In this document: one piece after another, positions 1-64,000 of the stretch | Position numbering within the stretch: position 1 is the stretch's first letter | How the letters are laid out: each line of letters opens with the position of its first letter | From: Candidatus Omnitrophota bacterium | GTDB taxonomy: Bacteria > Omnitrophota > Gorgyraeia > Tantalellales > Tantalellaceae | Reading direction: 5' to 3' | Length of the DNA stretch: 64,000 nucleotides | Assembly (NCBI GenBank): GCA_028715965.1 | Contig: JAQUQS010000005.1 | Coordinates: forward strand, 54,904-118,903 | Notes under the pieces: generated by a model | Told to the model about the DNA's origin: nothing | What the model saw: only the letters and a program-made list of their open reading frames with translations | The model's database searches: none | Program-made: the position numbers and the translations under genes

Positions 1-2630
1 TCGCCGCAGATACCCACTTTAAGGTTGGGTTTGGTCTTTCTCCCTCTTTCGATACCCATCTTTATGAGCTGCCCCACTCCCTCCTCGTCTATTGACTGGA
101 AGGGGTCCTTTGGCAGTATGCCTTTTTCCAGATAAGGCACAAGGAAGTTCCCCATATCGTCCCTGGAGAACCCGAATGACATCTGGGTCAGGTCATTGGT
201 CCCGAACGAGAAGAACTCGGCTTCTTCCGCGATCTTATCCGCCGTAAGAGCCGCGCGCGGGATCTCTATCATCGTACCGATCATCACCGGGAGCTTTTTC
301 ATGTTGTATTTGCCCAGCACTTCTTTCATGACCTTCGCGATCACGGCTTTCTGCTCGATTATCTCGCTGACACTGCTGACAACCGGTATCATTATCTCCG
401 GAGCCACTTTCTTCTTGGCCTTTACCAACTCAGCCGTCGACTCGAGTATGGCCCTTACCTGCATCTCGGTCACCTCAGGATAGGTCACACCCAAACGCAC
501 CCCGCGGTGTCCCATCATCGGGTTATTCTCCTTGAGCGCCGCGATCCTTCTTTCCATGGTCCCCATATCTATGCCGAGCTGTCCGGCAAGTTCTTCCTGC
601 TGTTTCCTCTCATGCGGCACGAACTCGTGAAGGGGAGGATCAAGCAGCCTTATGGTGACCGGCAGACCCGCCATAGCCTCAAGCGTGCCCTTTATATCCT
701 TTTTCACATGCGGGAAAAGCTCGTTAAGAGCGGCTTTGCGCTCTTCCACGCTGCCTGAAAGTATCATCTTGCGTAATTTGGAAAGAGGCACTTCCGCCCC
801 TTCCCCGTAGAACATGTGCTCGGTCCTGAAAAGACCTATGCCCTCGGCCCCAAAAGCCCTGGCCTTCCTGGCATCCTCTGGGGTATCGGCATTTGTCCTG
901 ACCTTCATCTTACGCACAGCATCGCATATCTTGAGGAAGTCATTCAGTACCTTGTTCTCTTTTGTTGCGTCGATCATCGGCACCTGACCGGCGTAGACAA
1001 CGCCCTTGGTCCCGTTCAGCGTTATCCAGTCGCCTTCCTTAAGGGTGACTTTCCCCGTCGTAGCGGTCTTCGAGTGATAATCCACTTCAAGATCACCACA
1101 CCCCACTATACAGCATTTTCCCCAGCCTCTCGCGACAAGAGCGGCATGCGATGTCATACCCCCACGCGATGTGAGTATAGCGCTGGCCGCCCTCATGCCT
1201 TCGACATCCTCAGGATTGGTCTCCTCACGGACCAGTATGACCTTTTTACCGTTCTTCGCCCATTCGACCGCGTCATCGGAACTGAAAACGACCATTCCCG
1301 CGGCTCCGCCCGGACCGGCCGGAAGACCTTTCGCTATCGGGGTTATCTTTTTCTCTTCCATCGGGTCTATTATCGGGTGAAGAAGCTCATCGAGCTGCGA
1401 CGGTTTTACCCTCATGACAGCCGTTCTCTTGTCGATAAGACCTTCCTTGACCATATCTACCGCCATCTTGACAGCCGCCGGACCGTTACGCTTACCGTTC
1501 CTGGTCTGGAGCATATAAAGTTTCCCTTTTTCAATGGTGAACTCCATATCCTGCATATCGCGGTAATGTTTTTCCAACTTCCTCTGTATCTGGAAAAGCT
1601 GCTTGTAGAGCTTCGCGTTCCATTTTTCCAGTATTTTCTCGTGTTTATTGTGCTCACTCTGCGAGTTCGTGTTTATCGGAGCCGGCGTACGTGTCCCGGC
1701 CACAACATCCTCTCCCTGGGCGTTCACAAGATATTCGCCGTAGAACTTGTTCTCTCCGTTGCCCGGGTTCCTGGTGAAAGCTACTCCGGTAGCGGAATCC
1801 TCACCCATGTTCCCGAAGGCCATTGACTGTACGTTGACCGCCGTACCCCATTCGTGCGGGATACCTTCGATCACACGGTAGGATATGGCCCTTTTCCCGT
1901 TCCATGAACGGAATACCGCGCCGACACCGCCCCAGAGCTGTTCTTCCGCGTCATCCGGGAACTCTTTGCCAAGCACCTCTTTGACCTTTTTCTTATACGC
2001 GTCACAAAGTTCCTTCAGGTCGGCTGTGTCCAGATCCGTATCCAGGGTCACTCCCTTTCTTTTCTTCACGGCATGCATCAACTTCTCAAGCTGCTGGCGT
2101 ATCCCCTGTCCTTCTTTCGGCTCAATCCCCGCGGCCTTTTCCATTACAACGTCGGAATACATGGTGATAAGACGCCTGTAGGCGTCGTAGACGAACCTTT
2201 CGTTACCACCCGACATCTTGATCAGGCCTGCCATGGTCTTTGACGTAAGGCCCACGTTAAGGACCGTCTCCATCATACCCGGCATGGACTGGCGCGCGCC
2301 GGACCTTACGGAAACAAGAAGAGGATCAGCGGGATCACCGAACTTCTTGCCCATGATCTTTTCCGTTTTTTTCATCGCCGCCGCCACCTGGTCCTTTATC
2401 CCGGCGGGATATTTACCGTTGTTCTTGTAGAACGCCGTGCATACCTCGGTGGTTATGGTGAACCCGGCGGGAACCGGTATGCCAAGACCTGCCATCTCTG
2501 CAAGGTTAGCCCCTTTCCCACCAAGAAGGTTTTTCATGCCCGCCTTTCCTTCGGCCTTTCCGCCGCCGAAGAAATAGACCATCTTTCCGGCTTTAGGACC
2601 AGCCACTTTCTTTTTGGCTTTCGTTTTCAT
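1..2630 (-). CDS. ppdK: Pyruvate, phosphate dikinase (3' end beyond window start)
   Basis: Minus-strand translation from the ATG at 2630 gives MKTKAKKKVAGPKAGKM..VYFFGGGKAEGKAGMKNLLGGKGANLAEMAGLGIPVPAGF, the PPDK N-terminus. A GGAGG RBS sits upstream. The reverse-complement of nt 1-60 reads ..LKVGICG, the PPDK C-terminal region, so the gene continues past position 1. It is absent from the ORF track because the stop lies outside the window. Confidence 0.9.
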   Translation of the reverse strand, partial: MKTKAKKKVAGPKAGKMVYFFGGGKAEGKAGMKNLLGGKGANLAEMAGLGIPVPAGFTITTEVCTAFYKNNGKYPAGIKDQVAAAMKKTEKIMGKKFGDPADPLLVSVRSGARQSMPGMMETVLNVGLTSKTMAGLIKMSGGNERFVYDAYRRLITMYSDVVMEKAAGIEPKEGQGIRQQLEKLMHAVKKRKGVTLDTDLDTADLKELCDAYKKKVKEVLGKEFPDDAEEQLWGGVGAVFRSWNGKRAISYRVIEGIPHEWGTAVNVQSMAFGNMGEDSATGVAFTRNPGNGENKFYGEYLVNAQGEDVVAGTRTPAPINTNSQSEHNKHEKILEKWNAKLYKQLFQIQRKLEKHYRDMQDMEFTIEKGKLYMLQTRNGKRNGPAAVKMAVDMVKEGLIDKRTAVMRVKPSQLDELLHPIIDPMEEKKITPIAKGLPAGPGGAAGMVVFSSDDAVEWAKNGKKVILVREETNPEDVEGMRAASAILTSRGGMTSHAALVARGWGKCCIVGCGDLEVDYHSKTATTGKVTLKEGDWITLNGTKGVVYAGQVPMIDATKENKVLNDFLKICDAVRKMKVRTNADTPEDARKARAFGAEGIGLFRTEHMFYGEGAEVPLSKLRKMILSGSVEERKAALNELFPHVKKDIKGTLEAMAGLPVTIRLLDPPLHEFVPHERKQQEELAGQLGIDMGTMERRIAALKENNPMMGHRGVRLGVTYPEVTEMQVRAILESTAELVKAKKKVAPEIMIPVVSSVSEIIEQKAVIAKVMKEVLGKYNMKKLPVMIGTMIEIPRAALTADKIAEEAEFFSFGTNDLTQMSFGFSRDDMGNFLVPYLEKGILPKDPFQSIDEEGVGQLIKMGIERGRKTKPNLKVGICG

Positions 2631-2731
2631 TTCTCTCAACTCCTCCTTTTTACCCTCTTCGTAAAAGCCTGATGTATAGTGTCAACTCAACAACTATCAC
2701 GCCTGGCAAAGTATATATACGTCCGGACAGA

Positions 2732-4081
2732 TCAGAATCCCAGCCTGCCCTTCATGTACTCCTTGATGTTGGACGTGTCCACCCTTTCCTGCTCCATGGA
2801 ATCCCTTTCACGTACGGTCACTTTGTTGTCTGAAAGGGAATCCACATCGATAGTGACGCAGAAAGGCGTGCCGATCTCGTCCTGCCTGCGATAAAGCCGC
2901 CCAATCGCGGCGGTATCGTCATAGACCACCCTGTAATCGCCCTTAAGGTCTTCCCTGATCTTATGGGCCATTTCAACTATTTCCGGTCGATTTTTCAACA
3001 AAGGTAATACGGCTATTTTAATCGGCGCCAGTTTTTTGTCCAGAGATAAATACACTCTCTGTCGGTCTTTGACGGTCTCTGTCCTGTACGCGTCGAGCAG
3101 GAAAGCAAGGACGCCTCTGTCCACCCCGCCGGAAGGTTCGATGACATATGGGGTGTACTTCTCTCCTGTGGCGCTGTCAAAGTACTGAAGCTCCCTGCCA
3201 CTTATCGTTGAGTGCTGCCGAAGATCATAATCCGTCCTGTTGGCGATACCTTCGAGTTCCGACCACCCCATCGGGAAAAGATACTCAACATCATGGCACC
3301 TTTTGGCATAATGCGCCAGCTCGTCCTTATCGTGTTCGCGGAGCCTTAGCTTCTCCTTCTTTATGCCCAAGGAAGAATACCATGAAAGCCTTTCATTGAC
3401 CCAGAAATCGTACCATTTATCGTCATCTCCCGGCTTAACAAAGAACTCTAGTTCCATCTGCTCGAATTCCCTGCTGCGAAAAGTAAAGTTCCCTGTAGTT
3501 ATCTCGTTACGAAAAGACTTCCCTATCTGGGCCACCCCGAAAGGCGGTTTGCGTCTCGTGGAAATAAGTACGTTCTCGAAATTCACGAATATACCCTGGG
3601 CCGTCTCCGGCCTGAGATATACATCCACCCCCTGTCCCTCAAGTGACCCGACCTGTGTCTTGAACATGAGGTTGAAGCTTCTGGGTTCCGTCAGGGACCC
3701 TCCGCAATCAGGGCATTCTTTCTTCTTGAGGTGATCTATCCGGAACCTCTTTTTGCACTCCATGCAATCGACCATCATGTCGGCGAACGAACCTACGTGC
3801 CCCGAGGCCTTCCATGTCTCCGGGTTCATTATTATGGCGGCGTCCAGGCCCTCTATGTCGTTCCTGTCATAGACCATGGCCTTCCACCACTCGCGCTTGA
3901 CATTGTTCTTTAGCTCGACCCCCAAGGGACCGTAATCCCAAACACTACCTATGCCGCCATATATCTCGCTGCTCTGGAATATAAAACCGCGGCGTTTACA
4001 GAGATTGGCTATATCCTTGAGCTCTACGTTCACCATACTTCTGTCCGTCATAAAAACCCTTCTATTGTTGTACGATACCAC
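2732..4081 (-). CDS. glyQS: Glycine--tRNA ligase (class II, alpha2 GlyQS type)
   Basis: 449-aa ORF with ..KRRGFIFQSSEIYGGIGSVWDYGPLG.. and the class II core. The true start may be an internal Met (MVNVELKD, about 4036). Confidence 0.9.
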   Translation of the reverse strand: MVSYNNRRVFMTDRSMVNVELKDIANLCKRRGFIFQSSEIYGGIGSVWDYGPLGVELKNNVKREWWKAMVYDRNDIEGLDAAIIMNPETWKASGHVGSFADMMVDCMECKKRFRIDHLKKKECPDCGGSLTEPRSFNLMFKTQVGSLEGQGVDVYLRPETAQGIFVNFENVLISTRRKPPFGVAQIGKSFRNEITTGNFTFRSREFEQMELEFFVKPGDDDKWYDFWVNERLSWYSSLGIKKEKLRLREHDKDELAHYAKRCHDVEYLFPMGWSELEGIANRTDYDLRQHSTISGRELQYFDSATGEKYTPYVIEPSGGVDRGVLAFLLDAYRTETVKDRQRVYLSLDKKLAPIKIAVLPLLKNRPEIVEMAHKIREDLKGDYRVVYDDTAAIGRLYRRQDEIGTPFCVTIDVDSLSDNKVTVRERDSMEQERVDTSNIKEYMKGRLGF

Positions 4082-4829
4082 GAGCCTGCAAATGCTCGAT
4101 GAAACGCATGGATCTGGCCTGCCGACCCACGTGGAACGATATGAAGGCCTTCAGTATGCCTTCCATCTCCCGGCCCACTTCCCGGCTGACCTTTATGTGC
4201 CCCGTTCTTTCTATATCCCTGTTAAGTATGTTCTCCATGAACCTCAGCGTACCCCGGGAAACATGCGTCGCGGAACTCTTGCCCTCGGAGCATGAGGCGC
4301 ATCGTATACCGCCGCCCGCGACATCGAACACTACGCTCTCTCCCGGCGCGCCGCCACATACGATACACGTTTCCAGTTGCGGTCTCACCCCTATGGCTTC
4401 CAGCATCTTAAGTTCAAATATCCTGCCGGCCCTTCGGGGGCTTACGTCCGAAGCCAGCATCTTGAGGGATTTATCAAGAACTTCGTAAAGCGCCGGATTC
4501 GGGTCATAATCACTGGAGACCGTGTCTATTAATTCTATAAAATAATTGGCATATGTCAACCTTTCTATGTCGTTCCTGACAGGGTAATAGCCCTCGGTCG
4601 CCTCGCAAGCCGTTATCAGGTCCAGTCCCTTGCGGGCCTTTCGATAGAAAAGTAATGACACTTTAGTTAAGGCCTCGAAATTCCCCGCGAACTGAGGATA
4701 CGGGGCCCTAACTCCTTTTATGACCCCTTTTATCTTGCCGAACTCACTTGTATAGACCACGAGTATATAGCTGGTCTCTCTTAACTGGTATTTACGGAGG
4801 ATCACTCCTTCCGCTTTATGTGCGGCCAT
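4062..4829 (-). CDS. recO: DNA repair protein RecO
   Basis: 255 aa with the RecO N-terminal OB fold, a Cys4 zinc motif (CIVCGG..CASC) and the characteristic length. Confidence 0.85.
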   Translation of the reverse strand: MAAHKAEGVILRKYQLRETSYILVVYTSEFGKIKGVIKGVRAPYPQFAGNFEALTKVSLLFYRKARKGLDLITACEATEGYYPVRNDIERLTYANYFIELIDTVSSDYDPNPALYEVLDKSLKMLASDVSPRRAGRIFELKMLEAIGVRPQLETCIVCGGAPGESVVFDVAGGGIRCASCSEGKSSATHVSRGTLRFMENILNRDIERTGHIKVSREVGREMEGILKAFISFHVGRQARSMRFIEHLQARGIVQQ

Positions 4830-4865
4830 ACATGGGCTCTTTCATTTGTTAACCATACGACATGG

Positions 4866-5492
4866 TCATAGATCAGGTGGCGACACCGCGCCGCCGGAAA
4901 CTATGAGTTTCATCCCGTCCTCTACACTTATGTTCAGAAAATGCGCTTCCTCCCGCGGAACGATAAGGAATATCCCGCTCGTAGGGTTAGGCGTGGTCGG
5001 CAGGAACACCGCTATCGCCCCGTCGCCTGCCAGGGCCTTGAGCTCGCCTTTGGCGAACCCTGTGGTGAACCCGATGGAGTATATCCCTTTTCGCGGATAC
5101 TCTATCACTACAACGTTCCTGAACACCGTTTTCCCCTGGCCGAATATAGCTGAGAAGATCTGCTTGAAGGCCGCGTACACCCTTCCCATCACAGGTACTT
5201 TTATAAGGAGCCGCTCTCCAAGGGAGAATATCCGGTTTATGAAGATTATCTTGGCCCCCCATCCGATCAGGGCCATAGTGAATATGGCCAGCAGGAAAAC
5301 AAGGGTCTTCCCGATGAGCACATGCCTTCCGCCGCCTGTCGTCGCCGTGAACAATTCAAGTATTGGCTCCAGTATGGCATTATTCAGCCATTTGACCATG
5401 AAATTAACAAGGGCAATGGTCACCGCTACCGGCAGCAGGATAACTATGCCGTTAAAAAAGTTCACGAAGAACTTGTTCCAAATCTTCTTCAT
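4866..5492 (-). CDS. DUF502-family membrane protein
   Basis: The ORF runs 4866..5687, but conservation begins at the internal Met MKKIWNKFFVNFFNGIVILLPVAVTI.. (start about 5492). That start makes a 4-nt overlap with the upstream gene. Confidence 0.6.
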   Translation of the reverse strand: MKKIWNKFFVNFFNGIVILLPVAVTIALVNFMVKWLNNAILEPILELFTATTGGGRHVLIGKTLVFLLAIFTMALIGWGAKIIFINRIFSLGERLLIKVPVMGRVYAAFKQIFSAIFGQGKTVFRNVVVIEYPRKGIYSIGFTTGFAKGELKALAGDGAIAVFLPTTPNPTSGIFLIVPREEAHFLNISVEDGMKLIVSGGAVSPPDL

Positions 5493-6235
5493 AAATATCC
5501 GCTTCCCCCTAGTGAAAAAAGCTGAAAGATCAACAGCGTGATAAGCGCCCCCAGGACACTGCCCGCCACGACCTCGGCCGGCGAATGCACCCCCACGGAT
5601 ACACGGCTCCTGGCGACCACAAGCGCCATGAGGAATACCAGTATCGAGACCAGTCCGTTCCATGTCAAGAGTGATACTATCATCCATATCGAAAAAGCCA
5701 GGGCGGAATGGCCGCTGGGCATCCCTCCACGCAGAAGTGACCTTTCCTTTCGCATCACTTTTATGAAAAGCACTATCCCCACGACTATCAGCAGAGCGAT
5801 CAACGTAACATGCCAGGGGGATTGTTTTATCACGTTGAACGCCACCCCGACATGGGACGTTATCCGTCTGAAGAGCAGTATATACCCCACGATGAACGCG
5901 TTCACGGCACTGACGAACACAGCCCCGGCCGCTATATCCTTTATTATCTTCACCCTCTGGTCATATTCTCCGGTCATCATATCCACCATACGCTCAACGG
6001 CGGTATTGAACATCTCCGAAACAAGTACGAATGAGACCGCGAAACAAAGCAGCAGGAATTCCACGGATGAAAAATTAAAGTATATCCCGGCTATGAGCAC
6101 AAGGAACCCGGATAGAAAATGTATCCGCATGTTCCTCTCCGATTGAAGAGTATGCACTACCCCCTCAAGCGCGGTATTCACGCTCTGGAAAAAATTACGG
6201 TTATAGATATCTTTCAGCTTTCTTGAGTATTTCAT
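5489..6235 (-). CDS. dgkA: Diacylglycerol/undecaprenol kinase (DgkA) fused to a PAP2 phosphatase domain
   Basis: The N-terminal half has DgkA motifs (EMFNTAVE.., DIAAGAVF). The C-terminal half has PAP2 motifs (PSGH, SRVSVGVHSPAEVVAG). Confidence 0.75.
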   Translation of the reverse strand: MKYSRKLKDIYNRNFFQSVNTALEGVVHTLQSERNMRIHFLSGFLVLIAGIYFNFSSVEFLLLCFAVSFVLVSEMFNTAVERMVDMMTGEYDQRVKIIKDIAAGAVFVSAVNAFIVGYILLFRRITSHVGVAFNVIKQSPWHVTLIALLIVVGIVLFIKVMRKERSLLRGGMPSGHSALAFSIWMIVSLLTWNGLVSILVFLMALVVARSRVSVGVHSPAEVVAGSVLGALITLLIFQLFSLGGSGYL

Positions 6236-6650
6236 TTTCCTTCTTCTTCATGACGCGTTTTTTCGCGGGCGTAGTATCATCATATCCCGCGAGATGCAGT
6301 ATCCCGTGTATCACGTATAACGCCGACTCCCTGACGAACCCTGTATCGTAAACTTTCGCGTTCAAGGCCGCTTTGTCCGTGGATATGGCTATGTCCCCTG
6401 AAAGGAACCCTTCCCGCATATCCTTGCCCCGCGGGAACGCCAGCACATCCGTCGAGGCGTCGACATCCTTATATCGCCTGTTCATCTTACGCATCTCGCG
6501 GTCATCAATGAGCAGCACATTGATCTCCCCGCGCATCGGGCCGAGATCCTCCACCACGCATCCGGCCACCTTACGCAGCGTTGTCAGGTTGATCTTTTTT
6601 TGGGGGTTTTGGTTTCTTAGGTTTATTTTTGGCTCCGTCATCCCCGCCAT
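6201..6650 (-). CDS. ybeY: rRNA maturation RNase YbeY
   Basis: HGILHLAGYDD zinc-binding motif and DVLAFP. The start is taken at an internal Met (MAGMTEPK, about 6641-6650), which overlaps the 3' end of the upstream 7TM-HD gene. Confidence 0.8.
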   Translation of the reverse strand: MAGMTEPKINLRNQNPQKKINLTTLRKVAGCVVEDLGPMRGEINVLLIDDREMRKMNRRYKDVDASTDVLAFPRGKDMREGFLSGDIAISTDKAALNAKVYDTGFVRESALYVIHGILHLAGYDDTTPAKKRVMKKKENEILKKAERYL

Positions 6651-8841
6651 CCTTTTGTTTTTTCTCTTCATCCGGATATTCCGGACGAGCATGGAACACC
6701 CCCATAAGCACACGCGAGAAACTGTCCGCTATCTTGTTCATATCCTTAAGGGTAAGGTCACATTCATCAAGCTGTCCGTCGATGAACTTGTTGTTGATGA
6801 TCCTCCTGACAAGGTTACGTATGCTGGACGGGGTAGGATCATCAAGAGTACGGCTTGACGCCTCTACGGAATCCGCCAGAAGTATTATAGCGCTTTCCTT
6901 CGTCTGGGGTTTCGGACCGGGATACCTGAAATTCTCCTCGTTCACCACATTGCCGTCCTCGGACTTCTCCACAGCCTTCTGGTAGAAATAATATATAAGC
7001 CCGTCCCCATGATGCTGGCTGATAAAATCTATTATGGCTTTGCTCAGGTTGTGTTTCCGGGCTATCTCCGTCCCTTCCTTCACGTGCTTGGATATTATCA
7101 ACGCGCTCATCGACGGGGCAAGCTTGGAGTGTCTTGACCCCATACCCATCTCATTCTCCGTAAAATACTCAGGCTTGTTAATCTTGCCGATATCGTGATA
7201 ATAGGCCCCTACCCTCGCGAGCAGGCTGTTCGCCCCTATGGCATCGCATGCCGATTCCGCGAGATTGCCTACCATTATACTGTGATGATAGGTGCCAGGG
7301 GCCTCCATCGCCAGCCTTTTCAGCAAGGGATGATTAAGGTCTGATAGTTCGAGCAGGCTTATGTTGGTCGGTATCTTGAACCAGTGTTCATACACAGGTA
7401 AAAGCCCCATGACGATGAACCCCGACATCACTCCGCTGGCTATACCCCACATGCCATCCTTAAAGAAAAAATCCGGTTCCATTCCGTTTATCAGGCCGAT
7501 ACAGCTTATCGCCAGGAATTTGGCGCCGCCCGCGGCCAGACCGGCCCATAGTATATTCGCCCTTCGGCGCAGGCCCCTTAATGAGAATATGCCGACGATA
7601 GCCCCTGTCATAAGCACGAATAAAAGCTCGATACCTCCCCCTATCAGTAGAGAGATAAGTACACTCACCATCATCACCGAAAATATCGCTATACTGTGAT
7701 CTACAAGCACGGCTATCATCATGCCCATCGCGGCCAGAGGAATGAAATAACTGGGCTGGGGGGACCGGGTGACCAGATCCGCCACGACCACGGCCAGCAA
7801 CATGTTTATAAGTATCACCGCTACGTTCTTTGTGTCCTTCAAGACATCCACTTTACGAACAAGCAGGCTGTAGATGACAGCCGTAACGCCCAGGAGAAGG
7901 AACAAAAGAAGTACGCCCAGGAAAAACACAGGCGTGACCCCAGGGCGGAAGAACCTTCTCAGCTGCGAGAGCTGGGCTATGTGCCTGGGTTCAAGACGTT
8001 TTCCTTTCTCGACGATCAGCTCGTTCTTTTCAACGGCCCATATCCGGTACACCGGCGTGGAACGGGCAAGAGCCTCTTCTCTTTTTTCCTGACGCTTTCC
8101 CGCGTCCAGGAACAGGTTAGGGGTAAGGTTCGGCAGGATAACAGCGTTCAAGGCACCGCTTATACGTCTTTCGCCCCGGAACTCCCTGTAAAGATATTCT
8201 TCTACCGCCTTATGCGCCCCCCGTTCGGTCAGAAGCTGGTTACGCGCGCGTGTGGCTTCCCTGTTAGGATCGCTCTCGTATATCTTCACCTCGGAAGCCC
8301 CCGCATCGTCTATGGCCCGGGCATCTTCAGGGGAAACATACCCCATCCTGAATATCCTGTTGAGTATCTTTATGGACTTCTGCCTGAGCTTATGCGTATC
8401 CTTATATTCCGCGAGAAGCTTGATGTTCTTTTCCGAGATCTCGAAACTGACATCCTCTTTTATACGGGTCATATACCCGGACGCGTCCCCTCCCGATGCC
8501 TTTTCGTCCTCGATATTGTCGAACAGTACGTTAACGGAATTCTCCGCCCGGCGTTCTACGGACCTGTCCCTCCTGAAATAGAACGGGACTGCCTTCACCG
8601 CCGCGTCCTTTGCCTCAGCGGTCCTTTTTTCGTCTATATCCCATTGATACGTGAAATCATAAGGCGCGTATATGTTCTTCAAGGCGATATCGCCCACATG
8701 CATATTACCTTTATAAAGCTGCGGGCTCACGAACATACTGCCTATGGCCGCGACCATGAACAAAAAGATGAACAACACCAACAGGGCTTTGTCCCCCAGT
8801 ATGGAATCATACACTTTCCGCAAACGCTCTCTATCTATCAT
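6571..8841 (-). CDS. pgpH: 7TM receptor with intracellular HD hydrolase domain (PgpH/YqfF family)
   Basis: 756 aa. The N-terminal extracellular region is followed by 7 TM helices and a C-terminal HD domain (HHSIMVGNLAE.., YYHDIGK). The tail is Lys/Pro-rich and low-complexity. Confidence 0.8.
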   Translation of the reverse strand: MIDRERLRKVYDSILGDKALLVLFIFLFMVAAIGSMFVSPQLYKGNMHVGDIALKNIYAPYDFTYQWDIDEKRTAEAKDAAVKAVPFYFRRDRSVERRAENSVNVLFDNIEDEKASGGDASGYMTRIKEDVSFEISEKNIKLLAEYKDTHKLRQKSIKILNRIFRMGYVSPEDARAIDDAGASEVKIYESDPNREATRARNQLLTERGAHKAVEEYLYREFRGERRISGALNAVILPNLTPNLFLDAGKRQEKREEALARSTPVYRIWAVEKNELIVEKGKRLEPRHIAQLSQLRRFFRPGVTPVFFLGVLLLFLLLGVTAVIYSLLVRKVDVLKDTKNVAVILINMLLAVVVADLVTRSPQPSYFIPLAAMGMMIAVLVDHSIAIFSVMMVSVLISLLIGGGIELLFVLMTGAIVGIFSLRGLRRRANILWAGLAAGGAKFLAISCIGLINGMEPDFFFKDGMWGIASGVMSGFIVMGLLPVYEHWFKIPTNISLLELSDLNHPLLKRLAMEAPGTYHHSIMVGNLAESACDAIGANSLLARVGAYYHDIGKINKPEYFTENEMGMGSRHSKLAPSMSALIISKHVKEGTEIARKHNLSKAIIDFISQHHGDGLIYYFYQKAVEKSEDGNVVNEENFRYPGPKPQTKESAIILLADSVEASSRTLDDPTPSSIRNLVRRIINNKFIDGQLDECDLTLKDMNKIADSFSRVLMGVFHARPEYPDEEKKQKDGGDDGAKNKPKKPKPPKKDQPDNAA

Positions 8842-9793
8842 TGGAAGCCTCTTCCTCGCTCTTGTACACCTTTATTATCTCCTGTACCAGTTCATGCCTC
8901 ACGACATCCTCTCCTTTGAGGGTAACGAACTCTATGCCCTCTATCCCGGAAAGAAGGTCACTGGCGTGCACCAGGCCGGACTGTTTGCCTCTCGGCAGAT
9001 CGCTCTGGGTAATATCTCCGGTGATCACTGTCTTTGCCCCGAACCCAAGTCTGGTCAGGAACATCTTCATTTGTTCCCTGGTGGAATTCTGCGCCTCGTC
9101 CATTATGATATAGGAATCGTTCAGGGTCCGCCCCCTCATGAACGCCAGGGGAGCCACTTCAATTATCCCTTCCTCCATGTATTCCCTGGCCTTATGAGGC
9201 TCGACCATATCATAAAGCGCGTCATACAAGGGGCGAAGGTAAGGATTGACCTTTTCATACATGTCCCCCGGAAGAAATCCCAAGCTCTCCCCCGCCTCGA
9301 CCGCCGGACGCGTCAATATTATACGCGTCACCAGGTTCTTTTTCAGGGCGTTCACTGCCATCGCCATGGCCAGATAGGTCTTTCCGGTCCCTGCCGGGCC
9401 TATGCAGAAAACTATATCGTTCCTGCGGATCGCGTCTATGTATTTTTTTTGGCCCGCGCTACGCGGTGCTATATACGCGCGTTTGGAGCTGACTTCTATC
9501 CTGTCCAGGAAGATGCTGTTAAGAGCCATGCCCGGATCCTCGGCCTTCAATGAGTACCCCACGTCCCGGCTCGACAGTTCTCCACCCTTCCTTATCACAA
9601 GGAGGAACTCGTTGATGATATCCACGGCCTTTATCAGGCCCTTATCGTCATTCGACGTTATCTTGAGCTCGCCGTCCTTGAACGCGGTGGATACGCCTAA
9701 GGCTTTTTCGACCTTCCTGAGGTTCTCGTCATGCTTACCGAACAGTTTTCGGGCCTCAGAATCATCCGTGATGACAATTCTCTCTTCCTGCAT
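8831..9793 (-). CDS. phoH: PhoH-like ATPase
   Basis: GPAGTGKTYLA Walker A and the PhoH family core. Start chosen at MQEERIV (9793), which has a GGAGG RBS. The track ORF carries a spurious 41-aa extension. Confidence 0.85.
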   Translation of the reverse strand: MQEERIVITDDSEARKLFGKHDENLRKVEKALGVSTAFKDGELKITSNDDKGLIKAVDIINEFLLVIRKGGELSSRDVGYSLKAEDPGMALNSIFLDRIEVSSKRAYIAPRSAGQKKYIDAIRRNDIVFCIGPAGTGKTYLAMAMAVNALKKNLVTRIILTRPAVEAGESLGFLPGDMYEKVNPYLRPLYDALYDMVEPHKAREYMEEGIIEVAPLAFMRGRTLNDSYIIMDEAQNSTREQMKMFLTRLGFGAKTVITGDITQSDLPRGKQSGLVHASDLLSGIEGIEFVTLKGEDVVRHELVQEIIKVYKSEEEASNDR

Positions 9794-9827
9794 ACCTATT
9801 CCTCCAGCCCCTGAAGTCTTTAAACGG

Positions 9828-10226
9828 TCATTTAACGTACTCGGCCTCAAGGAACTCCGTCTCATCCAGATCTTCCGTCTGGGTCGTCGTGGTCTTTGTG
9901 ACCGTGACAGCGTCACCTGAGGTGGTCACCGTGGTCTTTTCTTCCACATAAACCTCTTTTTCCGCTACTGGAGCGGACTCGGCAGGTTCCTCGCTCCCTT
10001 CCATGGGAAGAGCCACATCCACACCGATGAGGGTCCTTTTCGTGTTTCTTGGAGCCGTGGTCGCGGGTGCCGTTCCCTGCAGGTATCCCTGATTACCGGA
10101 TATTTTCTGGTCGACACGGTCTTTCTGGAACGTATAGATCTCTATCGGTTTTTCTCCATCCACCGTAGCGCATCCCGAAAGGAACAGAACCCCCGCTAAA
10201 GAGAGAAATAACATGATCCTATACAT
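9828..10226 (-). CDS. Small Thr/Glu-rich lipoprotein (function unknown)
   Basis: Signal peptide with an LSGC lipobox (MYRIMLFLSLAGVLFLSGCA), followed by a Thr-rich acidic region. Confidence 0.55.
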   Translation of the reverse strand: MYRIMLFLSLAGVLFLSGCATVDGEKPIEIYTFQKDRVDQKISGNQGYLQGTAPATTAPRNTKRTLIGVDVALPMEGSEEPAESAPVAEKEVYVEEKTTVTTSGDAVTVTKTTTTQTEDLDETEFLEAEYVK

Positions 10227-10239
10227 ATAAACCCCTTTC

Positions 10240-12009
10240 CTAATTGGTTTTTTTCCTGGTCTTTACCCCTAATTGGGCCAACTGGGTGTCGTCCACTTCC
10301 GACGGCGCGCCCGTCAAAAGGCACACACCCTTCTGTGTTTTCGGGAAAGGTATGACCTCCCTTATGGATGAGTCCCCCGTCAGTACCGTGGTCAACCTGT
10401 CCAACCCAAAAGCTATCCCCCCGTGGGGAGGCGGTCCATACGAAAATGCTTCTAAAAGAAACCCGAATTTTTCCCCCGCCTCTTTTGCGGAGAGCCCTAA
10501 TACCTCGAATATCCTGTTCTGTATGTCTTTCCTGTGTATTCTTATGCTGCCGGAACCTATCTCACTGCCGTTAAGAACAAGATCATATGATGTCGATCTT
10601 ATACGATCCAGGTCCCCGCTATCCAGATACCCGGCGTCTTCTTCCCTGAAATACGTGAACGGATGATGCTCGGAAGCCCATCTCCCGGTTTCCTTGTCCC
10701 TTGTGAACAGGGGGAAATCCACCACCCACAATAGATCGAACCTCTTTTTGTCTATAAGTCCTTTGTCCCGCCCTATCTTCAAACGCAGGGCCCCGAGAGC
10801 ATCCCGGACGATATCTTTATCATCCGCCACGATGAATATCATATCACCTGTGGAAGCGCCTGTAGTTCTCCTCAATTTTTCCAGTATTTCCGCCGGAAAG
10901 AACTTCGTTATGGGAGAATTCAAGCCGTTCTCTTCCACCTTGAAATACGCAAGGCCTTTCGCCCCATATTCACCAACAAAGGATGTAAGCGCATCTATAT
11001 CCTTACGGCTTATGCCGGCGTACCCGGGGGCCGCGATACCTTTTACTTTCCCTCCCGAAGCGAGAACGGTATTGAACACCTTGAAATCTGACCCCGCCAC
11101 GTCCTCGCTCAGGTCGTGCAAAAGGATATCGAACCTTGTGTCAGGCTTGTCCGAACCGTACAGTTCCACGGCGTCCTTATAGGTCATCCTGCGAAAAGGC
11201 GTTGTAAGCTCTATCCCCAGGATCTTTGAGAATATACCCTTGAACAGCCTTTCGGATACGTCCAGGATGTCCTCCTGTTCTACGAACGACATCTCCATAT
11301 CAAGCTGCGTGAACTCCGGCTGCCGGTCCGCCCTGAAATCCTCATCCCTGAAGCAACGCACTATCTGGAAGTATTTCTCCACGCCGGACACCATCAGTAT
11401 CTGTTTGAAAAGCTGTGGGGACTGCGGCAACGCGTAAAAACTCCCCTGCTGAAGTCTCGAAGGCACGAGGAAATCCCTGGCCCCTTCGGGCGTGGACTTC
11501 GTCAACATAGGCGTTTCCACGGAGATAAAACCTTCCTTGTCCAGGAAATCGTAAATGAATTTGTAGACGCGGTGTTTTACGGCCAGCTTCTCTTGCATGG
11601 AAGGCCTCCTGAGATCCAGGTACCGGTATCTCATCCGCAGGTCCTCGGAAACATCTATGTCATCGGTTATCTCGAACATTGGCGTTTCGGACACGGAAAG
11701 CACTTCTATCTCGCTCACGTCTATCTCTATCTCCCCGGTAACAAGTTTCTCGTTAACGGTCCCTTCAGGGCGTTTTGATACAATACCTTTTATCCTTACG
11801 CAATATTCGCTCCTGAGCTTATGCGCCTCTTCATGCGCCTGTCGGTTGCGTTCCGGGTCCAGTACTATCTGTGTTATCCCGTGTTTGTCCCTGAGGTCCA
11901 TGAAAATTATTTCCCCATGGTCCCTTCGGGACGCTATCCATCCGGCAAGTGTTACCTTTTCCGATACCTGAGCCGCGGTCAGTTCCCCGCAAGTATGTGT
12001 CCTTATCAT
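10240..12009 (-). CDS. aspS: Aspartate--tRNA ligase
   Basis: AspRS anticodon-binding OB fold plus class II core (MIRTHTCGELT.., FMDLRDKHG, motif 2/3). Start at 12009 with a GAGGGG RBS. The track ORF has an N-terminal extension. Confidence 0.9.
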   Translation of the reverse strand: MIRTHTCGELTAAQVSEKVTLAGWIASRRDHGEIIFMDLRDKHGITQIVLDPERNRQAHEEAHKLRSEYCVRIKGIVSKRPEGTVNEKLVTGEIEIDVSEIEVLSVSETPMFEITDDIDVSEDLRMRYRYLDLRRPSMQEKLAVKHRVYKFIYDFLDKEGFISVETPMLTKSTPEGARDFLVPSRLQQGSFYALPQSPQLFKQILMVSGVEKYFQIVRCFRDEDFRADRQPEFTQLDMEMSFVEQEDILDVSERLFKGIFSKILGIELTTPFRRMTYKDAVELYGSDKPDTRFDILLHDLSEDVAGSDFKVFNTVLASGGKVKGIAAPGYAGISRKDIDALTSFVGEYGAKGLAYFKVEENGLNSPITKFFPAEILEKLRRTTGASTGDMIFIVADDKDIVRDALGALRLKIGRDKGLIDKKRFDLLWVVDFPLFTRDKETGRWASEHHPFTYFREEDAGYLDSGDLDRIRSTSYDLVLNGSEIGSGSIRIHRKDIQNRIFEVLGLSAKEAGEKFGFLLEAFSYGPPPHGGIAFGLDRLTTVLTGDSSIREVIPFPKTQKGVCLLTGAPSEVDDTQLAQLGVKTRKKTN

Positions 12010-12016
12010 ATTCCCC

Positions 12017-13276
12017 TCATTTTTTAAGCGCGTCCCTAAGCTCGTCCAGGGAAACACTTGTCTGCTGCCCGGTGTCCATGTTCTTAAGCGTGAACGCCAT
12101 GTTTTTCTTCTCTTCCTCACCTATTATGACCACGTATTCCCGCCCTTCCTTGTGCGCTTTTCTCATAAGGCTTTTGAAGGATCTTTGCGGGTCACCTGCC
12201 TCACAGCATATCCCGGAACAACGGAGTTCCTTGACCAGGTCGAAAACATCGTCCCTGAACGCAGCCGCCATAGGTATTACGAAGGTCCCGGGCCGGTCCG
12301 GCTTGAACTCGTCGGCAAGTTTTATGAGCATCAACCGTTCAAGACCGATAGCATATCCTGTCGCCCCGATGTCCGCCCCTCCCATGTCCCTGCACAGGGA
12401 ATCATACCTGCCTCCGGCCGCTATGGCGTCCTGGGCCCCGAGAGATGCGTGCGTGACCTCGAAGATTACACCTGTGTAATAATCCAATCCCCTTACAAGG
12501 TCCTTTTTCTCGGAGAACCGTATCCGCGCCGAGACCAGGAGTTCCTTTAACTTGGCGTAGTACGCGTCGCAATCCCCGCATAGATATCCCATTATGTTAG
12601 GCGCGCCCGCCACGACATCCCGGCATCCGGGGTTCTTGCAATCAAGCACCCGAAGAACGTTCGTATCTTTTCTCCTCTTGCAGTTATCGCATAGACCGTC
12701 GGATACCGAATCCAGGTACGCGGTAAGGTCTTTCCGGAAAACATCCCGGTCTTTTTTGCAACCCAGTGAATTTATCGATATACACGCGTCATCCACGCCG
12801 ATCTTACTGAAGAACATATCCAGGCTCATGATAAGCTCCGCGTCGATATAAGGATCATGCCCTCCTATGACTTCGGCGCCTATTTGATGGAACTGCCTGA
12901 GCCGACCTTTCTGGGGACGTTCCGCCCTGAACATCGGGCCGATATAGAAAAGCCGGGTCAGATCCGGCGTATTCGGGTCGAAAAGACCATTCTCGATAAA
13001 AGCCCTTATGATGGAAGCGGTCCCTTCGGGACGCAAAGATATATCCTTACCGCTGCGGGAGGTGAATGAATACATCTCTTTTTCGACTATATCCGTATCC
13101 TGCCCAATGCTTCTGGTAAAAACACGCGTCTCTTCCAGAAGCGGCGTACGTATCTCCCGGAAACCGAAACAGGCAAAAACATCCCTGGCCGTTCTTTCTA
13201 TCTTTTGAACGACCTCACACTGTTCCGGAAGCATATCCGGCATACCTTTGATGGAGTGAAAAGATCTCTGGGCCAC
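12017..13276 (-). CDS. hisS: Histidine--tRNA ligase
   Basis: 419 aa with the HisRS class II core and C-terminal anticodon-binding domain. Confidence 0.9.
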   Translation of the reverse strand: MAQRSFHSIKGMPDMLPEQCEVVQKIERTARDVFACFGFREIRTPLLEETRVFTRSIGQDTDIVEKEMYSFTSRSGKDISLRPEGTASIIRAFIENGLFDPNTPDLTRLFYIGPMFRAERPQKGRLRQFHQIGAEVIGGHDPYIDAELIMSLDMFFSKIGVDDACISINSLGCKKDRDVFRKDLTAYLDSVSDGLCDNCKRRKDTNVLRVLDCKNPGCRDVVAGAPNIMGYLCGDCDAYYAKLKELLVSARIRFSEKKDLVRGLDYYTGVIFEVTHASLGAQDAIAAGGRYDSLCRDMGGADIGATGYAIGLERLMLIKLADEFKPDRPGTFVIPMAAAFRDDVFDLVKELRCSGICCEAGDPQRSFKSLMRKAHKEGREYVVIIGEEEKKNMAFTLKNMDTGQQTSVSLDELRDALKK

Positions 13277-13299
13277 TTTAATGTGCCTTCCGGCCTGTT

Positions 13300-13587
13300 C
13301 TATTCCTTTTCCGAAGCTTCCACATCTACTTTCATCTTCATTCCGGATTTAAAGGATACGACCTTTTTATCCGGTATGGTAACACCGCTCCCGGTCCTGG
13401 GGTTACGTCCCAGTCTTCCTTTTCTGGTCTTGACCTTGAAAATACCGAAATTCCTGAGTTCTACCTTATCCCCCTTGTGGAGGCTTTCAATTATAAGGTC
13501 GAACGTTCTCTGCACCACTTCCTTGACCTCGATCTGCTTCAATCCGGTCTCTTCGGATATCCTCATGATAATGTCTTTTTTTGTCAT
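13300..13587 (-). CDS. hup: DNA-binding protein HU/IHF family
   Basis: 95 aa, ..GFGIFKVKTRKGRLGRNPRTG.. with the HU arm motif. Confidence 0.85.
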   Translation of the reverse strand: MTKKDIIMRISEETGLKQIEVKEVVQRTFDLIIESLHKGDKVELRNFGIFKVKTRKGRLGRNPRTGSGVTIPDKKVVSFKSGMKMKVDVEASEKE

Positions 13588-13630
13588 TTATCTTCCTCCT
13601 CCTTTTTAGTTTGTGGATCCTTAAGTGCTT

Positions 13631-13659
13631 ATATTATCATTACTTATATTTATTGTCAA
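13631..13659 (-). promoter_or_regulatory. Sigma70-like promoter for hup (TTGACA-17-TAATAT)
   Basis: On the minus strand, TTGACA (plus 13654-13659) is followed by a 17-nt spacer and TAATAT (plus 13631-13636), about 45 nt upstream of the hup start. Confidence 0.5.
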
Positions 13660-13689
13660 CAGGCAATCCAAATCTGCGCTATGCCGCGC

Positions 13690-13713
13690 CACATACGGCG
13701 CGCGCCGTATGTG
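13690..13713. repeat. 24-nt perfect GC-rich palindrome 3 nt downstream of the dnaE stop
   Basis: CACATACGGCGC|GCGCCGTATGTG is perfectly self-complementary. A smaller GCGC-N6-GCGC palindrome is adjacent. No U-tract follows. Confidence 0.8.
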
Positions 13714-13716
13714 CCA

Positions 13717-16700
13717 TTACTTCGTTATGAACTTGACCTTGCCATGCCCCGTTATCTTTTCCAATTCTTCGACCATCTCATCAGATGTGGAGACATACAG
13801 GTCCTCTTCCAACGCAAGCCGTATCTTCCTGCCCTCAGGGGAAAGGAACTCGATAAAAGAGGGCGTATTCCCTTTGAACCGCTTGATGGTGGACTTTATC
13901 ATCTTCATGTTCTCCTCGCCCAGTCCAGCAGTGGAAAGTTTTATGAGCACGGCCTTTGTGAACCTTTCCTTGACCTGGTCTATCGGGATGATCTCTTCAG
14001 CGATTATTTTAGGTTCTTCTTCCCTAAGATTAAGCCGGCCATGTACATACACAAGATTATCTTCCCGGATAAGCTCGGGTGCCTTCCGGTATGTCTTGGG
14101 AAAGATCAATACCTCAATGAAGCTCTCGAGGTCCCCCAGGCTCACGATCGCCATCTTCTCACCTTTTTTCCTGGTCACCGTCGTGCGTACTTTATTTATC
14201 AATCCACCTATAAGTACAAGTTGTCCGTCCGACATGTTCGCCAGTTCCGATATGGTCGCGGTAGAATACATACCAAGCAGTTTCTCGTACCTGGTAAGCG
14301 GGTGCTTAGTGATATAAAACCCCAGCATTTCCTTTTCCCCGGACAAAAGCTCCGGTTCCGGCCATTCGGGTATATTCGGTATCTCCTCAAAGTTATTCTT
14401 GAAAGAATCTTCCGCGGCACTCTCGTCAAAGAACGACATCTGGCCTATTTCCCTGTCCCTGTTGGATTTAGCCGCCATGGTTATCACTTTGTCCAGCACG
14501 GACATCGCCTGGGACCTGAATATGCCGGTGGAATCCAACGCGCCACATTTTATAAGACTTTCCAGCACCTTGCGATTGACCGTTTTCGAGTCCACCTTCC
14601 GGGTCAGGTCATATATGGACTCGAACCTGCCGAAAGCCTGACGCGTGTTTATTATGCCTTCCGCGGCACCGGCGCCGACGTTCTTGACCGCCGACAAGCC
14701 GAACCGTATGTCCCCTCCTACGACCGTGAAGTCCTTATAGCTTTCGTTAACGTCCGGAGGCAATATATCGATCCCCATCCTGACCGCTTCATTTATATAA
14801 TCGGAGATCTTATCCATGTTGTTCTTTTCACTGGTAAGAAGCGCGGTCATGAACTCGACCGGGAAGTTGGCTTTAAGATAAGCCGTGCGATAGCTCACCA
14901 TGGCGTAGGCCGCCGAATGCGATTTATTGAACCCGTATCCGGCAAAGTACGCTATGAAATCCCATATCCTCTCGGCGGTAGCCGCGTCAACATTATTCTT
15001 CCTGGCGCCTTCGAGGAACTTGATCTTTATCCCCTCCAACGCGTCGGCGATCTTTTTCCCGACAACTTTCCTGACATTATCGGCTTCGGCCATGGAGAAA
15101 CCGGCTAGCACGGACACTATCTTCATGACCTGTTCCTGGTACACGATTATCCCATAAGTTTCTTTTAGGATCGGCTCAAGAAGGGCATGGTCATAGGTCA
15201 CCTTGACCTGGCCCTGTTTCCTCTTAATGAACTCATCGAGCATACCGCTACCCATGGGTCCCGGTCGGTACAGAGCAAGTATGGCTATAAGGTCTTCGAA
15301 TTTGTTGGGACGTATCTTCCTCAAAAGATCACGCATGCCGCTGGATTCCAGCTGGAACACCCCGGCCGTCTCCGCTCTTGATAGGAGTTCGAACGTTTTC
15401 CCGTCCTCCAACGATATCTTATCGATATCCACGTCCAGTTCCCTGGTACGCTTGATTATCTTCACTGCCTGGTCTATGACCGTGAGCGTTTTCAGCCCGA
15501 GAAAATCCATTTTGAGCATGCCTATCTGGTCGAGCGATTTCATGGCATAACCCGTTGTTATCTGGTCATCCGCGGTCTTGAACAGAGGTATCCTCTTGAT
15601 AAGAGGCTTGTCCGATATGACCACCCCCGCCGCGTGTGTCGAAGCGTGCCTGTTCAACCCTTCCAGCCTTAGGGAAGTATTGACAAGCTGCTTGACCATC
15701 GGGTCTTCATCATACTTGCTCCGGAGTTCGGGCTCGATCTCAAGAGCCCTCTCTAGCGTCATACCAAGGTCGTTAGGCACGAGCTTGGCTATCTTATCCA
15801 CCTCGGCATAAGGCATGCCCATTACCCTGCCGACATCCCGCAATACGCCTTTGGCCATCATCGTACCGAACGTTATTATCTGGGCGACGTTATCCTTGGA
15901 ATATTTCTCGATGACGTAATCTATCACCTCCTGCCTTCTCTCGAAGCAGAAGTCAATATCTATATCAGGCATGGTGACCCTTGCGGGATTAAGAAAACGC
16001 TCGAATATCAGGTCATACTTGAGCGGGTCTATATCGGTAATGCCCAGGGCATAACTTACTATACTTCCGGCGGCCGAACCGCGGCCTGGGCCTACCGGGA
16101 TCCCGTGACGTTTCGCGTAATTGATGAAATCCCATACTATCAGGAAATAACTGACATATCCGCTTTGCTCAATGATACCTATCTCGTGTTCCACCCTCTT
16201 CTGTATCTCATCACTGACCGCGTCATAGCGGGATCTGATGCCTTCCGCAACAAGCCTTTTGAAGAACACCAGGTTCTCTTCTCCGTCGGGAGCCTGAAAA
16301 TGCGGCAAATGCAGTTCACTGAAATCCAGTTCAAGGTTACATCTTTCAGCTATCTTCACGGTGTTCGCCACGGCGTCCGGCACTTCGGCAAAAGCTTTCT
16401 TCATTTCATCCGGAGTTTTAAAGTACAATTGGTCCGTCTGGAACTTCATGCGGTTCATATCGTCCAGCGTGGTCTGGGTCTGTATACAAAGAAGCGCGTC
16501 GTGCGCCTTGGCATCGCTCCTGTCTATATAATGCACATCGCATGTGGCCACAAGCCCCAGGTCCATTTCACGGGCAAGCTTTATAAGCCCCTTGTTCAAC
16601 TTATCCTGTCTCTCGAGCTGATTATCCTGAAGTTCCAGGAAAAAATTCTCTTTGCCGAATATCTCCGCGTATTCCCCGGCGGCTTTTCTCGCCTCGTTCC

Positions 16701-17178
16701 ACTGGTCGGAAAGGATAAAATGTGGGACTTCCCCTCCCAGACAGGCTGACATGGCCACGAGCCCTTTACCACACCTGGTGAGGACCTCTTTATCCACCCT
16801 GGGTTTATAATAGAACCCCTCCACATACCCCAGAGATACTATCTCCATCAGGTTCTTGTATCCTGTAAGATTACGCGCGAGAAGTACCAGATGGTAGGAC
16901 GCCCCCTTAATGCCGTGAGAAGTCTTGTCAAAACGGCTTTCGGGTGCCACATATACCTCGCACCCGATTATGGGCTTAACACCTTTTTTCCTGGCTTTGG
17001 TGTAGAACTCTATGGCGCCGAACATGTTCCCATGGTCTGTTATGGCGCATGCCGGCATGTTATTCCTGGCAGCCAGGTCCAAGAGCTCGTCCAGACGACA
17101 CGCACCGTCCAAAAGGCTGTACTGTGTGTGGACATGAAGATGTACGAAATCGGATTGTGTGTTAGTCATTTTATCCAT
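13717..17178 (-). CDS. dnaE: DNA polymerase III alpha subunit
   Basis: 1153 aa with the PHP domain (HLHVHTQYSLLDG), the Pol IIIa core and an OB domain. Confidence 0.95.
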   Translation of the reverse strand: MDKMTNTQSDFVHLHVHTQYSLLDGACRLDELLDLAARNNMPACAITDHGNMFGAIEFYTKARKKGVKPIIGCEVYVAPESRFDKTSHGIKGASYHLVLLARNLTGYKNLMEIVSLGYVEGFYYKPRVDKEVLTRCGKGLVAMSACLGGEVPHFILSDQWNEARKAAGEYAEIFGKENFFLELQDNQLERQDKLNKGLIKLAREMDLGLVATCDVHYIDRSDAKAHDALLCIQTQTTLDDMNRMKFQTDQLYFKTPDEMKKAFAEVPDAVANTVKIAERCNLELDFSELHLPHFQAPDGEENLVFFKRLVAEGIRSRYDAVSDEIQKRVEHEIGIIEQSGYVSYFLIVWDFINYAKRHGIPVGPGRGSAAGSIVSYALGITDIDPLKYDLIFERFLNPARVTMPDIDIDFCFERRQEVIDYVIEKYSKDNVAQIITFGTMMAKGVLRDVGRVMGMPYAEVDKIAKLVPNDLGMTLERALEIEPELRSKYDEDPMVKQLVNTSLRLEGLNRHASTHAAGVVISDKPLIKRIPLFKTADDQITTGYAMKSLDQIGMLKMDFLGLKTLTVIDQAVKIIKRTRELDVDIDKISLEDGKTFELLSRAETAGVFQLESSGMRDLLRKIRPNKFEDLIAILALYRPGPMGSGMLDEFIKRKQGQVKVTYDHALLEPILKETYGIIVYQEQVMKIVSVLAGFSMAEADNVRKVVGKKIADALEGIKIKFLEGARKNNVDAATAERIWDFIAYFAGYGFNKSHSAAYAMVSYRTAYLKANFPVEFMTALLTSEKNNMDKISDYINEAVRMGIDILPPDVNESYKDFTVVGGDIRFGLSAVKNVGAGAAEGIINTRQAFGRFESIYDLTRKVDSKTVNRKVLESLIKCGALDSTGIFRSQAMSVLDKVITMAAKSNRDREIGQMSFFDESAAEDSFKNNFEEIPNIPEWPEPELLSGEKEMLGFYITKHPLTRYEKLLGMYSTATISELANMSDGQLVLIGGLINKVRTTVTRKKGEKMAIVSLGDLESFIEVLIFPKTYRKAPELIREDNLVYVHGRLNLREEEPKIIAEEIIPIDQVKERFTKAVLIKLSTAGLGEENMKMIKSTIKRFKGNTPSFIEFLSPEGRKIRLALEEDLYVSTSDEMVEELEKITGHGKVKFITK

Positions 17179-17283
17179 GAAAAAGCCGTAGAGCCGTTTA
17201 AAGAGGCGAAAAAAGGCCCTGGAACGGACCTTTGTAAAAACAGAACCGTACCACAGGATAAGACCTTATACCAGGCTTATCCT

Positions 17284-18444
17284 TTATTTCCTCATACCGA
17301 CCCGCTGGGCGCTCTGATAGACCTTGCCTTCGGTCTGTATCGACGGGGCGATTATCATGTTGACCATCTGCATTTCCCTTATGTTGTGCGCGCCAAGGTT
17401 TCCCATACTGGTGGCCAGGGCCCCAACAAGGTTCTGCGTGCCGTCATCGATCTGGGCCGGACCGTACAGTATCTCCTCAAGCGTACCCGTGGTCCCGACC
17501 CTTATACGTGTACCACGCGGCAATGAGGGATGAGGCATGGCCATCCCCCAGTGATAACCTTTCCCGGGCGCTTCGTTGGAGCGCGCGAACGCGTTCCCCA
17601 GCATTACGGCGTCAGCCCCGGCGGCAAAGGCCTTACATACGTCCCCGCCCGTGGCCATACCACCATCGGTGATTATCGGGACATATCTGCCCGTCTTTTT
17701 GTAGTAAAAATCCCTGGCGGCCGCGCAATCGCAAGTAGCAGTTATCTGCGGGACACCTATGCCGAGGACCCCGCGGGAGGTACACGCGGTACCCGGGCCG
17801 ATACCTACGAATATGCCTTGGCATCCGGTTTCCATCAGGGCAATGGCGACCTTGTAGTCTACGCAGTTACCCAGGAGGACCGGTATCTTCATATCCCGGC
17901 AGAACTTGAAAAGGTCCAGCGGCTCGTACTGGCTGGACTCATGGTTTACGCTGATCACGGTGGATTGTATTATGAAAATATCACACCCGGCGTCCCTGGC
18001 TATCGGTCCGAACTCTCCGGCCACCTGCGGGTTGCAACTGACAAGCGCCGGTACTTTAGCCGCCTTGATCTGCTTTATCCTTTTAGTTATCAGCTCTTTC
18101 TTGATGGGTTTTGAATATACTTCCTGTATGACCTTGGTACTTTCATTCGGGTCGCAGTTCACTATCTTCTGGACCGCTTCTTCGGGGTTATCGTACCTTG
18201 TGGAAATACCTTCCAAGTGAAGCACTGCCGCGCCGCCAAGCTTGCCCATGGCGATAGCGAAATTGACATCTACCACGCCATCCATCGAAGAGGCCATTAT
18301 AGGTACCTGGAACTTAATGCCGCCGATCTCAAAAGATGTATTGACATCGTTCGGATTTATAGTAAGGTCACCAGGAACCAGCGCGACCTCGTCAAAACCA
18401 TAGCTTCTCCTGGCCTTACGTCCTATACCTACCCACATTCCCAT
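17284..18444 (-). CDS. IMP dehydrogenase/GMP reductase family protein lacking the CBS pair
   Basis: 386 aa. FDEVALVPG.. N-terminus and catalytic loop GIGPGTACTSR. The region where GuaB carries the CBS pair is only about 60 aa. Confidence 0.75.
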   Translation of the reverse strand: MGMWVGIGRKARRSYGFDEVALVPGDLTINPNDVNTSFEIGGIKFQVPIMASSMDGVVDVNFAIAMGKLGGAAVLHLEGISTRYDNPEEAVQKIVNCDPNESTKVIQEVYSKPIKKELITKRIKQIKAAKVPALVSCNPQVAGEFGPIARDAGCDIFIIQSTVISVNHESSQYEPLDLFKFCRDMKIPVLLGNCVDYKVAIALMETGCQGIFVGIGPGTACTSRGVLGIGVPQITATCDCAAARDFYYKKTGRYVPIITDGGMATGGDVCKAFAAGADAVMLGNAFARSNEAPGKGYHWGMAMPHPSLPRGTRIRVGTTGTLEEILYGPAQIDDGTQNLVGALATSMGNLGAHNIREMQMVNMIIAPSIQTEGKVYQSAQRVGMRK

Positions 18445-18547
18445 AGCTTCCTCCTGTCTTGAACGGGTTGGACCCCGTAGTTATAAGTGCATGAAAAACA
18501 GCAATTTAGAGCGTTATATATCATATCTGGATCTAAATAATGTTAGT

Positions 18548-18576
18548 ATGATACAAAAGTGTCCGCGATTTGTCAA
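18548..18576 (-). promoter_or_regulatory. Sigma70-like promoter (TTGACA-17-TATCAT) for the IMPDH-like gene
   Basis: On the minus strand, TTGACA (plus 18571-18576) is followed by a 17-nt spacer and TATCAT (plus 18548-18553). The leader is about 95 nt with an AGGAGG RBS. Confidence 0.5.
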
Positions 18577-18627
18577 GAGTACGGTATCTTTGTCCGGTAG
18601 GGCCTGTAAAAGCGGGTGAGACGGGTA

Positions 18628-20322
18628 TTATACCATCTCCTCTTCTTCCTCCGACAAGGAAGAAGCATAGAACCCTTTCCAACGCATTTCCCCTACCACT
18701 CCCTGGGCTATATTGGTGAGATGGTCACCTATCTTCTCGAGGTTATCAACAAAATCGAGAAATACGATGCCGGCCTTGAGGTCGCATACACCCTCATTCA
18801 GCCTTCTGACATGGGACCTCTTCAGGTCCTCCTGGAAACGGTTTATCTTCTGTTCTCTTTTGAGCACGCTTTCAGCCATCACGGAATCGCTATTCCTGAG
18901 AGCGTCCTCGGTCTCTACCATCATACTGTTAAGTTCATCCCACATTAGGTTAAGCTCGCGGATAGCTTCGTCAGAAAAGGGAAGTTTTTGCTCGATCTTA
19001 CGCTCCGCCAGCTCGACTATATTCTCCGAGTGGTCCCCAATACGCTCTATATCATTCACGCTATGGATAAGCACGGGGAGTTCTTCCGACTCTTCCTGCC
19101 CGAGATTCCGCTGGGAAAGGTCCACGAGATACTGTGTTATTGCCGACTGCAGGTTGTCCACCGCCTGCTCAAGCTTGGCGACCGGCCTCAGTTCGTTGAG
19201 GTCACCCCCTAAAAAACATTTTACCGAGTGGGCAACGGACCTGCGGGCTAACCCTATCATGCGTACGGTCTCCCTCCGGGCCTGCTCCATGGCGATAGGG
19301 GGCGTGTCCAACAAATGCACTTCAAGGTATTGCGGCCCGAGCTCAAGCGTTCCCTTCTTTTTGGGCACCATGAACACACTGGCTCTTTCAAGGAATCCTA
19401 TGAAAGGCAGGAACATAAGGGAATTGGTCACATTGAAGAAACTATGCGCTACCGCGATATAGAGCATTATGTTCTTTAGCGTGACCTCTCCCGGGACCAA
19501 TATATAAATAGCCTTTTCATACCATCCCGTGTATACGAATACCAGCATATACGCTACCCCTATGACATTGAACAGCGTATGCGACATCGCCGCCCTCCTC
19601 GCGGGCAGGGTGGTACCTATTGACGCGAGCTGGGCGGTAATGGTCGTACCTATGTTGTCACCCAGTATTATCGGTATGGCCGACGGGAGATCTATCAGCC
19701 CGTTAAAGGCCATGACCTGCACCACGGCAATAGTAGCGCTGGAACTCTGGAGTATTATAGTGAAAATGGTGCCTACCGCTACCCCTAGAAGAGGGTTGGT
19801 GCTGAAAGACAGGAATATATCCTTAACATACTGGCTGTCCTTGAGAGGCTCGAAAGCGTCCTTCATGACCTCCAGCCCGAGGAACAAGAGACCGAACCCC
19901 ATGAGCACCTGACCCCAGAACTTCGCGTTCTTTGTCCTGAAAAAAGCATTCACGGCAAACCCTATCCCTATAGCCGGCAGCGCGTATTGCGTTACCTTGA
20001 AAACAGACATCGAGGAAACGAGCCACGCGGTGAACGTGGTGCCGATGTTCGCGCCCATTATGACGCTTATGGCCTGTTTCAGGGTAAGTAACCCCGCGTT
20101 CACGAACCCGACCACCATCACGCTGGTAGCACTGGAGGATTGGATAAGACATGTGACGGCCGCGCCGACCATCAAACCTACGAAAGGGACCTTGGTCACC
20201 ATTGACAGTATCTTTTTAAGCCTGTCACCAGCTATCTTCTTCAGGCCATCCGACATCAGGCGCATGCCGAAAAAGAAAAGTCCCAGCCCGCCTATGAGCG
20301 AAAAAATGAGGTTTAGGTCCAT
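18628..20322 (-). CDS. Na/Pi-cotransporter II-related protein with C-terminal PhoU-like domain
   Basis: 564 aa with duplicated Na/Pi cotransporter repeats (QSSSAT.. occurs twice) and a C-terminal PhoU-like helical region. Confidence 0.85.
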   Translation of the reverse strand: MDLNLIFSLIGGLGLFFFGMRLMSDGLKKIAGDRLKKILSMVTKVPFVGLMVGAAVTCLIQSSSATSVMVVGFVNAGLLTLKQAISVIMGANIGTTFTAWLVSSMSVFKVTQYALPAIGIGFAVNAFFRTKNAKFWGQVLMGFGLLFLGLEVMKDAFEPLKDSQYVKDIFLSFSTNPLLGVAVGTIFTIILQSSSATIAVVQVMAFNGLIDLPSAIPIILGDNIGTTITAQLASIGTTLPARRAAMSHTLFNVIGVAYMLVFVYTGWYEKAIYILVPGEVTLKNIMLYIAVAHSFFNVTNSLMFLPFIGFLERASVFMVPKKKGTLELGPQYLEVHLLDTPPIAMEQARRETVRMIGLARRSVAHSVKCFLGGDLNELRPVAKLEQAVDNLQSAITQYLVDLSQRNLGQEESEELPVLIHSVNDIERIGDHSENIVELAERKIEQKLPFSDEAIRELNLMWDELNSMMVETEDALRNSDSVMAESVLKREQKINRFQEDLKRSHVRRLNEGVCDLKAGIVFLDFVDNLEKIGDHLTNIAQGVVGEMRWKGFYASSLSEEEEEMV

Positions 20323-20423
20323 TGGTCCCGTATCTGTTTATTTGTTGGCACCCTTAATATCTAAGGGAGAGAATTTGACAGCCTTAAATTAACACGAACT
20401 CTTTTGCCTGTCAAGAGGTAACG

Positions 20424-21239
20424 TCAGTTCCCCAGCCGAACAGTGTCAAAATAGCTTCTTACACACTCCATACAGGCCAGACAAGCCAGATAACTGGTCT
20501 TCGGGTTGTCCGGCGATGGGACATTCTCCGCCCTGAGAAAAAGCTTTCCGGCCTTTCCGTCGACCTCTATCTCGTGTATGTTCCGCGTATATTCCGGTGA
20601 AGTTACTATTCGCACCTTCGTTCTCTCAGGGCCGATACCGGCAAGCGACAACAACGCCGACACGTTGATGTTCTTGGGGAATTCTTTTACGGCATCAAGG
20701 GCCGATCCCTCGAATATCACGGTCTCCGTCCTGATGTTATCAAGCTCTATCGCGTTCTTCTGGATATATGGAGCGCCCGCGAGTGACGCGGGCGGCTTGC
20801 GTGTAGTTATCATAACACTGTCGATCCCGGCGATCTTCGCCGCCTTGATCCCGTCAATACCGGCTATTGCCCCCGACGGCAGGAACACCTTGATACCCGC
20901 CTCCCTGGCCTCTTTGAGGAGGCTTTCATTTCCCAACACACCGCCCGCGCTTATCACGATAACGTCTTTGTTCTTCCTGACAGCCGCGCTGAGCGCCGCG
21001 CGGACTATATCCGGACCGGCCGCCTCCACCACGACATCCGACATATCCACAAGAGCGTCCAGGTCCGGCGCCACAACGCAGTTCTTGATCCGTCCGGCCA
21101 GCGCGGTGACCCTTTCCGTGTTGATGTCGCATAAATTAGTACCGGAAACTTTAGCGGACAGTTCTTTCTCGATAAAAACAGCTATCGCCGTCCCGATGTT
21201 CCCACACCCTATTATCCCTACGGTCCTTTTTATGCTCAT
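20424..21239 (-). CDS. nadX: L-aspartate dehydrogenase (NadX)
   Basis: Internal start MSIKRTVGIIGCGNIGTAIA.. with a Rossmann motif and the Asp-DH (DUF108) core. Its ATG overlaps the nadA stop in an ATGA unit. Confidence 0.8.
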   Translation of the reverse strand: MSIKRTVGIIGCGNIGTAIAVFIEKELSAKVSGTNLCDINTERVTALAGRIKNCVVAPDLDALVDMSDVVVEAAGPDIVRAALSAAVRKNKDVIVISAGGVLGNESLLKEAREAGIKVFLPSGAIAGIDGIKAAKIAGIDSVMITTRKPPASLAGAPYIQKNAIELDNIRTETVIFEGSALDAVKEFPKNINVSALLSLAGIGPERTKVRIVTSPEYTRNIHEIEVDGKAGKLFLRAENVPSPDNPKTSYLACLACMECVRSYFDTVRLGN

Positions 21240-22171
21240 ACTACTTCCAGCATCCTTTCGAGGGATTTCCTGGCCCTCCTGGCTACGTTCTCCGGCACTT
21301 CTATCTTGTAAACCATCTTTTCCAGCGATCTGGCGAGCCATCCCAGTGTCGTAAGTTTCATGTTGGCACATATGAACTGGTCTGTAGGCATATAGAACTT
21401 CTTCTCGGGGTTGTCCCTCTGCAATCTGTAATCTATACCTGTTTCCGTCCCAACAATGAATTCCTTACGGTCCGACTCCCTGACATGCTTGATCATCGCG
21501 GCCGTGCTTCCTATGTATTCCGCCAGGTTAAGCACTTCTTTCCTGCATTCCGGATGCGCGATGAACTCGGCGTCCGGATACATGTTCTTGGTCCTCACGA
21601 CATCTTCCGCGGTCAGCCTCATATGAACCACACAGTACCCGTCCCACAGTATCAGCTCTTTCTCGGGAACATGCTCACGCACATATCTTCCGAGGTTCTT
21701 GTCCGGGACAAATATGACCTTATCTTCCCTGAGAGACCTTACCACTTCGATCGCGTTAGACGATGTGCAGCAGATATCACTTTCAGCCTTTACCGCCGCG
21801 GTCGAATTCACATAGCACACTACCGCAGCCTCGGGATATTCCTCTTTTTTCTTCTTAAGTTTCTCCACCGTTACCATGTCCGCCAGAGGGCATCCGGCTT
21901 CCTCGACAGGAAGAAGTATGGTCTTGTCCGGGCTGAGGATATACGCGCTTTCCGCCATGAATTTAACACCGCAGAACACCACGACTTTCTCTTTCGCGCG
22001 CGTTACTTCCCTGGCAAGCGCGAAAGAATCACCGGTGATATCAGCTACTTCCTGGATCTCATCCCGCTGATAATTATGCGCGACTATGAGCGCCCCCACC
22101 TTGTGCTTGAGCTCCTTTATTTTACGCTTAAGATGGTCCTTGTACCTTGCGTCAAATTCCTTGTACGGCAT
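21236..22171 (-). CDS. nadA: Quinolinate synthase A
   Basis: 311 aa with the NadA family signature and conserved Cys ligands. Confidence 0.9.
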   Translation of the reverse strand: MPYKEFDARYKDHLKRKIKELKHKVGALIVAHNYQRDEIQEVADITGDSFALAREVTRAKEKVVVFCGVKFMAESAYILSPDKTILLPVEEAGCPLADMVTVEKLKKKKEEYPEAAVVCYVNSTAAVKAESDICCTSSNAIEVVRSLREDKVIFVPDKNLGRYVREHVPEKELILWDGYCVVHMRLTAEDVVRTKNMYPDAEFIAHPECRKEVLNLAEYIGSTAAMIKHVRESDRKEFIVGTETGIDYRLQRDNPEKKFYMPTDQFICANMKLTTLGWLARSLEKMVYKIEVPENVARRARKSLERMLEVV

Positions 22172-22216
22172 CTTTTCCTTTCTTTCGCGTAACGTGATAA
22201 CACGATCTTCCCGGGT

Positions 22217-23545
22217 TCATATGATGACATTATCTATCAACCTGGTCCCACCCAGGAAAGCGGCCACCGCGATAAGTGTGCCTTCTTCCACCTTTTCCGT
22301 ATCCTCAAGAGTATCCCTGTCGACGAAACCGATATAATCCACGCGGATATTCCCGCCTGATGACATTATCCGGCGCATCTCCTCCGATATCTTCCGGCTG
22401 TCACATTCCCCCGAGCATACCATTTCCCTGGCCGCAACAAGCGCTCCGTGGATCAACACCGCTTCATCACGTTCCTCGGTGGAAAGATAAGCGTTCCTGG
22501 AACTCATCGCCAACCCGTCCGGCTCGCGCACTATAGGCATTACTCTTATCCTTGCCGGGACATTAAGATCGGAGAACATTTTCTTGATCACAGCCGCCTG
22601 CTGAGCGTCTTTCTGCCCCAGGTATACCACATCAGGCTGTACTATATTGACAAGTTTCAGGACGACCGTAGCGACGCCCCTGAAATGCCCCGGTCTTGAC
22701 GCGCCGCAAAGGTTTTCCGCGACGGTACCTTTCACGTCCACGTACGTACCGTATCCTTCTGGATACATCTCCGGGACCGACGGAACGAATATTACATCCA
22801 CACGCTCCTTCTCGGCGACATGCCTGTCCCTCTCCTGGTCCCTGGGATATTTTCCCAGGTCCTCGTTCTGACCGAACTGCATGGGATTAACAAATACGCT
22901 CATCACCACCTGGTCGCATTCTTCCCTGGCGGCCCTGAGAAGACTGGCGTGTCCCTCATGGAGATACCCCATGGTCGGCACGAAGCCTATCCTCTCCCCA
23001 CGGCCCTTTATCCTGGCCGCGATATCCGTCATGTCCTTCAATGCGGTAACTATTTTCATTTTGTTCTCACGTTCAGGTGAAAGGTCTGTGCCCGCATCCC
23101 GATATAGCTCGCGTACGGTCTTGTTCAGCACCGGATGTACCACATCAGGGGCTATTTCTTCCAATCCTTTCAGGACAAAACCTCTACGGTGCATCCTGGG
23201 GTGAGGTATAGTAAGATCTTGTTCGTCGATTACCATATCACCGAACAAAAGTATATCGATATCGATTATCCGCGGATAGTTCCTGGGAGCTTTACGGCGC
23301 CCCATTTCTTTTTCTATGGATTTAAGCCTGTCCAACATGTCCCTGGGGCCGATGCCGGTCTCTACCTTGATGACCCCGTTAAGAAAATCCGGCTGGGGCG
23401 GGCCTCCACACGGTCCTGTCCTGTACAATCCGGACCTTCGAAGTATCACGGTATCCGGGACCGCCGCTATCTTTTCAAACGCCTCCCGGACATTCCTCTC
23501 CGTGTCCCCTTCATTCGTACCTATGCCAAGATACACAATGGCCAT
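22217..23545 (-). CDS. HPPK (FolK) fused to pantoate--beta-alanine ligase (PanC)
   Basis: Residues 1-150 match HPPK (IVYLGIGTN.GD.., QPDFLNGVIKVET, IIDIDILLFGD). Residues about 165-442 match PanC (FVPTMGYLHEGH HxGH motif, MSSRN). It is a single uninterrupted ORF. Confidence 0.8.
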   Translation of the reverse strand: MAIVYLGIGTNEGDTERNVREAFEKIAAVPDTVILRRSGLYRTGPCGGPPQPDFLNGVIKVETGIGPRDMLDRLKSIEKEMGRRKAPRNYPRIIDIDILLFGDMVIDEQDLTIPHPRMHRRGFVLKGLEEIAPDVVHPVLNKTVRELYRDAGTDLSPERENKMKIVTALKDMTDIAARIKGRGERIGFVPTMGYLHEGHASLLRAAREECDQVVMSVFVNPMQFGQNEDLGKYPRDQERDRHVAEKERVDVIFVPSVPEMYPEGYGTYVDVKGTVAENLCGASRPGHFRGVATVVLKLVNIVQPDVVYLGQKDAQQAAVIKKMFSDLNVPARIRVMPIVREPDGLAMSSRNAYLSTEERDEAVLIHGALVAAREMVCSGECDSRKISEEMRRIMSSGGNIRVDYIGFVDRDTLEDTEKVEEGTLIAVAAFLGGTRLIDNVII

Positions 23546-23564
23546 TATACGGTCTTTTTATCCT

Positions 23565-24749
23565 TTAGCTGAAGAACGCGTTCTTGATCCTGCTCACGGC
23601 CTCTTTGATCGTCTCCTCGCCTACCGTAAGCGCCATTCTTACATATCCTTCACCATTTGGTCCGAACCCGTTGCCCGGGGTAACGATTATATCCGCCTTT
23701 TCGAGCATATCCTTTGCCAGCGACATAGAGTCATACGCGCCAAAGACCGGGGCCCACACGTAAAAAGTAGCTTTAGGCGACGGCACGTTCCATCCGGCTT
23801 TCCTCAACCCATCGACAAGCACATCCCTTCTCCCCTGATAGAGCCTGGACAGGACAGCCTTCACGTTATCGGCCTTTTTCAGCGCTTCGATAGAAGCTAT
23901 CTGTATTGCCGTGAATATCCCTGAATCTATGTTCGATTTGACCTTGGCCAACCCGTTTATGATCTCAGGGTCCCCTATGGCCATACCGACCCTCCATCCT
24001 GTCATATTGAAGGTCTTGGACAGGGAATGGAACTCTATCCCCACCTCTTTAGCCCCTTCCACCTCAAGAAAGCTCATGGGCTTATACCCGTCGTAACTCA
24101 TCTCGGTATACGCGGCATCGGCACATACGATGATGTTGTTCTCCCGGGCGAATCTTACCACTTTCTCATAGAAATCCTTTCCGCAGACCGCGCCGGTGGG
24201 ATTATTCGGATAGTTTATATGGATAAGACGAGCACGTTTGGCTATATCCTTGTCTATAGCGTCCAGGTCCGGAAGAAAACCGTTCTTCTCAAGAAGGGGC
24301 ATGAAATGGACCTCGCCCCCCGCGAAGATCGCGCCGGAATTGTACGGTGGATACCCCGGGTCCGGTACCAATACAACATCCCCGGGTTCAACAAAAGCGA
24401 GCGGCACATGCGCTATGCCTTCCTTGGACCCGAGTAACGGCAAGACCTCAGTGGCCGGGTCCACTTTGACGCCGAAACGTCCCTCGAACCAATCCGCCAT
24501 GGCCCCACGTAACGTCTTAAGCCCGCGGTTCAGCGCGTATTTATGTGTGGCCGGGTCCATGCTGGCCTCATGCAGCTTTTTAATTATGAAATCCGGTGTC
24601 GGCGTATCTGGATCCCCTACGCCCAGGTCAATGACCGGCCTGCCTTCACTGACCGCCTTGTTCTTCGCCCTGTCTATCTCCTCAAAAAGATAAGGAGGGA
24701 GTTTTCTCAATCTTTCCGCTACTCTCACTTCCATCGTCATCCCTTTCAT
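23565..24749 (-). CDS. dapL: LL-diaminopimelate aminotransferase
   Basis: LPPYLFEEIDRAKNKAVSEGRPVIDLGVGDPD.. N-terminus and a PLP-lysine region, typical of DapL. Confidence 0.85.
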   Translation of the reverse strand: MKGMTMEVRVAERLRKLPPYLFEEIDRAKNKAVSEGRPVIDLGVGDPDTPTPDFIIKKLHEASMDPATHKYALNRGLKTLRGAMADWFEGRFGVKVDPATEVLPLLGSKEGIAHVPLAFVEPGDVVLVPDPGYPPYNSGAIFAGGEVHFMPLLEKNGFLPDLDAIDKDIAKRARLIHINYPNNPTGAVCGKDFYEKVVRFARENNIIVCADAAYTEMSYDGYKPMSFLEVEGAKEVGIEFHSLSKTFNMTGWRVGMAIGDPEIINGLAKVKSNIDSGIFTAIQIASIEALKKADNVKAVLSRLYQGRRDVLVDGLRKAGWNVPSPKATFYVWAPVFGAYDSMSLAKDMLEKADIIVTPGNGFGPNGEGYVRMALTVGEETIKEAVSRIKNAFFS

Positions 24750-24754
24750 TGTTC

Positions 24755-25498
24755 TTACTTCAAACCCAGCACATCGGCCATGTTATAAAGCCCCGGTGCT
24801 TTCCCCTTTACGAATTTAACGGCCTCTATGGCACCAGCCACGAATACGTCGCGTGTTTTCGCGTCGTGCCTTATCTCAAGGGTCTCATACGGCGTGTCGA
24901 AAATTATCCCATGGTTCCCGACCACTTCCCCTTCACGGAACGCCTCGACCTGTACTTTCTTGCCGACAACATCCGATACGATCTTCGCCATCATCTTGGC
25001 CGTACCGCTGGGCGAATCCTTTTTATGCACGTGATGTGTCTCATCAATGCTTATATCAGAGATCGCGCCCAACGCTTTGGCGGCCTCGGCGATCATCTTG
25101 AACAACAGGTTGACCCCCACCGACATGTTCGGCGAATATACCACCGGTATATCCGAAGCGGCCGATCGTATCTTCTCCTCGGATCCGGCGTCCATCGCTG
25201 TAGTCCCGATCACGATCGCCACTCCGGCACGTCGCGCGGCCTCAAGATGGTCAAGCGTAGGACCGGGGAACGTGAATTCAATGATACAATCCACTTTCCC
25301 GCATGCTTCATCGATATCCGATGTGACCATGACACCCGTCCTGTCCGTCCCCAGGACCTCTCCGATATCCGCTCCTATGGAATCCGAGTCCGCGCTTTCT
25401 ATCCCCGCGGAGATCTCGACCTCCGGGTCTTCCATGCACATGGCCGCGATACGTCTTCCCATCCTGCCACATATGCCGCTTATCCCGACCTTTATCAT
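24755..25498 (-). CDS. dapB: 4-hydroxy-tetrahydrodipicolinate reductase
   Basis: MIKVGISGICGRMG Rossmann N-terminus and the DapB core. Start taken at Met6 of the track ORF. Confidence 0.88.
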   Translation of the reverse strand: MIKVGISGICGRMGRRIAAMCMEDPEVEISAGIESADSDSIGADIGEVLGTDRTGVMVTSDIDEACGKVDCIIEFTFPGPTLDHLEAARRAGVAIVIGTTAMDAGSEEKIRSAASDIPVVYSPNMSVGVNLLFKMIAEAAKALGAISDISIDETHHVHKKDSPSGTAKMMAKIVSDVVGKKVQVEAFREGEVVGNHGIIFDTPYETLEIRHDAKTRDVFVAGAIEAVKFVKGKAPGLYNMADVLGLK

Positions 25499-25539
25499 TT
25501 TCCCTCCGATCATCGGCCGCGTACGACCGGTGAATACCG

Positions 25540-26409
25540 TTATCCGACAAGCTCGTACTTGCTCAATATTTTCCTGAGCTTGTCCTTATTATCCTTTTCC
25601 ATACCGCACAAAGGCATCCGCCACTCCTCCTGGACCATGCCCATCATAGCCAGGGCTGTTTTCACCGGTATGGGATTCGTCTCCATGAAAAGCCCCTTGC
25701 ACAGTTCTATCATGCTGTAATGCAACTTACGGCTCTCTTCCAGTTTTCCCGCCGCGAAATGGGCGCACAGATAATGCACCATGCTCGGCACGACATTCGC
25801 CACCACGCTTACCACGCCTTTCGCCCCGATCGACATGAACGGTAATGTCATACCGTCATCACCGCTCATTACCGTGATATCACAAAGGGACAATATGTCC
25901 GCCACCTGTTGTACGCTTCCGGCAGCCTCCTTTATCGCCACGATATTATCGACCTTAGACAGACGCGCCACGGTAGCGGGACTCAGCGATATCCCCGTAC
26001 GCGAAGGCACGTTGTAAAGCATTATAGGTATGGCGGCCTTAGCCGCTATCATGGAATAATGCCTGAACTGACCTTCCGGGGTAGGCTTGTTATAGTAAGG
26101 GGTTATTATGAGCGCCCCGTCACATCCGGCCTTCTTGGCGTAACATGTAAGGTCCATAGCCTCGGAAGTGGAGTTGGACCCCGTACCGGCCACTACCGGC
26201 ACTCTTTTGTTCACCGTCTCAACGGTTATATCCATAAGCCGTTTCTGTTCCGTAGTGGTAAGCGTCGCCGCCTCACCGGTGCACCCGCACGGCACGATGC
26301 CATCGGTACCGTTCTCTATCTGGAACTCGATCAAACGTCGAAAAGTATCTTCATCCACTTTTCCATCTTTGAACGGGGTTACCAGAGCAACATAAGATCC
26401 CTTGAACAT
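25540..26409 (-). CDS. dapA: 4-hydroxy-tetrahydrodipicolinate synthase
   Basis: VALVTPF.., GTTGE motif and a Schiff-base Lys region. Confidence 0.9.
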   Translation of the reverse strand: MFKGSYVALVTPFKDGKVDEDTFRRLIEFQIENGTDGIVPCGCTGEAATLTTTEQKRLMDITVETVNKRVPVVAGTGSNSTSEAMDLTCYAKKAGCDGALIITPYYNKPTPEGQFRHYSMIAAKAAIPIMLYNVPSRTGISLSPATVARLSKVDNIVAIKEAAGSVQQVADILSLCDITVMSGDDGMTLPFMSIGAKGVVSVVANVVPSMVHYLCAHFAAGKLEESRKLHYSMIELCKGLFMETNPIPVKTALAMMGMVQEEWRMPLCGMEKDNKDKLRKILSKYELVG

Positions 26410-26453
26410 GATATGTTCCCCTTTCCTGAGAGCCTCAGCCCTTTATCGTATCC

Positions 26454-27272
26454 TTACGCTTTTCCTTCATATACAATTCGCGCTTCTCCCTCGAGACGCA
26501 CGTTCGAGACCTTATCCGCGGATATCTTGAAATGTACCCTGAGCTTCTCTCCGCTTTGAGTAAGCATCTCAACGGGGCTTTTAACATACCCCAAAAGACC
26601 CAGCACCACGGCGGAGGCGACCGTACCAGTGCCACAGGCCAGCGTCTCGTCCTCTACTCCTCTTTCGTATGTCCTTATGCGGGCTGAATCCCCGGCCACA
26701 TCTCCCACAAAATTCACGTTCGTGCCGTCGGGCTCAAAAAAACTGTGTGTCCTTATCGCCCGGCCCGCGCCCGTCACATCGTAGCCCTCGACATCCTCGA
26801 CCAGATGGACAACATGCGGGACCCCGGTATTAAGGGAATGCAGGATCATCATGTTCTTTCCCACACCCAGTTTTATCCCCATACGGACATCCTTCGGGTC
26901 TCCCATCTTTATGGAAACCTCGCGGCCGCTGGTCTTCGTAGAGAGTATCCCCGCCCGTGTCTCCACGTCAAGCTCATCTCCCCATCCGGCCCTGCAAGCG
27001 TAATAAGCGCTGCACCTGAGACCGTTACCGCACATATCCACTTCGGACCCGTCAGGATTGATTATCCTCATCTTGAAGTCCGCCTTGTCGGACCTTTCCA
27101 GGACAAGCAGTCCATCGGCCCCCACCGACACCCTGCGCCGGCACAGGTCCCTGGCTATCTGCCCATAATCCAGTTCCCGGACATCCAGCTCCCCGGCCTT
27201 ATTGTCGATGACGATGAAATCATTACCCGTACCTACGACTTTTGTAAAACATATATCGTGTTTCATGCTCAT
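26454..27272 (-). CDS. dapF: Diaminopimelate epimerase
   Basis: FTKVVGTGNDFIVID.. and two catalytic Cys regions (MCGNG, ACGTG). Confidence 0.9.
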   Translation of the reverse strand: MSMKHDICFTKVVGTGNDFIVIDNKAGELDVRELDYGQIARDLCRRRVSVGADGLLVLERSDKADFKMRIINPDGSEVDMCGNGLRCSAYYACRAGWGDELDVETRAGILSTKTSGREVSIKMGDPKDVRMGIKLGVGKNMMILHSLNTGVPHVVHLVEDVEGYDVTGAGRAIRTHSFFEPDGTNVNFVGDVAGDSARIRTYERGVEDETLACGTGTVASAVVLGLLGYVKSPVEMLTQSGEKLRVHFKISADKVSNVRLEGEARIVYEGKA

Positions 27273-28519
27273 TTCAGCTCTTTCATTATTTTTTCACCGC
27301 GGACAAGGTCCTTATATGTCTCGGCCGGCCTTATAAGCCTTACAGCCCCGTCCATGACCATAAGTTCCGCTACACGCGGTCGTGAGTTGTAATTCGACGA
27401 CATGGAGAACCCGTAAGCGCCCGCGCCCATGACAGCCAGGCACTCACCGGGAATAAGTTCCTGCAAGTCCCTGTCTAGCGCGAGATAATCCCCGCTTTCG
27501 CATATAGGCCCGACCACGTCGTATTTCTCCATATCCGTCTTACGCAGCGTTACCGGAAGGATCTCGTGATAAGCTTCATAAAGACTTGGCCTCAAAAGGT
27601 CGTTCATGCCCGCGTCGACTATAGCGAACTTCTTCCCCGTCGCTCCCGTCTTTACATAAAGCACTTTGCACACAAGCACACCGCTATTGCCGGCTATGAA
27701 CCTGCCCGGCTCAAGTATTATGCGGAACGGCTTGTCCTTGACAAGCGGTACGATATGCGCCGCGAAATCCGCCGCGGTAGTAGTTTTTTCCTTCCCGTAC
27801 ACTATGCCGAACCCTCCGCCCAGGTCCAGCCATTCGATATTTATATTGCTCTTTTCGATAAAAGCGAGCACCTTGGTTATCGCTGACACGAAAGGCGCCG
27901 GGTCCGTGATCTGTGATCCTATGTGTACATGCAATCCCTTCAGGTCGACATGCGAATATTTATTGTCATTGTCAAAGATCTCCTCGGCAACATCAAGGGC
28001 TATCCCGAACTTCTTCTCTTTAGTCCCGGTCGTTATGTAATCATGAGTATCGGCCTTCACATCAGGGTTCACCCTTAATGCTACCGGCGCCCTCACCCCC
28101 AGCCTGTGAGCCACGGAATCTATCATTATGAGCTCGGATACGGATTCGACATTAAAAAGCAGTATCCCTTTCTTCAAGGCTTCCTTGATCTCTTCTTCGG
28201 TCTTCCCGACACTGGCGTAAACGATCTTCCCGTAAGGGCATCCTACCTTATCCGCCTTGAAAAGCTCTCCTCCGGACACTATATCCAGACCTGCCCCTTC
28301 CTTGACCAGCGCCCTGCATATGTTAAGGTTGGAATTCGACTTCATCGAAAAACATATGAGGGGGTTCACCTCAGCGAAAGCATCCCGTATACGCCTGTAG
28401 TGGTCCACTATGGTCCTGTAGCTATAAAGATAGAACGGTGTTGGATATTCCTTTATTATATCCGTCAAAGGCATATCCTCACATCCCAGGACACCGTCAC
28501 GATAATTAAAATGATGCAC
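27269..28519 (-). CDS. lysA: Diaminopimelate decarboxylase
   Basis: Fold III PLP decarboxylase with TPFYLYS... and the LysA core. It overlaps dapF by 4 nt. Confidence 0.9.
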   Translation of the reverse strand: MHHFNYRDGVLGCEDMPLTDIIKEYPTPFYLYSYRTIVDHYRRIRDAFAEVNPLICFSMKSNSNLNICRALVKEGAGLDIVSGGELFKADKVGCPYGKIVYASVGKTEEEIKEALKKGILLFNVESVSELIMIDSVAHRLGVRAPVALRVNPDVKADTHDYITTGTKEKKFGIALDVAEEIFDNDNKYSHVDLKGLHVHIGSQITDPAPFVSAITKVLAFIEKSNINIEWLDLGGGFGIVYGKEKTTTAADFAAHIVPLVKDKPFRIILEPGRFIAGNSGVLVCKVLYVKTGATGKKFAIVDAGMNDLLRPSLYEAYHEILPVTLRKTDMEKYDVVGPICESGDYLALDRDLQELIPGECLAVMGAGAYGFSMSSNYNSRPRVAELMVMDGAVRLIRPAETYKDLVRGEKIMKELK

Positions 28520-28528
28520 TTTGCCTCC

Positions 28529-29908
28529 CTATCCTCTTAGCTTTTTCTTCCACCTGGCCACTTCTTTCCTGACCCTTTCCGGGTTAGTACTACCATATGT
28601 CTTCTTATTGCTGACGGAAGTATGCGGGTCAAGCAAGGCGAGGACATTTCCGTCCAATTCGACAGAAAAACTTTTCAGTTCTTCCGGTGAAAGCCCTGAT
28701 ATCTCCGTACCCTTGTCCAGGCAGTACCTGACCATTTTACCCACTATATCATGGGCCTCCCGAAATGGCACTTTTTTGCCGACAAGATATTCCGCGATAT
28801 CCGTAGCGTATATAGCCTCATTATCGAGAGCCCTGACCATGGCCTCTTTATTGACCTTTATCGTTTCGGCAAGCCCCCTGAACATGGATAGCGATGATAC
28901 CACCGTCTCAACGGATTCGAAAAGCGGTTTCTTGTCCTCCTGCAGGTCCCTGTTATACGTATGCGGCAGCCCCTTCATCAGTACCAGTATGGAATTCAAG
29001 GCGCTTATGACCTGGGCCGATTTCCCCCGTATGAGCTCCAGCACATCCGGGTTCCTTTTCTGGGGCATAAGGGAGCTTCCCGTACAATAATCCGCCCCTA
29101 TCTCGACAAAACCGAATTCAGGGATACTATATAGTATCATGTCCTCCGCGAACCTTGAAAGATGCACGGATATGATGGAAAGGGCCGCGATGAATTCCGC
29201 TATAAAGTCCCTGTCACTGACCGAATCCAGGCTGTTGTCCGAGACCTTTCCGTATCCCAATTTTTCTGAGACAAAGTCCCGGTCAAGGTTAAGCGCCGAC
29301 CCTGCCAGCGCGCCGGATCCCATAACACACATATCCGACCTCTTGAAGGCGTCGACCACCCTGCCTTTATCCCTCTCAAGCATCTCCACATAGGCCAGGA
29401 CCAGATGGGACAAAAGTATAGGCTGTGCCCTGTTGAGATGCGTATATCCCGGGAGGATCACGTCGCCGGACCTCTCAGCCATAAGCACGAAAGATACCTG
29501 CAGTTCTTTTATCGCGTCCTCTATCCGTACAGCGCTATCCCTCAGATACAGCCTTACATCATTAACGATCTGTTCGTTCCTTGACCGGCCCGTATGAAGC
29601 TTCTTGGACGCTTCAGGCGCTTTTTTCTCTATATATCCCTGTATGGCGGAATGTATATCTTCGGAATCGGCGGGATCGAAGTTCCCTTCCTTTACCTCAT
29701 TAAAAAGACCATCCAGGACCGAGATAAGTTCTTCATGCTCCGCCTTGGAAAGTATCCCCGCCTTTTCCAACATATCCACGTGGACCTTGCTGCTCACACA
29801 GTCGTAAAGGGCAAGCACCCTGTCTACGCCCAGGCTCGAGGTGAACCCCAGCACATCCGGGTTCATCTCCTTGCCGGTGAACCTTCCTCCCCATAATTTA
29901 GCAGCCAT
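28529..29908 (-). CDS. argH: Argininosuccinate lyase
   Basis: MAAKLWGGRF.. hallmark and the fumarate lyase signature. Confidence 0.9.
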   Translation of the reverse strand: MAAKLWGGRFTGKEMNPDVLGFTSSLGVDRVLALYDCVSSKVHVDMLEKAGILSKAEHEELISVLDGLFNEVKEGNFDPADSEDIHSAIQGYIEKKAPEASKKLHTGRSRNEQIVNDVRLYLRDSAVRIEDAIKELQVSFVLMAERSGDVILPGYTHLNRAQPILLSHLVLAYVEMLERDKGRVVDAFKRSDMCVMGSGALAGSALNLDRDFVSEKLGYGKVSDNSLDSVSDRDFIAEFIAALSIISVHLSRFAEDMILYSIPEFGFVEIGADYCTGSSLMPQKRNPDVLELIRGKSAQVISALNSILVLMKGLPHTYNRDLQEDKKPLFESVETVVSSLSMFRGLAETIKVNKEAMVRALDNEAIYATDIAEYLVGKKVPFREAHDIVGKMVRYCLDKGTEISGLSPEELKSFSVELDGNVLALLDPHTSVSNKKTYGSTNPERVRKEVARWKKKLRG

Positions 29909-29947
29909 GACACTTTCTCCTTCCGATTCTCGGACGTCATCCCACGG

Positions 29948-31123
29948 TTATTTCTTATACGGCATCGCCCAAAGGTCTATGAACCCCTTGGCCAGCGACT
30001 GGTCGAAACGGTCGCCCTCGCCATATGTAGCCAGTTCTTTCTTGTAAATAGAGAACCGGCTTTTCCTGCCACATGCTTTAACGCCACCCTTGTAGAGCTT
30101 AACTTTCACCTCTCCCGTAACATTCTTCTGCGTCCTGTCGATCAAGGCATCCATAGACTCCCTCAGGGGGGTGAACCATAGACCGTTATATATCAGTTCC
30201 GAATATTTAACGGACATAACGCGTTTATAACTTCTTACCTCACGATCAAGGACCATTTCTTCCAGGGCTGAATGAGCCTCATAAAGTATGGCCGATCCCG
30301 GGGCCTCATATATCTCCCGGCTTTTTATCCCGACCAGCCTGTCCTCGATCATATCTACCCTGCCTACTCCATGCCTGGCCCCTATCGCGTTCAGTTTCGC
30401 CACCAGTTCCACCGGGCCGTACGTTCTCCCGTTGACAGACACCGGCACGCCTTTGGCGAACCCCACGGTCACGTATTCCGCCTTGTTCGGCGCCTTTTCC
30501 GGTTTTGATATCGTTATGTACGTATCGTCCGTCGGCTCGAACCACGGGTCTTCCAGCTTACCCCCCTCGATACTGATACCCCAGACGTTCACGTCTATAC
30601 TGTAAAGCTTCTTCTTCGTCTGTTCGATAGGCACTTTGTGTTTTTTAGCGTAATCTATCTCTGATTCCCTGGTGGTAAGTTCCCATTCCCTGACGGGCGC
30701 GACCACCTCAAGGTCCGGGGCTTTCACATGGAACGTGACCTCGAACCTTACCTGGTCGTTCCCCTTGCCGGTACACCCGTGCGCCACAGCCGACGCTTTT
30801 TCTTTCCTTGCGAAATTCACCATGCCTTCGGCTATTATTGGCCGGGACAGGGCCGTCGCGAGATTGTACTTACCCTGGTAAAGCGCCCCCGCCCTGAGTG
30901 AACGGAACGCGTATTCTTCCACGAATTTCTTTTTAAGGTCGTCTACCACGCATTTTTTCGCGCCTATCGCGAGCGCCCTTTTACGCGCGCGCTCATTGTC
31001 ACTGCCCTGGCCCACATCGCCCATATAACAGACCACTTCATATCCCCGGTCCATAAGCCACCTGATTATCACTGAGGTATCGAGCCCGCCCGAATAAGCC
31101 AGTACTATCTTTTTTTTGGACAT
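29948..31123 (-). CDS. argG: Argininosuccinate synthase
   Basis: Start at MSKKKIVLAYSGGLDTS (GGAG RBS), then the ArgG core. The track ORF has a 24-aa extension. Confidence 0.9.
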   Translation of the reverse strand: MSKKKIVLAYSGGLDTSVIIRWLMDRGYEVVCYMGDVGQGSDNERARKRALAIGAKKCVVDDLKKKFVEEYAFRSLRAGALYQGKYNLATALSRPIIAEGMVNFARKEKASAVAHGCTGKGNDQVRFEVTFHVKAPDLEVVAPVREWELTTRESEIDYAKKHKVPIEQTKKKLYSIDVNVWGISIEGGKLEDPWFEPTDDTYITISKPEKAPNKAEYVTVGFAKGVPVSVNGRTYGPVELVAKLNAIGARHGVGRVDMIEDRLVGIKSREIYEAPGSAILYEAHSALEEMVLDREVRSYKRVMSVKYSELIYNGLWFTPLRESMDALIDRTQKNVTGEVKVKLYKGGVKACGRKSRFSIYKKELATYGEGDRFDQSLAKGFIDLWAMPYKK

Positions 31124-31151
31124 TTCTTCTCCTTGTGGATTTGTGTAAGGA

Positions 31152-32075
31152 CTATTTCCGCCCCAACAAGCTGAGCAATACCGCCTTCTGGACATGAAGA
31201 CGGTTCTCCGCCTGATCGTATATTATGGAATTCTTTCCGTCTATCACATCCTCGCTTATTTCCTCTCCCCTGTGCGCCGGCAGGCAATGCATGACGAAAG
31301 CGTCCTTTTTTGCCGAGCTCATCAGTTCCTCGTTCACCTGAAAACCGGCAAAATCCCGTATCTTTTCGGCCTTTTCATGTTCCTGCCCCATACTTACCCA
31401 CACATCGGTGTAGACCACATCGCTACCCGCCACCGCCTTTTTCGGGTCATCATATACTTCTACGGACGATCCGTTGGAGGAAGCCGTCTTCTGGGCCTCG
31501 GCGAGTATATCTTTTGCCGGGGCATATCCCTTGGGAGTAGCTATCCTGAGATCGACGCCTGTTTTCGCGCACACAAGCATCAGGGAATTAAGCACGTTAT
31601 TGCCATCGCCGACATAGGACATGGTAACGCCCTTCATGCGGCCGAACTTCTCCTTCACCGTGAAAACATCGCTTAACGCCTGGCACGGGTGGGCCAGGTC
31701 CGAAAGGCCGTTTATCACTGGCACATCGGAATATTTCGCCAGGTCCTCCACGTCCTTGTGAGAGAACACCCTTGCCACCATACCATCAACATACCTGGAG
31801 ATCACTCGCGCAACGTCCTTCACCGACTCTCTTTCGCCCATCTTTATCTCCCTGGGGCTAAGATAAAGCACGTACCCTCCCAGGTGTACCATAGCAACTT
31901 CGAACGATACCCTTGTCCTGTTAGACGGCTTCTGGAATAAAAGGGCCAGCGTCTTATCCTTGAAAACCTTCTTTTTGGATAGCGGCGCTTTCTTCAGTTT
32001 GGCGGCCGAACGCATGAGCCCCATTATGTCACTGGTGGTCATCTCTTGTATGGTAATAAGGTCTTTTGACATCAT
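31152..32075 (-). CDS. argF: Ornithine carbamoyltransferase
   Basis: SNRTRVSFEV (STRTR motif) and HCLP motif. Start at MMSKDL with a GGAGG RBS, ATGA-overlapping the argD stop. Confidence 0.9.
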   Translation of the reverse strand: MMSKDLITIQEMTTSDIMGLMRSAAKLKKAPLSKKKVFKDKTLALLFQKPSNRTRVSFEVAMVHLGGYVLYLSPREIKMGERESVKDVARVISRYVDGMVARVFSHKDVEDLAKYSDVPVINGLSDLAHPCQALSDVFTVKEKFGRMKGVTMSYVGDGNNVLNSLMLVCAKTGVDLRIATPKGYAPAKDILAEAQKTASSNGSSVEVYDDPKKAVAGSDVVYTDVWVSMGQEHEKAEKIRDFAGFQVNEELMSSAKKDAFVMHCLPAHRGEEISEDVIDGKNSIIYDQAENRLHVQKAVLLSLLGRK

Positions 32076-33286
32076 ATTGCCTCCAGAACTTTTGATAGTT
32101 TGTCCAAAGCTTCGTCTATTTCTTCCTCTGTAACGGTGATAGGAGGCATTATCCTCAGGATATTTTTCTGGGTGCAATTTATGAGAAGGCCCTCTTTAGC
32201 GCATTTTCCCGGTACAGCTGTCGCGTCCTCCATGTTCATCACGACACCCAGCATCAGCCCCAACCCCTTTATCTGCCCTATAAGGCCACAGTCCTTTGAC
32301 AGCTTCTCCAGTGACGCCCTGAGGTACGCCCCCATCTTCCTGGCGTTATCCAGGAGCGCTCCTTCCTCTATCGCGTCAAAAACACCGAGGCCCGCGGCGC
32401 ACACAACAGATCCTCCGCCAAAAGTCGAGGCGTGGGTCCCCGCGGTCAGCACTTCCGAGAACTTCGTCCCGGCCACCATCGCGCCTATAGGCAGGCCACC
32501 TCCGAGCGATTTCGCCAGGGTCATCACATCGGGCTCTATCCCGAAATTCTTATAAGCGAACATCTCCCCGGTCCGCCCCATGCACGTCTGCACCTCATCC
32601 AGCATGAGGAGTACGTCATTATCCGTACAAAGGTCCCTTAGCTCCCTCATATAGGACACATCCGGGACATTTATCCCTCCCTCGCCCTGCACCGGTTCTA
32701 ACAGCACCGCTACCGTCCGGTCGGTGAACGCGTTCCGTACGGCGTTAATATCGTTGAACGGCACATGACGGAACCCTTCAGGAAGCGGGCTGAAACCCTT
32801 CTTGACCTTATCCTGTCCTGTGGCGGTTATAGTGGCGAGCGTCCTTCCATGGAACGACCTTTCCATCGTTATTATCTCGAACCTCGACGGATTCCCGTAC
32901 TTCCTCGCGAGCTTTATAGCCGCTTCGTTGGCCTCGGCGCCGGAATTGGCGAAGAACACCTTGCCGGGGAACGAATTCTCTATTATCCTTTTGGCCAGTA
33001 CAGGCTGAACATCGTTGAAATAATTGTTTGAGACATGCAGTATGCGTCCCAACTGCCGGTTGATACCGTCCAGCACTTTGGGATGCCTGTGTCCTATTCC
33101 GCTTACGGCCCATCCCGGAAAAAAATCCAGGTACTTTTTGCCGTCGACATCTTCCACATAACTGCCCTCACCCTTGACGAGACATATCCCCTCATAGGTG
33201 TAAGTGGCCATCACATACTTGCCGTAAAGTTCTTTTATCTCATCTGTATTCATTTTCCCCCCAGAACGGTCCGCTAGCAGGGTCAT
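32072..33286 (-). CDS. argD: Acetylornithine aminotransferase
   Basis: Class III PLP aminotransferase. Context and length fit ArgD. Confidence 0.88.
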   Translation of the reverse strand: MTLLADRSGGKMNTDEIKELYGKYVMATYTYEGICLVKGEGSYVEDVDGKKYLDFFPGWAVSGIGHRHPKVLDGINRQLGRILHVSNNYFNDVQPVLAKRIIENSFPGKVFFANSGAEANEAAIKLARKYGNPSRFEIITMERSFHGRTLATITATGQDKVKKGFSPLPEGFRHVPFNDINAVRNAFTDRTVAVLLEPVQGEGGINVPDVSYMRELRDLCTDNDVLLMLDEVQTCMGRTGEMFAYKNFGIEPDVMTLAKSLGGGLPIGAMVAGTKFSEVLTAGTHASTFGGGSVVCAAGLGVFDAIEEGALLDNARKMGAYLRASLEKLSKDCGLIGQIKGLGLMLGVVMNMEDATAVPGKCAKEGLLINCTQKNILRIMPPITVTEEEIDEALDKLSKVLEAI

Positions 33287-34137
33287 CCCTGGACTATCTC
33301 GGTACCGATACCTTTATCCGTGAACATCTCAAGAAGCAACGCGTGGGACAGATTGGCGTCAACAATATGGGCCTTTCTTACATTGCCCCGCAACGCGTGT
33401 AGACACGCCTTCACCTTAGGCACCATGCCTCCCTTGACCACTCCGGTCTGCATAAGATGCTCGACCGTTTCCATCGTTATGGAGTGGAATATCGAATCGG
33501 GATCGGACTGATCCCGAAGAACGCCCCTTACATTGGTCAGGACAACGAACTTTTCCGCGTTCAAGGCTATGGCGATATTACTGGCAGCCTCATCGGCGTT
33601 AATGTTATAAAGCATATTGTCCTTACCTTTTCCCACAGGACAGATCACGGGTATTATGTTGGTCTCTATAAGCCTGTTAAGTATGGTAGTATCCACGGCT
33701 TCGACGCTGCCTACATATCCCAGGTCCGGACCGTCGCGTTTGACCGCCCTCACCATATTGTTCTCCTTGCCGCTAAGCCCGAAGGATTCACCGCCAAAAT
33801 CGTTTATCTCCTGTACGAGCTTGGAGTTGACCTCCATAAGTACGGAATCCACCACTCCCATAGACCTCTCACACGTTACCCTGAGACCGTCAACGAACTT
33901 GGTCTCGATATCGGATTCCTGGAGTTTCTTGGTTATGTTAGGTCCCCCGCCATGTACCAGTACGGGCCGCATGCCCGCGTACTTCATGAATACGATATCC
34001 TGCAGTATCATCTTGCGCGAAGCGTCATCATGGAGTGAGCTGCCACCGAACTTTATCACTACCACTTTGTTATAGAACTTCTTTATGTATGGCAGCGCTT
34101 CTATGAGCACTTCACTTTTCTTTATCGCGTTCTCCAT
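33283..34137 (-). CDS. argB: Acetylglutamate kinase
   Basis: VVIKFGGSS.., VLVHGGGP motifs. Confidence 0.9.
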   Translation of the reverse strand: MENAIKKSEVLIEALPYIKKFYNKVVVIKFGGSSLHDDASRKMILQDIVFMKYAGMRPVLVHGGGPNITKKLQESDIETKFVDGLRVTCERSMGVVDSVLMEVNSKLVQEINDFGGESFGLSGKENNMVRAVKRDGPDLGYVGSVEAVDTTILNRLIETNIIPVICPVGKGKDNMLYNINADEAASNIAIALNAEKFVVLTNVRGVLRDQSDPDSIFHSITMETVEHLMQTGVVKGGMVPKVKACLHALRGNVRKAHIVDANLSHALLLEMFTDKGIGTEIVQG

Positions 34138-34174
34138 GCATGTCTCCTAATATAGGAGCGGACCCGTCGCCCGC

Positions 34175-35368
34175 TCATGTTGTATAATAAGAGTTCAACG
34201 TTATGTATTTTTTCGATATATCGCAGGAATACACCACATGCTCCGCGCTACCCGCGCAAAGATCCACCTCTATGGTGACATCCCTGCCCTTGAACACTTT
34301 CGACGTTCTCCTCTTCGCGCGCGTGGCGAATCTGCCATTCTTATAAAAGGTGACGCCATCCAACCGTATTACCATCTTTTCCGGGTCGACCTTGACGCCG
34401 CTGGCGCCTATGCTTGACGCTACCCTCCCCCAGTTAGGGTCCCCGCCCAGTACGGCACACCGCACAAGAAGGGAACTGGCTATGGCTTCCGCCGCTTTCT
34501 TCGCGTCCCTTTTCGTGACCGCTCCTTTTACCCGGGTCTCGATCATCTTAGTCGCGCCCTCTCCATCCCGTACTATCATCTTAGCGAGGGCAAGCATGAC
34601 CTCCCCGATGTTCTTTGTGAACACGTCAAGGGCCCTGCCGGGGCCGGTTATAGACCTGTTCCCGGCCGCGCCGTTGGCCATGACTATCACCGAGTCGTTA
34701 GTGCTCATATCACCGTCCACGGTTATGGCGTTGAAAGAATCCGCTACCCGTTCCCGCAGGGCCCCTTCCAGCGCCTTACGCGTGATATCCACGTCCGTAA
34801 CGATATAACAAAGCATGGTGGCCATGTTAGGCTGTATCATACCGGCGCCTTTGGCTATCCCGGATATAGTTACCTCCTTGCCACCACACTTGAATTTCCT
34901 GACCTCGATCTTGTTGAACCCGTCAGTAGTACTTATCCCTTCGGCTGCGTCCCCGAGCCCTTCACGGGACAACGCTTTTATGAGCTTTTTCATCCCACCA
35001 AGTATCTTCCTGATAGGCATGAACTGGCCTATTATGCCCGTGGATGACACCAATACTGAATTTTCCGGCACATCCAGGAGTTCCGCCGTCCTGGTGGCCA
35101 TGGCCTCGGCATCCTTTATGCCGCGCTGACCTGTCATACAATTCGCGTTCCCGCTGTTCACCACTACCGCCCTTACGGGCACTTGCGCCGCTAGTTTTCT
35201 CTCACAAACTATGACAGGCGCGGCCTTCATCGTGTTGGTCGTGAACATACCGGCCGCGTTACACGGATAAAGAGAGAAAATAAGCGCGAGGTCCTTGCGC
35301 TTCTTCTTGACCCCGGAATGTATCCCGGATGCCATGAACCCTTTGGGAAGAAGAAAATGCTCCATCAT
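34175..35368 (-). CDS. argJ: Bifunctional ornithine acetyltransferase / N-acetylglutamate synthase
   Basis: PKGFMASGIHSGVKKK.. and an ATML-type self-cleavage region (TMLCYIVTD). Start taken at the internal Met pair MMEHF. Confidence 0.88.
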   Translation of the reverse strand: MMEHFLLPKGFMASGIHSGVKKKRKDLALIFSLYPCNAAGMFTTNTMKAAPVIVCERKLAAQVPVRAVVVNSGNANCMTGQRGIKDAEAMATRTAELLDVPENSVLVSSTGIIGQFMPIRKILGGMKKLIKALSREGLGDAAEGISTTDGFNKIEVRKFKCGGKEVTISGIAKGAGMIQPNMATMLCYIVTDVDITRKALEGALRERVADSFNAITVDGDMSTNDSVIVMANGAAGNRSITGPGRALDVFTKNIGEVMLALAKMIVRDGEGATKMIETRVKGAVTKRDAKKAAEAIASSLLVRCAVLGGDPNWGRVASSIGASGVKVDPEKMVIRLDGVTFYKNGRFATRAKRRTSKVFKGRDVTIEVDLCAGSAEHVVYSCDISKKYITLNSYYTT

Positions 35369-35434
35369 CCACCTTAATTTATATGCTTTGAGAACGTTCC
35401 CTGATCCACGCCCCGTCGGCACCACGCCCCGGGA

Positions 35435-36448
35435 CTATATCAATCCGTCCGTCTCTTTCAGCCCGGACATTATGTTCATGTTCTGTACGGCCTGGCCGCT
35501 GGCCCCTTTGAGCAGGTTATCAATAACAGAGACTATGATCAGCATGCCCCTGGCGACCTTTATGCCGATGTCGCAGAAGTTCGTACCTGCCGCGCCGGCT
35601 ATATCAGGCATTACCCCTTCGGGCATAAGCCTGACAAAAGGCTCATTCCCATAGGCCGCCTGGAACATCTCCCGCAAGTCCTTTTCCGGCGGTAATCCCT
35701 TATGCTCGACATATATGGTCGAAAGGATACCCCTCCTTACGGGCAAGAGATGCGGAACAAAATTCACTTTTATCTCTCCCTCAGCCGCCAACGACAATAT
35801 GGATTCCATTTCCGGTATATGCTGGTGGGCGTTCTCCTTATAACTTTTGAAATTACCGTCCACCTCGGTAAAGGAAAGCTCGACGGCGGATTTCCTTCCG
35901 GCTCCGGAAGCCCCGCTCTTGGAATCGACTATCACGGTAAGCCCGAGTTCCGACAACATCTTAGCGATGGGCATAAGTCCGAGGATCACACTTGTAGGAT
36001 AACATCCCGGGTTAGCCACCAGTGAAGCGCCACCGATATTTTTCCTGTTCATCTCCGGAAGGCCATAAACAGCCGAACTTATGTTCTTTTTGTCCCCGTG
36101 CTCGATCCCGTAATGGCTGGCATATACATCCGCGTTAAGACGGTAATCGGCGCTAAGGTCCACGACCTTAACTCCCCTCTCCAGGAATTGCGGAGCGACT
36201 TGCATGGACACGGTGTGTGGCAGCGCAAGGAATACCAGGTCACTGCCCTCGGACACCTCGTCCACATCCAGTTTTTTGCAGTAAAGCTCCGTCCGCCCCG
36301 CGAACCTCCGATAAACATCGGCGTATCTTGTCTCTTTATCGAACCTTGCCGTAAGAAAAGATATGTCAGTTCCCGGATGCTTTAGAAGGAGGTCCACCAG
36401 TTCCTGCCCGGAATACCCGGTAGCTCCGACCACCGATACCTTGACCAT
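35435..36448 (-). CDS. argC: N-acetyl-gamma-glutamyl-phosphate reductase
   Basis: MVKVSVVGATGYSGQEL.. and a catalytic Cys region. Start at Met8 of the track ORF. Confidence 0.9.
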   Translation of the reverse strand: MVKVSVVGATGYSGQELVDLLLKHPGTDISFLTARFDKETRYADVYRRFAGRTELYCKKLDVDEVSEGSDLVFLALPHTVSMQVAPQFLERGVKVVDLSADYRLNADVYASHYGIEHGDKKNISSAVYGLPEMNRKNIGGASLVANPGCYPTSVILGLMPIAKMLSELGLTVIVDSKSGASGAGRKSAVELSFTEVDGNFKSYKENAHQHIPEMESILSLAAEGEIKVNFVPHLLPVRRGILSTIYVEHKGLPPEKDLREMFQAAYGNEPFVRLMPEGVMPDIAGAAGTNFCDIGIKVARGMLIIVSVIDNLLKGASGQAVQNMNIMSGLKETDGLI

Positions 36449-36555
36449 TTTGTCTCCTTTTCGCCTCATATAAATACCCCGTGCCTAGTGATAATTAATT
36501 ATAACTAACATGTATAGTTTGGGTTATATATAATAAGCCTTTGGTGTGAAACACA

Positions 36556-36584
36556 AGTATAAGATAAATATTATTTGATGTCAA
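36556..36584 (-). promoter_or_regulatory. Consensus sigma70 promoter for the arg operon (TTGACA-17-TATACT)
   Basis: Minus strand reads TTGACATCAAATAATATTTATCTTATACT. The -35 is plus 36579-36584 and the -10 is plus 36556-36561. The leader to argC is about 100 nt. Confidence 0.6.
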
Positions 36585-36631
36585 TCAAAAACCCATGACA
36601 GCCCGGTCACGTTCCACCGCGGGAACGCTAT

Positions 36632-36664
36632 AAAAAAAGGCGGACCATTTTTCAATGATCCGCC
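36632..36664 (-). terminator. Rho-independent terminator downstream of rpsI
   Basis: Hairpin GGCGGA-N14-TCCGCC followed by a T7 run on the minus strand (A-run at plus 36632-36638). Confidence 0.65.
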
Positions 36665-36710
36665 AGCGAGCTCAACGCCTTTTCCACCGGGAAGTACGGG
36701 CAGAAAAGAA

Positions 36711-37106
36711 CTATCTCTTAGAGAACTGGAATCTTTTGCGTGCTCTTTTACGACCGTACTTCTTACGTTCTTTCGCTCTTGGGTCCCTGGTAAAGAAACC
36801 GGCCTTTTTAAGCTTGAGGCGCAGGCTCTCATCTGCCTTCAAAAGCGCCCTTGATATACCCAACCTCAAGGCCCCCGCCTGACCGCTTATCCCACCGCCA
36901 TCTATCGTGGCCAGTACGTCATATTTTCCCTGCAGGCCAGCGAGCTTGAACGGCATCATTACATCAATGCGGTGTGTCTCTCTGGGGAAGTATTCCTCAA
37001 ACTCGCGTTTGTTGATCTTGACCTTACCCGTCCCGGGTCTGAGCCTTACCCTGGCTACAGACTCTTTTCTTCTCCCGACGGCCACGAACTCAATAAGTTG
37101 TTCCAT
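36711..37106 (-). CDS. rpsI: 30S ribosomal protein S9
   Basis: 131 aa with the [21 protein letters not shown]-terminus. Confidence 0.95.
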
Positions 37107-37122
37107 TTATTAGCACCTCTTG

Positions 37123-37548
37123 TTATATCTTTTTTTCAACCGGTTTCTGCGCCGTATGAGGATGCGCCTCACCAACATACAGCTTAAGTCTCTTCATCAT
37201 CCTGTCCCCGAGCCTGTTCTTCGGAAGCATACCCTTGACCGCGTGCCTCAGTATATGTTTCGGGTGTTTCTCCTGCATATCCGAATAAACGGTCACTCTC
37301 TGCCCTCCGGGATATCCCGAGAATCTTTTGTATTCCTTCTGAAGGCTCTTCTTGCCCGTTATCTTGATCTTTTCGCAGTTAAGGACAACAACACCTGCTC
37401 CATTATCAACATGCGGGGTAAAATCAGTACGGTACTTCCCTTTCAACAGGGTCGCGATAGCCGTAGCCGCCCTGCCCAGCACTTTGCCCTGGACATCAAC
37501 AACGAACCATTCGTGACAGGTTTCCTCATTTTTTACCATTTTAGTCAT
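37123..37548 (-). CDS. rplM: 50S ribosomal protein L13
   Basis: MTKMVKNEETCHEWFVVD.. aligns to the E. coli L13 N-terminus, so the start is the internal Met11 of the track ORF. Confidence 0.9.
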   Translation of the reverse strand: MTKMVKNEETCHEWFVVDVQGKVLGRAATAIATLLKGKYRTDFTPHVDNGAGVVVLNCEKIKITGKKSLQKEYKRFSGYPGGQRVTVYSDMQEKHPKHILRHAVKGMLPKNRLGDRMMKRLKLYVGEAHPHTAQKPVEKKI

Positions 37549-37786
37549 CTTCATGTGCGATCCATCCTCAATGATCATTTATAAATATAATAAGATCAGG
37601 CACCATATGTCATAACACCGAAATGCCAAATAGAGTTGTAAAATTAACATATTTAATAAGGTTTGTCAAGCTGAAAAATATATTAACCGTGTGGCAGGGC
37701 ATCGGGACCTCCCTCCACGGGAAAGACGGAGAACCTTTGTCCCGGCGGGATATGTCCTGGGCTTGATGTTATCCCCTTGCGAGCAT

Positions 37787-37956
37787 CACTTACCGATCAC
37801 ATTTTCGTATAACGCCCTCACCTGGTCCTTATAATACCGGTTGAACACCGATTTGAGTTCGGTCTCCCGTACGTTCTTTCGGAGAAAATCGCTTCTTTTC
37901 TTGTTCTTACGGCGTTGTTCTACCAGGGTCACCTTGTGTGAATAGTTCTTTTTCAT
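37787..37956 (-). CDS. 56-aa highly basic hypothetical protein, translationally coupled to the AbrB-fold gene (not in ORF track)
   Basis: ATG at 37956 overlaps the upstream TGA (ATGA) and a GGGGGG RBS precedes it. Translation: MKKNYSHKVTLVEQRRKNKKRSDFLRKNVRETELKSVFNRYYKDQVRALYENVIGK, stop at 37787-37789. No recognisable family. Confidence 0.5.
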
Positions 37957-38126
37957 CCGTATCCCCCCTTATCCTTCTTGGCAAAGACCACGGTACCGTC
38001 ATCCCTCACCTCAAATATCACTTTATCCCTGCTTTGTATCTGGAAATAATCCTGTAAGACCTTGGGAATGAAGATCTGTCCCCGGTCTGAAACTGTTGCC
38101 TTGAACTCAAAACGCGGTTTGCGCAT
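37953..38126 (-). CDS. AbrB/MazE (SpoVT-AbrB swapped-hairpin) family small DNA-binding protein, antitoxin-like
   Basis: MRKPRFEFKATVSDRGQIFIPKVLQDYFQIQSRDKVIFEVRDDGTVVFAKK.. is a typical looped-hinge AbrB/MazE fold. Start at 38126 with a GGAGG RBS. The track start at 38156 is a TTG inside the repeat array. Confidence 0.7.
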   Translation of the reverse strand: MRKPRFEFKATVSDRGQIFIPKVLQDYFQIQSRDKVIFEVRDDGTVVFAKKDKGGYG

Positions 38127-38141
38127 AACGAATAACCTCCA

Positions 38142-38181
38142 ACAAGTATAAAACAAGTATATAACAAGTATTTATACTTGT
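38142..38181. promoter_or_regulatory. Iteron/operator array: ACAAGTAT x3 at 11-bp phasing plus an inverted copy
   Basis: Direct copies start at 38142, 38153 and 38164. An inverted ATACTTGT at 38174-38181 forms ACAAGTAT-tt-ATACTTGT with copy 3. The array lies immediately upstream of the RBS of the AbrB-fold gene. Confidence 0.65.
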
Positions 38182-38280
38182 CAATAAAACATAAGACTAT
38201 TTTTTGGAATAAGTTACAAGATATTATTTTGGAAATTAGATAGTGAAAATGACCTACATATGACGTTCAGAACGCGAGGA

Positions 38281-39015
38281 TCAGTATCTCACTTCGACAA
38301 GGAACAGCCCTTTGGCAGGCGCAGTGGGACCGGCGTGTACCCTATCCTTTTTCTCCAGTATGGCCTTCATGCTGCCCGGGGGGAGGTATCCCCTTCCGAT
38401 ATCCACCAGCGTACCCACTACGTTACGTACCATATTGTACAGGAACCCGTCGCCCTTAACGGTCACGTGCACGTTCTTCCCGGCCTTACGGATACTTATA
38501 CCGGATATGGTCCGCACGGCCCCCCTTTCGATCTTGTCCTTTGCCTGAAATGACTTGAAATCATGTTTGCCCAGAAGCGCCCTGGACTCCTTCCGCATAA
38601 GAGCGATATCCAGCCGGTATGGCACCCTCCAGGAATATTTCTCGATAAAAGGGTCCCTCTGGCGCGAGTTGAAGATATGATATGTATATTTCTTAGAGAC
38701 CGCGCTGAAACGTACGTGGAAATCGGCATCGACCTCTTCCGCCGAGATGACCGAGATGGTCTCAGGCAATACCGGATTTAGCGCGAGAGGCAACTTTTCC
38801 ACGGGTATGGTGTGCGAGGTCTTGAACCCGACCACCTGGCCAAGCGCGTGTACACCCGAATCCGTGCGGCTGGCCCCATGTACCCTGTGCTTACGCCCCA
38901 GCACCCGCCCTAGCGCGCGTTCCATCATTTCCTGTACGGTCAGGCCGTTATCCTGGAATTGCCATCCCTTGTAGTCCGTACCGTCATAGGCGATCACAAG
39001 TTTAATGTTACGCAT
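38281..39015 (-). CDS. truA: tRNA pseudouridine(38-40) synthase
   Basis: IAYDGTDYKGWQ.., RTDSGVHA catalytic Asp motif. Confidence 0.9.
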   Translation of the reverse strand: MRNIKLVIAYDGTDYKGWQFQDNGLTVQEMMERALGRVLGRKHRVHGASRTDSGVHALGQVVGFKTSHTIPVEKLPLALNPVLPETISVISAEEVDADFHVRFSAVSKKYTYHIFNSRQRDPFIEKYSWRVPYRLDIALMRKESRALLGKHDFKSFQAKDKIERGAVRTISGISIRKAGKNVHVTVKGDGFLYNMVRNVVGTLVDIGRGYLPPGSMKAILEKKDRVHAGPTAPAKGLFLVEVRY

Positions 39016-39037
39016 GATATGTCAAACAGCCCACGGC

Positions 39038-40087
39038 TCACAGGCCGATCAATTTCTCGGCTATCTGTATAGCGTTAAGCGCGGCACCCTTCCGGAGATT
39101 GTCCGCGACGACCCACATATTAAGACCGTTCTCGACCGACCCGTCCTCGCGTATCCTCCCGACGAACACCTCATCCTGCCCTTCAACATCTATCGGCATG
39201 GGATACTTACCACCTTCGGGGTCATCCACCACTTTCACTCCCGGGAAATCACCTATCAAGCTCATTGCCTCGGCGCGGGACACCTTTTTCTCGGTCTCGA
39301 TATTGACGCTTTCGGAATGTGCGTAGTACACCGGTACCCGCACACAGGTAGAAGTAAGTTTAAGCCCGGGCAGCTCCATTATCTTACGCGTCTCGTGCAC
39401 CATTTTCATCTCTTCTTTTGTATAGAGATCATCCAGGAAAACGTCTATCTGCGGGATAACGTTATACGCTATCTGATGCGCGAACCTGCTTATCATCTCC
39501 GGCGGCACGGTATGCTCTCCGATGCCATAATGAGAATCTTTTTTTGCCAGCCTCGTCACCTGGGATTCCATCTCAAGTATGTTCTGTTGTCCCGCCCCCG
39601 ATACCGATTGGAACGTGGTGACCACCACTCTCCTGATCGGAGCCACATTATTTATGGCGCATAAAGGAAGGACCATCTGGATAGTGGAACAGTTCGGGTT
39701 CGCGATTATACCCTTGTGGCGTTCAATGGCGTGCGGGTTCACTTCCGGCACCACAAGCGGAACGTCCTTGTCCATACGAAAAGCGCTGGAGTTATCCACG
39801 CATACCGCGCCCGCCCTTACCGCGTGCGGCAGGAACTCCTTGCTCCTGGTCGCGCCGGCGGATGCCAGTACGATGTCGATACCATCGAAGGACTCCTCGT
39901 TCAGCACGCGCACTTCTATCCCCCGGCCCTTGAAATCCAGTTTCCTGCCCTGTGACCTTTCGCTGGCCAGCAATCGCAGCTCATCTATTGGAAAACCTCT
40001 TTCCTCAAGTATCCAGAGGAACTGGGTCCCCACCGCGCCGGTGGCCCCCATTATCGCTACATTATACTTACTCTTCTTCTTCAACAT
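39038..40087 (-). CDS. asd: Aspartate-semialdehyde dehydrogenase
   Basis: VAIMGATGAVG.. Rossmann N-terminus and a catalytic Cys region (NPNCSTI). Confidence 0.9.
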   Translation of the reverse strand: MLKKKSKYNVAIMGATGAVGTQFLWILEERGFPIDELRLLASERSQGRKLDFKGRGIEVRVLNEESFDGIDIVLASAGATRSKEFLPHAVRAGAVCVDNSSAFRMDKDVPLVVPEVNPHAIERHKGIIANPNCSTIQMVLPLCAINNVAPIRRVVVTTFQSVSGAGQQNILEMESQVTRLAKKDSHYGIGEHTVPPEMISRFAHQIAYNVIPQIDVFLDDLYTKEEMKMVHETRKIMELPGLKLTSTCVRVPVYYAHSESVNIETEKKVSRAEAMSLIGDFPGVKVVDDPEGGKYPMPIDVEGQDEVFVGRIREDGSVENGLNMWVVADNLRKGAALNAIQIAEKLIGL

Positions 40088-40105
40088 ATAACCTGCCATT
40101 CTTGT

Positions 40106-41158
40106 TTATTTTAACGCCTTAACTACCATATCTCCTATTTCCGAGGTCGAATGGCCCATCTGGGCGGCTCTCATGCTCTTCATCTTAGGAGTAACATCGG
40201 CTATAGCTTTTTCGATCGACGCGGCGGCCTTGGCCTCCCCGAAAGACGCCAGCATCATGCCCGCCGACCCTATGGCCGCCAGCGGATTTATCTGATTCTT
40301 GCCGGTGAAGTTCGGCGCGGTACCACCTATCGGCTCGAACATGGACACTCCTTCCGGGTTGATATTCCCTCCGGCGGCGATGCCCAGCCCACCCTGTATT
40401 ACAGCGGCAAGGTCCGTTATTATGTCCCCGAACAAATTATCGGTAACTAACACATCGAATTTTTCGGGACACTCTATCATATATAATGTCATCGCGTCGA
40501 CATGCACATAATCCCTCTCGATATCGGGGTACTCATTCTTCCCTATCTCGTTGAACGCCCTGTCCCACAGGTCGAACGCGTATGTAAGCACGTTGGTCTT
40601 CCCCACAAGGGTGAGCTTCTTTTTCCTGTTACGCTTCCTCGTATGATCGAAAGCGTACCTCAGGCATCTTTCCACTCCTTTACGCGTATTTATGGAGGTC
40701 TGTATCGCGACCTCGTCCGGTGTCCCTTTCTTCAGGAATCCGCCTGAACCGGTATACGCCCCTTCTGTATTCTCACGCACGACCACGAAATCTATATGTT
40801 CCGGCCCTTTTTCCTTTATCGGCGTATATACGTTGGGATACAGTTTTACCGGCCTCAGGTTTATATACTGGTCCAGCTCGAACCTTAACTTCAGGAGTAT
40901 GCCGCGCTCCAGTATCCCGGGCTTGACGTCGGGATGCCCTATGGCCCCAAGATACATGGCGTCATATTTCCTGAACTCATCAACAGCTCCTTCCGGCAAT
41001 ACTTCCCCGGTCCGGAGGAACCTTTCCCCGCCGTAATCGAATTCCGTGAACTCCATTTTTATGCCATAAAGCGCGCATACGGCATCCAGCACCTTACGTC
41101 CTTCCCTTATGACCTCCGGTCCGGTACCATCACCCGGCAGGACAGCTATCTTATACAT
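40106..41158 (-). CDS. leuB: 3-isopropylmalate dehydrogenase
   Basis: Isocitrate/isopropylmalate dehydrogenase family ([13 protein letters not shown]..). Adjacent to leuD and leuC. Confidence 0.85.
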
Positions 41159-41194
41159 ATTCTTCCTTTCCGCTCGCTGCGGCGCTCTTCATCG

Positions 41195-41686
41195 TTATTT
41201 TTTCTTCTTGGCGTACGACATCAACCCGCCCGCCTTGATGATGTCCTTTATGAACTTCGGCAGGACATCGGACTTATATTTACGCTTCTGTCCGGATCTT
41301 GTTATCTCACCCTTGTCAAAATCGATATCAGTTATGATATCGCCCTCCTTGAGCCCATCGGCGGCTTCCGGGCTGGTAAGTATCGGGAGTCCTATGTTTA
41401 TGGAGTTACGGGAAAAGATCCGGGCGAAACTCTTGGCGATCACGCATGATACTCCCGCGGCCTTTATACACATAGGCGCGTGCTCCCTTGATGAGCCGCA
41501 TCCGAAATTGTCTCCCGCGACGATAACATCCCCTTCTTTCAGTTTTTTCACGAATTCGGGATCCGCGTCCTCCATACAGTGTTTCGCGAGCTCCACAGGA
41601 TCGGACGAGTTCAGGTATCGTGCCGGAATTATTTCATCGGTATTAACATCATTGCCGAATTTATGCACTTTGGCTTTAAGGTCCAT
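41195..41686 (-). CDS. leuD: 3-isopropylmalate dehydratase small subunit
   Basis: 163 aa aconitase swivel domain (GDNFGCGSSREHAP). Confidence 0.88.
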   Translation of the reverse strand: MDLKAKVHKFGNDVNTDEIIPARYLNSSDPVELAKHCMEDADPEFVKKLKEGDVIVAGDNFGCGSSREHAPMCIKAAGVSCVIAKSFARIFSRNSINIGLPILTSPEAADGLKEGDIITDIDFDKGEITRSGQKRKYKSDVLPKFIKDIIKAGGLMSYAKKKK

Positions 41687-41701
41687 ATATCTCCTTTTCC
41701 G

Positions 41702-42982
41702 TCACAGGTCAGAGGGATGCGTTATCCGTCCCTTTACCGCGCTGGCGGCCGCTACGGCCGGGTTAGAAAGATAAACAAAACTTTTCGGGTGCCCCATGCG
41801 GCCCACGAAATTCCGGTTGGTGGTCGATATCGCCGTCTCGCCTTCGGCCAATATGCCCATATGCCCGCCTAGACATGGCCCGCAGCTGGGAGTACAGAAC
41901 ACCCCGCCCGCGCGTATGATGGTCTCCGCGTATCCCTCATCCACGGCTTCCTCGTATATGGCCTGTGTCGCCGGTATCACTACCAGTCTGGTATTCGGGT
42001 CAGTCTTCTTGTTCTTCAGGACAGCGGCCGTGGTCTTGAGGTCACTTATCCTGCCGTTAGTACATGAACCTATGACGACCTGGTCCACTTTGACATCCTT
42101 ATAATCCCTTACCGGTTTACCGTTGGAAGGAAGATGCGGGGCCGCCACGACCGGCTCCAGTTTTGACACGTCATATTCCCTCACATCGGAATATACCGCG
42201 TCCTTATCACTCGAGTAAAGCTTATAGGTCTTCCGCGACGGTTTATACTTCCGGATCGCGGCCTTCACATATTTTTCGGTTATCTTGTCCGGCGCTATCA
42301 CCCCGTTCTTTGCCCCGGCCTCTATCGCCATGTTACACATGGAGAACCTGTCATCCATCTCAAGCGTTTCTATGGCGCTACCCGTTATCTCCAGAGCCTT
42401 TCCAAGTGCCCCGGCCACCCCGAGATCGGATATGGCGTGCAAGATAAGGTCCTTCCCCGTGACCCATTTTCGGGGTTTACCCGTGAACCGGAGAAGTATG
42501 GTCTCCGGGACTTTCAGCCAGCACTCCCCAAAAGCCATGGCGTAAGCCAGGTCCGTACTACCCATCCCCGTAGTGAACGCGCCTAAAGCCCCGTGCGTAC
42601 ACGTATGTGAATCCGCTCCTATTATCAGGTCACCCGGGAGCACTAATCCCCTTTCCGGCAAAAGAGCGTGTTCTACCCCCATTTGGCCCAGCTCAAAATA
42701 ATTGGATATCCCGAACTCACGGCAGAAATCCTTGAGTATTTTCGCCTGATTAGCGCTCTGCATATCTTTAGCGGGTAAAAAATGGTCGGGCACAAGTACT
42801 ATACGATTCTGGTTAAATACTTTTTTCAGGCCCAATTCCCGGAACTCTCTTATGGCTATTGGACTTGTGATATCATTACCCAGGCACAGATCTATATTAG
42901 CCATTACATAATCACCCGGCGCTATATCCTTCATGCCCGGCAGATGAGCTAATAATATTTTTTCGGTTATTGTATGACCCAT
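41702..42982 (-). CDS. leuC: 3-isopropylmalate dehydratase large subunit
   Basis: 426 aa aconitase family large subunit with Cys ligands. Short-form (archaeal-type) LeuC. Confidence 0.88.
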   Translation of the reverse strand: MGHTITEKILLAHLPGMKDIAPGDYVMANIDLCLGNDITSPIAIREFRELGLKKVFNQNRIVLVPDHFLPAKDMQSANQAKILKDFCREFGISNYFELGQMGVEHALLPERGLVLPGDLIIGADSHTCTHGALGAFTTGMGSTDLAYAMAFGECWLKVPETILLRFTGKPRKWVTGKDLILHAISDLGVAGALGKALEITGSAIETLEMDDRFSMCNMAIEAGAKNGVIAPDKITEKYVKAAIRKYKPSRKTYKLYSSDKDAVYSDVREYDVSKLEPVVAAPHLPSNGKPVRDYKDVKVDQVVIGSCTNGRISDLKTTAAVLKNKKTDPNTRLVVIPATQAIYEEAVDEGYAETIIRAGGVFCTPSCGPCLGGHMGILAEGETAISTTNRNFVGRMGHPKSFVYLSNPAVAAASAVKGRITHPSDL

Positions 42983-43090
42983 GTTACCTCGCTTTATGGT
43001 TATATACCTTGACCTGAATGGTCAGTTTACCAAATTTTAAAACTAAAATCAATGAGTTTAAACCGGCCTGTACGGAGGGCTTACGCCTTA

Positions 43091-43831
43091 TCAGATCATG
43101 GGTATGGCCGAAAGTAATGTCTTTGTGTACGGATGCCTGGGAGCGCGGTACAGGGTCTCCCTATCCGCCTGTTCGACTATCTTACCCTTGTTCAGTACCG
43201 CGACCTCGTCCGCCATGAATTCTACGACCCTAAGATCATGCGATATAAAGATATAGGTCGTCCCCATCTGCTCCTGTATATCCTTGAAAAGATTAAGTAT
43301 CCCGGCCTGTATGGAAACATCCAGGCTGGATACCGGTTCATCCAGAACTATCAGCTCCGGACCATGTATTATTGCCCTTGCTATCGCTATCCTTTGCCGT
43401 TCTCCGCCAGAGAACTCATGTGGGAATTTTTCCTCGATCCCCGGGCGGGAGAGCCGCACCCTGCCCAAGGCTTCCGACACCATTTTCCGCCTGTCGGTTT
43501 TGTTCATACCTTTTATGAACAGGGGTTCCCCTACTATGTCCCCGACCGTCATCCTCGGGTTAAGGGAATTGTACGGGTCCTGAAAGACCATATCCAGGCT
43601 ACAATTCACGGTTATCTTCCCCTCATCCGGCATGATCACCCCCGTGATCATGCGTGCAATGGTGGATTTTCCTGATCCGGATTCCCCCACTATACCGAAG
43701 GTCCCGCCTCTTCGCACGACAAGGTCTATACCATCCACCGCGCGGATGACCCTGTCATGTCCCGGGATGGCCGTGTTCCCGGATCTTCGAAAAACTTTAC
43801 TTACGCCGATCGCCTCAACTAATATATCCAT
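43091..43831 (-). CDS. oppF: Oligopeptide/dipeptide ABC transporter ATP-binding protein (OppF/DppF-like)
   Basis: Walker A GESGSGKST, signature LSGGERQR, Walker B. Confidence 0.85.
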   Translation of the reverse strand: MDILVEAIGVSKVFRRSGNTAIPGHDRVIRAVDGIDLVVRRGGTFGIVGESGSGKSTIARMITGVIMPDEGKITVNCSLDMVFQDPYNSLNPRMTVGDIVGEPLFIKGMNKTDRRKMVSEALGRVRLSRPGIEEKFPHEFSGGERQRIAIARAIIHGPELIVLDEPVSSLDVSIQAGILNLFKDIQEQMGTTYIFISHDLRVVEFMADEVAVLNKGKIVEQADRETLYRAPRHPYTKTLLSAIPMI

Positions 43832-44645
43832 TAGAACCTTTCATCTCAGGCAGCCTCTTCCTGGCATCCCCGATCCTGGGTATGCTCTCCAAAAGAGCCC
43901 TGGTGTAAAAATGGTCCGGAGAGGACAAGACCTTGTCCACCGGACCTTTTTCCACTATCCCGCCTTTGAACATGACAAAAACATCATCCGCCATCATCTT
44001 TACCAGGGAAAGATCATGCGTTATGAAAAGTATCCCCACACCGTACGAACGCTGTAGTTCCCTTACCAGTGACAGCACTTTCATCTGGGTGGACACGTCA
44101 AGAGCGGTAGTTGGCTCATCCAATATGAGGAGTTCGGGTCCGCAGGCAAGCGCCATGGCCAGAAGCATACGCTGCTGCATCCCTCCTGAAAGTTCGTGGG
44201 GGTATTTCCTCACCGCGTCGGGAGCGAGCCCGACCATCTCCATAAGTTCCATAACACGCCGCGACACCTTCCATCGTTCTTTCGGAGCGTGCGCCAGGAG
44301 CGGTTCCGCTATCTGCTGTTCCAGCCTCATGACAGGATTAAGGACCTTGAACGGTTCCTGGAAAACCATGCCGATACGCGCTCCGCGTATAGCCCTCAAA
44401 TCCCTTTCCGGTAAAGTACAGATATCAATATCACCGACCTTGATCGCGCCTTCCGTGATATCCGCCCCATACGGCAAGAGCCTGATCACTGACATGGCCG
44501 TCATGGTCTTCCCGCTACCGGACTCGCCCACAAGTGCCGTCGTCTTCCCGGCGGATACAGTAAGGCTGACGTCGGATACGACATCCCTGCTTCCTATACG
44601 GACGGTCAGTCCTTCTATGCTGAGGACATCAGGCCCCGGCGTCAT
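43815..44645 (-). CDS. oppD: Oligopeptide/dipeptide ABC transporter ATP-binding protein (OppD/DppD-like)
   Basis: Walker A GESGSGKT, signature LSGGMQQR. Confidence 0.85.
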   Translation of the reverse strand: MTPGPDVLSIEGLTVRIGSRDVVSDVSLTVSAGKTTALVGESGSGKTMTAMSVIRLLPYGADITEGAIKVGDIDICTLPERDLRAIRGARIGMVFQEPFKVLNPVMRLEQQIAEPLLAHAPKERWKVSRRVMELMEMVGLAPDAVRKYPHELSGGMQQRMLLAMALACGPELLILDEPTTALDVSTQMKVLSLVRELQRSYGVGILFITHDLSLVKMMADDVFVMFKGGIVEKGPVDKVLSSPDHFYTRALLESIPRIGDARKRLPEMKGSNGYIS

Positions 44646-45474
44646 CCTGGGCCTCCTTTCCCCTGTTACGGCCCACGGGGTCCAGTCTTTCCCTCAATGA
44701 TTCTCCTACGAGATTAAAGCTCATGACCGTGACCAGTATGGCCATCCCGGGAAAGAACGTAAGCCACCACGCGTAATCTATATAGTTCTTCCCATAGGTT
44801 ATTATGTTCCCCCAGCTTGGCATGGGTATCTGCACTCCCAGCCCCAGGAAGCTGAGAGCGCTCTCTACAAGTATGGCCGACCCGACACTCAGTGTTACAC
44901 TTACATATACAGGCGCCATCGCGTTCGGCAATATATGCCGGAATATTATCCTCATATCCGGGACGTTCTGTATCCTGGCGGACATCACGAAATCCCTTTC
45001 CCTCAGGCTCAGGACCTCCGCCCGCACCAGCCTGCACAACCCCGGCCAGCTGGTGAGCCCTATGACCGCCATGACGTTCATCATATTGGGTCCAAGGAAC
45101 GCTATGACCATCATGATAAGAAAGAACGTCGGAAAACAATACATTATCTCAACAAGCCGCATGATGAGATTATCCACCCATCCCCCGTAATAACCGCTGA
45201 TCCCGCCCAGGACCACGCCAATGGACATCGAGATGAAAACGGCTATAAAAGCCACTGTCAGGGATATCCTGGTGCCGAACACCATGCGGCTGAACACATC
45301 CCTCCCCAGGCTGTCGGTCCCGAAAAAGTGTTCCAATGACGGAGGTTGTACCCGTGAACCGGTGGAAAGCTCCATATGGAGAGGATCATACGGCGCTATT
45401 TTAGGGGCGAATACCGCCAGGACCACCATAAGCGCGATTATCGTACCTCCTATATATACGCCGTATCTCCTCAT
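44629..45474 (-). CDS. oppC: Oligopeptide ABC transporter permease (OppC/DppC-like)
   Basis: BPD_transp_1 permease with 6 TM helices and an EAA-like loop. Confidence 0.85.
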   Translation of the reverse strand: MRRYGVYIGGTIIALMVVLAVFAPKIAPYDPLHMELSTGSRVQPPSLEHFFGTDSLGRDVFSRMVFGTRISLTVAFIAVFISMSIGVVLGGISGYYGGWVDNLIMRLVEIMYCFPTFFLIMMVIAFLGPNMMNVMAVIGLTSWPGLCRLVRAEVLSLRERDFVMSARIQNVPDMRIIFRHILPNAMAPVYVSVTLSVGSAILVESALSFLGLGVQIPMPSWGNIITYGKNYIDYAWWLTFFPGMAILVTVMSFNLVGESLRERLDPVGRNRGKEAQDDAGA

Positions 45475-45475
45475 G

Positions 45476-46456
45476 TCAATCCCTCCTCCCGAACCTTATG
45501 CGCGGGTCGGCGACCGCGTAAAGGATATCCGCAAGGAATATACCCACGAGCGTAAGAAAAGTGGAAAGTACGCCTACCCCCATTATCACAGGATAATCGT
45601 AGTTCATTATCGCCTCGTACCCCAGCCTCCCCATCCCGGGCCACGCGAATATGGATTCGAATATAAAGCTCCCGGAAACAAGCGCCGGCAGTGTTAGTCC
45701 CATCACGGTTATCACAGGTAAGAGCGCGTTCCTTAAGGCGTGCACGAAAATGACCCGGTTCTCACTGAGTCCCTTTGCCCTGGCCGCCAGGATATACGGC
45801 TCCCGCATGACCTCTATAACGCTGGCCCGGGTGTACCTGGAAAGTGAGGCCAGCGAACCGAAAGCCGTGGCGGTCACGGGAAGCACCATATGCCAGACAA
45901 GGTCCCTTAAACGGGCGGCACCACCAAGATACTCGGCGTACCATGGGGTCATACCGGATATCGGGAACCACCTGAGGTCCACTCCGAAAAAAAGGATAAG
46001 TATGAGCGCGAGCCAGAACGTGGGCATGGCATAACCGATGAACATCAGTAGAGTGGCCGTCCGGTCGAACCCACCGCCTTTACGGACCGCGCTTATCACC
46101 CCTACAGGCACGGCTATCAGAAAGATGATGACAAGGCTCGTGAACTGGAGGAGTAGTGTCGCCGGTATCCTTTCGGCTATCTTCTCCTTTACCGGACGTC
46201 CATCAATAAGCGATCCCCCGAAATCAAAAAGAACGAACCGCTTCATCCATAATACATATTGCTCAAGAACAGGCTTATCAAGATCGAACATCCTGTTGAA
46301 ATCATCCCTGGCTTCCCCGGATATCTCCGGGTTAAGCCCGTATCTTATGCTGGCGGGATCTCCGGGGGCCACATGCATAACGATGAACAGTATGAATGAT
46401 ATGCCTAAGAGCATAGGCACTATCATTAGACATCTTTTGAGCAAATATTTTCCCAT
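45476..46456 (-). CDS. oppB: Oligopeptide ABC transporter permease (OppB/DppB-like)
   Basis: Typical OppB N-terminus (MGKYLLKRCLMIVPMLLGISFILF..). Confidence 0.85.
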   Translation of the reverse strand: MGKYLLKRCLMIVPMLLGISFILFIVMHVAPGDPASIRYGLNPEISGEARDDFNRMFDLDKPVLEQYVLWMKRFVLFDFGGSLIDGRPVKEKIAERIPATLLLQFTSLVIIFLIAVPVGVISAVRKGGGFDRTATLLMFIGYAMPTFWLALILILFFGVDLRWFPISGMTPWYAEYLGGAARLRDLVWHMVLPVTATAFGSLASLSRYTRASVIEVMREPYILAARAKGLSENRVIFVHALRNALLPVITVMGLTLPALVSGSFIFESIFAWPGMGRLGYEAIMNYDYPVIMGVGVLSTFLTLVGIFLADILYAVADPRIRFGRRD

Positions 46457-46458
46457 GA

Positions 46459-48138
46459 TCAGAACGCGTATTTCACTTTGTTATCATCCACATACCACTC
46501 CACGAAATTATAACTTATTCCCGCGGGTTCCGGACGTATCCCGTTGAACCTGGAGTTGATGGCAGGTTCAGCGTAAGGATAAAAAAGGAAAGTATACGGC
46601 GCGGCATCGTGTATACGGGAATGTATGGCCCGGTATATCTCCCCTCTTCTGGCCGGGTCGAACTCCCTCCTGCCCTCTTCTATCAACCTATCCACCTCCG
46701 GATCGGAGTATGATATCAGGTTAAGCCCGTTCTCTCCAGCCGATGATGAATGCCATACCGCGTAAGGGTCCGGGTCCGCGGGGAGGGTCCAGCCTAAAAG
46801 CACCGCCTGGAACTTGCCGCCCTTCACGAACTGGTCCAGGAATGCCGCCCAGGCCACCACCTGTATATCGGTCTTTATCCCTATAGCGGCCCAATCCGAC
46901 TGTATCATGGTAGCCACATCCTCACGTACCTGGTTGCCCTGATTTGTGATAAGTCTTACATGGAACTCCATGCCGTCCTTTTCAAGCACACCATCGTTGT
47001 CCACATCCGCCCACCCGGCATTCATGAGCAAACGCTTAGCTTTATCCGGGTCGTATACATATTCCTCCACGTTATCGTCATAATACGCGGTGCCCTTGAT
47101 GAAGGGCCCGTCACAACGCTCACCCTGGCCCAGGAGGACCGAATCGATGATATTCCCGCGGTTTATGGCAAGACTCAGGGCGATACGTACGTTCCTGTCA
47201 GAAAAGAGGGGATCCCTGAGATTATATCCGACATACGTGTATGCATGGGCCAGATATTTATATTTATTGATCCTCCGTTTGAAACTATCACCGCCAGAGC
47301 GGTATACGTACTGATAAGGGTTGAGGTCCATGGAATCTATACTTTCGGTGATCAGCTCAAGGAACTGTACCGATTCATCCGGTATTATCCTGTAGACATA
47401 TCTTTTTATCCCGGGGCATCCCCCGAAGTATTCCGTATTAGCCTCGAGTAATATATACTCGCCCGTCCTCCACCTGATGAACTTGTACGGTCCTGTCCCT
47501 ATAGGGTCCCTGGCATGGGGCGATGACCTCATATCGCCCACTTCGGAAAATATATGCTCGGGGATTATCCCCATACCCAGTTTAAGTAACGCTGGAGCGT
47601 ATGGAGCGGCATACTCGAACGTTATGGTACGGCTATCTTCCACTTTTATGCTCTTTATATCCTTGTATGCTCCCGTATAAGGGCACCCTGTCGCGGGGTC
47701 CAAGATGGTCTCGAACGTGAACTTGACGTCATTCGCCGAAAAAGGCCTGCCATCGTGCCATTTCACGCCATCACGCAACTTGAATGTTATGGAAAGACCG
47801 TCCGCCGACACCACCCAGCTCTCCGCCAGGTCCGGGACTACCGTAAGGTCCTTATCGACCTTTGTCAGGCCGTTATATACCATACCGCATATCGAGCTGG
47901 ACGCCACATCGTCCGCCAGAAAAGGGATCAGTATGCGCGCGTCCCCCGTGCCTGCCGAAACATAAGCATCCCGCGGTGTACGTGAAGCAGTCGCGGCATC
48001 GGCATAAAAGAACGGTAACATCAATAAAAAAAAGACCGTTACCCCTGCAAGGGATAACGGTCCTTTTAGCAAAACACAGTTCTTCAAGTGACCTCTCACA
48101 TAAAAATAGCGGTTGGATCCCCTATTTGACCTCAACAT
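46459..48138 (-). CDS. oppA: ABC transporter substrate-binding protein, family 5 (peptide/nickel type)
   Basis: SBP_bac_5 domain. The start is uncertain. ATG at 48138 overlaps secG by 17 nt. Alternative TTG or GTG starts near 48087-48099 with a GAGAGG RBS give a cleaner signal peptide (..LLKGPLSLAGVTVFFLLMLPFFYADA). Confidence 0.8.
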   Translation of the reverse strand: MLRSNRGSNRYFYVRGHLKNCVLLKGPLSLAGVTVFFLLMLPFFYADAATASRTPRDAYVSAGTGDARILIPFLADDVASSSICGMVYNGLTKVDKDLTVVPDLAESWVVSADGLSITFKLRDGVKWHDGRPFSANDVKFTFETILDPATGCPYTGAYKDIKSIKVEDSRTITFEYAAPYAPALLKLGMGIIPEHIFSEVGDMRSSPHARDPIGTGPYKFIRWRTGEYILLEANTEYFGGCPGIKRYVYRIIPDESVQFLELITESIDSMDLNPYQYVYRSGGDSFKRRINKYKYLAHAYTYVGYNLRDPLFSDRNVRIALSLAINRGNIIDSVLLGQGERCDGPFIKGTAYYDDNVEEYVYDPDKAKRLLMNAGWADVDNDGVLEKDGMEFHVRLITNQGNQVREDVATMIQSDWAAIGIKTDIQVVAWAAFLDQFVKGGKFQAVLLGWTLPADPDPYAVWHSSSAGENGLNLISYSDPEVDRLIEEGRREFDPARRGEIYRAIHSRIHDAAPYTFLFYPYAEPAINSRFNGIRPEPAGISYNFVEWYVDDNKVKYAF

Positions 48139-48544
48139 TGCTCTCGGCCGGCATACCTTCCTCGTATCCGCCCGACTGCTCCTGAACGGTCGTGACAACC
48201 TCCGTCGCGGCCTCCTGGGCCTTTTGCCCGGCAGAGTCGTCGCCCGCGGGCACTTCCGTGGACACCGGCATTACCGTCCGATCCACACGCGCCGTGTCAA
48301 AAAGCGACTTTCCACTACGCGCGGTGACCATACCAAGCGCCAGCGACGTAATGATGAAAAGAATAGCGCACACTTCCGTAGCCTTCTTAAGCATTTCGGG
48401 TGCCTGGGTCCCAAGAATGGACTGTGCCATCTCCCCTCCGCCTAATGCTTCCGTAAGTCCACCGCCGCGTCCCGCCTGCAGCAAGATCGTGGCTATGAGC
48501 ACTATACATACTATAACATGGACAATAACCAGCAGTATGAACAT
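48122..48544 (-). CDS. secG: Preprotein translocase subunit SecG
   Basis: Two TM helices around LLQAGRGGGL and a Gly-rich loop. Confidence 0.8.
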   Translation of the reverse strand: MFILLVIVHVIVCIVLIATILLQAGRGGGLTEALGGGEMAQSILGTQAPEMLKKATEVCAILFIITSLALGMVTARSGKSLFDTARVDRTVMPVSTEVPAGDDSAGQKAQEAATEVVTTVQEQSGGYEEGMPAESNVEVK

Positions 48545-48558
48545 ATCAACCTTTTCCT

Positions 48559-49332
48559 TTATTTTTGAGAATACAGTTTCGATGTGGTCTTTACCATATC
48601 GAGGAAGCTCTCCGCTTTCAGGCTTGCCCCACCTATGAGCCCGCCGTCTATATCCTTTTCCTGCATGAGTTTCTCAACATTATCCGGTTTTACGCTGCCA
48701 CCGTAAAGCACCCGTATGCTGTCCGAAAGAGCCTCGGAATACATCTCGGACAATAAACAGCGTATCATGGCGTGAACTTCCTGTGCCTGTTCCGGAGTCG
48801 CCGTTCTCCCCGTACCGATAGCCCACACGGGCTCGTACGCGATTATCAAAGTATCTATGTAAGCTTCACTGAAACCTTTCAGCCCTCCAGTGACCTGGGT
48901 CCGGACCACTTCCATGGTCTTGCCGGCCTCTCTTTCCTCCAGGGTCTCGCCTACACACATTATCGGGATAAGCCCGCCATCTATGGCGGACTTGACCTTC
49001 AGGTTAACCGTCTCGTCCGTTTCCCCGAAATATTTACGCCTCTCGGAATGCCCGATTATCACGTATTTACATCCGACACTCTTCAGCATATGAACGGACA
49101 CCTCACCGGTGAACGCGCCTTCTTTTTCCCAATAACAATTCTGTCCCCCGACACCTACATTGCTATCACTCAGCATTTCCCCTACTTCTCCCAGGTCAAC
49201 GGAAGGCGGGCAAACCACCATTTCCACATTATCCACGTCGTAGGCCCCTCGCTTTATAGCGTTCGCCAGCTCAACGGCCTCGTTGACATCTTTATACATC
49301 TTCCAGTTACCGGCTATTATCGGTTTGCGCAT
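48559..49332 (-). CDS. tpiA: Triosephosphate isomerase
   Basis: IIAGNWKM.. and catalytic His/Glu regions. Confidence 0.92.
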   Translation of the reverse strand: MRKPIIAGNWKMYKDVNEAVELANAIKRGAYDVDNVEMVVCPPSVDLGEVGEMLSDSNVGVGGQNCYWEKEGAFTGEVSVHMLKSVGCKYVIIGHSERRKYFGETDETVNLKVKSAIDGGLIPIMCVGETLEEREAGKTMEVVRTQVTGGLKGFSEAYIDTLIIAYEPVWAIGTGRTATPEQAQEVHAMIRCLLSEMYSEALSDSIRVLYGGSVKPDNVEKLMQEKDIDGGLIGGASLKAESFLDMVKTTSKLYSQK

Positions 49333-49377
49333 GTCCTTCCTTTCACTTTTAGAGAATATTCCCTTATCCTACGGGGA

Positions 49378-50556
49378 TCACTTGTCCTGGAGTACCGCTA
49401 TCCCCGGCAATTCCTTGCCTTCAAGATACTCCAGAGAGGCGCCTCCGCCGGTCGACATATGCGACATCTTATTCCCCAGCTTGAGGGCGTTCACGGCCGC
49501 GGCGGTATCCCCGCCCCCGATAACGGTGGTCGCGTCCAAGCCGGCGATGAATGTCGCCAGTTCTTTCGTCCCCTTCATGAAGGGTTTCATCTCAAAGAGC
49601 CCCATAGGCCCGTTCCATACTATGGTCTTTGAATCCTTAAGCACGGATTTATACTTCTTGATGGTATCAGGCCCTATGTCCAAGCCTATCCACCCATCCG
49701 GGATATGTTCCTTTACGGTCTTCCTTTTCGCCGTCTCGCTCACTTCCTGCGCGACCACATGGTCCTGGGGCAGGAAGATGCTCACCTTTTTCTGGCTGGC
49801 TTTCTCGAATATCTTGTTCACGGTATCGACCATGTCGTTCTCCACCCTTGAGGCCCCGATCCCCTTAAGTCTTGATCTGAGGAATGTATAGGCCATAGCC
49901 CCACCGATAAGCAGGTATTCAACCTTATCAAGCATGTTCTCGATGACCGGGATCTTATCCGCCACTTTCGCCCCGCCAAGTATCAGGCAGAAAGGCTTCT
50001 CCGGATGTTTGGTGACCTTTTCGAAATATTCTATCTCTTTCTGTACGAGGAAACCCGCCACCGCCGGAAGAAATTCAGCTACACCCGCGGTTGACGAATG
50101 TGCCCTATGACACGTGCCAAAAGCGTCATTAACGAACACATCCCCCAGGGAAGCCAGTTGCTTTGAGAATTCCGGGTCGTTCTTGGTCTCCTCTTTATGG
50201 AACCTCAGGTTCTCCAGGAGGACAACATCCCCTTCATTCATGGCATTGACCGTCCTAAGAACCTCGTCCCCGACACAATCGTTCAGTTTTTTCACCGTCT
50301 TGCCGAGAAGCTCGGACAATCTGGCGGCAACCGGGTCAAGAGAGAATTCCGGTTTGACCTCGCCCTTAGGTCTGCCGAGATGGCTCATAAGCACCAGTTT
50401 ACCGCCTTCTTTCAGGATGTACTCGATCGAAGGCATGGCAGCCTTTATCCTGCTGTCATCGGTTATGTTCCTCTTGTCATCCAAGGGAACATTGAAATCG
50501 GCACGCATAAGAACCCTTTTACCCTTTATCTCGACATCCGTGAGCGTCTTTTTCAT
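49378..50556 (-). CDS. pgk: Phosphoglycerate kinase
   Basis: MKKTLTDVEIKGKRVLMRADFNVP.. Start at the internal Met12, which has a GGAGG RBS. Confidence 0.92.
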   Translation of the reverse strand: MKKTLTDVEIKGKRVLMRADFNVPLDDKRNITDDSRIKAAMPSIEYILKEGGKLVLMSHLGRPKGEVKPEFSLDPVAARLSELLGKTVKKLNDCVGDEVLRTVNAMNEGDVVLLENLRFHKEETKNDPEFSKQLASLGDVFVNDAFGTCHRAHSSTAGVAEFLPAVAGFLVQKEIEYFEKVTKHPEKPFCLILGGAKVADKIPVIENMLDKVEYLLIGGAMAYTFLRSRLKGIGASRVENDMVDTVNKIFEKASQKKVSIFLPQDHVVAQEVSETAKRKTVKEHIPDGWIGLDIGPDTIKKYKSVLKDSKTIVWNGPMGLFEMKPFMKGTKELATFIAGLDATTVIGGGDTAAAVNALKLGNKMSHMSTGGGASLEYLEGKELPGIAVLQDK

Positions 50557-50575
50557 TACATACCTCCATATGTTA

Positions 50576-50614
50576 TTGAGGACGGGCACCTCCCACCGGA
50601 AGGTCCGTCCTCAA
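50576..50614 (-). other. Long intercistronic hairpin between gap and pgk
   Basis: TTGAGGACGG..ACCTCC-cacc-GGAAGGT..CCGTCCTCAA forms an outer perfect 10-bp stem plus an inner 6/7-bp stem. It sits directly 5' of the pgk RBS on the mRNA. Confidence 0.65.
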
Positions 50615-50644
50615 TATATCCCGAAGAACTAACAATCAGCAATA

Positions 50645-51682
<1,038 letters not shown>

Positions 51683-51689
51683 TTAATTT

Positions 51690-51718
51690 TGAATGGGTAT
51701 TATATCCTCTTATCGCTA
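51690..51718 (-). promoter_or_regulatory. Sigma70-like promoter for the gap-pgk-tpiA-secG operon (TTGAAG-17-TATAAT)
   Basis: Minus strand reads TTGAAGAAATAGCGATAAGAGGATATAAT. The -35 is plus 51713-51718 and the -10 is plus 51690-51695. Confidence 0.55.
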
Positions 51719-51768
51719 TTTCTTCAACATCTTTTTGGCGTGATCCGGGAAAAAGTGCCCCCTCCCGA

Positions 51769-53103
51769 TCAGGCAGGAGGTTCTTCGGCGGAAAGACCCG
51801 GACCAACCCCCCGCAGAGATAGAAAAACGAAAAGGACCCACATTACAAGGACCGACATCGCGCCGGACCCCAGGCTCTTCATAAATCGGTCTGCTTGCAG
51901 AGCATAGAGCAGAAAGGCTATAATAAATACGATATCGGCAACACGTTCTACCTTTTCCGGCATCTTACCCCGGACGGTGTTGAATGCCAACACGGGAAAT
52001 ACCATCGAGGCCAGGAGATGCGTCTGCACCACAGGAAAAAGCAATATCATGCATAAAAGCATGACAGCATACTCAACCGATGTGCTTTCCCTGCTGGAAC
52101 GCTTCCTGCCCATCACGACCGCGCTGAAAGATACCAGCAGGATCATCAGTGATATGAACTTTGTAGCGACCTCGACCTGATAAGGTGGAAGCTTGACCGG
52201 GAACGGTATCTTATGCTTTATGTTGTTCCCCACCCATTCATCTATATCCTCTATATCGGCTTTCGGGTCGTAATAATAATCGGTAAGATACCGGGCCAAC
52301 ACGGCCGAAAGCGACTGGTTGCTCAGCTTGCACAATGACTCGAAATGCGTATAATTATCTTCCAGTCTTTTCGCGGGTGGCCTCGCGTATGGGGCCATTT
52401 TCATCCGGGCCCAGTCCCCCATCTCCGAGCGGAACCTGTCCACCCCCATGCAAGCGACAGGGACCGCGAACACAAAGAGAAAAATACCGATAAGCGCGCC
52501 GGCTATTATCCTTACCTTCCCCTTGAACGTAAAATACAGCAGGAGGAACAATGGATATATCTTTATCACGCCGGCAGCGGCGATGATGATGCCCGCCCAG
52601 AGATCCCGGTGTTTTTCATGCGCGTAAAGGGAAAGCACTATCAGGAAATATATCATGAAATCCACCTGTGCCAGGGATATGTTATCCAAAAGCGCGCTGA
52701 ATATGAACAGAACGGATATTATGTTCAGGATAAGGCTCCGGCGCGAAAAAATACCTCGCCAGTCGAACGTACCGGAGACCAGACGTACGGTAATAAGAAA
52801 AGACATAATAAAAAATGAAAGACCCAGTAGATACCAGACCAGTGACGCGACCCTTAAGGATAAAAGCGTAAGCGGCGATACCAGTATGGCGAACAGCGGC
52901 AGGTAAAGATACGGGGAAACGGTAGTGCTGAACACCTCAGCCCTGTAGACAGTAACGCCTTCGCGCATAAATTTGCCGGCGGTATAATATGTATCCAGGT
53001 CATTAGACCCGGATACGGTCCTCATATCGTGATATACGCCAAACCCCACCAATACGCATACCACCAGCACCACAAATACTTTTTTAGTGATCCTTACTTT
53101 CAC
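51769..53103 (-). CDS. Polytopic membrane protein, DUF2029/GT87-like (GT-C fold glycosyltransferase candidate)
   Basis: 444 aa with about 11 TM helices. An N-terminal loop after TM1 carries a conserved Y..AG motif. Family-level call only. Confidence 0.45.
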   Translation of the reverse strand: MKVRITKKVFVVLVVCVLVGFGVYHDMRTVSGSNDLDTYYTAGKFMREGVTVYRAEVFSTTVSPYLYLPLFAILVSPLTLLSLRVASLVWYLLGLSFFIMSFLITVRLVSGTFDWRGIFSRRSLILNIISVLFIFSALLDNISLAQVDFMIYFLIVLSLYAHEKHRDLWAGIIIAAAGVIKIYPLFLLLYFTFKGKVRIIAGALIGIFLFVFAVPVACMGVDRFRSEMGDWARMKMAPYARPPAKRLEDNYTHFESLCKLSNQSLSAVLARYLTDYYYDPKADIEDIDEWVGNNIKHKIPFPVKLPPYQVEVATKFISLMILLVSFSAVVMGRKRSSRESTSVEYAVMLLCMILLFPVVQTHLLASMVFPVLAFNTVRGKMPEKVERVADIVFIIAFLLYALQADRFMKSLGSGAMSVLVMWVLFVFLSLRGVGPGLSAEEPPA

Positions 53104-54038
53104 TTTTTCCCGCCTAATATCACGTCTTCGGCGTCCCGCAACCCACGCATGAACGATACCGCGTCCATGGGCTTTTTGCCCTCCAGCTGGACACTGCCTA
53201 TCCTCACTCCACCCTGGGACGTGTTAACGATGAGCTCGTCCCCGACTATAAGCTTCCCTGCCGGACCGGGAGGCATATCACCACACTCCCGGGCCTCGAG
53301 TATTTTAAGGGTCCTTCCATTCATATATGTATACGTGCCGGGCCACGGGTAGAAAGCCCTTACCATGCGGCAGATCTCTTCGGCGCTCCTGGTCCAGTCT
53401 ATTTCGCCATCCGCCCTTTTCAACCTGGGGGCGTATGTTACTTTTGCGTCGTCCTGCGGGGACATCTGTTCGGTCCCCGCGGCTATCTTGTCCAGGGCAC
53501 TGACAAGAAGCTCCGCCCCGCTCGTAGAAAGTCGCGTCAAAAGCTCCCCGGCGTTCTCTCCCGGCCGTATCTCCAAGCATGACTGCAGAATGATATCCCC
53601 GGCATCCATGCGCTCGTTCATACGGATAACGGTATTACCGGATATGGGGTCTCCTTTTAATATGGTATAGTTCACAGGCGAGGCTCCCCTGTGCCTCGGG
53701 AGGAGCGAAGGATGCAGATTAACGCAATATTTACCAGGAAGGGACAGAATACCGCTTGTGAGTATCTGCCCGTAATCGACCACGACGAAAACATCCGCCT
53801 CCAGGGTCCTCAGGGTATCAATAAACGCGGGGTCTGACACTTTTTCCGGCTGGAACACGTCCATACCAGGCAATATCTTACCGGCCACAGCCTTGACCGG
53901 TGACGGTTCCATGTTCCATCCCCGGCCCTTTTTTTTATCCGGTTGCGTAACAACGGCCACCAGCTCATGGGAGGTCGTAACTATCCTTTTAAGCGAAACT
54001 ATACTATAACTTCCGGTACCGAAGAATATTATCTTCAT
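53100..54038 (-). CDS. fmt: Methionyl-tRNA formyltransferase
   Basis: MKIIFFGTG.., HPSLLPRHRGASP (SLLP motif) and a C-terminal OB domain. Start at Met15 of the track ORF. Confidence 0.9.
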   Translation of the reverse strand: MKIIFFGTGSYSIVSLKRIVTTSHELVAVVTQPDKKKGRGWNMEPSPVKAVAGKILPGMDVFQPEKVSDPAFIDTLRTLEADVFVVVDYGQILTSGILSLPGKYCVNLHPSLLPRHRGASPVNYTILKGDPISGNTVIRMNERMDAGDIILQSCLEIRPGENAGELLTRLSTSGAELLVSALDKIAAGTEQMSPQDDAKVTYAPRLKRADGEIDWTRSAEEICRMVRAFYPWPGTYTYMNGRTLKILEARECGDMPPGPAGKLIVGDELIVNTSQGGVRIGSVQLEGKKPMDAVSFMRGLRDAEDVILGGKK

Positions 54039-54039
54039 A

Positions 54040-55125
54040 TCACGCTTCCTTTTTCGGGGTGAACGCCGTGAGCAGACCATCCACCGACGAGATCACCTCT
54101 TCCACACTTATGCTGTCCATACATGGCACCGGGTTCTTTCCCGAGCATAACCGCCGCATATCCTCGTCAAATCCCTCATTATCATGGCATGGACCACAAT
54201 CATGGCCCTTTCTTATCATATTATAGACCCCGGGGCCTATGGGACCCGTAAACAACGGATTGGACGGACCGAAAAGGACCGTCAGGGGAACGCCAAGCGC
54301 TCTCGCGAAATGCGCCACTCCCGTGTCCGCGCACAGAACACCGCAAGAGCTCCCGATCATGGCTATGACCTCAAAGATCGGCCGGCCTACGGCTTTGCCG
54401 ACCATTTCCCGCCTAAGACACATCTTTACCATCTTGTCTATCTCATCCCTTTCGTTCTCCCGGCCTGTGATCACCACCTTACGCCCTACGGAGGTCAGAT
54501 GGTCAATAACAGACACATACCTGTCGTGCGCCCATCCACGGTACGGCAAGAACTCCGTACATCCCGGATGTATGATAAAATATTCCCCGGGCTGGGTATC
54601 ATACGCCCCCAATATACCCGACAGGCGTGACCGTACCTCCTCAGGCACAAAAAGGTCCATCTTGTGGTCCTCTTCGGTGATCCCGCAACCTAAGGCCTTT
54701 TCGACAAGACGCAGGTTGTTCTCTATAAGATGCCTGCCCGTATCTTTTTTTATGCCGTCGTACAGGACCTCATCGAACACATGCCCGAGAAAACCGTATT
54801 TTCTGGAAGACTTACCCGCTATACCTACGACAAATGACCTGTGTTCCTTGTTCGTATCCAGCATAAAACAACGCGTATACGGCCTTCCCGCCAGTGAGCG
54901 GGCAAGGATCGGCCGCCTGAACCACTTTTCGATCTTATGGAATTTCCTGTATTCACATATTTCATTCACATACGGGTTACCGTTAAGAACGAACATAGAC
55001 CCGGTGATGGTAAGCACATCTATGACAACCCCGGGGATAACGTTCTTGATCTTACGTATCATTGGCGTCACCATAAGGACGTCACCTATATTACCAATCT
55101 TTGTCACAAGTACTCGTTCAGCCAT
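54040..55125 (-). CDS. Glycosyltransferase family 9 (LPS heptosyltransferase-like)
   Basis: GT9 GT-B fold with a MAERVLVTKIGNIGDVLM.. N-terminus and a C-terminal ..CADTGVAH.. donor-binding region. Confidence 0.8.
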   Translation of the reverse strand: MAERVLVTKIGNIGDVLMVTPMIRKIKNVIPGVVIDVLTITGSMFVLNGNPYVNEICEYRKFHKIEKWFRRPILARSLAGRPYTRCFMLDTNKEHRSFVVGIAGKSSRKYGFLGHVFDEVLYDGIKKDTGRHLIENNLRLVEKALGCGITEEDHKMDLFVPEEVRSRLSGILGAYDTQPGEYFIIHPGCTEFLPYRGWAHDRYVSVIDHLTSVGRKVVITGRENERDEIDKMVKMCLRREMVGKAVGRPIFEVIAMIGSSCGVLCADTGVAHFARALGVPLTVLFGPSNPLFTGPIGPGVYNMIRKGHDCGPCHDNEGFDEDMRRLCSGKNPVPCMDSISVEEVISSVDGLLTAFTPKKEA

Positions 55126-55153
55126 ATCCCGTTCTTCTCCCGATACGCGTTCT

Positions 55154-57208
55154 TTACAATGACATGGGATCGATATCAACGCTTACGATCACATCCGTCT
55201 TTTTTCTCGTACCCGCGAACACTTCCCTCAATTTTCGCGTAAGGTCCTCCCTGCTCTCCCCACGCAAAAGAATATTCCACCTGTAATAGCCCCTGAGCTT
55301 CAGCATAGGCGCCGGAGCGGGCCCCAGCATATCAACATCCGGCATCTTACGCCTTATCATGCAGCTTATGTCTCCCGCGGCTTTTTCGGCTTTTTCCTCT
55401 TTCCGGGCCCTTACCATGATCTTGGCGATATGTACTACCGGCGGCAGCATAAGCTCCCGCCTAGACTCCATTTCCCGCGCGTAGAAACCATGGTAATCAT
55501 GTTTAGCCGAGAAAGCTATCGCGTAATGCTCGGGCGTGAACGTCTGCACTACGACCTCACCCCCCATGTCGCCTCTGCCCGCGCGGCCAGCCACCTGGGT
55601 AATAAGATCGAACGTCCTTTCTCCCGACCTGAAATCCGGGAGATTAAGGTTAGCGTCGGCGGACACAACTCCTACCATGGTCACCTTGGGGAAATCCAGC
55701 CCCTTGGCGATCATCTGCGTCCCGACTATAACGTCGATCTTGTGTTCCTTGAAATCACCAAGAAGCCTGTCATGTGCTCCTCTTTTGGCCATCGTATCGC
55801 TATCCATACGCGCTATCCGCGCCTCCGGTATTATCCTGCGCAGCTCCTTTTCGACCTTTTGCGTACCGGTACCCTTGTAAGAAAGCTCATCCTTCCCGCA
55901 GGAAGGACATTTAGTCGGCGGCACTATGCGGGTATTGCAATAATGACATATCAGCTCACCCTTTTCCGCGTGGTACACCATAGGGGAATCGCACTTTCTG
56001 CATTTTACGGATCCTCCACAACCGGGACACAGCACAAAAGTAGAAAAACCCCTTCTATTAAGGAATATAAGCGCCTGCTTCCTGTCATGTACGTCTTTCT
56101 GCAGGACGTCCGACATCACCTTTGATATCACCGTCTTCCCCACACGCGTATCGAAATCCATCCTCATATCCACTATCTTTATGCGAGGGAGCTCCTGCTC
56201 TTTTATGCGCTGGGTAAGCTCAACAAGCTTGCATTTCCCGTTCATCGCCATATAGTACGATTCCAGCGACGGAGTAGCGCTGCCCAATATGACCGGGGCC
56301 CCTGAAAGCCGGCCTCTCTCTATCGCGACATCCCTGGCATGATACCTGGGAGCGTCCTCCTGTTTATAGCTGGGTTCATGTTCCTCATCCACGATGAAAA
56401 GTCCCGGGTCTTTTATGGGGCTGAAAATAGCGGAACGTGGGCCCACCACTACTCTCGCCTCTCCTTTTTTTATTCTCTCCCATTCCTCGAAACGCGCGCT
56501 TTCAAGCATGCGGGAGTGGAGGACCGCCACTTTGTCCCCGAACCTGGAAACGAAACGTTCTACCGTCTGAGGAGTAAGTGATATCTCCGGGACGAGCATG
56601 ACCCCGCTCTTTCCCATCGACAATACATCCTCCATAGCCTGAAGATATATTTCGGTCTTGCCGCTTCCCGTGATACCATGCAGGAGGAACACCTCGTGGG
56701 CCCCTTTAGCCAGGCACTTCCTTATTTCCCGAAGCACACTGGCCTGTTCAGTATTCGGCGTGTGGGGCCGGGAGGACGCCACATCCCGTGGTTCCTCTTT
56801 TATCCGTGAACGCATGGTCATCTTGCCGCGCCTTATCGTGCCCGGCAGCATAGCCTCTATGGCTTCGCCCATGGAACAAAAATAATTATCCCTTATCCAT
56901 CCCGCGAGCGCTATAAGTTCGCGGGACAACACGGGCTGTTCGTCTATCACATCGATCACCTCCCGAGGTGATTCCACCTGCGGGGCATCTTCCAACGCTA
57001 CGATATATCCCGTCTTCTGGTAGTTCCGGAACGGCACCTTCACCCTTTTGCCTAATTCCGGCGGAAAACTTTCTTTCCCGGTGATCTTGTATTGGAACGT
57101 CCGATCCAACGGAAGCTTTATTACGACCTCAACATATCCTGGCATGGGCATTTTTCTTCCTGGCACATAATAACGGTACGGATCACTTTTTCTGGTCTGG
57201 AACGACAA
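55154..57208 (-). CDS. priA: Primosomal protein N' (PriA helicase)
   Basis: N-terminal 3'BD, DEAD/DEAH helicase core (GSGKTEIY) and a Cys-rich Zn-binding insert (CPGCGG..CRKC..CHYC..CPSCG). The true start is probably the internal Met (MPGYVEVV, about 57145). Confidence 0.9.
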   Translation of the reverse strand: MSFQTRKSDPYRYYVPGRKMPMPGYVEVVIKLPLDRTFQYKITGKESFPPELGKRVKVPFRNYQKTGYIVALEDAPQVESPREVIDVIDEQPVLSRELIALAGWIRDNYFCSMGEAIEAMLPGTIRRGKMTMRSRIKEEPRDVASSRPHTPNTEQASVLREIRKCLAKGAHEVFLLHGITGSGKTEIYLQAMEDVLSMGKSGVMLVPEISLTPQTVERFVSRFGDKVAVLHSRMLESARFEEWERIKKGEARVVVGPRSAIFSPIKDPGLFIVDEEHEPSYKQEDAPRYHARDVAIERGRLSGAPVILGSATPSLESYYMAMNGKCKLVELTQRIKEQELPRIKIVDMRMDFDTRVGKTVISKVMSDVLQKDVHDRKQALIFLNRRGFSTFVLCPGCGGSVKCRKCDSPMVYHAEKGELICHYCNTRIVPPTKCPSCGKDELSYKGTGTQKVEKELRRIIPEARIARMDSDTMAKRGAHDRLLGDFKEHKIDVIVGTQMIAKGLDFPKVTMVGVVSADANLNLPDFRSGERTFDLITQVAGRAGRGDMGGEVVVQTFTPEHYAIAFSAKHDYHGFYAREMESRRELMLPPVVHIAKIMVRARKEEKAEKAAGDISCMIRRKMPDVDMLGPAPAPMLKLRGYYRWNILLRGESREDLTRKLREVFAGTRKKTDVIVSVDIDPMSL

Positions 57209-57863
57209 GCCCCAGTTCTTTAGCGATCATTTTCATGTCTTCCCATACGTCCTTTTTTCCATGGGAATTGCGCAATAAATACGCCGGATGGTAGGTAGGC
57301 ATAAGTTTTATACCTTTATAATAGTAGAACTTGCCCCTTAACTTGCTTATGGGCATATCAGTATTCAACAACGTCTGCGCCGAGAACTTTCCCAAAGCAC
57401 ATATGACCCGGGGCTTTATGATCTGTATCTGTTTCACCAGATAAGGGCTGCAGGTAGCGATCTCCGTGGGCATGGGGTTCCTGTTCCCGGGCGGCCGGCA
57501 TTTCAATATGTTGGCTATATAAACATCCTCTCTTTTCAGCCCTATGGATCCTATTATCTTAGTTAGGAGTTGTCCGGCGCGCCCTACGAAAGGCCGGCCC
57601 TGTTCATCCTCATCGGCGCCGGGCGCCTCACCTATGAACATCAATTCCGCCGTTTCCGATCCTTCGCCGAACACGGTATTCCTACGCATGGCTTCCAGAT
57701 GACATTTTACGCATGATGCGACCTTTTCAGTAAGGCCGTTCAACCCGATAACCTCTTTTTCAAGCCCAATGGACAATAATTCATTCACGCCGGCCAGGCT
57801 CTCGGCTTCGATACGCTGCTCAATACCGTTCAAGAGCTCGTCTATGCCTTTCTTTTTAGCCAT
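57183..57863 (-). CDS. Uracil-DNA glycosylase, family 4
   Basis: GEAPGADE motif, Fe-S Cys ligands and ..HPAYLLRN. Confidence 0.85.
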   Translation of the reverse strand: MAKKKGIDELLNGIEQRIEAESLAGVNELLSIGLEKEVIGLNGLTEKVASCVKCHLEAMRRNTVFGEGSETAELMFIGEAPGADEDEQGRPFVGRAGQLLTKIIGSIGLKREDVYIANILKCRPPGNRNPMPTEIATCSPYLVKQIQIIKPRVICALGKFSAQTLLNTDMPISKLRGKFYYYKGIKLMPTYHPAYLLRNSHGKKDVWEDMKMIAKELGLVVPDQKK

Positions 57864-59022
57864 TATCCGATCCTCCTTTATTATAAGGGCTTTCCTTCCC
57901 CCAGCTCAGTACGATATCAGCTATCTTTTTCGCGGCGTTCGGACGCCTTAACGACTCCAGCGCCGCTTTATGCGCGTCGTAGACATCCATGGAAAGCAAC
58001 ATCCTGTTCGCCAGCTCCGGGATATCTTTTATCCTATGGGCCTTTTCCGCCGCGCCTCCCGAGACCAGGAACGCCTCGTTCCATGTCTCCTGCCCCGGGA
58101 TCGACCCGAAAAGTATCATCGGAAGTCTCGAATTGAGCGCTTCCGTGACACTTATCCCCCCAGCCTTGGTTATCATTATATCCGACACGGCCATGAGTTC
58201 AGCCACTTTGTCCGTGAACCCGAAAAGTTTAAGAGGATATTGCAGGCTGTGTCTTATCCTGTTTATGTTATCAAAGGCCGCTTTATTATGCCCACATACC
58301 GCTATTACCTGGATATCGGCCTTGCACCGATTAAGTTCCATAAGCATTTCGACCATAGGCCCCACGCCAAAACCCCCGCTCATGAGGAATATGGTCCTGC
58401 GTTCCTGGTCAAGCCCGCTATCCGCGCTTATGGCGGCTTTGTCAAGATCCCGGTCGAACACACCTTCTGTCGGTATCCCGGTAGAGAATATCCGGGCCCT
58501 GTCCACACCGCGTTTGACCATCTCCTCTCCCGCGGAGACCGCCCCCACGAAAAACACGTCTATATCCGGGGATAACCAATAACTATGCGGGCCGTAATCC
58601 GTTACCACCACGAACATCTGGCTGTTCAGCCCGGACTTGCGCAAAAGACCGGCTATGCTGGGAAGGAGAAAATGTGTGGAAACTATCACATCGGGATCTT
58701 TCTTCTTGAGCGCGGAAGCGAGACCCGGAAGGCTTTTGTAATCAAGCATGTTCCTGAGTTTTTTCGTTATAAGGTCAACGAACGGCAAGTTGGAGAAATA
58801 GTACAATATGCCCCACAGCCATTTAGCCCGGGACATCATAAAAACATACGCGTCAAGATAAAGGAACCTGTACAGCTTGTTGGCATAGTCGTTAACGTCT
58901 ATCAGATCGATATTTTCCGTCGGTATCCTTTCCTTGAAGGCGTCCACAAGAGCAAGCGCCGCCTTCTTGTGCCCCAGTCCCGCGGTCGAATAAAGAACGA
59001 CTATTTTTTTATTCTGTCCCAT
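57856..59022 (-). CDS. GT28 family glycosyltransferase (MGDG synthase / diacylglycerol glycosyltransferase-like)
   Basis: MGDG_synth N-domain (VLYSTAGLGHKKAALAL) plus a GT28 C-terminal domain. Confidence 0.75.
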   Translation of the reverse strand: MGQNKKIVVLYSTAGLGHKKAALALVDAFKERIPTENIDLIDVNDYANKLYRFLYLDAYVFMMSRAKWLWGILYYFSNLPFVDLITKKLRNMLDYKSLPGLASALKKKDPDVIVSTHFLLPSIAGLLRKSGLNSQMFVVVTDYGPHSYWLSPDIDVFFVGAVSAGEEMVKRGVDRARIFSTGIPTEGVFDRDLDKAAISADSGLDQERRTIFLMSGGFGVGPMVEMLMELNRCKADIQVIAVCGHNKAAFDNINRIRHSLQYPLKLFGFTDKVAELMAVSDIMITKAGGISVTEALNSRLPMILFGSIPGQETWNEAFLVSGGAAEKAHRIKDIPELANRMLLSMDVYDAHKAALESLRRPNAAKKIADIVLSWGKESPYNKGGSDNG

Positions 59023-59602
59023 GAGTCCCCCCGGCTATCTTACTATCGTTCAATATGAATTTCACGGCCGCCAAAAGATCAGCGCAGATATGGTCCGGCT
59101 TGTATTTCCACGCGTCTATATCACCGCGCACTGACTTGCCGGAAAGGACAAGTATAGTACGCATACCGGCAGCCCTTCCAGCCTGTATATCCCTCTCAGT
59201 ATCTCCTATATAGAACATACCGCTAATATCACCAATATCCAGGTCCTTTTCGGCCTGAACGAAAAGACCACTCTTCGGTTTACGGCAGGAACAATTCTCC
59301 TCTTTCAAATGGGTACAATAATATATCCCGTCAATCGTTCCTCCGGAAGCACGAATGACCTCCGACATCTTCTCCGAGACCGCGAGGAGGTCCCTCTTCG
59401 TCATGTATCCTTTTCCCACCCCCTGCTGGTTGGATACGATCACCGCCCCGTATCCGGCCTCCGCCAGCATCCTCATAGCTTCAAGGACCCCCGGCAGAAC
59501 ATCGAACTCATCCCACCTGGTCACATACCCGCGTTTTGTCCAGCCTCCAGGGTCGCGGTTTATAACCCCGTCCCTGTCTATAAAAACGAATTTCTTAAGC
59601 AT
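59009..59602 (-). CDS. gmhB: D-glycero-D-manno-heptose 1,7-bisphosphate phosphatase (HAD family)
   Basis: FIDRDGVIN.. HAD motif I, and a Zn-binding Cys region like GmhB/HisB-N. Confidence 0.8.
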   Translation of the reverse strand: MLKKFVFIDRDGVINRDPGGWTKRGYVTRWDEFDVLPGVLEAMRMLAEAGYGAVIVSNQQGVGKGYMTKRDLLAVSEKMSEVIRASGGTIDGIYYCTHLKEENCSCRKPKSGLFVQAEKDLDIGDISGMFYIGDTERDIQAGRAAGMRTILVLSGKSVRGDIDAWKYKPDHICADLLAAVKFILNDSKIAGGTHGTE

Positions 59603-60695
59603 TTTTTCCCTTTATCAGGCTCATGCACGCGTCAAAAACATCCCCCGGCTCCAACGCTAAAAGACATTCCTGCCCGGAAACACATTCCGGCAACCGGAAA
59701 TTCTTATAGCAGGGCCGGCAATCCACGTTGCGCGCGGTCATGACCTTATGATGCCCGCTTTGCGGGAATGGGCCATATATTTTCTCGTCCACGGGCCCGA
59801 ATATGGACACCGTAGCCGTACCCGCCGCCACCGCCATATGGAGAGGCCCTCCGTCGTTGCATAGCACCAGATCACAACTGGCCAGAAGGGACGCGTAGTC
59901 CCTGAGCTCCAGCGCGTTGTCCACGGCTAAAGGAATGGACCTCATCAGACCGGCAAGATAAAAACATAATCCGGCCTCCGCCCTGTCACCCAGGATGATG
60001 ATATCGCACCCTTCCGCGGCCAGCATATCGGCGACGATCGCGAACTCCTTAGGCGGCCAGCGTTTCCTTGCCGCCTGGGCCCCCCAGCTGGCCCCGCCTC
60101 CGGGAATAACGGCTACGAGCGGCCCTTTTCCCCGGCCCTTTTCAACAAGATATTCCTCCGCGCCCTTGAGCGCTTCTTCATCAGGAACGATCCGCGTTAC
60201 ATTCTCCGAAGGCGTTATCCCCATAAGCCCAAGTATATCCAGGTAGTGTTCGGTCACGTGTTTGTCCTTGAACCCCTCTATCGTGATCTTCCGGGTAAGG
60301 AACAGTCCTCTTTTTCTATAATCCAGTCCCAATCTCTCCTTTATACCCGACAAAAAGAACAGGAACCCGAATTTCCGCGACATGGTGAGATCTATCACGA
60401 CATCATAACGTCCGGTCTTTATTTCACGCATAAGCCCGGCGACCTCGGAAAAAAAAGCTTTCTTGGACCTTTGCCACAGGGAGACATAATCATCCTTCTC
60501 ATACACTATCACCTTATCCACCCCCGGCACCATTTTGACCATGTCTTTTACCCTTTTATTACAAAGGTAATCCACGCTCACTCCCGGCATGTTCTTTTTT
60601 ATGTTAGCCACCAGCGGGGTAGAGAAAAGCACATCGCCTATACCAAAGATATTGGCGATCAACACTTTCTTTTTGTTTTTACCATCCATATACAA
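59595..60695 (-). CDS. Glycosyltransferase family 9 (heptosyltransferase paralog 2)
   Basis: GT9 fold (KVLIANIFGIGDVLF.., CNDGGPLH). Confidence 0.8.
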   Translation of the reverse strand: MYMDGKNKKKVLIANIFGIGDVLFSTPLVANIKKNMPGVSVDYLCNKRVKDMVKMVPGVDKVIVYEKDDYVSLWQRSKKAFFSEVAGLMREIKTGRYDVVIDLTMSRKFGFLFFLSGIKERLGLDYRKRGLFLTRKITIEGFKDKHVTEHYLDILGLMGITPSENVTRIVPDEEALKGAEEYLVEKGRGKGPLVAVIPGGGASWGAQAARKRWPPKEFAIVADMLAAEGCDIIILGDRAEAGLCFYLAGLMRSIPLAVDNALELRDYASLLASCDLVLCNDGGPLHMAVAAGTATVSIFGPVDEKIYGPFPQSGHHKVMTARNVDCRPCYKNFRLPECVSGQECLLALEPGDVFDACMSLIKGKNA

Positions 60696-60700
60696 CCTTT

Positions 60701-61726
60701 TTATCTTTTACGTAAAAGAAGTTCACCACACATATCGGATACTTCATCTGGCCCTATCTCAGCCGCCCACTTGTAAGCATTGCCTAATCTTTCGATACAC
60801 ATCGGGTCACCGGAAACGGTTTCATGGAACACAACGTGCTCCTCGCCCCATGGCCGCCACCGGTTAGGTCCGGCTCCACGTGGGTCCTGCCGGAATATCG
60901 AGATCACCGGCACCCCCGAAGCCGCGGCCATATGCATGGGACCGGCGTCATTACCTATAAAAACAGTCGCGCGCGCCAGCAACGCCGCCAACATATCCAG
61001 GTCAAGGACCCCGGCCAGGTCGATCGCCCCGGGACCCGACATCTCTATTATTTCCCTGACATACGCCTTTTCATCTTCCGAGCCGAGCACAAGGATATCC
61101 ATGCCGAATTTATCCTTTATCGACCTGATCAAACGAGCGAACTTTTCCGCCGGCCAGACCTTCGCGGGATTACTGCTGGAAACATGTATGGCCACGAATG
61201 GACCCTTCCCCCCTCCTGCCTTTTCCAGCGCCTTAAGCATACGCGCCGTACCTCTAGCAGTGGCCACCAAACGCGGAGAGATATTCCCCCCGTTATGGAA
61301 GCCTAAGGTCGCCAGTATATCCAGCGTATATTCAACTTCATGTTTCTGGCCCTTATCGCGTTCATCGGCGGTGGACCTGGTAAGCAAAAACCCCCATTTC
61401 CGGGAGAGTCCGGCCCTTACAGGTATGCCCGCCAGGAAACAACCGAGATGCAGCACCTTATGCGGGTTAAGCACTATCGCCGCGTCGAACTTCCTTTTCC
61501 GCAGCATACCCGCCAGCCTTACCGCTTCCCTGAACACATGGGAGCCGGGTTCAAAGACCATCACCTCTTGGAGGTCGGACCTGCTGTCCAAAAGCGGCTT
61601 TGAATAGCCCGAGGTAACGAACGAGACCAAAGCGCCCGGCTCAGCTCTTTTTACGGCATCGATAGATACCGTCGAAAGAAGCACTTCCCCTATTCGGTCT
61701 GTGCGAAATATTACTATTCTATCCAT
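60701..61726 (-). CDS. Glycosyltransferase family 9 (heptosyltransferase paralog 3)
   Basis: GT9 fold (IVIFRTDRIGEVLL.., GNDAGPMH). Confidence 0.8.
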   Translation of the reverse strand: MDRIVIFRTDRIGEVLLSTVSIDAVKRAEPGALVSFVTSGYSKPLLDSRSDLQEVMVFEPGSHVFREAVRLAGMLRKRKFDAAIVLNPHKVLHLGCFLAGIPVRAGLSRKWGFLLTRSTADERDKGQKHEVEYTLDILATLGFHNGGNISPRLVATARGTARMLKALEKAGGGKGPFVAIHVSSSNPAKVWPAEKFARLIRSIKDKFGMDILVLGSEDEKAYVREIIEMSGPGAIDLAGVLDLDMLAALLARATVFIGNDAGPMHMAAASGVPVISIFRQDPRGAGPNRWRPWGEEHVVFHETVSGDPMCIERLGNAYKWAAEIGPDEVSDMCGELLLRKR

Positions 61727-62432
61727 TATCGGGACACGGGTTCGAACGCGGCGTAAAGCGATACCTGAGAAGAGCTCTCAGGGCCGCTATCCCGTCACGC
61801 CAACCTATTTTTTTACCTTCCTTATAACCACGGCGGTCATAAGATATCGCCACTTCCATTATCCTGTATCCGTTCCTCAGGAGTTTAGCGGTGACTTCAG
61901 GCTCTACGTCAAACCTCTTGGATTCTATCTCCATGGCTTTCATGATATCGGAGCGCACGAGCTTATAACATGTTTCCATATCCGTGAGCCTGCCGCCGAA
62001 CATGATGTTCGTCATGACCGTAAGGGCCCAGTTCACGAAAAAATGCGGGAAAGACGTTACCTTCCATGTCTTTTTAAAGCGCGAACCGTATACCGCCGGG
62101 GCTTGTTCCTTTTCGGCCACCTCAACCAGACCCTTGATGTCCGAGGGAGAATATTCCAGGTCGGCATCCTGCACCACGACATATGCCCCGGATGCGTGTC
62201 TTATCCCGGTACTGAGAGCCGCGCCCTTCCCCTGGTTCACGTCGTGATAGAACACCTTTATCCGTCCACTTCCTTCACCATATCTTTCCCTGAGCATTTC
62301 CCTGGTCCCATCCCGTGACGCGTCATCGACCAGGATCACCTCCTTGTCGAAATCCGCCGCTTCTACCCGCCGGATTATCTCAAGTATGGTATCCTTCTCG
62401 TTGTATACTGGCATGATAACGGATATTTTCAT
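61719..62432 (-). CDS. Glycosyltransferase family 2 (polyprenyl-phosphate sugar transferase-like)
   Basis: [12 protein letters not shown].., DDASRDGT, DAD motif (QDADLEY). Confidence 0.8.
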   Translation of the reverse strand: MKISVIMPVYNEKDTILEIIRRVEAADFDKEVILVDDASRDGTREMLRERYGEGSGRIKVFYHDVNQGKGAALSTGIRHASGAYVVVQDADLEYSPSDIKGLVEVAEKEQAPAVYGSRFKKTWKVTSFPHFFVNWALTVMTNIMFGGRLTDMETCYKLVRSDIMKAMEIESKRFDVEPEVTAKLLRNGYRIMEVAISYDRRGYKEGKKIGWRDGIAALRALLRYRFTPRSNPCPDNG

Positions 62433-63706
62433 CTGGTCGTACCCGGTCTTTCCGCGTTAGCGCTGGTAAGAACACTTATAAGTCCCATCATCGCCCAGAA
62501 CAGGATAGAAAGTCTTATCGTGTATAGCTGGGTGTCAAAAAAAGAATGCGCGAGAAAAGCCGACATCCCGCCGAAAAGGCCCAGCAATATACCGTTAGCC
62601 CGCGCTTTCAGCCCGTTAAAAGCCCTGGCCATAGCAACGCATATAAGCGCAAGGAATGATATTAATCCGGCAATACCTGTCTCGGCCAGGATCTGCACAT
62701 AACAGTTGTGCGCGTACTGGTTACTATACATGGAGTGTTCCTGCAACCTGGCGGTAAAAGTGTTCAATCCGCATCCAATAACAGGAGAATCCTTTACCAT
62801 CAAAAATCCGGCTTTCCATATATCAAGACGTCCGGCATCCCCACCCTTTATGGTCATGTACATCACCCTCTGGCTTATAGATGGGTCCAGCGATATCAGC
62901 GAAATGAACACGGCGAACGCCAAAAGCGCGAACAACATATGTCGCGTCCTCAGGAATACAAAGCTCAACAGCATTATCACCAGCACGACCGACACCCACG
63001 CGCCCCTTGAATAGGTAAATAGAAGGTCCAGGACCACAAGTATCTGGGACAAAGAAACCGCTACCCTGGCCCATATGTTCCTATATCGCAAAAATATCCC
63101 GACATTCACGAATAATATGACCGCCAGTAGTGCGGCGTAATCGTTATAGTGCCCGAAGGCGCCGCTGACGGCCTTAAAATCCCGGGCAGCTACGATAGCG
63201 TTACCTCTTATGAAGTCCGTGCCCGTCATTTTCTGTACTATACCGTCAATGGCCGCTACCGCACCCGCGACCGCCAGGGCTATGACCAGCTGTTCCGCCT
63301 TTTTTTTCGTCAGTATTAAACGCATCGCTAAAAGAACAGCTATGCCTTCGCCCCATTTACATATCCATGCTCTGGCTCCCTGCCCGAGATATTCACCACA
63401 GTTAACGAGAGATACGCCCATCACGATGAAAAAAAGCATGGCGAAGATCGCGATCCTGTCACGCAGAACGGCCTTGAGGAGTTCGGCGTCCTGCCTCACC
63501 ATAAAAGCGGCATAGACCACTGATAGCAGTATTGCCAGTCCGGCGAACACTTCCACGCCGCTGTTAGTGAACGGGATGGATATGACCAGCCCGAAAAAAG
63601 ATACCAGCGCCAGTCTATGCGCGTATGAGGGGACTACGTCCATGCTTGCGGAATTTCTCATGATCAGAACGCCCCCTTTCCCCTGAATACGGCCGGTATG
63701 GTCCAT
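62429..63706 (-). CDS. O-antigen ligase / Wzy_C-domain membrane protein
   Basis: About 11 TM helices with a periplasmic loop carrying a Wzy_C-like motif. Confidence 0.65.
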
Positions 63707-64000
63707 ACGAGTATCTTCATATCGAGCATAAAAGACCAGTTATTTATGTACCACATATCCCATTTTACCCATCTGCGGAAACTGAGCTCGCTTCGACCAC
63801 GTACTTGCGATAGCCCTGTCATGCCGGGACGGATAGAGAGCCTTTTCATCTGGTTGGAACTATATTTGTCCACTTCATCGCGTGTAGGCGGGCGTGGCCC
63901 TACAAGGCTCATCTCGCCTTTAAGCACATTTACAAGCTGCGGGAACTCGTCCAGGCTGTATTTTCTCAGGAAAGCGCCGAATTGTGTGACCCTGGGATCG
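63664..64000 (-). CDS. Bacterial sugar transferase (polyprenyl-phosphate hexose-1-phosphate transferase, C-terminal part; 5' end beyond window)
   Basis: C-terminal catalytic domain with SLVGPRP and [14 protein letters not shown] motifs. The gene continues past 64000. Confidence 0.8.

Follow-up and report, generated by a model that had tools for sequence, protein, structure and literature searches.

A candidate folK-panC gene fusion in an Omnitrophota genome and its apparently independent origin

Introduction

Is an open reading frame that runs through both folK and panC in an Omnitrophota genome a genuine gene for a two-domain enzyme and, if so, how did it come about and does it tie folate synthesis to pantothenate synthesis? 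The question is raised by a 64-kb stretch of DNA from Candidatus Omnitrophota bacterium (assembly GCA_028715965.1, contig JAQUQS010000005.1, positions 54,904-118,903 of the forward strand), referred to hereafter as the window. A first-pass annotation of this DNA had proposed a single-ORF fusion of 6-hydroxymethyl-7,8-dihydropterin pyrophosphokinase (HPPK, the folK product) and pantothenate synthetase (PanC). A copy of folK is often found in pantothenate operons, where its activity is untested (de Crecy-Lagard et al., 2007, PMC1971073), and the pathways for pantothenate, CoA and tetrahydrofolate are reported to be encoded in over 75% of the species genomes in Omnitrophota (Seymour et al., 2023, PMC10066038). 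The link between folK and the pantothenate operon is already published, and the fused architecture is present, uncurated, in dozens of public sequences; a literature search, of incomplete coverage, returned no description of a FolK-PanC fusion.

Results

One reading frame spans complete HPPK and PanC domains

The ORF occupies 22217..23545 on the minus strand, from an ATG at 23545 to a TGA at 22217-22219, and both the ORF list and the sequence show it to be uninterrupted (442 codons plus the stop, giving a protein of 442 aa). The strand is the one point in which the first-pass annotation was amended. Pfam found only PF01288 and PF02569 in the 442-aa chain, both domains scored above their cut-offs, and the two lie in one frame without an intervening stop, in the window DNA and equally in a near-identical public contig. 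The proposal of a single-ORF FolK-PanC fusion was borne out, as one 442-codon ORF contains two complete domains.

The HPPK domain (residues 1-150; 23096..23545, minus strand) was delimited by Pfam, NCBIfam, PDB, conserved residues and an AF2 model. PF01288 (HPPK) matched residues 5-133 along its whole profile (1-116 of 116; 119 bits against a cut-off of 25.7; E = 1.8e-34), and the folK equivalog TIGR01498 scored 127.6 bits against a cut-off of 54.1 (model positions 1-128 of 128), confirming the claim that the N-terminal ~150 aa are a complete HPPK. The NCBIfam match to NF007595 spanned residues 1-144. Solved HPPK chains in the PDB aligned with query residues 1-139 (E about 1e-29), those of E. 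coli over 3-139, and in the alignment the N-terminus of the fusion ORF lined up with the N-termini of other FolKs. Residue conservation was assessed by aligning the window protein with 26 full-length two-domain relatives. In these 27 fused proteins the HPPK residues N56, E78, R83, R92, D95, D97, H115, R121 and F123 were invariant. They correspond to N55, E77, R82, R92, D95, D97, H115, R121 and F123 of E. coli HPPK, which bind Mg/ATP and pterin. The AF2 model gave the domain a pLDDT of about 90-97 and placed its last helix at residues 144-150. By sequence, the N-terminal domain appears to be a canonical HPPK (FolK) with predicted activity: it would move a pyrophosphate moiety from ATP onto 6-hydroxymethyl-7,8-dihydropterin, a step of the folate pathway.

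The PanC domain (pantoate--beta-alanine ligase, or pantothenate synthetase; residues 163-442; 22220..23059, minus strand) was equally well defined by Pfam, NCBIfam, PDB and Foldseek. PF02569 (Pantoate_ligase) matched residues 164-441 over its full length (1-268 of 268; 348 bits; E = 3.9e-104), and the panC equivalog TIGR00018 scored 328 bits against a cut-off of 212.75 (model positions 1-282 of 283); the match takes in the N-terminal Rossmann domain of PanC as well as its C-terminal domain. Met163 aligned with residue 1 of solved PanC chains (PDB 2ejc, E = 3e-93), and the PanC part of the predicted structure superimposed on 3mxt and 2ejc with a TM-score of 0.96 and an rmsd of 1.0 A in Foldseek. 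The earlier description of the C-terminal ~280 aa as a complete PanC with HxGH and MSSRN motifs held: the full PF02569 profile is covered and both motifs are present, as HEGH at 196-199 and MSSRN at 347-351. The residues M192, H196, H199, Q223, K312, D313, Q316 and S348-S-R-N351 were invariant in the 27 fused proteins. This domain is predicted, again by sequence, to be an active canonical pantothenate synthetase, which would condense pantoate with beta-alanine through a pantoyl-adenylate intermediate in the final step of pantothenate synthesis. PanC enzymes are normally homodimers.

Between the two domains lie 12 residues, 151-162 (AGTDLSPERENK), encoded by 36 nt at 23060..23095 on the minus strand. 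This agrees with the in-frame joining by a short linker that had been proposed and with the junction placed at about 23060-23090. The linker is followed by the Met163 codon (23057..23059, minus strand), the ancestral panC start. In an AF2 model built on the fused-family alignment (mean pLDDT 90, pTM 0.66), only residues 153-161 fell below a pLDDT of 50; in the alignment itself the linker region was variable in length and unconserved. Two rigid bodies held together by a flexible tether would account for the pTM of 0.66, and Foldseek found no solved chain covering both domains. The model suggests that the domains would fold independently, joined by a disordered tether of ~12 residues and with two separate active sites. 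Since the linker is disordered and unconserved, substrate channelling would not be expected, nor is it supported. A shared intermediate is not expected either.

The fused gene is incompletely annotated in a public assembly

The same locus was found in a public Omnitrophota MAG, GCA_028710465.1, on contig JAQTUB010000003.1 (254,974 bp; locus L001). The two assemblies, which may share related read sets so that their agreement is perhaps not fully independent, differed at 8 of 12,843 bases (0.06%) and were identical at the junction. The sole difference within the ORF (window position 23000) is synonymous, and both assemblies encode the same 442-aa protein. The earlier suggestion that a sequencing error at the junction might conceal two separate genes was examined by this comparison, which returned the same in-frame junction and the same protein and restored no separate genes. 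Because a second assembly has an identical junction and protein, a private sequencing error is unlikely.

The public annotation of this contig contains only a 280-aa PanC (P0001) that starts at Met163, its gene lying at 6001-6843 of L001; P0001 is 100% identical to the window protein over 63% of the query. The 506 nt upstream of the P0001 gene, which encode HPPK, carry no gene call. A search with the HPPK domain found no identical FolK protein in a collection of 5.8 billion proteins, the best match being a standalone Omnitrophota FolK with 59% identity; the FolK of this genome is therefore absent from public protein sets. De novo folate synthesis is diagnosed with HPPK as a signature enzyme (PMC1971073) and, since FolK is unannotated here, a pathway reconstruction of the MAG would wrongly score folate synthesis as incomplete. 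The main practical point of this work is this annotation gap, which leaves the public record of the genome without a FolK.

The same architecture recurs in other genomes

A search for the same fusion in relatives had been suggested, and the architecture was readily found. A word-indexed search of 5.8 billion proteins yielded 26 full-length relatives with both PF01288 and PF02569 (43-54% identical, 420-470 aa); Omnitrophota MAGs supplied most of them and a Planctomycetes MAG supplied one. An exhaustive profile search of 1.84 billion cluster representatives (50% identity) placed at least 22 full-length two-domain representatives among its top 150. Domain mapping of all retrieved proteins brought the total to at least 47 other public fused proteins, from Omnitrophota and Planctomycetota. 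Their lengths range from 420 to 477 aa. The NCBI name of the fused homologs is usually just 'pantoate--beta-alanine ligase', and NCBIfam contains no model for the HPPK-PanC architecture. The fusion had been called unusual. This stands insofar as the fused form is a minority state, but it has to be set against a tally of at least 47 other proteins, and of at least 22 clusters when grouped at 50% identity.

Five fused relatives, from several independent samples, were confirmed as single ORFs in DNA. They include P0012 (L002), P0015 (L089 and L090, two assemblies), P0069 (L091) and P0021, which was present on 13 contigs (three of them L092-L094). Each half of the fusion gains independent support from the gene context in other fused lineages, two of these genes having a neighbour from one of the two pathways. 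The fused gene for P0069 lies directly after folB and overlaps its end; folB makes the HPPK substrate. That for P0021 is separated by a single base from the next gene, panD, whose product supplies PanC with beta-alanine.

The window gene lies in a conserved order in which folK and panC are usually separate

In the window, the fused gene is preceded, at a distance of 19 nt, by a gene for LL-diaminopimelate aminotransferase (DapL; 23565..24749, minus strand; NF006756, 594.7 bits against a cut-off of 507). This dapL is the last gene of a lysA-dapF-dapA-dapB-dapL block, and it precedes folK in all syntenic relatives. Downstream, 45 nt past the fusion stop, is nadA (21236-22171, minus strand; NF006878 NadA, 419 bits against a cut-off of 294), then a gene for aspartate dehydrogenase (20424-21239, minus strand; NF009828 subfamily, 177.2 bits against a cut-off of 177), and the relatives keep the same downstream order of nadA and then aspartate dehydrogenase. 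The order lysA-dapF-dapA-dapB-dapL-folK-panC-nadA-aspDH-Na/Pi symporter is conserved in Omnitrophota, and there, as in Planctomycetota and Nitrospirota, folK and panC are packed very closely together. Besides the fused gene, the 64-kb window was found to hold no fol or pan biosynthesis genes; it does contain fmt, for a folate-dependent formyltransferase, at 53100-54080. Scans for promoters and terminators between 18000 and 30500 returned no more sites than shuffled sequence, and Rfam and tRNA scans found no RNA genes in the window.

All 14 syntenic relatives that are nearest to the window or come from GTDB genomes have two genes. The scan of GTDB species genomes covered a sample, with at least 600 matching stretches. 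Nine loci among the matches listed, from Omnitrophota, Planctomycetota and Nitrospirota, had a tblastn match over residues 1-442, and these were rejected as fused loci, the reading frames showing two genes in each. Taken at face value, tblastn coverage would overstate the spread of the fusion. The junctions of the unfused pairs are of several types: a 4-nt ATGA overlap (L008, L017, L078), a 1-nt spacer (L005, L006, L087, L088), an overlap of 14 nt (L009) or 26 nt (L003/L004), an in-frame stop with the panC start directly after it (L007, L011, L053), and a gap of 86-94 nt (L019, L086).

The fusion appears to have arisen in the window's own lineage

In a tree of PanC domains, 85 PanCs labelled unfused were closer to that of the window than any fused one. 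Because P0001 is an annotation artefact, 'unfused' labels from protein databases were re-checked in DNA, and the unfused state was verified in this way for the nearest neighbours P0034, P0055, P0075, P0028 and P0030. Fused forms fell into ~25 separate clades of this tree, a neighbour-joining tree without support values, so that the number of events is approximate. With its nearest neighbours unfused in DNA, the window gene did not trace to a single fusion event common to it and the other fused proteins. The idea that the fusion might mark a lineage has to be given up for the wider clade, given the 85 PanCs labelled unfused that are closer than any fused one.

The junction itself points the same way. 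FolK of the nearest relatives ends in '...EELFRDLGEV*' or '...GEE*', with a single base left before the ATG of panC, which is in a different frame; in the window the junction reads '...RELYRD-AGTDLSPERENK-MKIV...'. From the conserved R-D codons to the panC ATG there are 36 nt in the window against 16 nt in L087 and L088, where the 16 nt include the stop and lie in another frame. The 36 nt of the window take the place of the FolK tail, stop codon and spacer of the nearest relatives. This indicates that in the window lineage a net gain of ~20 nt abolished the stop of folK and brought the two genes into a common frame, adjacent folK and panC being so closely packed that small changes at the junction could merge them. 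Judged from the tree and the junction sequences, the window fusion is an event of its own that arose independently. It also appears to be evolutionarily young, because none of the nearest relatives shares it, and as such it gives no evidence of having been selected for over a long period. Elsewhere on the PanC-domain tree, all-fused clades reach down to 40-55% PanC-domain identity, which shows that the fused state is viable and capable of lasting.

Two specific origins had been put forward, fusion within an operon after loss of a stop codon and fusion after loss of panB. The general idea of an operon fusion is retained, in that neighbouring genes lost their separation. The E. coli order is folK-panB-panC; in every syntenic relative panB is absent from between the two genes and folK directly abuts panC. 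Loss of panB was rejected as the origin, there being no panB at the junction in any relative. Simple loss of a stop codon does not describe the change either, as the junction is 20 nt longer than that of the nearest relatives and the frames have been merged. A point mutation in the stop codon was rejected for the window lineage, and would suffice in L007, L011 and L053.

Discussion

We conclude, with a probability of about 0.8, that the window gene is a genuine gene fusion encoding a bifunctional enzyme, both activities being predicted. It is very unlikely that an assembly or sequencing artefact, a one-base indel at the junction, falsely merged two overlapping genes. Separate genes are indeed the rule (14/14 of the syntenic loci nearest the window or from GTDB genomes), and a frame shifted by one base within the 36-nt linker would terminate at a TGA overlapping the ATG of panC, the ATGA arrangement of L008, L017 and L078. 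Against this, the two assemblies, with 8 differences in 12,843 bases, have exactly the same junction and 442-aa product, the junction departs from those of the nearest relatives by ~20 nt rather than by one base, and the architecture was DNA-confirmed in many independent samples from other lineages, as on the 13 contigs with P0021. We also see little likelihood that only, or mainly, PanC is made, from the internal Met163, with the HPPK half a decaying or untranslated remnant. The NCBI pipeline did call a 280-aa PanC there and placed no gene in the 506 nt before it, and Met163 is the ancestral panC start. The ribosome-binding evidence is weak in both directions: Met163 has just a weak GAG motif 6 nt upstream, a poorer signal than the AGGAGG-like sites present at about half of the window genes, and the ATG of the fusion itself has an AGGA motif too far upstream. 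The upstream 162 codons are nevertheless free of stops and score as a full-length FolK equivalog, the catalytic residues of HPPK are all intact in a domain that is predicted to fold confidently, and the N-terminus of the ORF matches those of other FolKs. Additional internal initiation at Met163 may occur beside the full-length product of the fused gene.

A different reading accepts the fusion and gives it a functional meaning: the HPPK-like domain would serve pantothenate/CoA rather than folate, or the two enzymes would form a regulated unit, a 'Rosetta stone' signal. It draws on the folK copies known in pantothenate operons, of untested activity (PMC1971073), on a folK-panC pairing that spans three phyla, and on fused forms in ~25 neighbour-joining PanC clades with very different linkers. 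A further point in its favour is that PanB requires methylene-tetrahydrofolate to make ketopantoate. However, the HPPK domain is canonical wherever a pterin-, ATP- or Mg-binding position was inspected, folB immediately precedes one of the fused genes, and the disordered, unconserved linker and pTM of 0.66 support no interface between the domains. In addition, junctions one mutation away from fusion are common, and recurrent neutral fusion is expected for that reason. We hold a functional meaning of this kind to be very unlikely for the window gene. The broader proposition, that the recurrent and apparently independent joining of FolK to PanC reflects real folate-pantothenate/CoA coupling through co-regulation, a complex or a pan-specific FolK, is rated low because HPPK is canonical and many junctions are one mutation from fusion, and we consider it unlikely. 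Neutral recurrence is the simpler explanation. If coupling were real, it would open a way to explain why folK lies in pantothenate operons, a placement noted long ago and still unaccounted for.

A genuine fusion would fix an obligatory 1:1 co-expression of both enzymes within a long co-directional block of biosynthetic genes; it may be selectively neutral or advantageous. Both enzymes are well understood and the domains resemble their ordinary forms, so that we anticipate no new chemistry. The present data add evidence at the level of the fusion to the known association of folK with pantothenate operons. The locus also shows clearly how translationally coupled, overlapping genes become fusion proteins, the intermediate junction types all being present in relatives.

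Among known multi-domain enzymes, the closest counterpart on the PanC side is PanC/Cmk (NF010004), the only curated PanC fusion. As in the window, PanC is covalently linked there to the product of a neighbouring gene, an unrelated enzyme that uses a nucleotide. That enzyme is a C-terminal cytidylate kinase in PanC/Cmk and an N-terminal HPPK in the window; the window protein scored 315.9 bits against the NF010004 cut-off of 524, and matched only model positions 3-281 of 514, the PanC half. HPPK also occurs as a module of multi-domain proteins, in FolB-FolK (PDB 2cg8) and FolK-FolP (PDB 3mcm, 2bmb and 6jwq), with which the HPPK of the window aligns. The partners in those proteins catalyse adjacent steps of the same pathway, whereas that of the window belongs to a different cofactor pathway; neither a FolB (PF02152) nor a DHPS domain was found in the window chain by Pfam or NCBIfam, and 2cg8 and 3mcm match by the HPPK module only.

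The other fused proteins (e.g. P0002, P0012, P0015, P0021, P0025 and P0069) have the domain order and the invariant catalytic residues of the window protein, and some of their genes share its dap/aspDH synteny. They are 43-54% identical to it, and on the PanC tree its nearest relatives are other proteins. Their linkers differ too: in some the final HPPK helix is absent and there is nearly no linker, and others have an Arg-rich linker of 20-40 aa, differences which suggest independent origins. The separate folK-panC pairs of Omnitrophota, Planctomycetota and Nitrospirota encode the same enzymes in the same order, and unfused Omnitrophota loci have the flanks of the window gene, dapL upstream and nadA/aspDH downstream. 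In contrast to these pairs, which are read as two polypeptides by virtue of an ATGA overlap, a spacer of 1 nt, or a stop that is either in frame or in a different frame, the window gene is read as one.

The folK half in the public annotation

Comparison of the window with the public contig JAQTUB010000003.1, which encodes the same 442-aa protein, revealed eight single-base substitutions across 12.8 kb (0.06%), at window positions 16248, 18841, 21093, 21602, 23000, 23856, 26281 and 26583. The window therefore derives from an assembly or strain that is very close to that of the contig without matching it fully. The public annotation of JAQTUB010000003.1 places no gene in a 506-nt stretch corresponding to window 23060-23545 (5496-6000 of our extract of that contig, L001), and the folK of this genome is thus unannotated. 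A collection of 5.8 billion proteins contained no FolK protein identical to that of the window.

Genes surrounding the fusion

The fused folK-panC ORF lies in a long run of co-directional biosynthetic genes on the minus strand (window 17284-40099), in the order argC-argJ-argB-argD-argF-argG-argH, lysA-dapF-dapA-dapB-dapL, folK/panC, nadA, aspartate dehydrogenase, Na/Pi symporter and GuaB3. Many steps of this block consume aspartate or aspartate-derived metabolites; rpsI/rplM, truA and asd are located further upstream. In one relative with unfused folK and panC whose locus is syntenic apart from this insertion, a Y1 (IS200/IS605-type) transposase gene (PF01797; L003 7653-8243, L004 5365-5955) sits between the aspartate dehydrogenase and Na/Pi symporter genes. 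This transposase gene is absent from the window.

Nearly all long ORFs of the window (1-64000) are on the minus strand. Among the few on the plus strand is a 336-aa ORF (816-1826), which matched no NCBIfam family; a 132-aa minus-strand ORF (9828-10226) matched neither an NCBIfam nor a Pfam family. Scans of the whole 64 kb (window 1-64000) for tRNA, tmRNA and Rfam families gave no match. The minus-strand ORF at window 5489-6235 contains two enzyme domains, a prokaryotic diacylglycerol kinase (PF01219) and a PAP2 phosphatase (PF01569), and judged by these domains is another two-enzyme fusion besides folK-panC.

PanC fusions and near-fusions in other genomes

A three-part arrangement was found in P0129, a 661-aa protein from a Pirellulales MAG, in which HPPK is followed by a deoxynucleoside-kinase-like P-loop domain (PF01712, a weak match) and then by PanC. 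At a related Planctomycetota locus (L053 3001-4950), an ORF of about 400 codons includes the HPPK part, and nothing but an in-frame stop divides it from PanC. Further PanC fusions in public data, recovered as profile-search matches (P0186, P0229 and P0146), comprise the architectures CYTH-PanC (474 aa), F420_oxidored/DUF2520-PanC (580 aa) and PanC-HTH_8 (380 aa). The F420_oxidored/DUF2520 partner is possibly ketopantoate-reductase-like.

In unfused loci from Planctomycetota and Nitrospirales genomes (L007, L011 and L053), folK and panC share a reading frame and are separated by a lone stop codon (L007 3493-3495, L011 3541-3543 and L053 4087-4089), with the panC start directly after it. In these gene pairs a single point mutation, or readthrough of the stop on a single occasion, is all that is needed for a fusion protein.

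Follow-up and report, generated by a model that had tools for sequence, protein, structure and literature searches.

Gene organization of the locus

Two small genes lie between truA and rplM in the window, by which we mean the whole 64,000-nucleotide stretch of Omnitrophota DNA that was analyzed. The gene order is asd, truA, the 57-aa gene, the 56-aa gene, rplM, rpsI, and argC, and the minus strand carries both small genes and every neighboring gene of the stretch (Table 1). The preliminary description of this DNA had placed an AbrB-fold gene between truA and rplM-rpsI. A match to the Pfam model PF15937 bears this out, and the coordinates are identical. The second gene had been described as an unannotated, strongly basic, helical ORF of 56 aa at 37787 to 37956. 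Homologs and purifying selection indicate that it is a real gene, AF2 predicts helices, and its translation is the sequence quoted at the time. The start was also correct, and the stop end was one base off (37786). However, the ORF is not unannotated, because GenBank has it as [quoted passage not shown]

The two genes share an ATGA overlap, in which the ATG of the small ORF occupies 37956 to 37954 and the TGA of the AbrB gene occupies 37955 to 37953. The small ORF has its own G-rich ribosome-binding site, AAGGGGGGA, within the 3' end of the AbrB gene. Both elements are as described earlier, and translational coupling of the two genes is supported.

Table 1. Positions of the two small genes, their control signals, neighboring genes, and the acidic third gene of some related loci
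Feature	Position	Strand	Basis or remark
truA	38281..39015	-	
-35 hexamer TTGACA, module promoter	38179..38184	-	promoter scan; conserved in all related loci
-10 hexamer TATACT, module promoter	38156..38161	-	inside third operator repeat; conserved in related loci
Putative operator	38142..38181	-	palindrome and direct repeats over promoter
Ribosome-binding site GGAGG of AbrB gene	38136..38140	-	from sequence
AbrB/PrlF-like single-domain DNA-binding protein, 57 aa, PHH49_04025	37953..38126	-	start ATG at 38126
G-rich ribosome-binding site AAGGGGGGA of small ORF	37962..37970	-	within 3' end of AbrB gene
Small basic protein, 56 aa, PHH49_04020	37786..37956 (including stop codon)	-	homologs, purifying selection
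rplM-rpsI promoter, TTGACA-N17-TAATTT with TG extension	37641..37669	-	conserved; context, not part of the module
rplM	37123..37578	-	
rpsI	36711..37106	-	
argC	35435..36469	-	
Acidic third gene	L015 3707-3877; L026 908-1051; L027 3778-3918; L031 2819-2974		

The 57-aa protein has a single AbrB-type domain

The 57-aa protein matched PF15937 (PrlF_antitoxin) with an E value of 8.9e-8 and 32.7 bits, marginally above the cutoff of 32, and the match spans only positions 2 to 45 of the 99 in the model. Matches to PF04014 (18 bits versus a cutoff of 24.7) and TIGR01439 (26.9 bits versus 28.3) were below the cutoff. We found 112 clusters of AbrB homologs, 52 to 74 aa long and 62 to 80% identical to the window protein, about 100 of which carry a precomputed PF15937 match. 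The AbrB proteins of aligned pairs have a mean mutual identity of about 65 to 68%. The AF2 monomer model (pLDDT 82.5) has a strand at residues 6 to 11, a helix at residues 22 to 27, and two further strands at residues 35 to 40 and 46 to 51. The top Foldseek match of this model was SpoVT (2w1t) at an E value of 0.7, a weak score that we attribute to the modeling of an obligate-dimer fold as a monomer. The PF15937 match, although marginal, places the protein in the AbrB/MazE/SpoVT swapped-hairpin superfamily, whose members have a beta-beta-alpha-beta-beta topology and form interleaved dimers.

The window protein stops 6 to 9 residues past the DNA-binding domain. Across the family, this tail has 3 to 20 residues of mixed charge. 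Therefore, it is too short for a toxin-neutralizing segment.

The preliminary description had considered that the pair might belong to a known family, such as a MraZ-like regulator. MraZ consists of tandem AbrB-like domains and autoregulates the dcw cluster. Like the window protein, it is an AbrB-superfamily regulator that heads an operon and has short direct repeats near its own promoter. However, MraZ is a double-domain protein of roughly 150 aa (PF02381), whereas the window protein is a single domain of 57 aa with no PF02381 match, and its site is not a dcw cluster. The repeats differ as well, with GTGG-type repeats upstream of mraZ in one related locus (L018) versus the TACTTG operator word of the window module.

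The 56-aa protein represents a family of small basic proteins

The small protein has a net charge of +11, and the family mean is about +10 (range, +4 to +15). Homologs of the small ORF were found at 54 to 60% identity. Among 1.84 billion representative proteins, 45 clusters at 50% identity were found with a profile search, and a word-indexed profile search gave at least 142 clusters at 90% identity, nearly all of them 55 to 65 aa long. A narrow-alignment scan of the genome collection recovered two loci only. When the window was compared with five related loci, pN of the small ORF was 0.26 to 0.36 against a saturated pS of 0.76 to 1.0, and dN/dS was 0.054 in the one unsaturated pair. The homologs and the purifying selection indicate that the small ORF is a real gene and not a chance frame. 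It had been allowed earlier that the ORF might be noncoding and have no conserved homologs; the number of homolog clusters and the low pN speak against this, and the selection and profile evidence rules out a spurious ORF.

In members of the family, the N-terminal half is basic and the C-terminal helix is near invariant, with the sequence (V/I)(F/Y)NxYY(K/R)DQVxALYRAV, conserved as VFNxYYKDQVxALYRAV. AF2, run with 116 sequences, placed two helices at residues 10 to 25 and 31 to 54 (pLDDT 80.6). The protein is thus predicted to have a short extended N terminus, a very basic helix (RRxNKK), and an amphipathic C-terminal helix (YYKDQVxALYRAV). There are two subtypes, marked by HSHKVTIxxxRRxNK (the window type) and IQACExGGSIYGKKR, and identity between small partners of different subtypes drops to 25 to 35%.

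The earlier view that no described pair has such a partner holds, in that the small protein had no match in Pfam, NCBIfam, PADLOC, PHROGs, PDB sequences, or PDB folds. When 116 homologs were scanned singly against Pfam and PHROGs, only subthreshold noise was returned. Judged by these searches, the family matches no described family in Pfam, NCBIfam, PHROGs, PADLOC, or PDB. Some homologs (P0059, P0065, and P0140) carry the JGI label "lysine/ornithine N-monooxygenase." This is an annotation artifact that stems from subthreshold PF13434 matches (best E value, 0.014).

The module promoter is overlaid by a conserved putative operator

A promoter scan found TTGACA-17-TATACT at 38184 to 38156, with 11 of 12 consensus matches. 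The palindrome ACAAGTAT-AA-ATACTTGT (38164 to 38181) overlaps the -35 box and the spacer. Two more copies of ATACTTGT follow at 11-bp spacing, one over the -10 box (38153 to 38160) and one in the start-site region (38142 to 38149). There are eight copies of ATACTTGT in the window, versus 1.23 expected, and four of them are at the module operator.

This arrangement is conserved. In 204 kb, the only copies of CAAGTA-N4-TACTTG are those at the module promoter, with exactly one per related AbrB locus. The block TTGACAAGTAwwwwTACTTGyTATATACTTGy is kept in every AbrB-bearing locus with enough upstream sequence, and the promoter-operator block is the same at the truA/rplM, lepB/pgsA, and DUF1846/icd sites. 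AbrB-type autoregulators are well known, and proteins of the AbrB/MazE type typically bind their own promoter. From the repeat anatomy and this known behavior, we infer that the AbrB protein binds the TACTTG repeats and represses its own operon.

One further copy of ATACTTGT, at 36553, forms the -10 region of the argC promoter. This promoter, TTGACA-N11-CATTTATTyTATACTTGG (36556 to 36584, minus strand), shares the word TATACTTG with the module operator. It is conserved between rpsI and argC in five related loci (L001, L008, L013, L031, and L032), and in L031 a second TACTTG lies just 3' of it. Because TATACTTG is also the -10 context of argC, part of the repeat conservation may be promoter driven, or argC may be a second target. 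The argC promoter could be a second AbrB target, or the word could simply be a preferred -10 context. The copies of ATACTTGT at 44867, 59148, and 63036 were dismissed as regulon sites, being within coding regions in a GC-rich context. The minus strand carries the only three consensus-like promoters of the form TTGAC-N17-19-TAnAnT in the window (38184, 36584, and 4559).

The rplM-rpsI operon has its own promoter downstream of the module. Its block, TTGACAAA...ATATGTTAATTTTACA, recurs in four related loci (L002, about 4676 to 4704; L008, about 4707 to 4736; L012, about 398 to 427; L016, about 3739 to 3768). A simple scan predicted no terminator in the interval from the small ORF to this promoter. 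No Rfam family reached the gathering threshold in the region or in the whole 64-kb window, and hence neither an rplM leader nor any other RNA of a known kind is present. The window also has no tRNA genes.

The two genes are paired across loci and have diverged together

We surveyed the gene upstream of the small ORF in 33 sequences, namely, the window and 32 related loci, of which about 21 are distinct. The directly upstream gene is the AbrB gene everywhere except in L016 and the mraZ loci. The stop and start codons overlap or closely abut in L002, L013, L015, L017, L022/L023, L026, L027, and L030 to L032. At least 29 AbrB clusters match a small-ORF cluster in the length of the longest contig, which is a proxy for location on the same contig. 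For three blind-picked AbrB homologs (synteny loci), a small-ORF homolog lay immediately downstream each time.

The second subtype of the small protein follows the same type of AbrB gene at lepB/pgsA-der (L015 and L029), at DUF1846/icd (L017, L022, and L023), and in other contexts (L019 to L021 and L026 to L028). Some metagenome-assembled genomes (MAGs) hold both subtypes, and some have two paralogous copies at different loci. In 31 of 37 pairs, an AbrB protein shares its partner subtype with its nearest relative. Therefore, the two genes have duplicated and diverged together.

There are two kinds of exceptions. In L016 (GCA_015231715.1; 3420 to 3677), there is no AbrB gene, and the small gene, which lies between truA and rplM, is directly under the control of the same operator-promoter. 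In L018/L025 (L018 2807 to 4572) and the distinct L024 (245 to 2055), the small gene sits between mraZ and rsmH in the dcw cluster and lacks the TACTTG operator. MraZ is itself a regulator of the AbrB superfamily.

In four loci (L015, L026, L027, and L031), the module includes a third small gene, which encodes an acidic protein of about 50 aa with the motif YKTVIEIVCDAYDEDEAYxTAGEYLRGN...C(K/R)T. This gene follows the small basic gene in three of the loci; in L031, it comes after the operator-promoter and before the AbrB gene. Its product had no Pfam match, and the gene is absent from the window. The acidic protein could be an antagonist of the basic protein.

The pair appears to be vertically inherited within Omnitrophota

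The order truA-AbrB-small-rplM-rpsI was found in all 10 other distinct type-1 loci with a readable upstream gene. The longer order (leuB)-asd-truA-AbrB-small-rplM-rpsI-argC-argJ is present in L001 to L011, L013, L014, and L030 to L032. This synteny spans divergences at which synonymous sites are saturated. The homologs of either protein with a named source are all from Omnitrophota/Omnitrophica. No match to the small protein was obtained among 50,697 phage records and 72,556 plasmid records or in IMG/VR. The pair had been described as an inserted, acquired cassette. However, the arrangement is identical in relatives, as ancestral synteny, and the pair is therefore not a fresh insert. By its gene order and distribution, it is a vertically inherited operon, so far found only in the phylum Omnitrophota.

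One locus is labeled otherwise. L013 (CAYVIW010000066.1) is listed as "uncultured Planctomycetia bacterium," yet it has an Omnitrophota-type module and synteny, and its small protein is 58% identical to that of the window. The bin may therefore be misclassified.

In the window, about 100 nt separate truA from the module, versus 0.6 to 1 kb in relatives (L008, 3533 to 3988; L002, 3548 to 4205). The L008 spacer holds two 147-nt copies at 95% identity, and the L002 spacer holds repeats with a period of about 270 nt and long inverted repeats. Both look like small repetitive insertions.

Comparison with known systems

PrlF-YhaV and MazE-MazF resemble the module in having an AbrB-fold first gene, an overlapping second gene, and a repeat or palindrome operator over the promoter. 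YhaV is a RelE-fold ribonuclease toxin, and the toxin-binding region of PrlF is the second half of the PF15937 model. Unlike these systems, the window module has no C-terminal toxin-binding segment, since its AbrB protein ends at residue 57. It also has no YhaV, MazF, or PIN toxin; the partner is instead a basic protein of 56 aa that is predicted to be helical. The window pair further differs from both systems in its apparent vertical inheritance, its restriction to one phylum, and its absence from mobile-element collections. For type II toxin-antitoxin systems in general, a patchy, horizontally mobile distribution is expected, often with plasmids, phages, or islands as carriers, and that of the module does not fit.

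Very small toxins do exist, HicA being a miniature type II toxin. At about 58 aa and with its basic character, HicA is similar to the small protein. However, it has a dsRBD-like alpha/beta fold and a HicB partner, whereas the window protein is predicted to be all helical, and the HicA model did not match it.

The small protein also invites a loose analogy with partners of DNA-binding proteins, namely, Hha/YmoA with H-NS, SinI with SinR, and AbbA with AbrB. These are likewise helical, have about 55 to 70 aa, lack a DNA-binding fold of their own, and act through a transcription factor to which they bind, as we propose for the small protein. Hha is basic, as is the small protein. In contrast, AbbA mimics DNA and is acidic. 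The searches gave no link to Hha/YmoA, SinI, or AbbA in sequence or fold.

A model for the module and its alternatives

Our best explanation, to which we give a little under an even chance, is a self-repressed operon for a minimal AbrB dimer and for a basic two-helix protein that is translationally coupled to it and acts with it on DNA as a partner or co-regulator. In this model, AbrB dimers would bind the TACTTG repeats over both boxes (-35 and -10) and the start site of their own sigma-70-type promoter, and this binding would repress the operon. The small protein would be a stoichiometric partner of the dimer. It would supply the single-domain AbrB protein with an oligomerization or bridging surface and with positive charge that contacts DNA, roughly as Hha acts on H-NS. 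What we infer is thus that the AbrB protein binds the repeats and represses its own operon and that the two proteins touch each other, as well as the sign of the small protein's effect. We favor a partner role because of the translational coupling, the near-obligate adjacency, the codiversification, the lack of a C-terminal domain in the AbrB protein, the association with mraZ, and the shared operator. The acidic third gene of some loci counts against this role, in that the model does not explain it.

A broader proposal, which is possible and which we advance tentatively, is that the 56-aa protein founds a family of small basic partner subunits for AbrB-fold factors and that together they form a phylum-wide Omnitrophota complex. 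Equally tentatively, the family may pair with MraZ in some lineages, and the complex may act on promoters besides its own, such as the neighboring argC promoter with its shared word TATACTTG. As an equally new alternative, the small protein may be the miniature toxin of a three-part system that includes the acidic third protein in some genomes.

The small protein might instead be regulated cargo, namely, a lineage-specific nucleic acid-binding factor that is, for example, ribosome or nucleoid associated, with the AbrB protein as its dedicated repressor and no complex between them. We consider this unlikely overall. For those loci in which the small gene has no adjacent AbrB gene, it fits as well as the partner model does. 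In these, the small gene stands behind the same operator in L016 and within the dcw cluster in L018/L024. The strong positive charge of the family, with its mean near +10, would suit such a factor, as would the frequency of translation genes among the neighbors (rplM-rpsI, truA, rsmH, lepA, and der) and the lack of a predicted terminator between the small ORF and rplM. However, the translational coupling to the AbrB gene is tight whatever the neighbors are, the DUF1846/icd context is not related to translation, and the two genes codiverge as a pair. Ribosomal protein families matched the small protein at noise level only.

The preliminary description had called the module a toxin-antitoxin-like or regulator/co-regulator cassette. 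In the former case, the AbrB protein would serve as antitoxin and autorepressor for the small basic protein, a new miniature toxin. The part of the toxin-antitoxin claim that concerns layout stands, with two small, presumably cotranscribed genes and a putative autoregulatory operator. The antitoxin-first order, the gene overlap, and the palindromic operator at the promoter all agree with it, and the top Pfam and NCBIfam matches of the AbrB protein are to PrlF antitoxin. Some MAGs have two paralogous copies per genome at different loci, and the acidic third gene at some loci could be a neutralizer. However, the AbrB protein lacks a C-terminal neutralizing segment, and it is more conserved (62 to 80% identity) than the putative toxin (about 25 to 60%). 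The small gene also occurs as an "orphan" (L016, L018/L025, and L024). Synteny is kept across saturated divergence in a family confined to one phylum, none of the phage, plasmid, and IMG/VR records listed above holds the small protein, and PADLOC gave no match. We therefore regard a toxin-antitoxin function as quite improbable.

Finally, the pair might be a split PrlF/MazE-type antitoxin that has lost its toxin, with the small ORF as the detached C-terminal half, given that the combined 57 and 56 aa come near to full-length PrlF (about 111 aa) and that, of the 99 model positions, the AbrB protein matches just the N-terminal 45; we reject this very improbable reading on selection and profile evidence, since the small ORF matches neither PF15937 nor any other model even at an E value of ≤10, is strongly basic where antitoxin C termini are typically acidic, and is under strong purifying selection as a separate, phylum-wide gene with its own ribosome-binding site.

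Implications

What appears to be new here is a family of small partners that pairs throughout the phylum with an AbrB protein reduced to its domain and that occasionally pairs with mraZ. Neither the family nor these pairings were present in the libraries and literature that we searched. A literature search found no papers that link Omnitrophota with AbrB. Judged by their titles and abstracts, the papers that mention "Omnitrophica" together with toxin-antitoxin systems were irrelevant.

Omnitrophota are uncultured bacteria, and to our knowledge essentially nothing is known of their gene regulation. The scope of the finding is modest under either the partner or the toxin reading, in that it concerns a lineage-specific regulatory pair and not a new kind of system. 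The module nevertheless offers a handle that can be tested in vitro, in that its promoter-operator is conserved, its AbrB-fold protein is minimal, and the partner is conserved yet found in no protein family library. Should the small protein prove toxic, it would represent a new class of miniature toxins. If, as in the model that we favor, it completes the single-domain AbrB protein and perhaps MraZ, this would be a new way of building AbrB-type regulators, and it would advise caution in the automatic labeling of short "PrlF family antitoxin" genes as parts of toxin-antitoxin systems.

What the first reader, a model, noticed from the sequence alone, without database searches (positions are those of the whole stretch)
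38142..38181. Helically phased ACAAGTAT iterons ending in an inverted copy, upstream of the AbrB-fold gene
Three direct copies of ACAAGTAT(A) start at 38142, 38153 and 38164, spaced exactly 11 bp, one helical turn. They are followed by an inverted ATACTTGT that forms ACAAGTAT-tt-ATACTTGT. The array sits between the probable promoter and the GGAGG RBS. This is the classic layout of an autoregulatory operator for AbrB/MazE-type swapped-hairpin regulators, which bind phased short repeats. The track's TTG-start ORF (38156) begins inside this array and is probably spurious.
Basis: seen in the sequence. Interest (0 to 1): 0.62.

Follow-up and report, generated by a model that had tools for sequence, protein, structure and literature searches.

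The report
Conserved repressor boxes inside a promoter
Four phased copies of an 8-base word are built into the promoter of a tiny AbrB-type regulator gene, and the same promoter-plus-boxes is kept almost unchanged in front of this gene pair across the uncultured phylum Omnitrophota, so it is very likely the regulator's own repressor binding site.

Summary
ACAAGTAT occurs on the + strand at 38142, 38153 and 38164, exactly 11 bp apart, with an inverted copy at 38174-38181. No simulated window reproduced such an array.

The gene lies on the minus strand. In gene orientation the array is not between promoter and RBS. It contains the promoter: TTGACA (38184..38179), a 17-nt spacer, then TATACT (38161..38156). 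The boxes cover the -35 element, the spacer, the -10 element and the predicted start site.

All 57 related Omnitrophota loci carry TTGACAAGTAT-nn-ATACTTGT-nnT-ATACTTGT upstream of the gene, with extra boxes only at +11 and +22. Operator identity is 87%, against 31-36% in the flanks and 45% at synonymous sites.

The 57-aa AbrB/PrlF-like protein has an invariant TVSDRGQIFIP stretch. It is always followed by an orphan ~58-aa basic protein. Genomes hold 2-3 paralogous copies in conserved housekeeping positions, upstream of rplM, icd or pfk, all with the same operator. Two loci keep the operator and partner gene but have no AbrB gene.

Best reading: the array is a promoter-occluding auto- and cross-repression operator. 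It is not a canonical toxin-antitoxin module. DNA binding is inferred, not shown.

The parts
38174..38181 (-). Box 1. Reads ACAAGTAT in gene orientation, inverted relative to boxes 2-4. Overlaps the 3' half of the -35 hexamer.
   Evidence: Present at this offset in 58/58 loci.
38164..38171 (-). Box 2. Reads ATACTTGT in gene orientation, inside the 17-nt promoter spacer. Forms the palindrome ACAAGTAT-AA-ATACTTGT with box 1.
   Evidence: Matches at >=7/8 in 47/58 loci and >=6/8 in 53/58. Flipped in L012 and L038.
38153..38160 (-). Box 3. Reads ATACTTGT and overlaps the -10 hexamer TATACT.
   Evidence: Matches at >=7/8 in 55/58 loci. Partly a promoter constraint.
38142..38149 (-). Box 4. Reads ATACTTGT at about +1 to +8 of the predicted transcript, just upstream of the RBS.
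   Evidence: Matches at >=7/8 in 12/58 loci and >=6/8 in 22/58, always exactly 11 bp after box 3.
38179..38184 (-). -35 hexamer TTGACA.
   Evidence: 11/12 match with the -10 hexamer. Invariant in 58 loci.
38156..38161 (-). -10 hexamer TATACT, 17 nt after the -35 hexamer. The spurious TTG ORF start at 38156 lies here.
38136..38140 (-). Ribosome-binding site GGAGG, 9 nt before the ATG.
   Evidence: Read directly from the sequence.
37953..38126 (-). Gene for a 57-aa AbrB/PrlF-like swapped-hairpin DNA-binding protein (ATG at 38126). Putative repressor.
   Evidence: Pfam PF15937, 32.7 bits against a cut-off of 32. PDB profile hits to the SpoVT N-domain and 2glw. 21 invariant columns, including TVSDRGQIFIPK. 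Predicted secondary structure beta-alpha-beta-beta.
37786..37956 (-). Gene for the obligate partner, a 56-aa basic orphan protein. Overlaps the AbrB gene by 4 nt. Disordered Lys/Arg-rich N-terminal half plus a conserved C-terminal helix (VFNxYYKDQVxALY).
   Evidence: Present downstream in 58/58 loci. No Pfam, NCBIfam, PADLOC or PDB match. AF2 model with helix 31-54. Only 99 representatives among 1.84 billion proteins.

Best explanation
The four boxes are the operator of a small operon, on the minus strand, that encodes a minimal 57-aa AbrB-fold DNA-binding protein and an obligate 56-aa basic partner. The boxes have the core AC-WW-GT within ATACTTGT. They lie on one face of the helix, with 8-mer centres spaced 10, 11 and 11 bp apart. 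They are interleaved with a near-consensus sigma-70 promoter: box 1 on the -35 element, box 2 in the spacer, box 3 on the -10 element and box 4 on the start site. Dimers of the AbrB-fold protein would each bind one pseudo-palindromic box and assemble cooperatively along the array, possibly bridged or modulated by the partner. This would exclude RNA polymerase and give negative autoregulation. Paralogous copies in the same genome carry the same boxes and the same invariant DNA-reading loop, so the copies should also repress one another in trans. SHOWN: the repeat geometry, the overlap with the promoter consensus, purifying selection on the boxes, strict linkage to the gene pair, and the AbrB-superfamily assignment. 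INFERRED: that this protein is the binder, that binding represses, the stoichiometry, and the partner's role.
For: Geometry and significance. Promoter overlap: TTGACA-17-TATACT, 11/12 match.

Conservation: TTGACAAGTA lies 75-226 nt upstream of the conserved codons in 57/57 loci that were retrieved by protein match alone. Those loci come from 41 species-level Omnitrophota assemblies. Boxes occur only at offsets 3, 13, 24, 35 and 46. Mean pairwise identity of the operator is 0.87, or 0.79 without the two hexamers. The flanks score 0.31-0.36, and third codon positions of the invariant peptide score 0.45.

Box 2 is flipped in L012 and L038 while the phasing is kept, which argues for a modular protein site rather than a promoter feature.

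Specificity: a PWM scan of the 64-kb window plus 305 kb of loci finds no other strong composite site. In a motif-only metagenome scan, 15 hits carry the third box. Of the 14 that can be tested, 12 precede an AbrB homologue and 2 precede a partner-only gene.

Protein: the DNA-reading stretch is invariant, and there are AbrB-superfamily hits.

Precedent: MraZ binds 3-4 direct boxes at 10-bp period with the TSS inside box 1 (PMC12957436). MazE has three adjacent dimer sites (PMC4333400). Each VapB2 swapped-hairpin dimer reads one internally pseudo-palindromic site of about 10 bp (PMC3326315).
Against: No binding, footprint or TSS data exist, because the phylum is essentially uncultured and no paper mentions this family. 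Promoters in this phylum are unusually well conserved in general. The rplM and argC promoters also keep spacer or discriminator bases, and the argC promoter shares TATACTT(G). Part of the conservation of box 3 is therefore promoter constraint. The operator is linked to the partner gene at least as tightly as to the AbrB gene (58/58 loci, plus two partner-only loci), so the partner could be the binder or an essential co-binder. The monomer model gives only a weak fold match (SpoVT, probability 0.82, E 0.7).
Confidence: 0.72

Rival explanations
1. Promoter architecture only. The repeats are overlapping promoter elements (TATACT-like -10 hexamers with a preferred TGT discriminator and an AT-rich spacer), conserved because Omnitrophota promoters are strongly constrained. 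No dedicated repressor binds them.
For: TATACTT(G) also follows TTGACA-17 in the argC promoter of about 20 loci. The rplM promoter is likewise conserved through part of its spacer in 27/27 loci. Box 4 contains a second TATACT.
Against: AGTAT after the -35 hexamer and ATACTTGT in the middle of the spacer are absent from the argC and rplM promoters. The same 8-mer recurs in inverted orientation, and at +11 and +22 where no matching -35 exists. Box 2 can flip (L012, L038). The composite is found only at this gene pair.
Confidence: 0.08
2. The boxes are a real operator, but the binder is not the AbrB-fold protein alone. It is either the basic partner protein (or an obligate AbrB-partner complex), or an unlinked regulator.
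For: The partner is present in 58/58 loci. Two loci, L112 and L165, keep the operator and partner but have no AbrB gene. The partner has a Lys/Arg-rich N-terminal half and a helix that could oligomerise. The AbrB protein lacks any C-terminal oligomerisation or tail domain.
Against: The AbrB fold is an established DNA-binding domain, and its reading loop is invariant here. The partner has no recognisable DNA-binding fold and varies much more, with 43-44% mean column identity and two subtypes, while the boxes do not vary. Partner-only loci are explained equally well by trans-acting AbrB paralogues.
Confidence: 0.15
3. The locus is a canonical type II toxin-antitoxin module of PrlF-YhaV or MazEF type, with the small downstream protein as the toxin and the boxes as a conditional-cooperativity operator.
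For: Bicistronic operon with a 4-nt overlap. Pfam PrlF_antitoxin hit. Operator in the promoter. Several copies per genome.
Against: The antitoxin-like protein is only the 57-aa DNA-binding domain, with no toxin-binding tail. The partner matches no toxin family and is predicted to be a disordered basic segment plus one helix. The copies sit in conserved syntenic housekeeping positions across the phylum, rather than patchily on mobile DNA. The NCBIfam PrlF equivalog scores 32 bits against a cut-off of 125. There are no viral hits for the composite operator.
Confidence: 0.1
4. The array is a set of replication-type iterons, or a chance repeat.
For: Only the word used in the finding's title, and the tandem 11-bp spacing.
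Against: 0 of 300 simulated windows show such an array. All flanking genes (argC to leuB) run on the same strand, with no initiator gene nearby. The element is a conserved promoter of a chromosomal operon.
Confidence: 0.01

Closest known systems
MraZ and its boxes upstream of the dcw cluster
   Same: The DNA-binding protein has the AbrB/MazE/MraZ-superfamily fold. There are 3-4 short boxes in direct repeat at about one helical turn. The boxes sit at the protein's own promoter, with the TSS inside a box. The boxes contribute cooperatively and stepwise. The box sequence is conserved across taxa (PMC12957436).
   Different: MraZ is a ~150-aa protein with two AbrB-like domains that forms octamer or dodecamer rings. 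Its boxes are GTG(G/T)+N6, all direct. It heads the dcw cluster. Here the protein is a single 57-aa domain, the first box is inverted, the boxes are interleaved with the -35 and -10 elements, and an orphan partner gene follows.
AbrB-type antitoxin operators (MazE 'cab' sites; Rickettsia VapB2; PrlF/SohA)
   Same: A small swapped-hairpin protein encoded first in a bicistronic operon represses its own promoter through adjacent dimer sites. Each site is internally pseudo-palindromic (PMC4333400; PMC3326315). The best Pfam hit is PrlF_antitoxin.
   Different: There is no toxin-binding C-terminal tail and no recognisable toxin. The loci are conserved and syntenic, and paralogues share an identical operator. 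The box word is different.
Bacillus AbrB/Abh/SpoVT transition-state regulators
   Same: The N-terminal fold is the same: profile hits to the SpoVT N-domain at E 6e-4 and to Abh. These regulators autoregulate at their own promoters (from my own knowledge of the AbrB literature).
   Different: AbrB has a C-terminal tetramerisation domain and binds many targets with little sequence consensus. Here there is a strict 8-bp word, no C-terminal domain, and apparently a regulon limited to the module itself.

Membership tests
AbrB/MazE/SpoVT (swapped-hairpin) DNA-binding superfamily | Sequence match to the ~45-residue looped-hinge/swapped-hairpin domain. | tested here: met
   PF15937 scores 32.7 bits (cut-off 32) and PF04014 has E 0.003. 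TIGR01439 scores 26.9 bits, just under its cut-off of 28.3. The PDB profile hits 2glw at 2.6e-5 and SpoVT 2ro5 at 6e-4.
AbrB/MazE/SpoVT (swapped-hairpin) DNA-binding superfamily | Intertwined homodimer forming the swapped-hairpin barrel. | tested here: inconclusive
   The monomer AF2 model has the expected order beta1-loop-alpha-beta-beta, with pLDDT 80. Foldseek gives only SpoVT at probability 0.82, E 0.7. No multimer prediction was available.
PrlF-YhaV type II toxin-antitoxin system | Full-length PrlF antitoxin (~110 aa) with a C-terminal toxin-neutralising region. | tested here: not met
   The protein is 57 aa and matches only positions 2-45 of the 99-position profile. The NCBIfam PrlF equivalog scores 32.3 bits against a cut-off of 125.
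PrlF-YhaV type II toxin-antitoxin system | A YhaV or other RelE/MazF/PIN-type toxin encoded downstream. | tested here: not met
   The downstream 56-aa protein has no Pfam, NCBIfam, PADLOC or PDB match. It is modelled as a disordered segment plus a single helix.
MraZ | Two tandem AbrB-like domains in one chain; first gene of the dcw cluster next to rsmH (mraW); GTG(G/T) boxes. | tested here: not met
   The protein has a single domain of 57 aa. The neighbours are truA and rplM, or icd, or pfk. The boxes read ATACTTGT.
Autoregulatory operator (functional class) | Specific binding of the operon's own product to the site, with repression of the promoter. | not testable with these tools
   Only comparative evidence is available: conservation, phasing, promoter overlap and linkage.
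Autoregulatory operator (functional class) | The site is conserved with the regulator gene across orthologues and overlaps core promoter elements. | tested here: met
   Conserved in 58/58 loci. The boxes overlap the -35 element, the spacer, the -10 element and +1.

The most novel reading that the evidence does not exclude
The Omnitrophota 'minimal AbrB + orphan basic-helix protein' pair may be an undescribed, phylum-wide regulatory circuit rather than a toxin-antitoxin module. In this reading, 2-3 ancient paralogous copies are parked next to core operons (rplM-rpsI, icd-guaA, pfk). Occasional partner-only genes belong to the same circuit. All share one invariant promoter-operator and one invariant DNA-reading loop, so they form a single cross-repressing pool. 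The partner would supply, in trans, the oligomerisation or modulatory module that other AbrB proteins carry in cis. Alternatively, the partner may be a new kind of effector whose dose this circuit buffers.
Probability: 0.3. Interest if true: 0.7.

Novelty: new variant of a known kind. Interest (0 to 1): 0.55.

Why it matters
Omnitrophota are uncultured, often ultra-small bacteria, and I found no paper that mentions this regulator family. This locus gives a precise, experimentally tractable cis-element. It has four defined 8-bp boxes inside a consensus sigma-70-type promoter that should fire in E. coli. It also gives a 57-aa candidate binder and an orphan partner, all conserved phylum-wide. It would be a clean model for how a bare swapped-hairpin domain reads phased boxes. 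It would also show how paralogous copies share one operator. Finally, it corrects gene calls, because TTG starts inside the operator recur in other loci such as L005.

Tried and rejected
1. My first motif scan of viral and metagenome contigs used the wrong spacer length (5 N instead of 6) and found nothing. I repeated it with TTGACAAGTAWWWWTACTTG.

2. The palindrome alone is not specific. About 105 of the 122 hits are unrelated AT-rich palindromes, such as the soil-contig sequence TTGACAAGTATATATACTTGTCA, with no AbrB gene. Only hits that also carry the third box are module-linked.

3. An Rfam scan of 36400-38400 gave no credible RNA family, so an RNA-element reading was dropped.

4. I asked whether the module promoter drives rplM-rpsI. 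That is not needed, because rplM has its own promoter, conserved in 27/27 loci. Terminators between the two are rare, so read-through remains possible.

5. I looked for regulon members elsewhere. The other ACAAGTAT singles in the window (44867, 59148, 63036) are inside coding regions. The copy at 36553 is the -10 region of the argC promoter and scores only 10 bits.

6. I searched for a Rosetta-stone AbrB-partner fusion. The exhaustive profile search found none. The one long hit (P0248, 631 aa) is a repetitive chance match.

7. A Foldseek search with the AbrB monomer was uninformative beyond SpoVT. I did not run a fold search on the partner, because a single helix cannot give a meaningful match.

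8. Literature searches for Omnitrophota/Omnitrophica together with AbrB/SpoVT returned no papers.

Full report
**1. The observation**

On the + strand, ACAAGTAT starts at 38142, 38153 and 38164. The true repeat unit is the 9-mer AACAAGTAT from 38141, with spacing of 11 and 11. Its reverse complement ATACTTGT lies at 38174-38181, separated by 'tt'.

The 8-mer occurs 8 times in the window against 1.0 expected (0 of 100 shuffles reach 8), and four copies lie within 40 bp. I also ran an unbiased test: any exact 8-mer occurring three times at equal spacing of 9-12 bp. It finds only this site in the real window and nothing in 300 Markov-simulated windows.

**2. Anatomy in gene orientation**

The AbrB-fold gene is on the minus strand. 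It runs from the ATG at 38126 to the stop at 37953 and encodes 57 aa, with GGAGG at 38140..38136. Read on that strand, the region is:

TTGACAAGTATAAATACTTGTTATATACTTGTTTTATACTTGTTGGAGG

The consensus scan finds one strong sigma-70-type promoter here: TTGACA (38184..38179), a 17-nt spacer, then TATACT (38161..38156), an 11/12 match.

- Box 1 (inverted, ACAAGTAT) overlaps the -35 element.
- Box 2 lies in the spacer.
- Box 3 overlaps the -10 element.
- Box 4 covers about +1 to +8.

That is incorrect, because the array contains the promoter. The TTG start at 38156 falls inside the -10 hexamer.

**3. The proteins**

The 57-aa protein matches Pfam PrlF_antitoxin (32.7 bits, cut-off 32; N-terminal domain only) and MazE_antitoxin. 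It also matches NCBIfam AbrB-domain models, and in profile form it matches the SpoVT N-domain, Abh and 2glw in the PDB. Its AF2 model has the expected strand-loop-helix-strand-strand order. Foldseek on the monomer gives only a weak SpoVT match.

It has 112 close relatives of about 57 aa. Every one that a source names is from Omnitrophota. There are 21 invariant columns, including TVSDRGQIFIPK-LQ.

The downstream ORF (37956..37786, 56 aa) overlaps the AbrB gene by 4 nt. It is basic and has no Pfam, NCBIfam, PADLOC or PDB match. It belongs to a small orphan family: 122 clusters, and 99 representatives among 1.84 billion proteins. The AF2 model gives a disordered Lys/Arg-rich N-terminal half and a confident helix at residues 31-54 that carries the motif VFNxYYKDQVxALY.

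**4.

A protein-based scan of one genome per species returned 57 loci from 41 Omnitrophota assemblies.

- In all 57, TTGACAAGTA lies 75-226 nt upstream of the conserved codons. The consensus is TTGACAAGTAt..ataCTTGtt.TATACTTGtta.
- Counting matches to the box at every offset gives peaks only at five positions. Offset 3 (inverted) has 58/58 loci. Offset 13 has 47 loci at >=7/8. Offset 24 has 55. Offset 35 has 12, or 22 at >=6/8. Offset 46 has 1, or 4 at >=6/8. This is a strict 10, 11, 11, 11 phasing with decreasing occupancy.
- Mean pairwise identity is 0.87 for the 32-bp operator, or 0.79 without the two hexamers. It is 0.36 and 0.31 for the flanks, and 0.45 for third codon positions of the invariant peptide. 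The loci are therefore saturated at neutral sites and the boxes are under selection.
- In L012 and L038 box 2 is flipped (inverted-inverted-direct) while the phasing is kept. That is expected of a modular protein site, not of a promoter feature.
- The partner gene follows the AbrB gene in 58/58 loci.

**5. Specificity**

A PWM built from the sites finds no other strong composite site in the window or in 305 kb of loci.

I then ran a motif-only scan of metagenomes with the palindrome TTGACAAGTAWWWWTACTTG. It returned 122 hits, most of them unrelated palindromes. The 15 hits that also carry the third box are different. Of the 14 that can be tested, 12 precede an AbrB homologue. The other two, L112 (upstream of rplM) and L165, precede a partner-like gene with no AbrB gene. 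This implies regulation in trans. No viral contig carries the composite.

**6. Genomic context**

The copies are not patchy mobile cassettes.

- 26 loci plus the window sit in the arrangement leuB-asd-truA-[module]-rplM-rpsI-argC.
- 9 loci sit upstream of icd-guaA.
- 8 loci sit between a dtd/cupin cluster and pfk.
- 14 loci are elsewhere.

Fifteen assemblies hold at least 2 copies, typically one rplM-type plus one icd- or pfk-type. All carry the same operator and the same reading loop, so cross-repression is expected.

rplM has its own promoter, conserved in 27/27 loci, so the module is not simply the rplM promoter.

**7. Caveat**

Promoters in this phylum are strongly conserved in general. 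The argC promoter reads TTGACA-17-TATACTTgg in about 20 loci.

That scenario does not explain four things: the AGTAT after the -35 element, the ATACTTGT in mid-spacer, the inverted copy, the extra boxes at +11 and +22, or the flipped variants.

**8. Mechanism**

In the VapB2-DNA crystal structure, each swapped-hairpin dimer reads one internally pseudo-palindromic site of about 10 bp (PMC3326315). The box here has a pseudo-palindromic core, AC-WW-GT. That explains why direct and inverted copies can be mixed.

MraZ binds 3-4 direct boxes at 10-bp period, with the TSS in box 1 and stepwise cooperative repression (PMC12957436). MazE uses three adjacent sites (PMC4333400).

By analogy, up to four dimers would line one face of the DNA across the -35 element, spacer, -10 element and +1 and occlude RNA polymerase. 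That would give negative auto- and cross-regulation. The partner's role is inferred only: co-repressor or bridge, anti-repressor, or effector.

**9. Comparison and novelty**

The kind of element is known: an AbrB-superfamily autoregulatory operator. Membership of PrlF-YhaV, MazEF, MraZ or Bacillus AbrB proper fails on defining features: length and domain make-up, partner gene, genomic context and box sequence.

The following are undescribed as far as the searched literature shows: the phylum-wide invariance, the sharing of one operator among conserved paralogues and partner-only genes, and the obligate orphan partner. I rate it a new variant of a known kind, with moderate interest.

Noticed in passing
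window 37641-37669 (minus strand): rplM has its own promoter, TTGACA-17-TAATTT, with an extended -10 TGT. The motif cTTGACAAa..AAATATGTTAATTTTAC is conserved in 27/27 rplM-type loci. The consensus scan missed it.
   Followed up: partly
window 36551-36584 (minus strand): The argC promoter reads TTGACA-17-TATACTTGT and holds the lone intergenic ACAAGTAT at 36553. The pattern TTGACA-17-TATACTTgg is conserved in about 20 loci, after an intrinsic terminator of rpsI. TATACTT(G) therefore appears to be a general -10 context in Omnitrophota.
   Followed up: partly
L112:672-980 and L165:899-630 (minus strand): The full composite operator is followed only by a partner-like gene, with no AbrB gene. L112 lies upstream of rplM and L165 lies upstream of a response-regulator gene. 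This implies the operator is served in trans.
   Followed up: partly
L012:2934-2968 and L038:2942-2976: Variant operator with the second box flipped: TTGACAAGTAT-nnn-ACAAGTAT-AT-ATACTTGT. The palindrome is moved one box downstream and the phasing is kept.
   Followed up: partly
L067, L068, L072, L074-L076, L079 and about 35 other metagenome loci: Soil and sludge contigs carry a perfect palindrome TTGACAAGTATATATACTTGTCA(A) flanked by GTCAAG words, with no AbrB gene downstream. This is probably the operator of an unrelated regulator in another taxon.
   Followed up: no
L042:2965-3003: The ATG of the AbrB gene lies 7 nt after TATACT, which suggests a leaderless mRNA in this paralogue and supports the -10 assignment.
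   Followed up: no
L034:3197-3305; L010, L049 and L056 between the two genes: L034 has an extra AbrB-like fragment between the AbrB and partner genes. Three other loci have 220-450 nt inserted between the two genes.
   Followed up: no
window 37678-37718 (minus strand): A GC-rich hairpin (about -11 kcal/mol) followed by a T-run lies between the partner stop codon and the rplM promoter. It is a weak terminator candidate. Most orthologous loci lack one.
   Followed up: partly
window, whole: Almost all long ORFs from about 2.7 kb to 63.7 kb are on the minus strand, so the region is strongly co-oriented. The window corresponds to contig JAQTUB010000003.1 of an Omnitrophica MAG, GCA_028710465.1.
   Followed up: no
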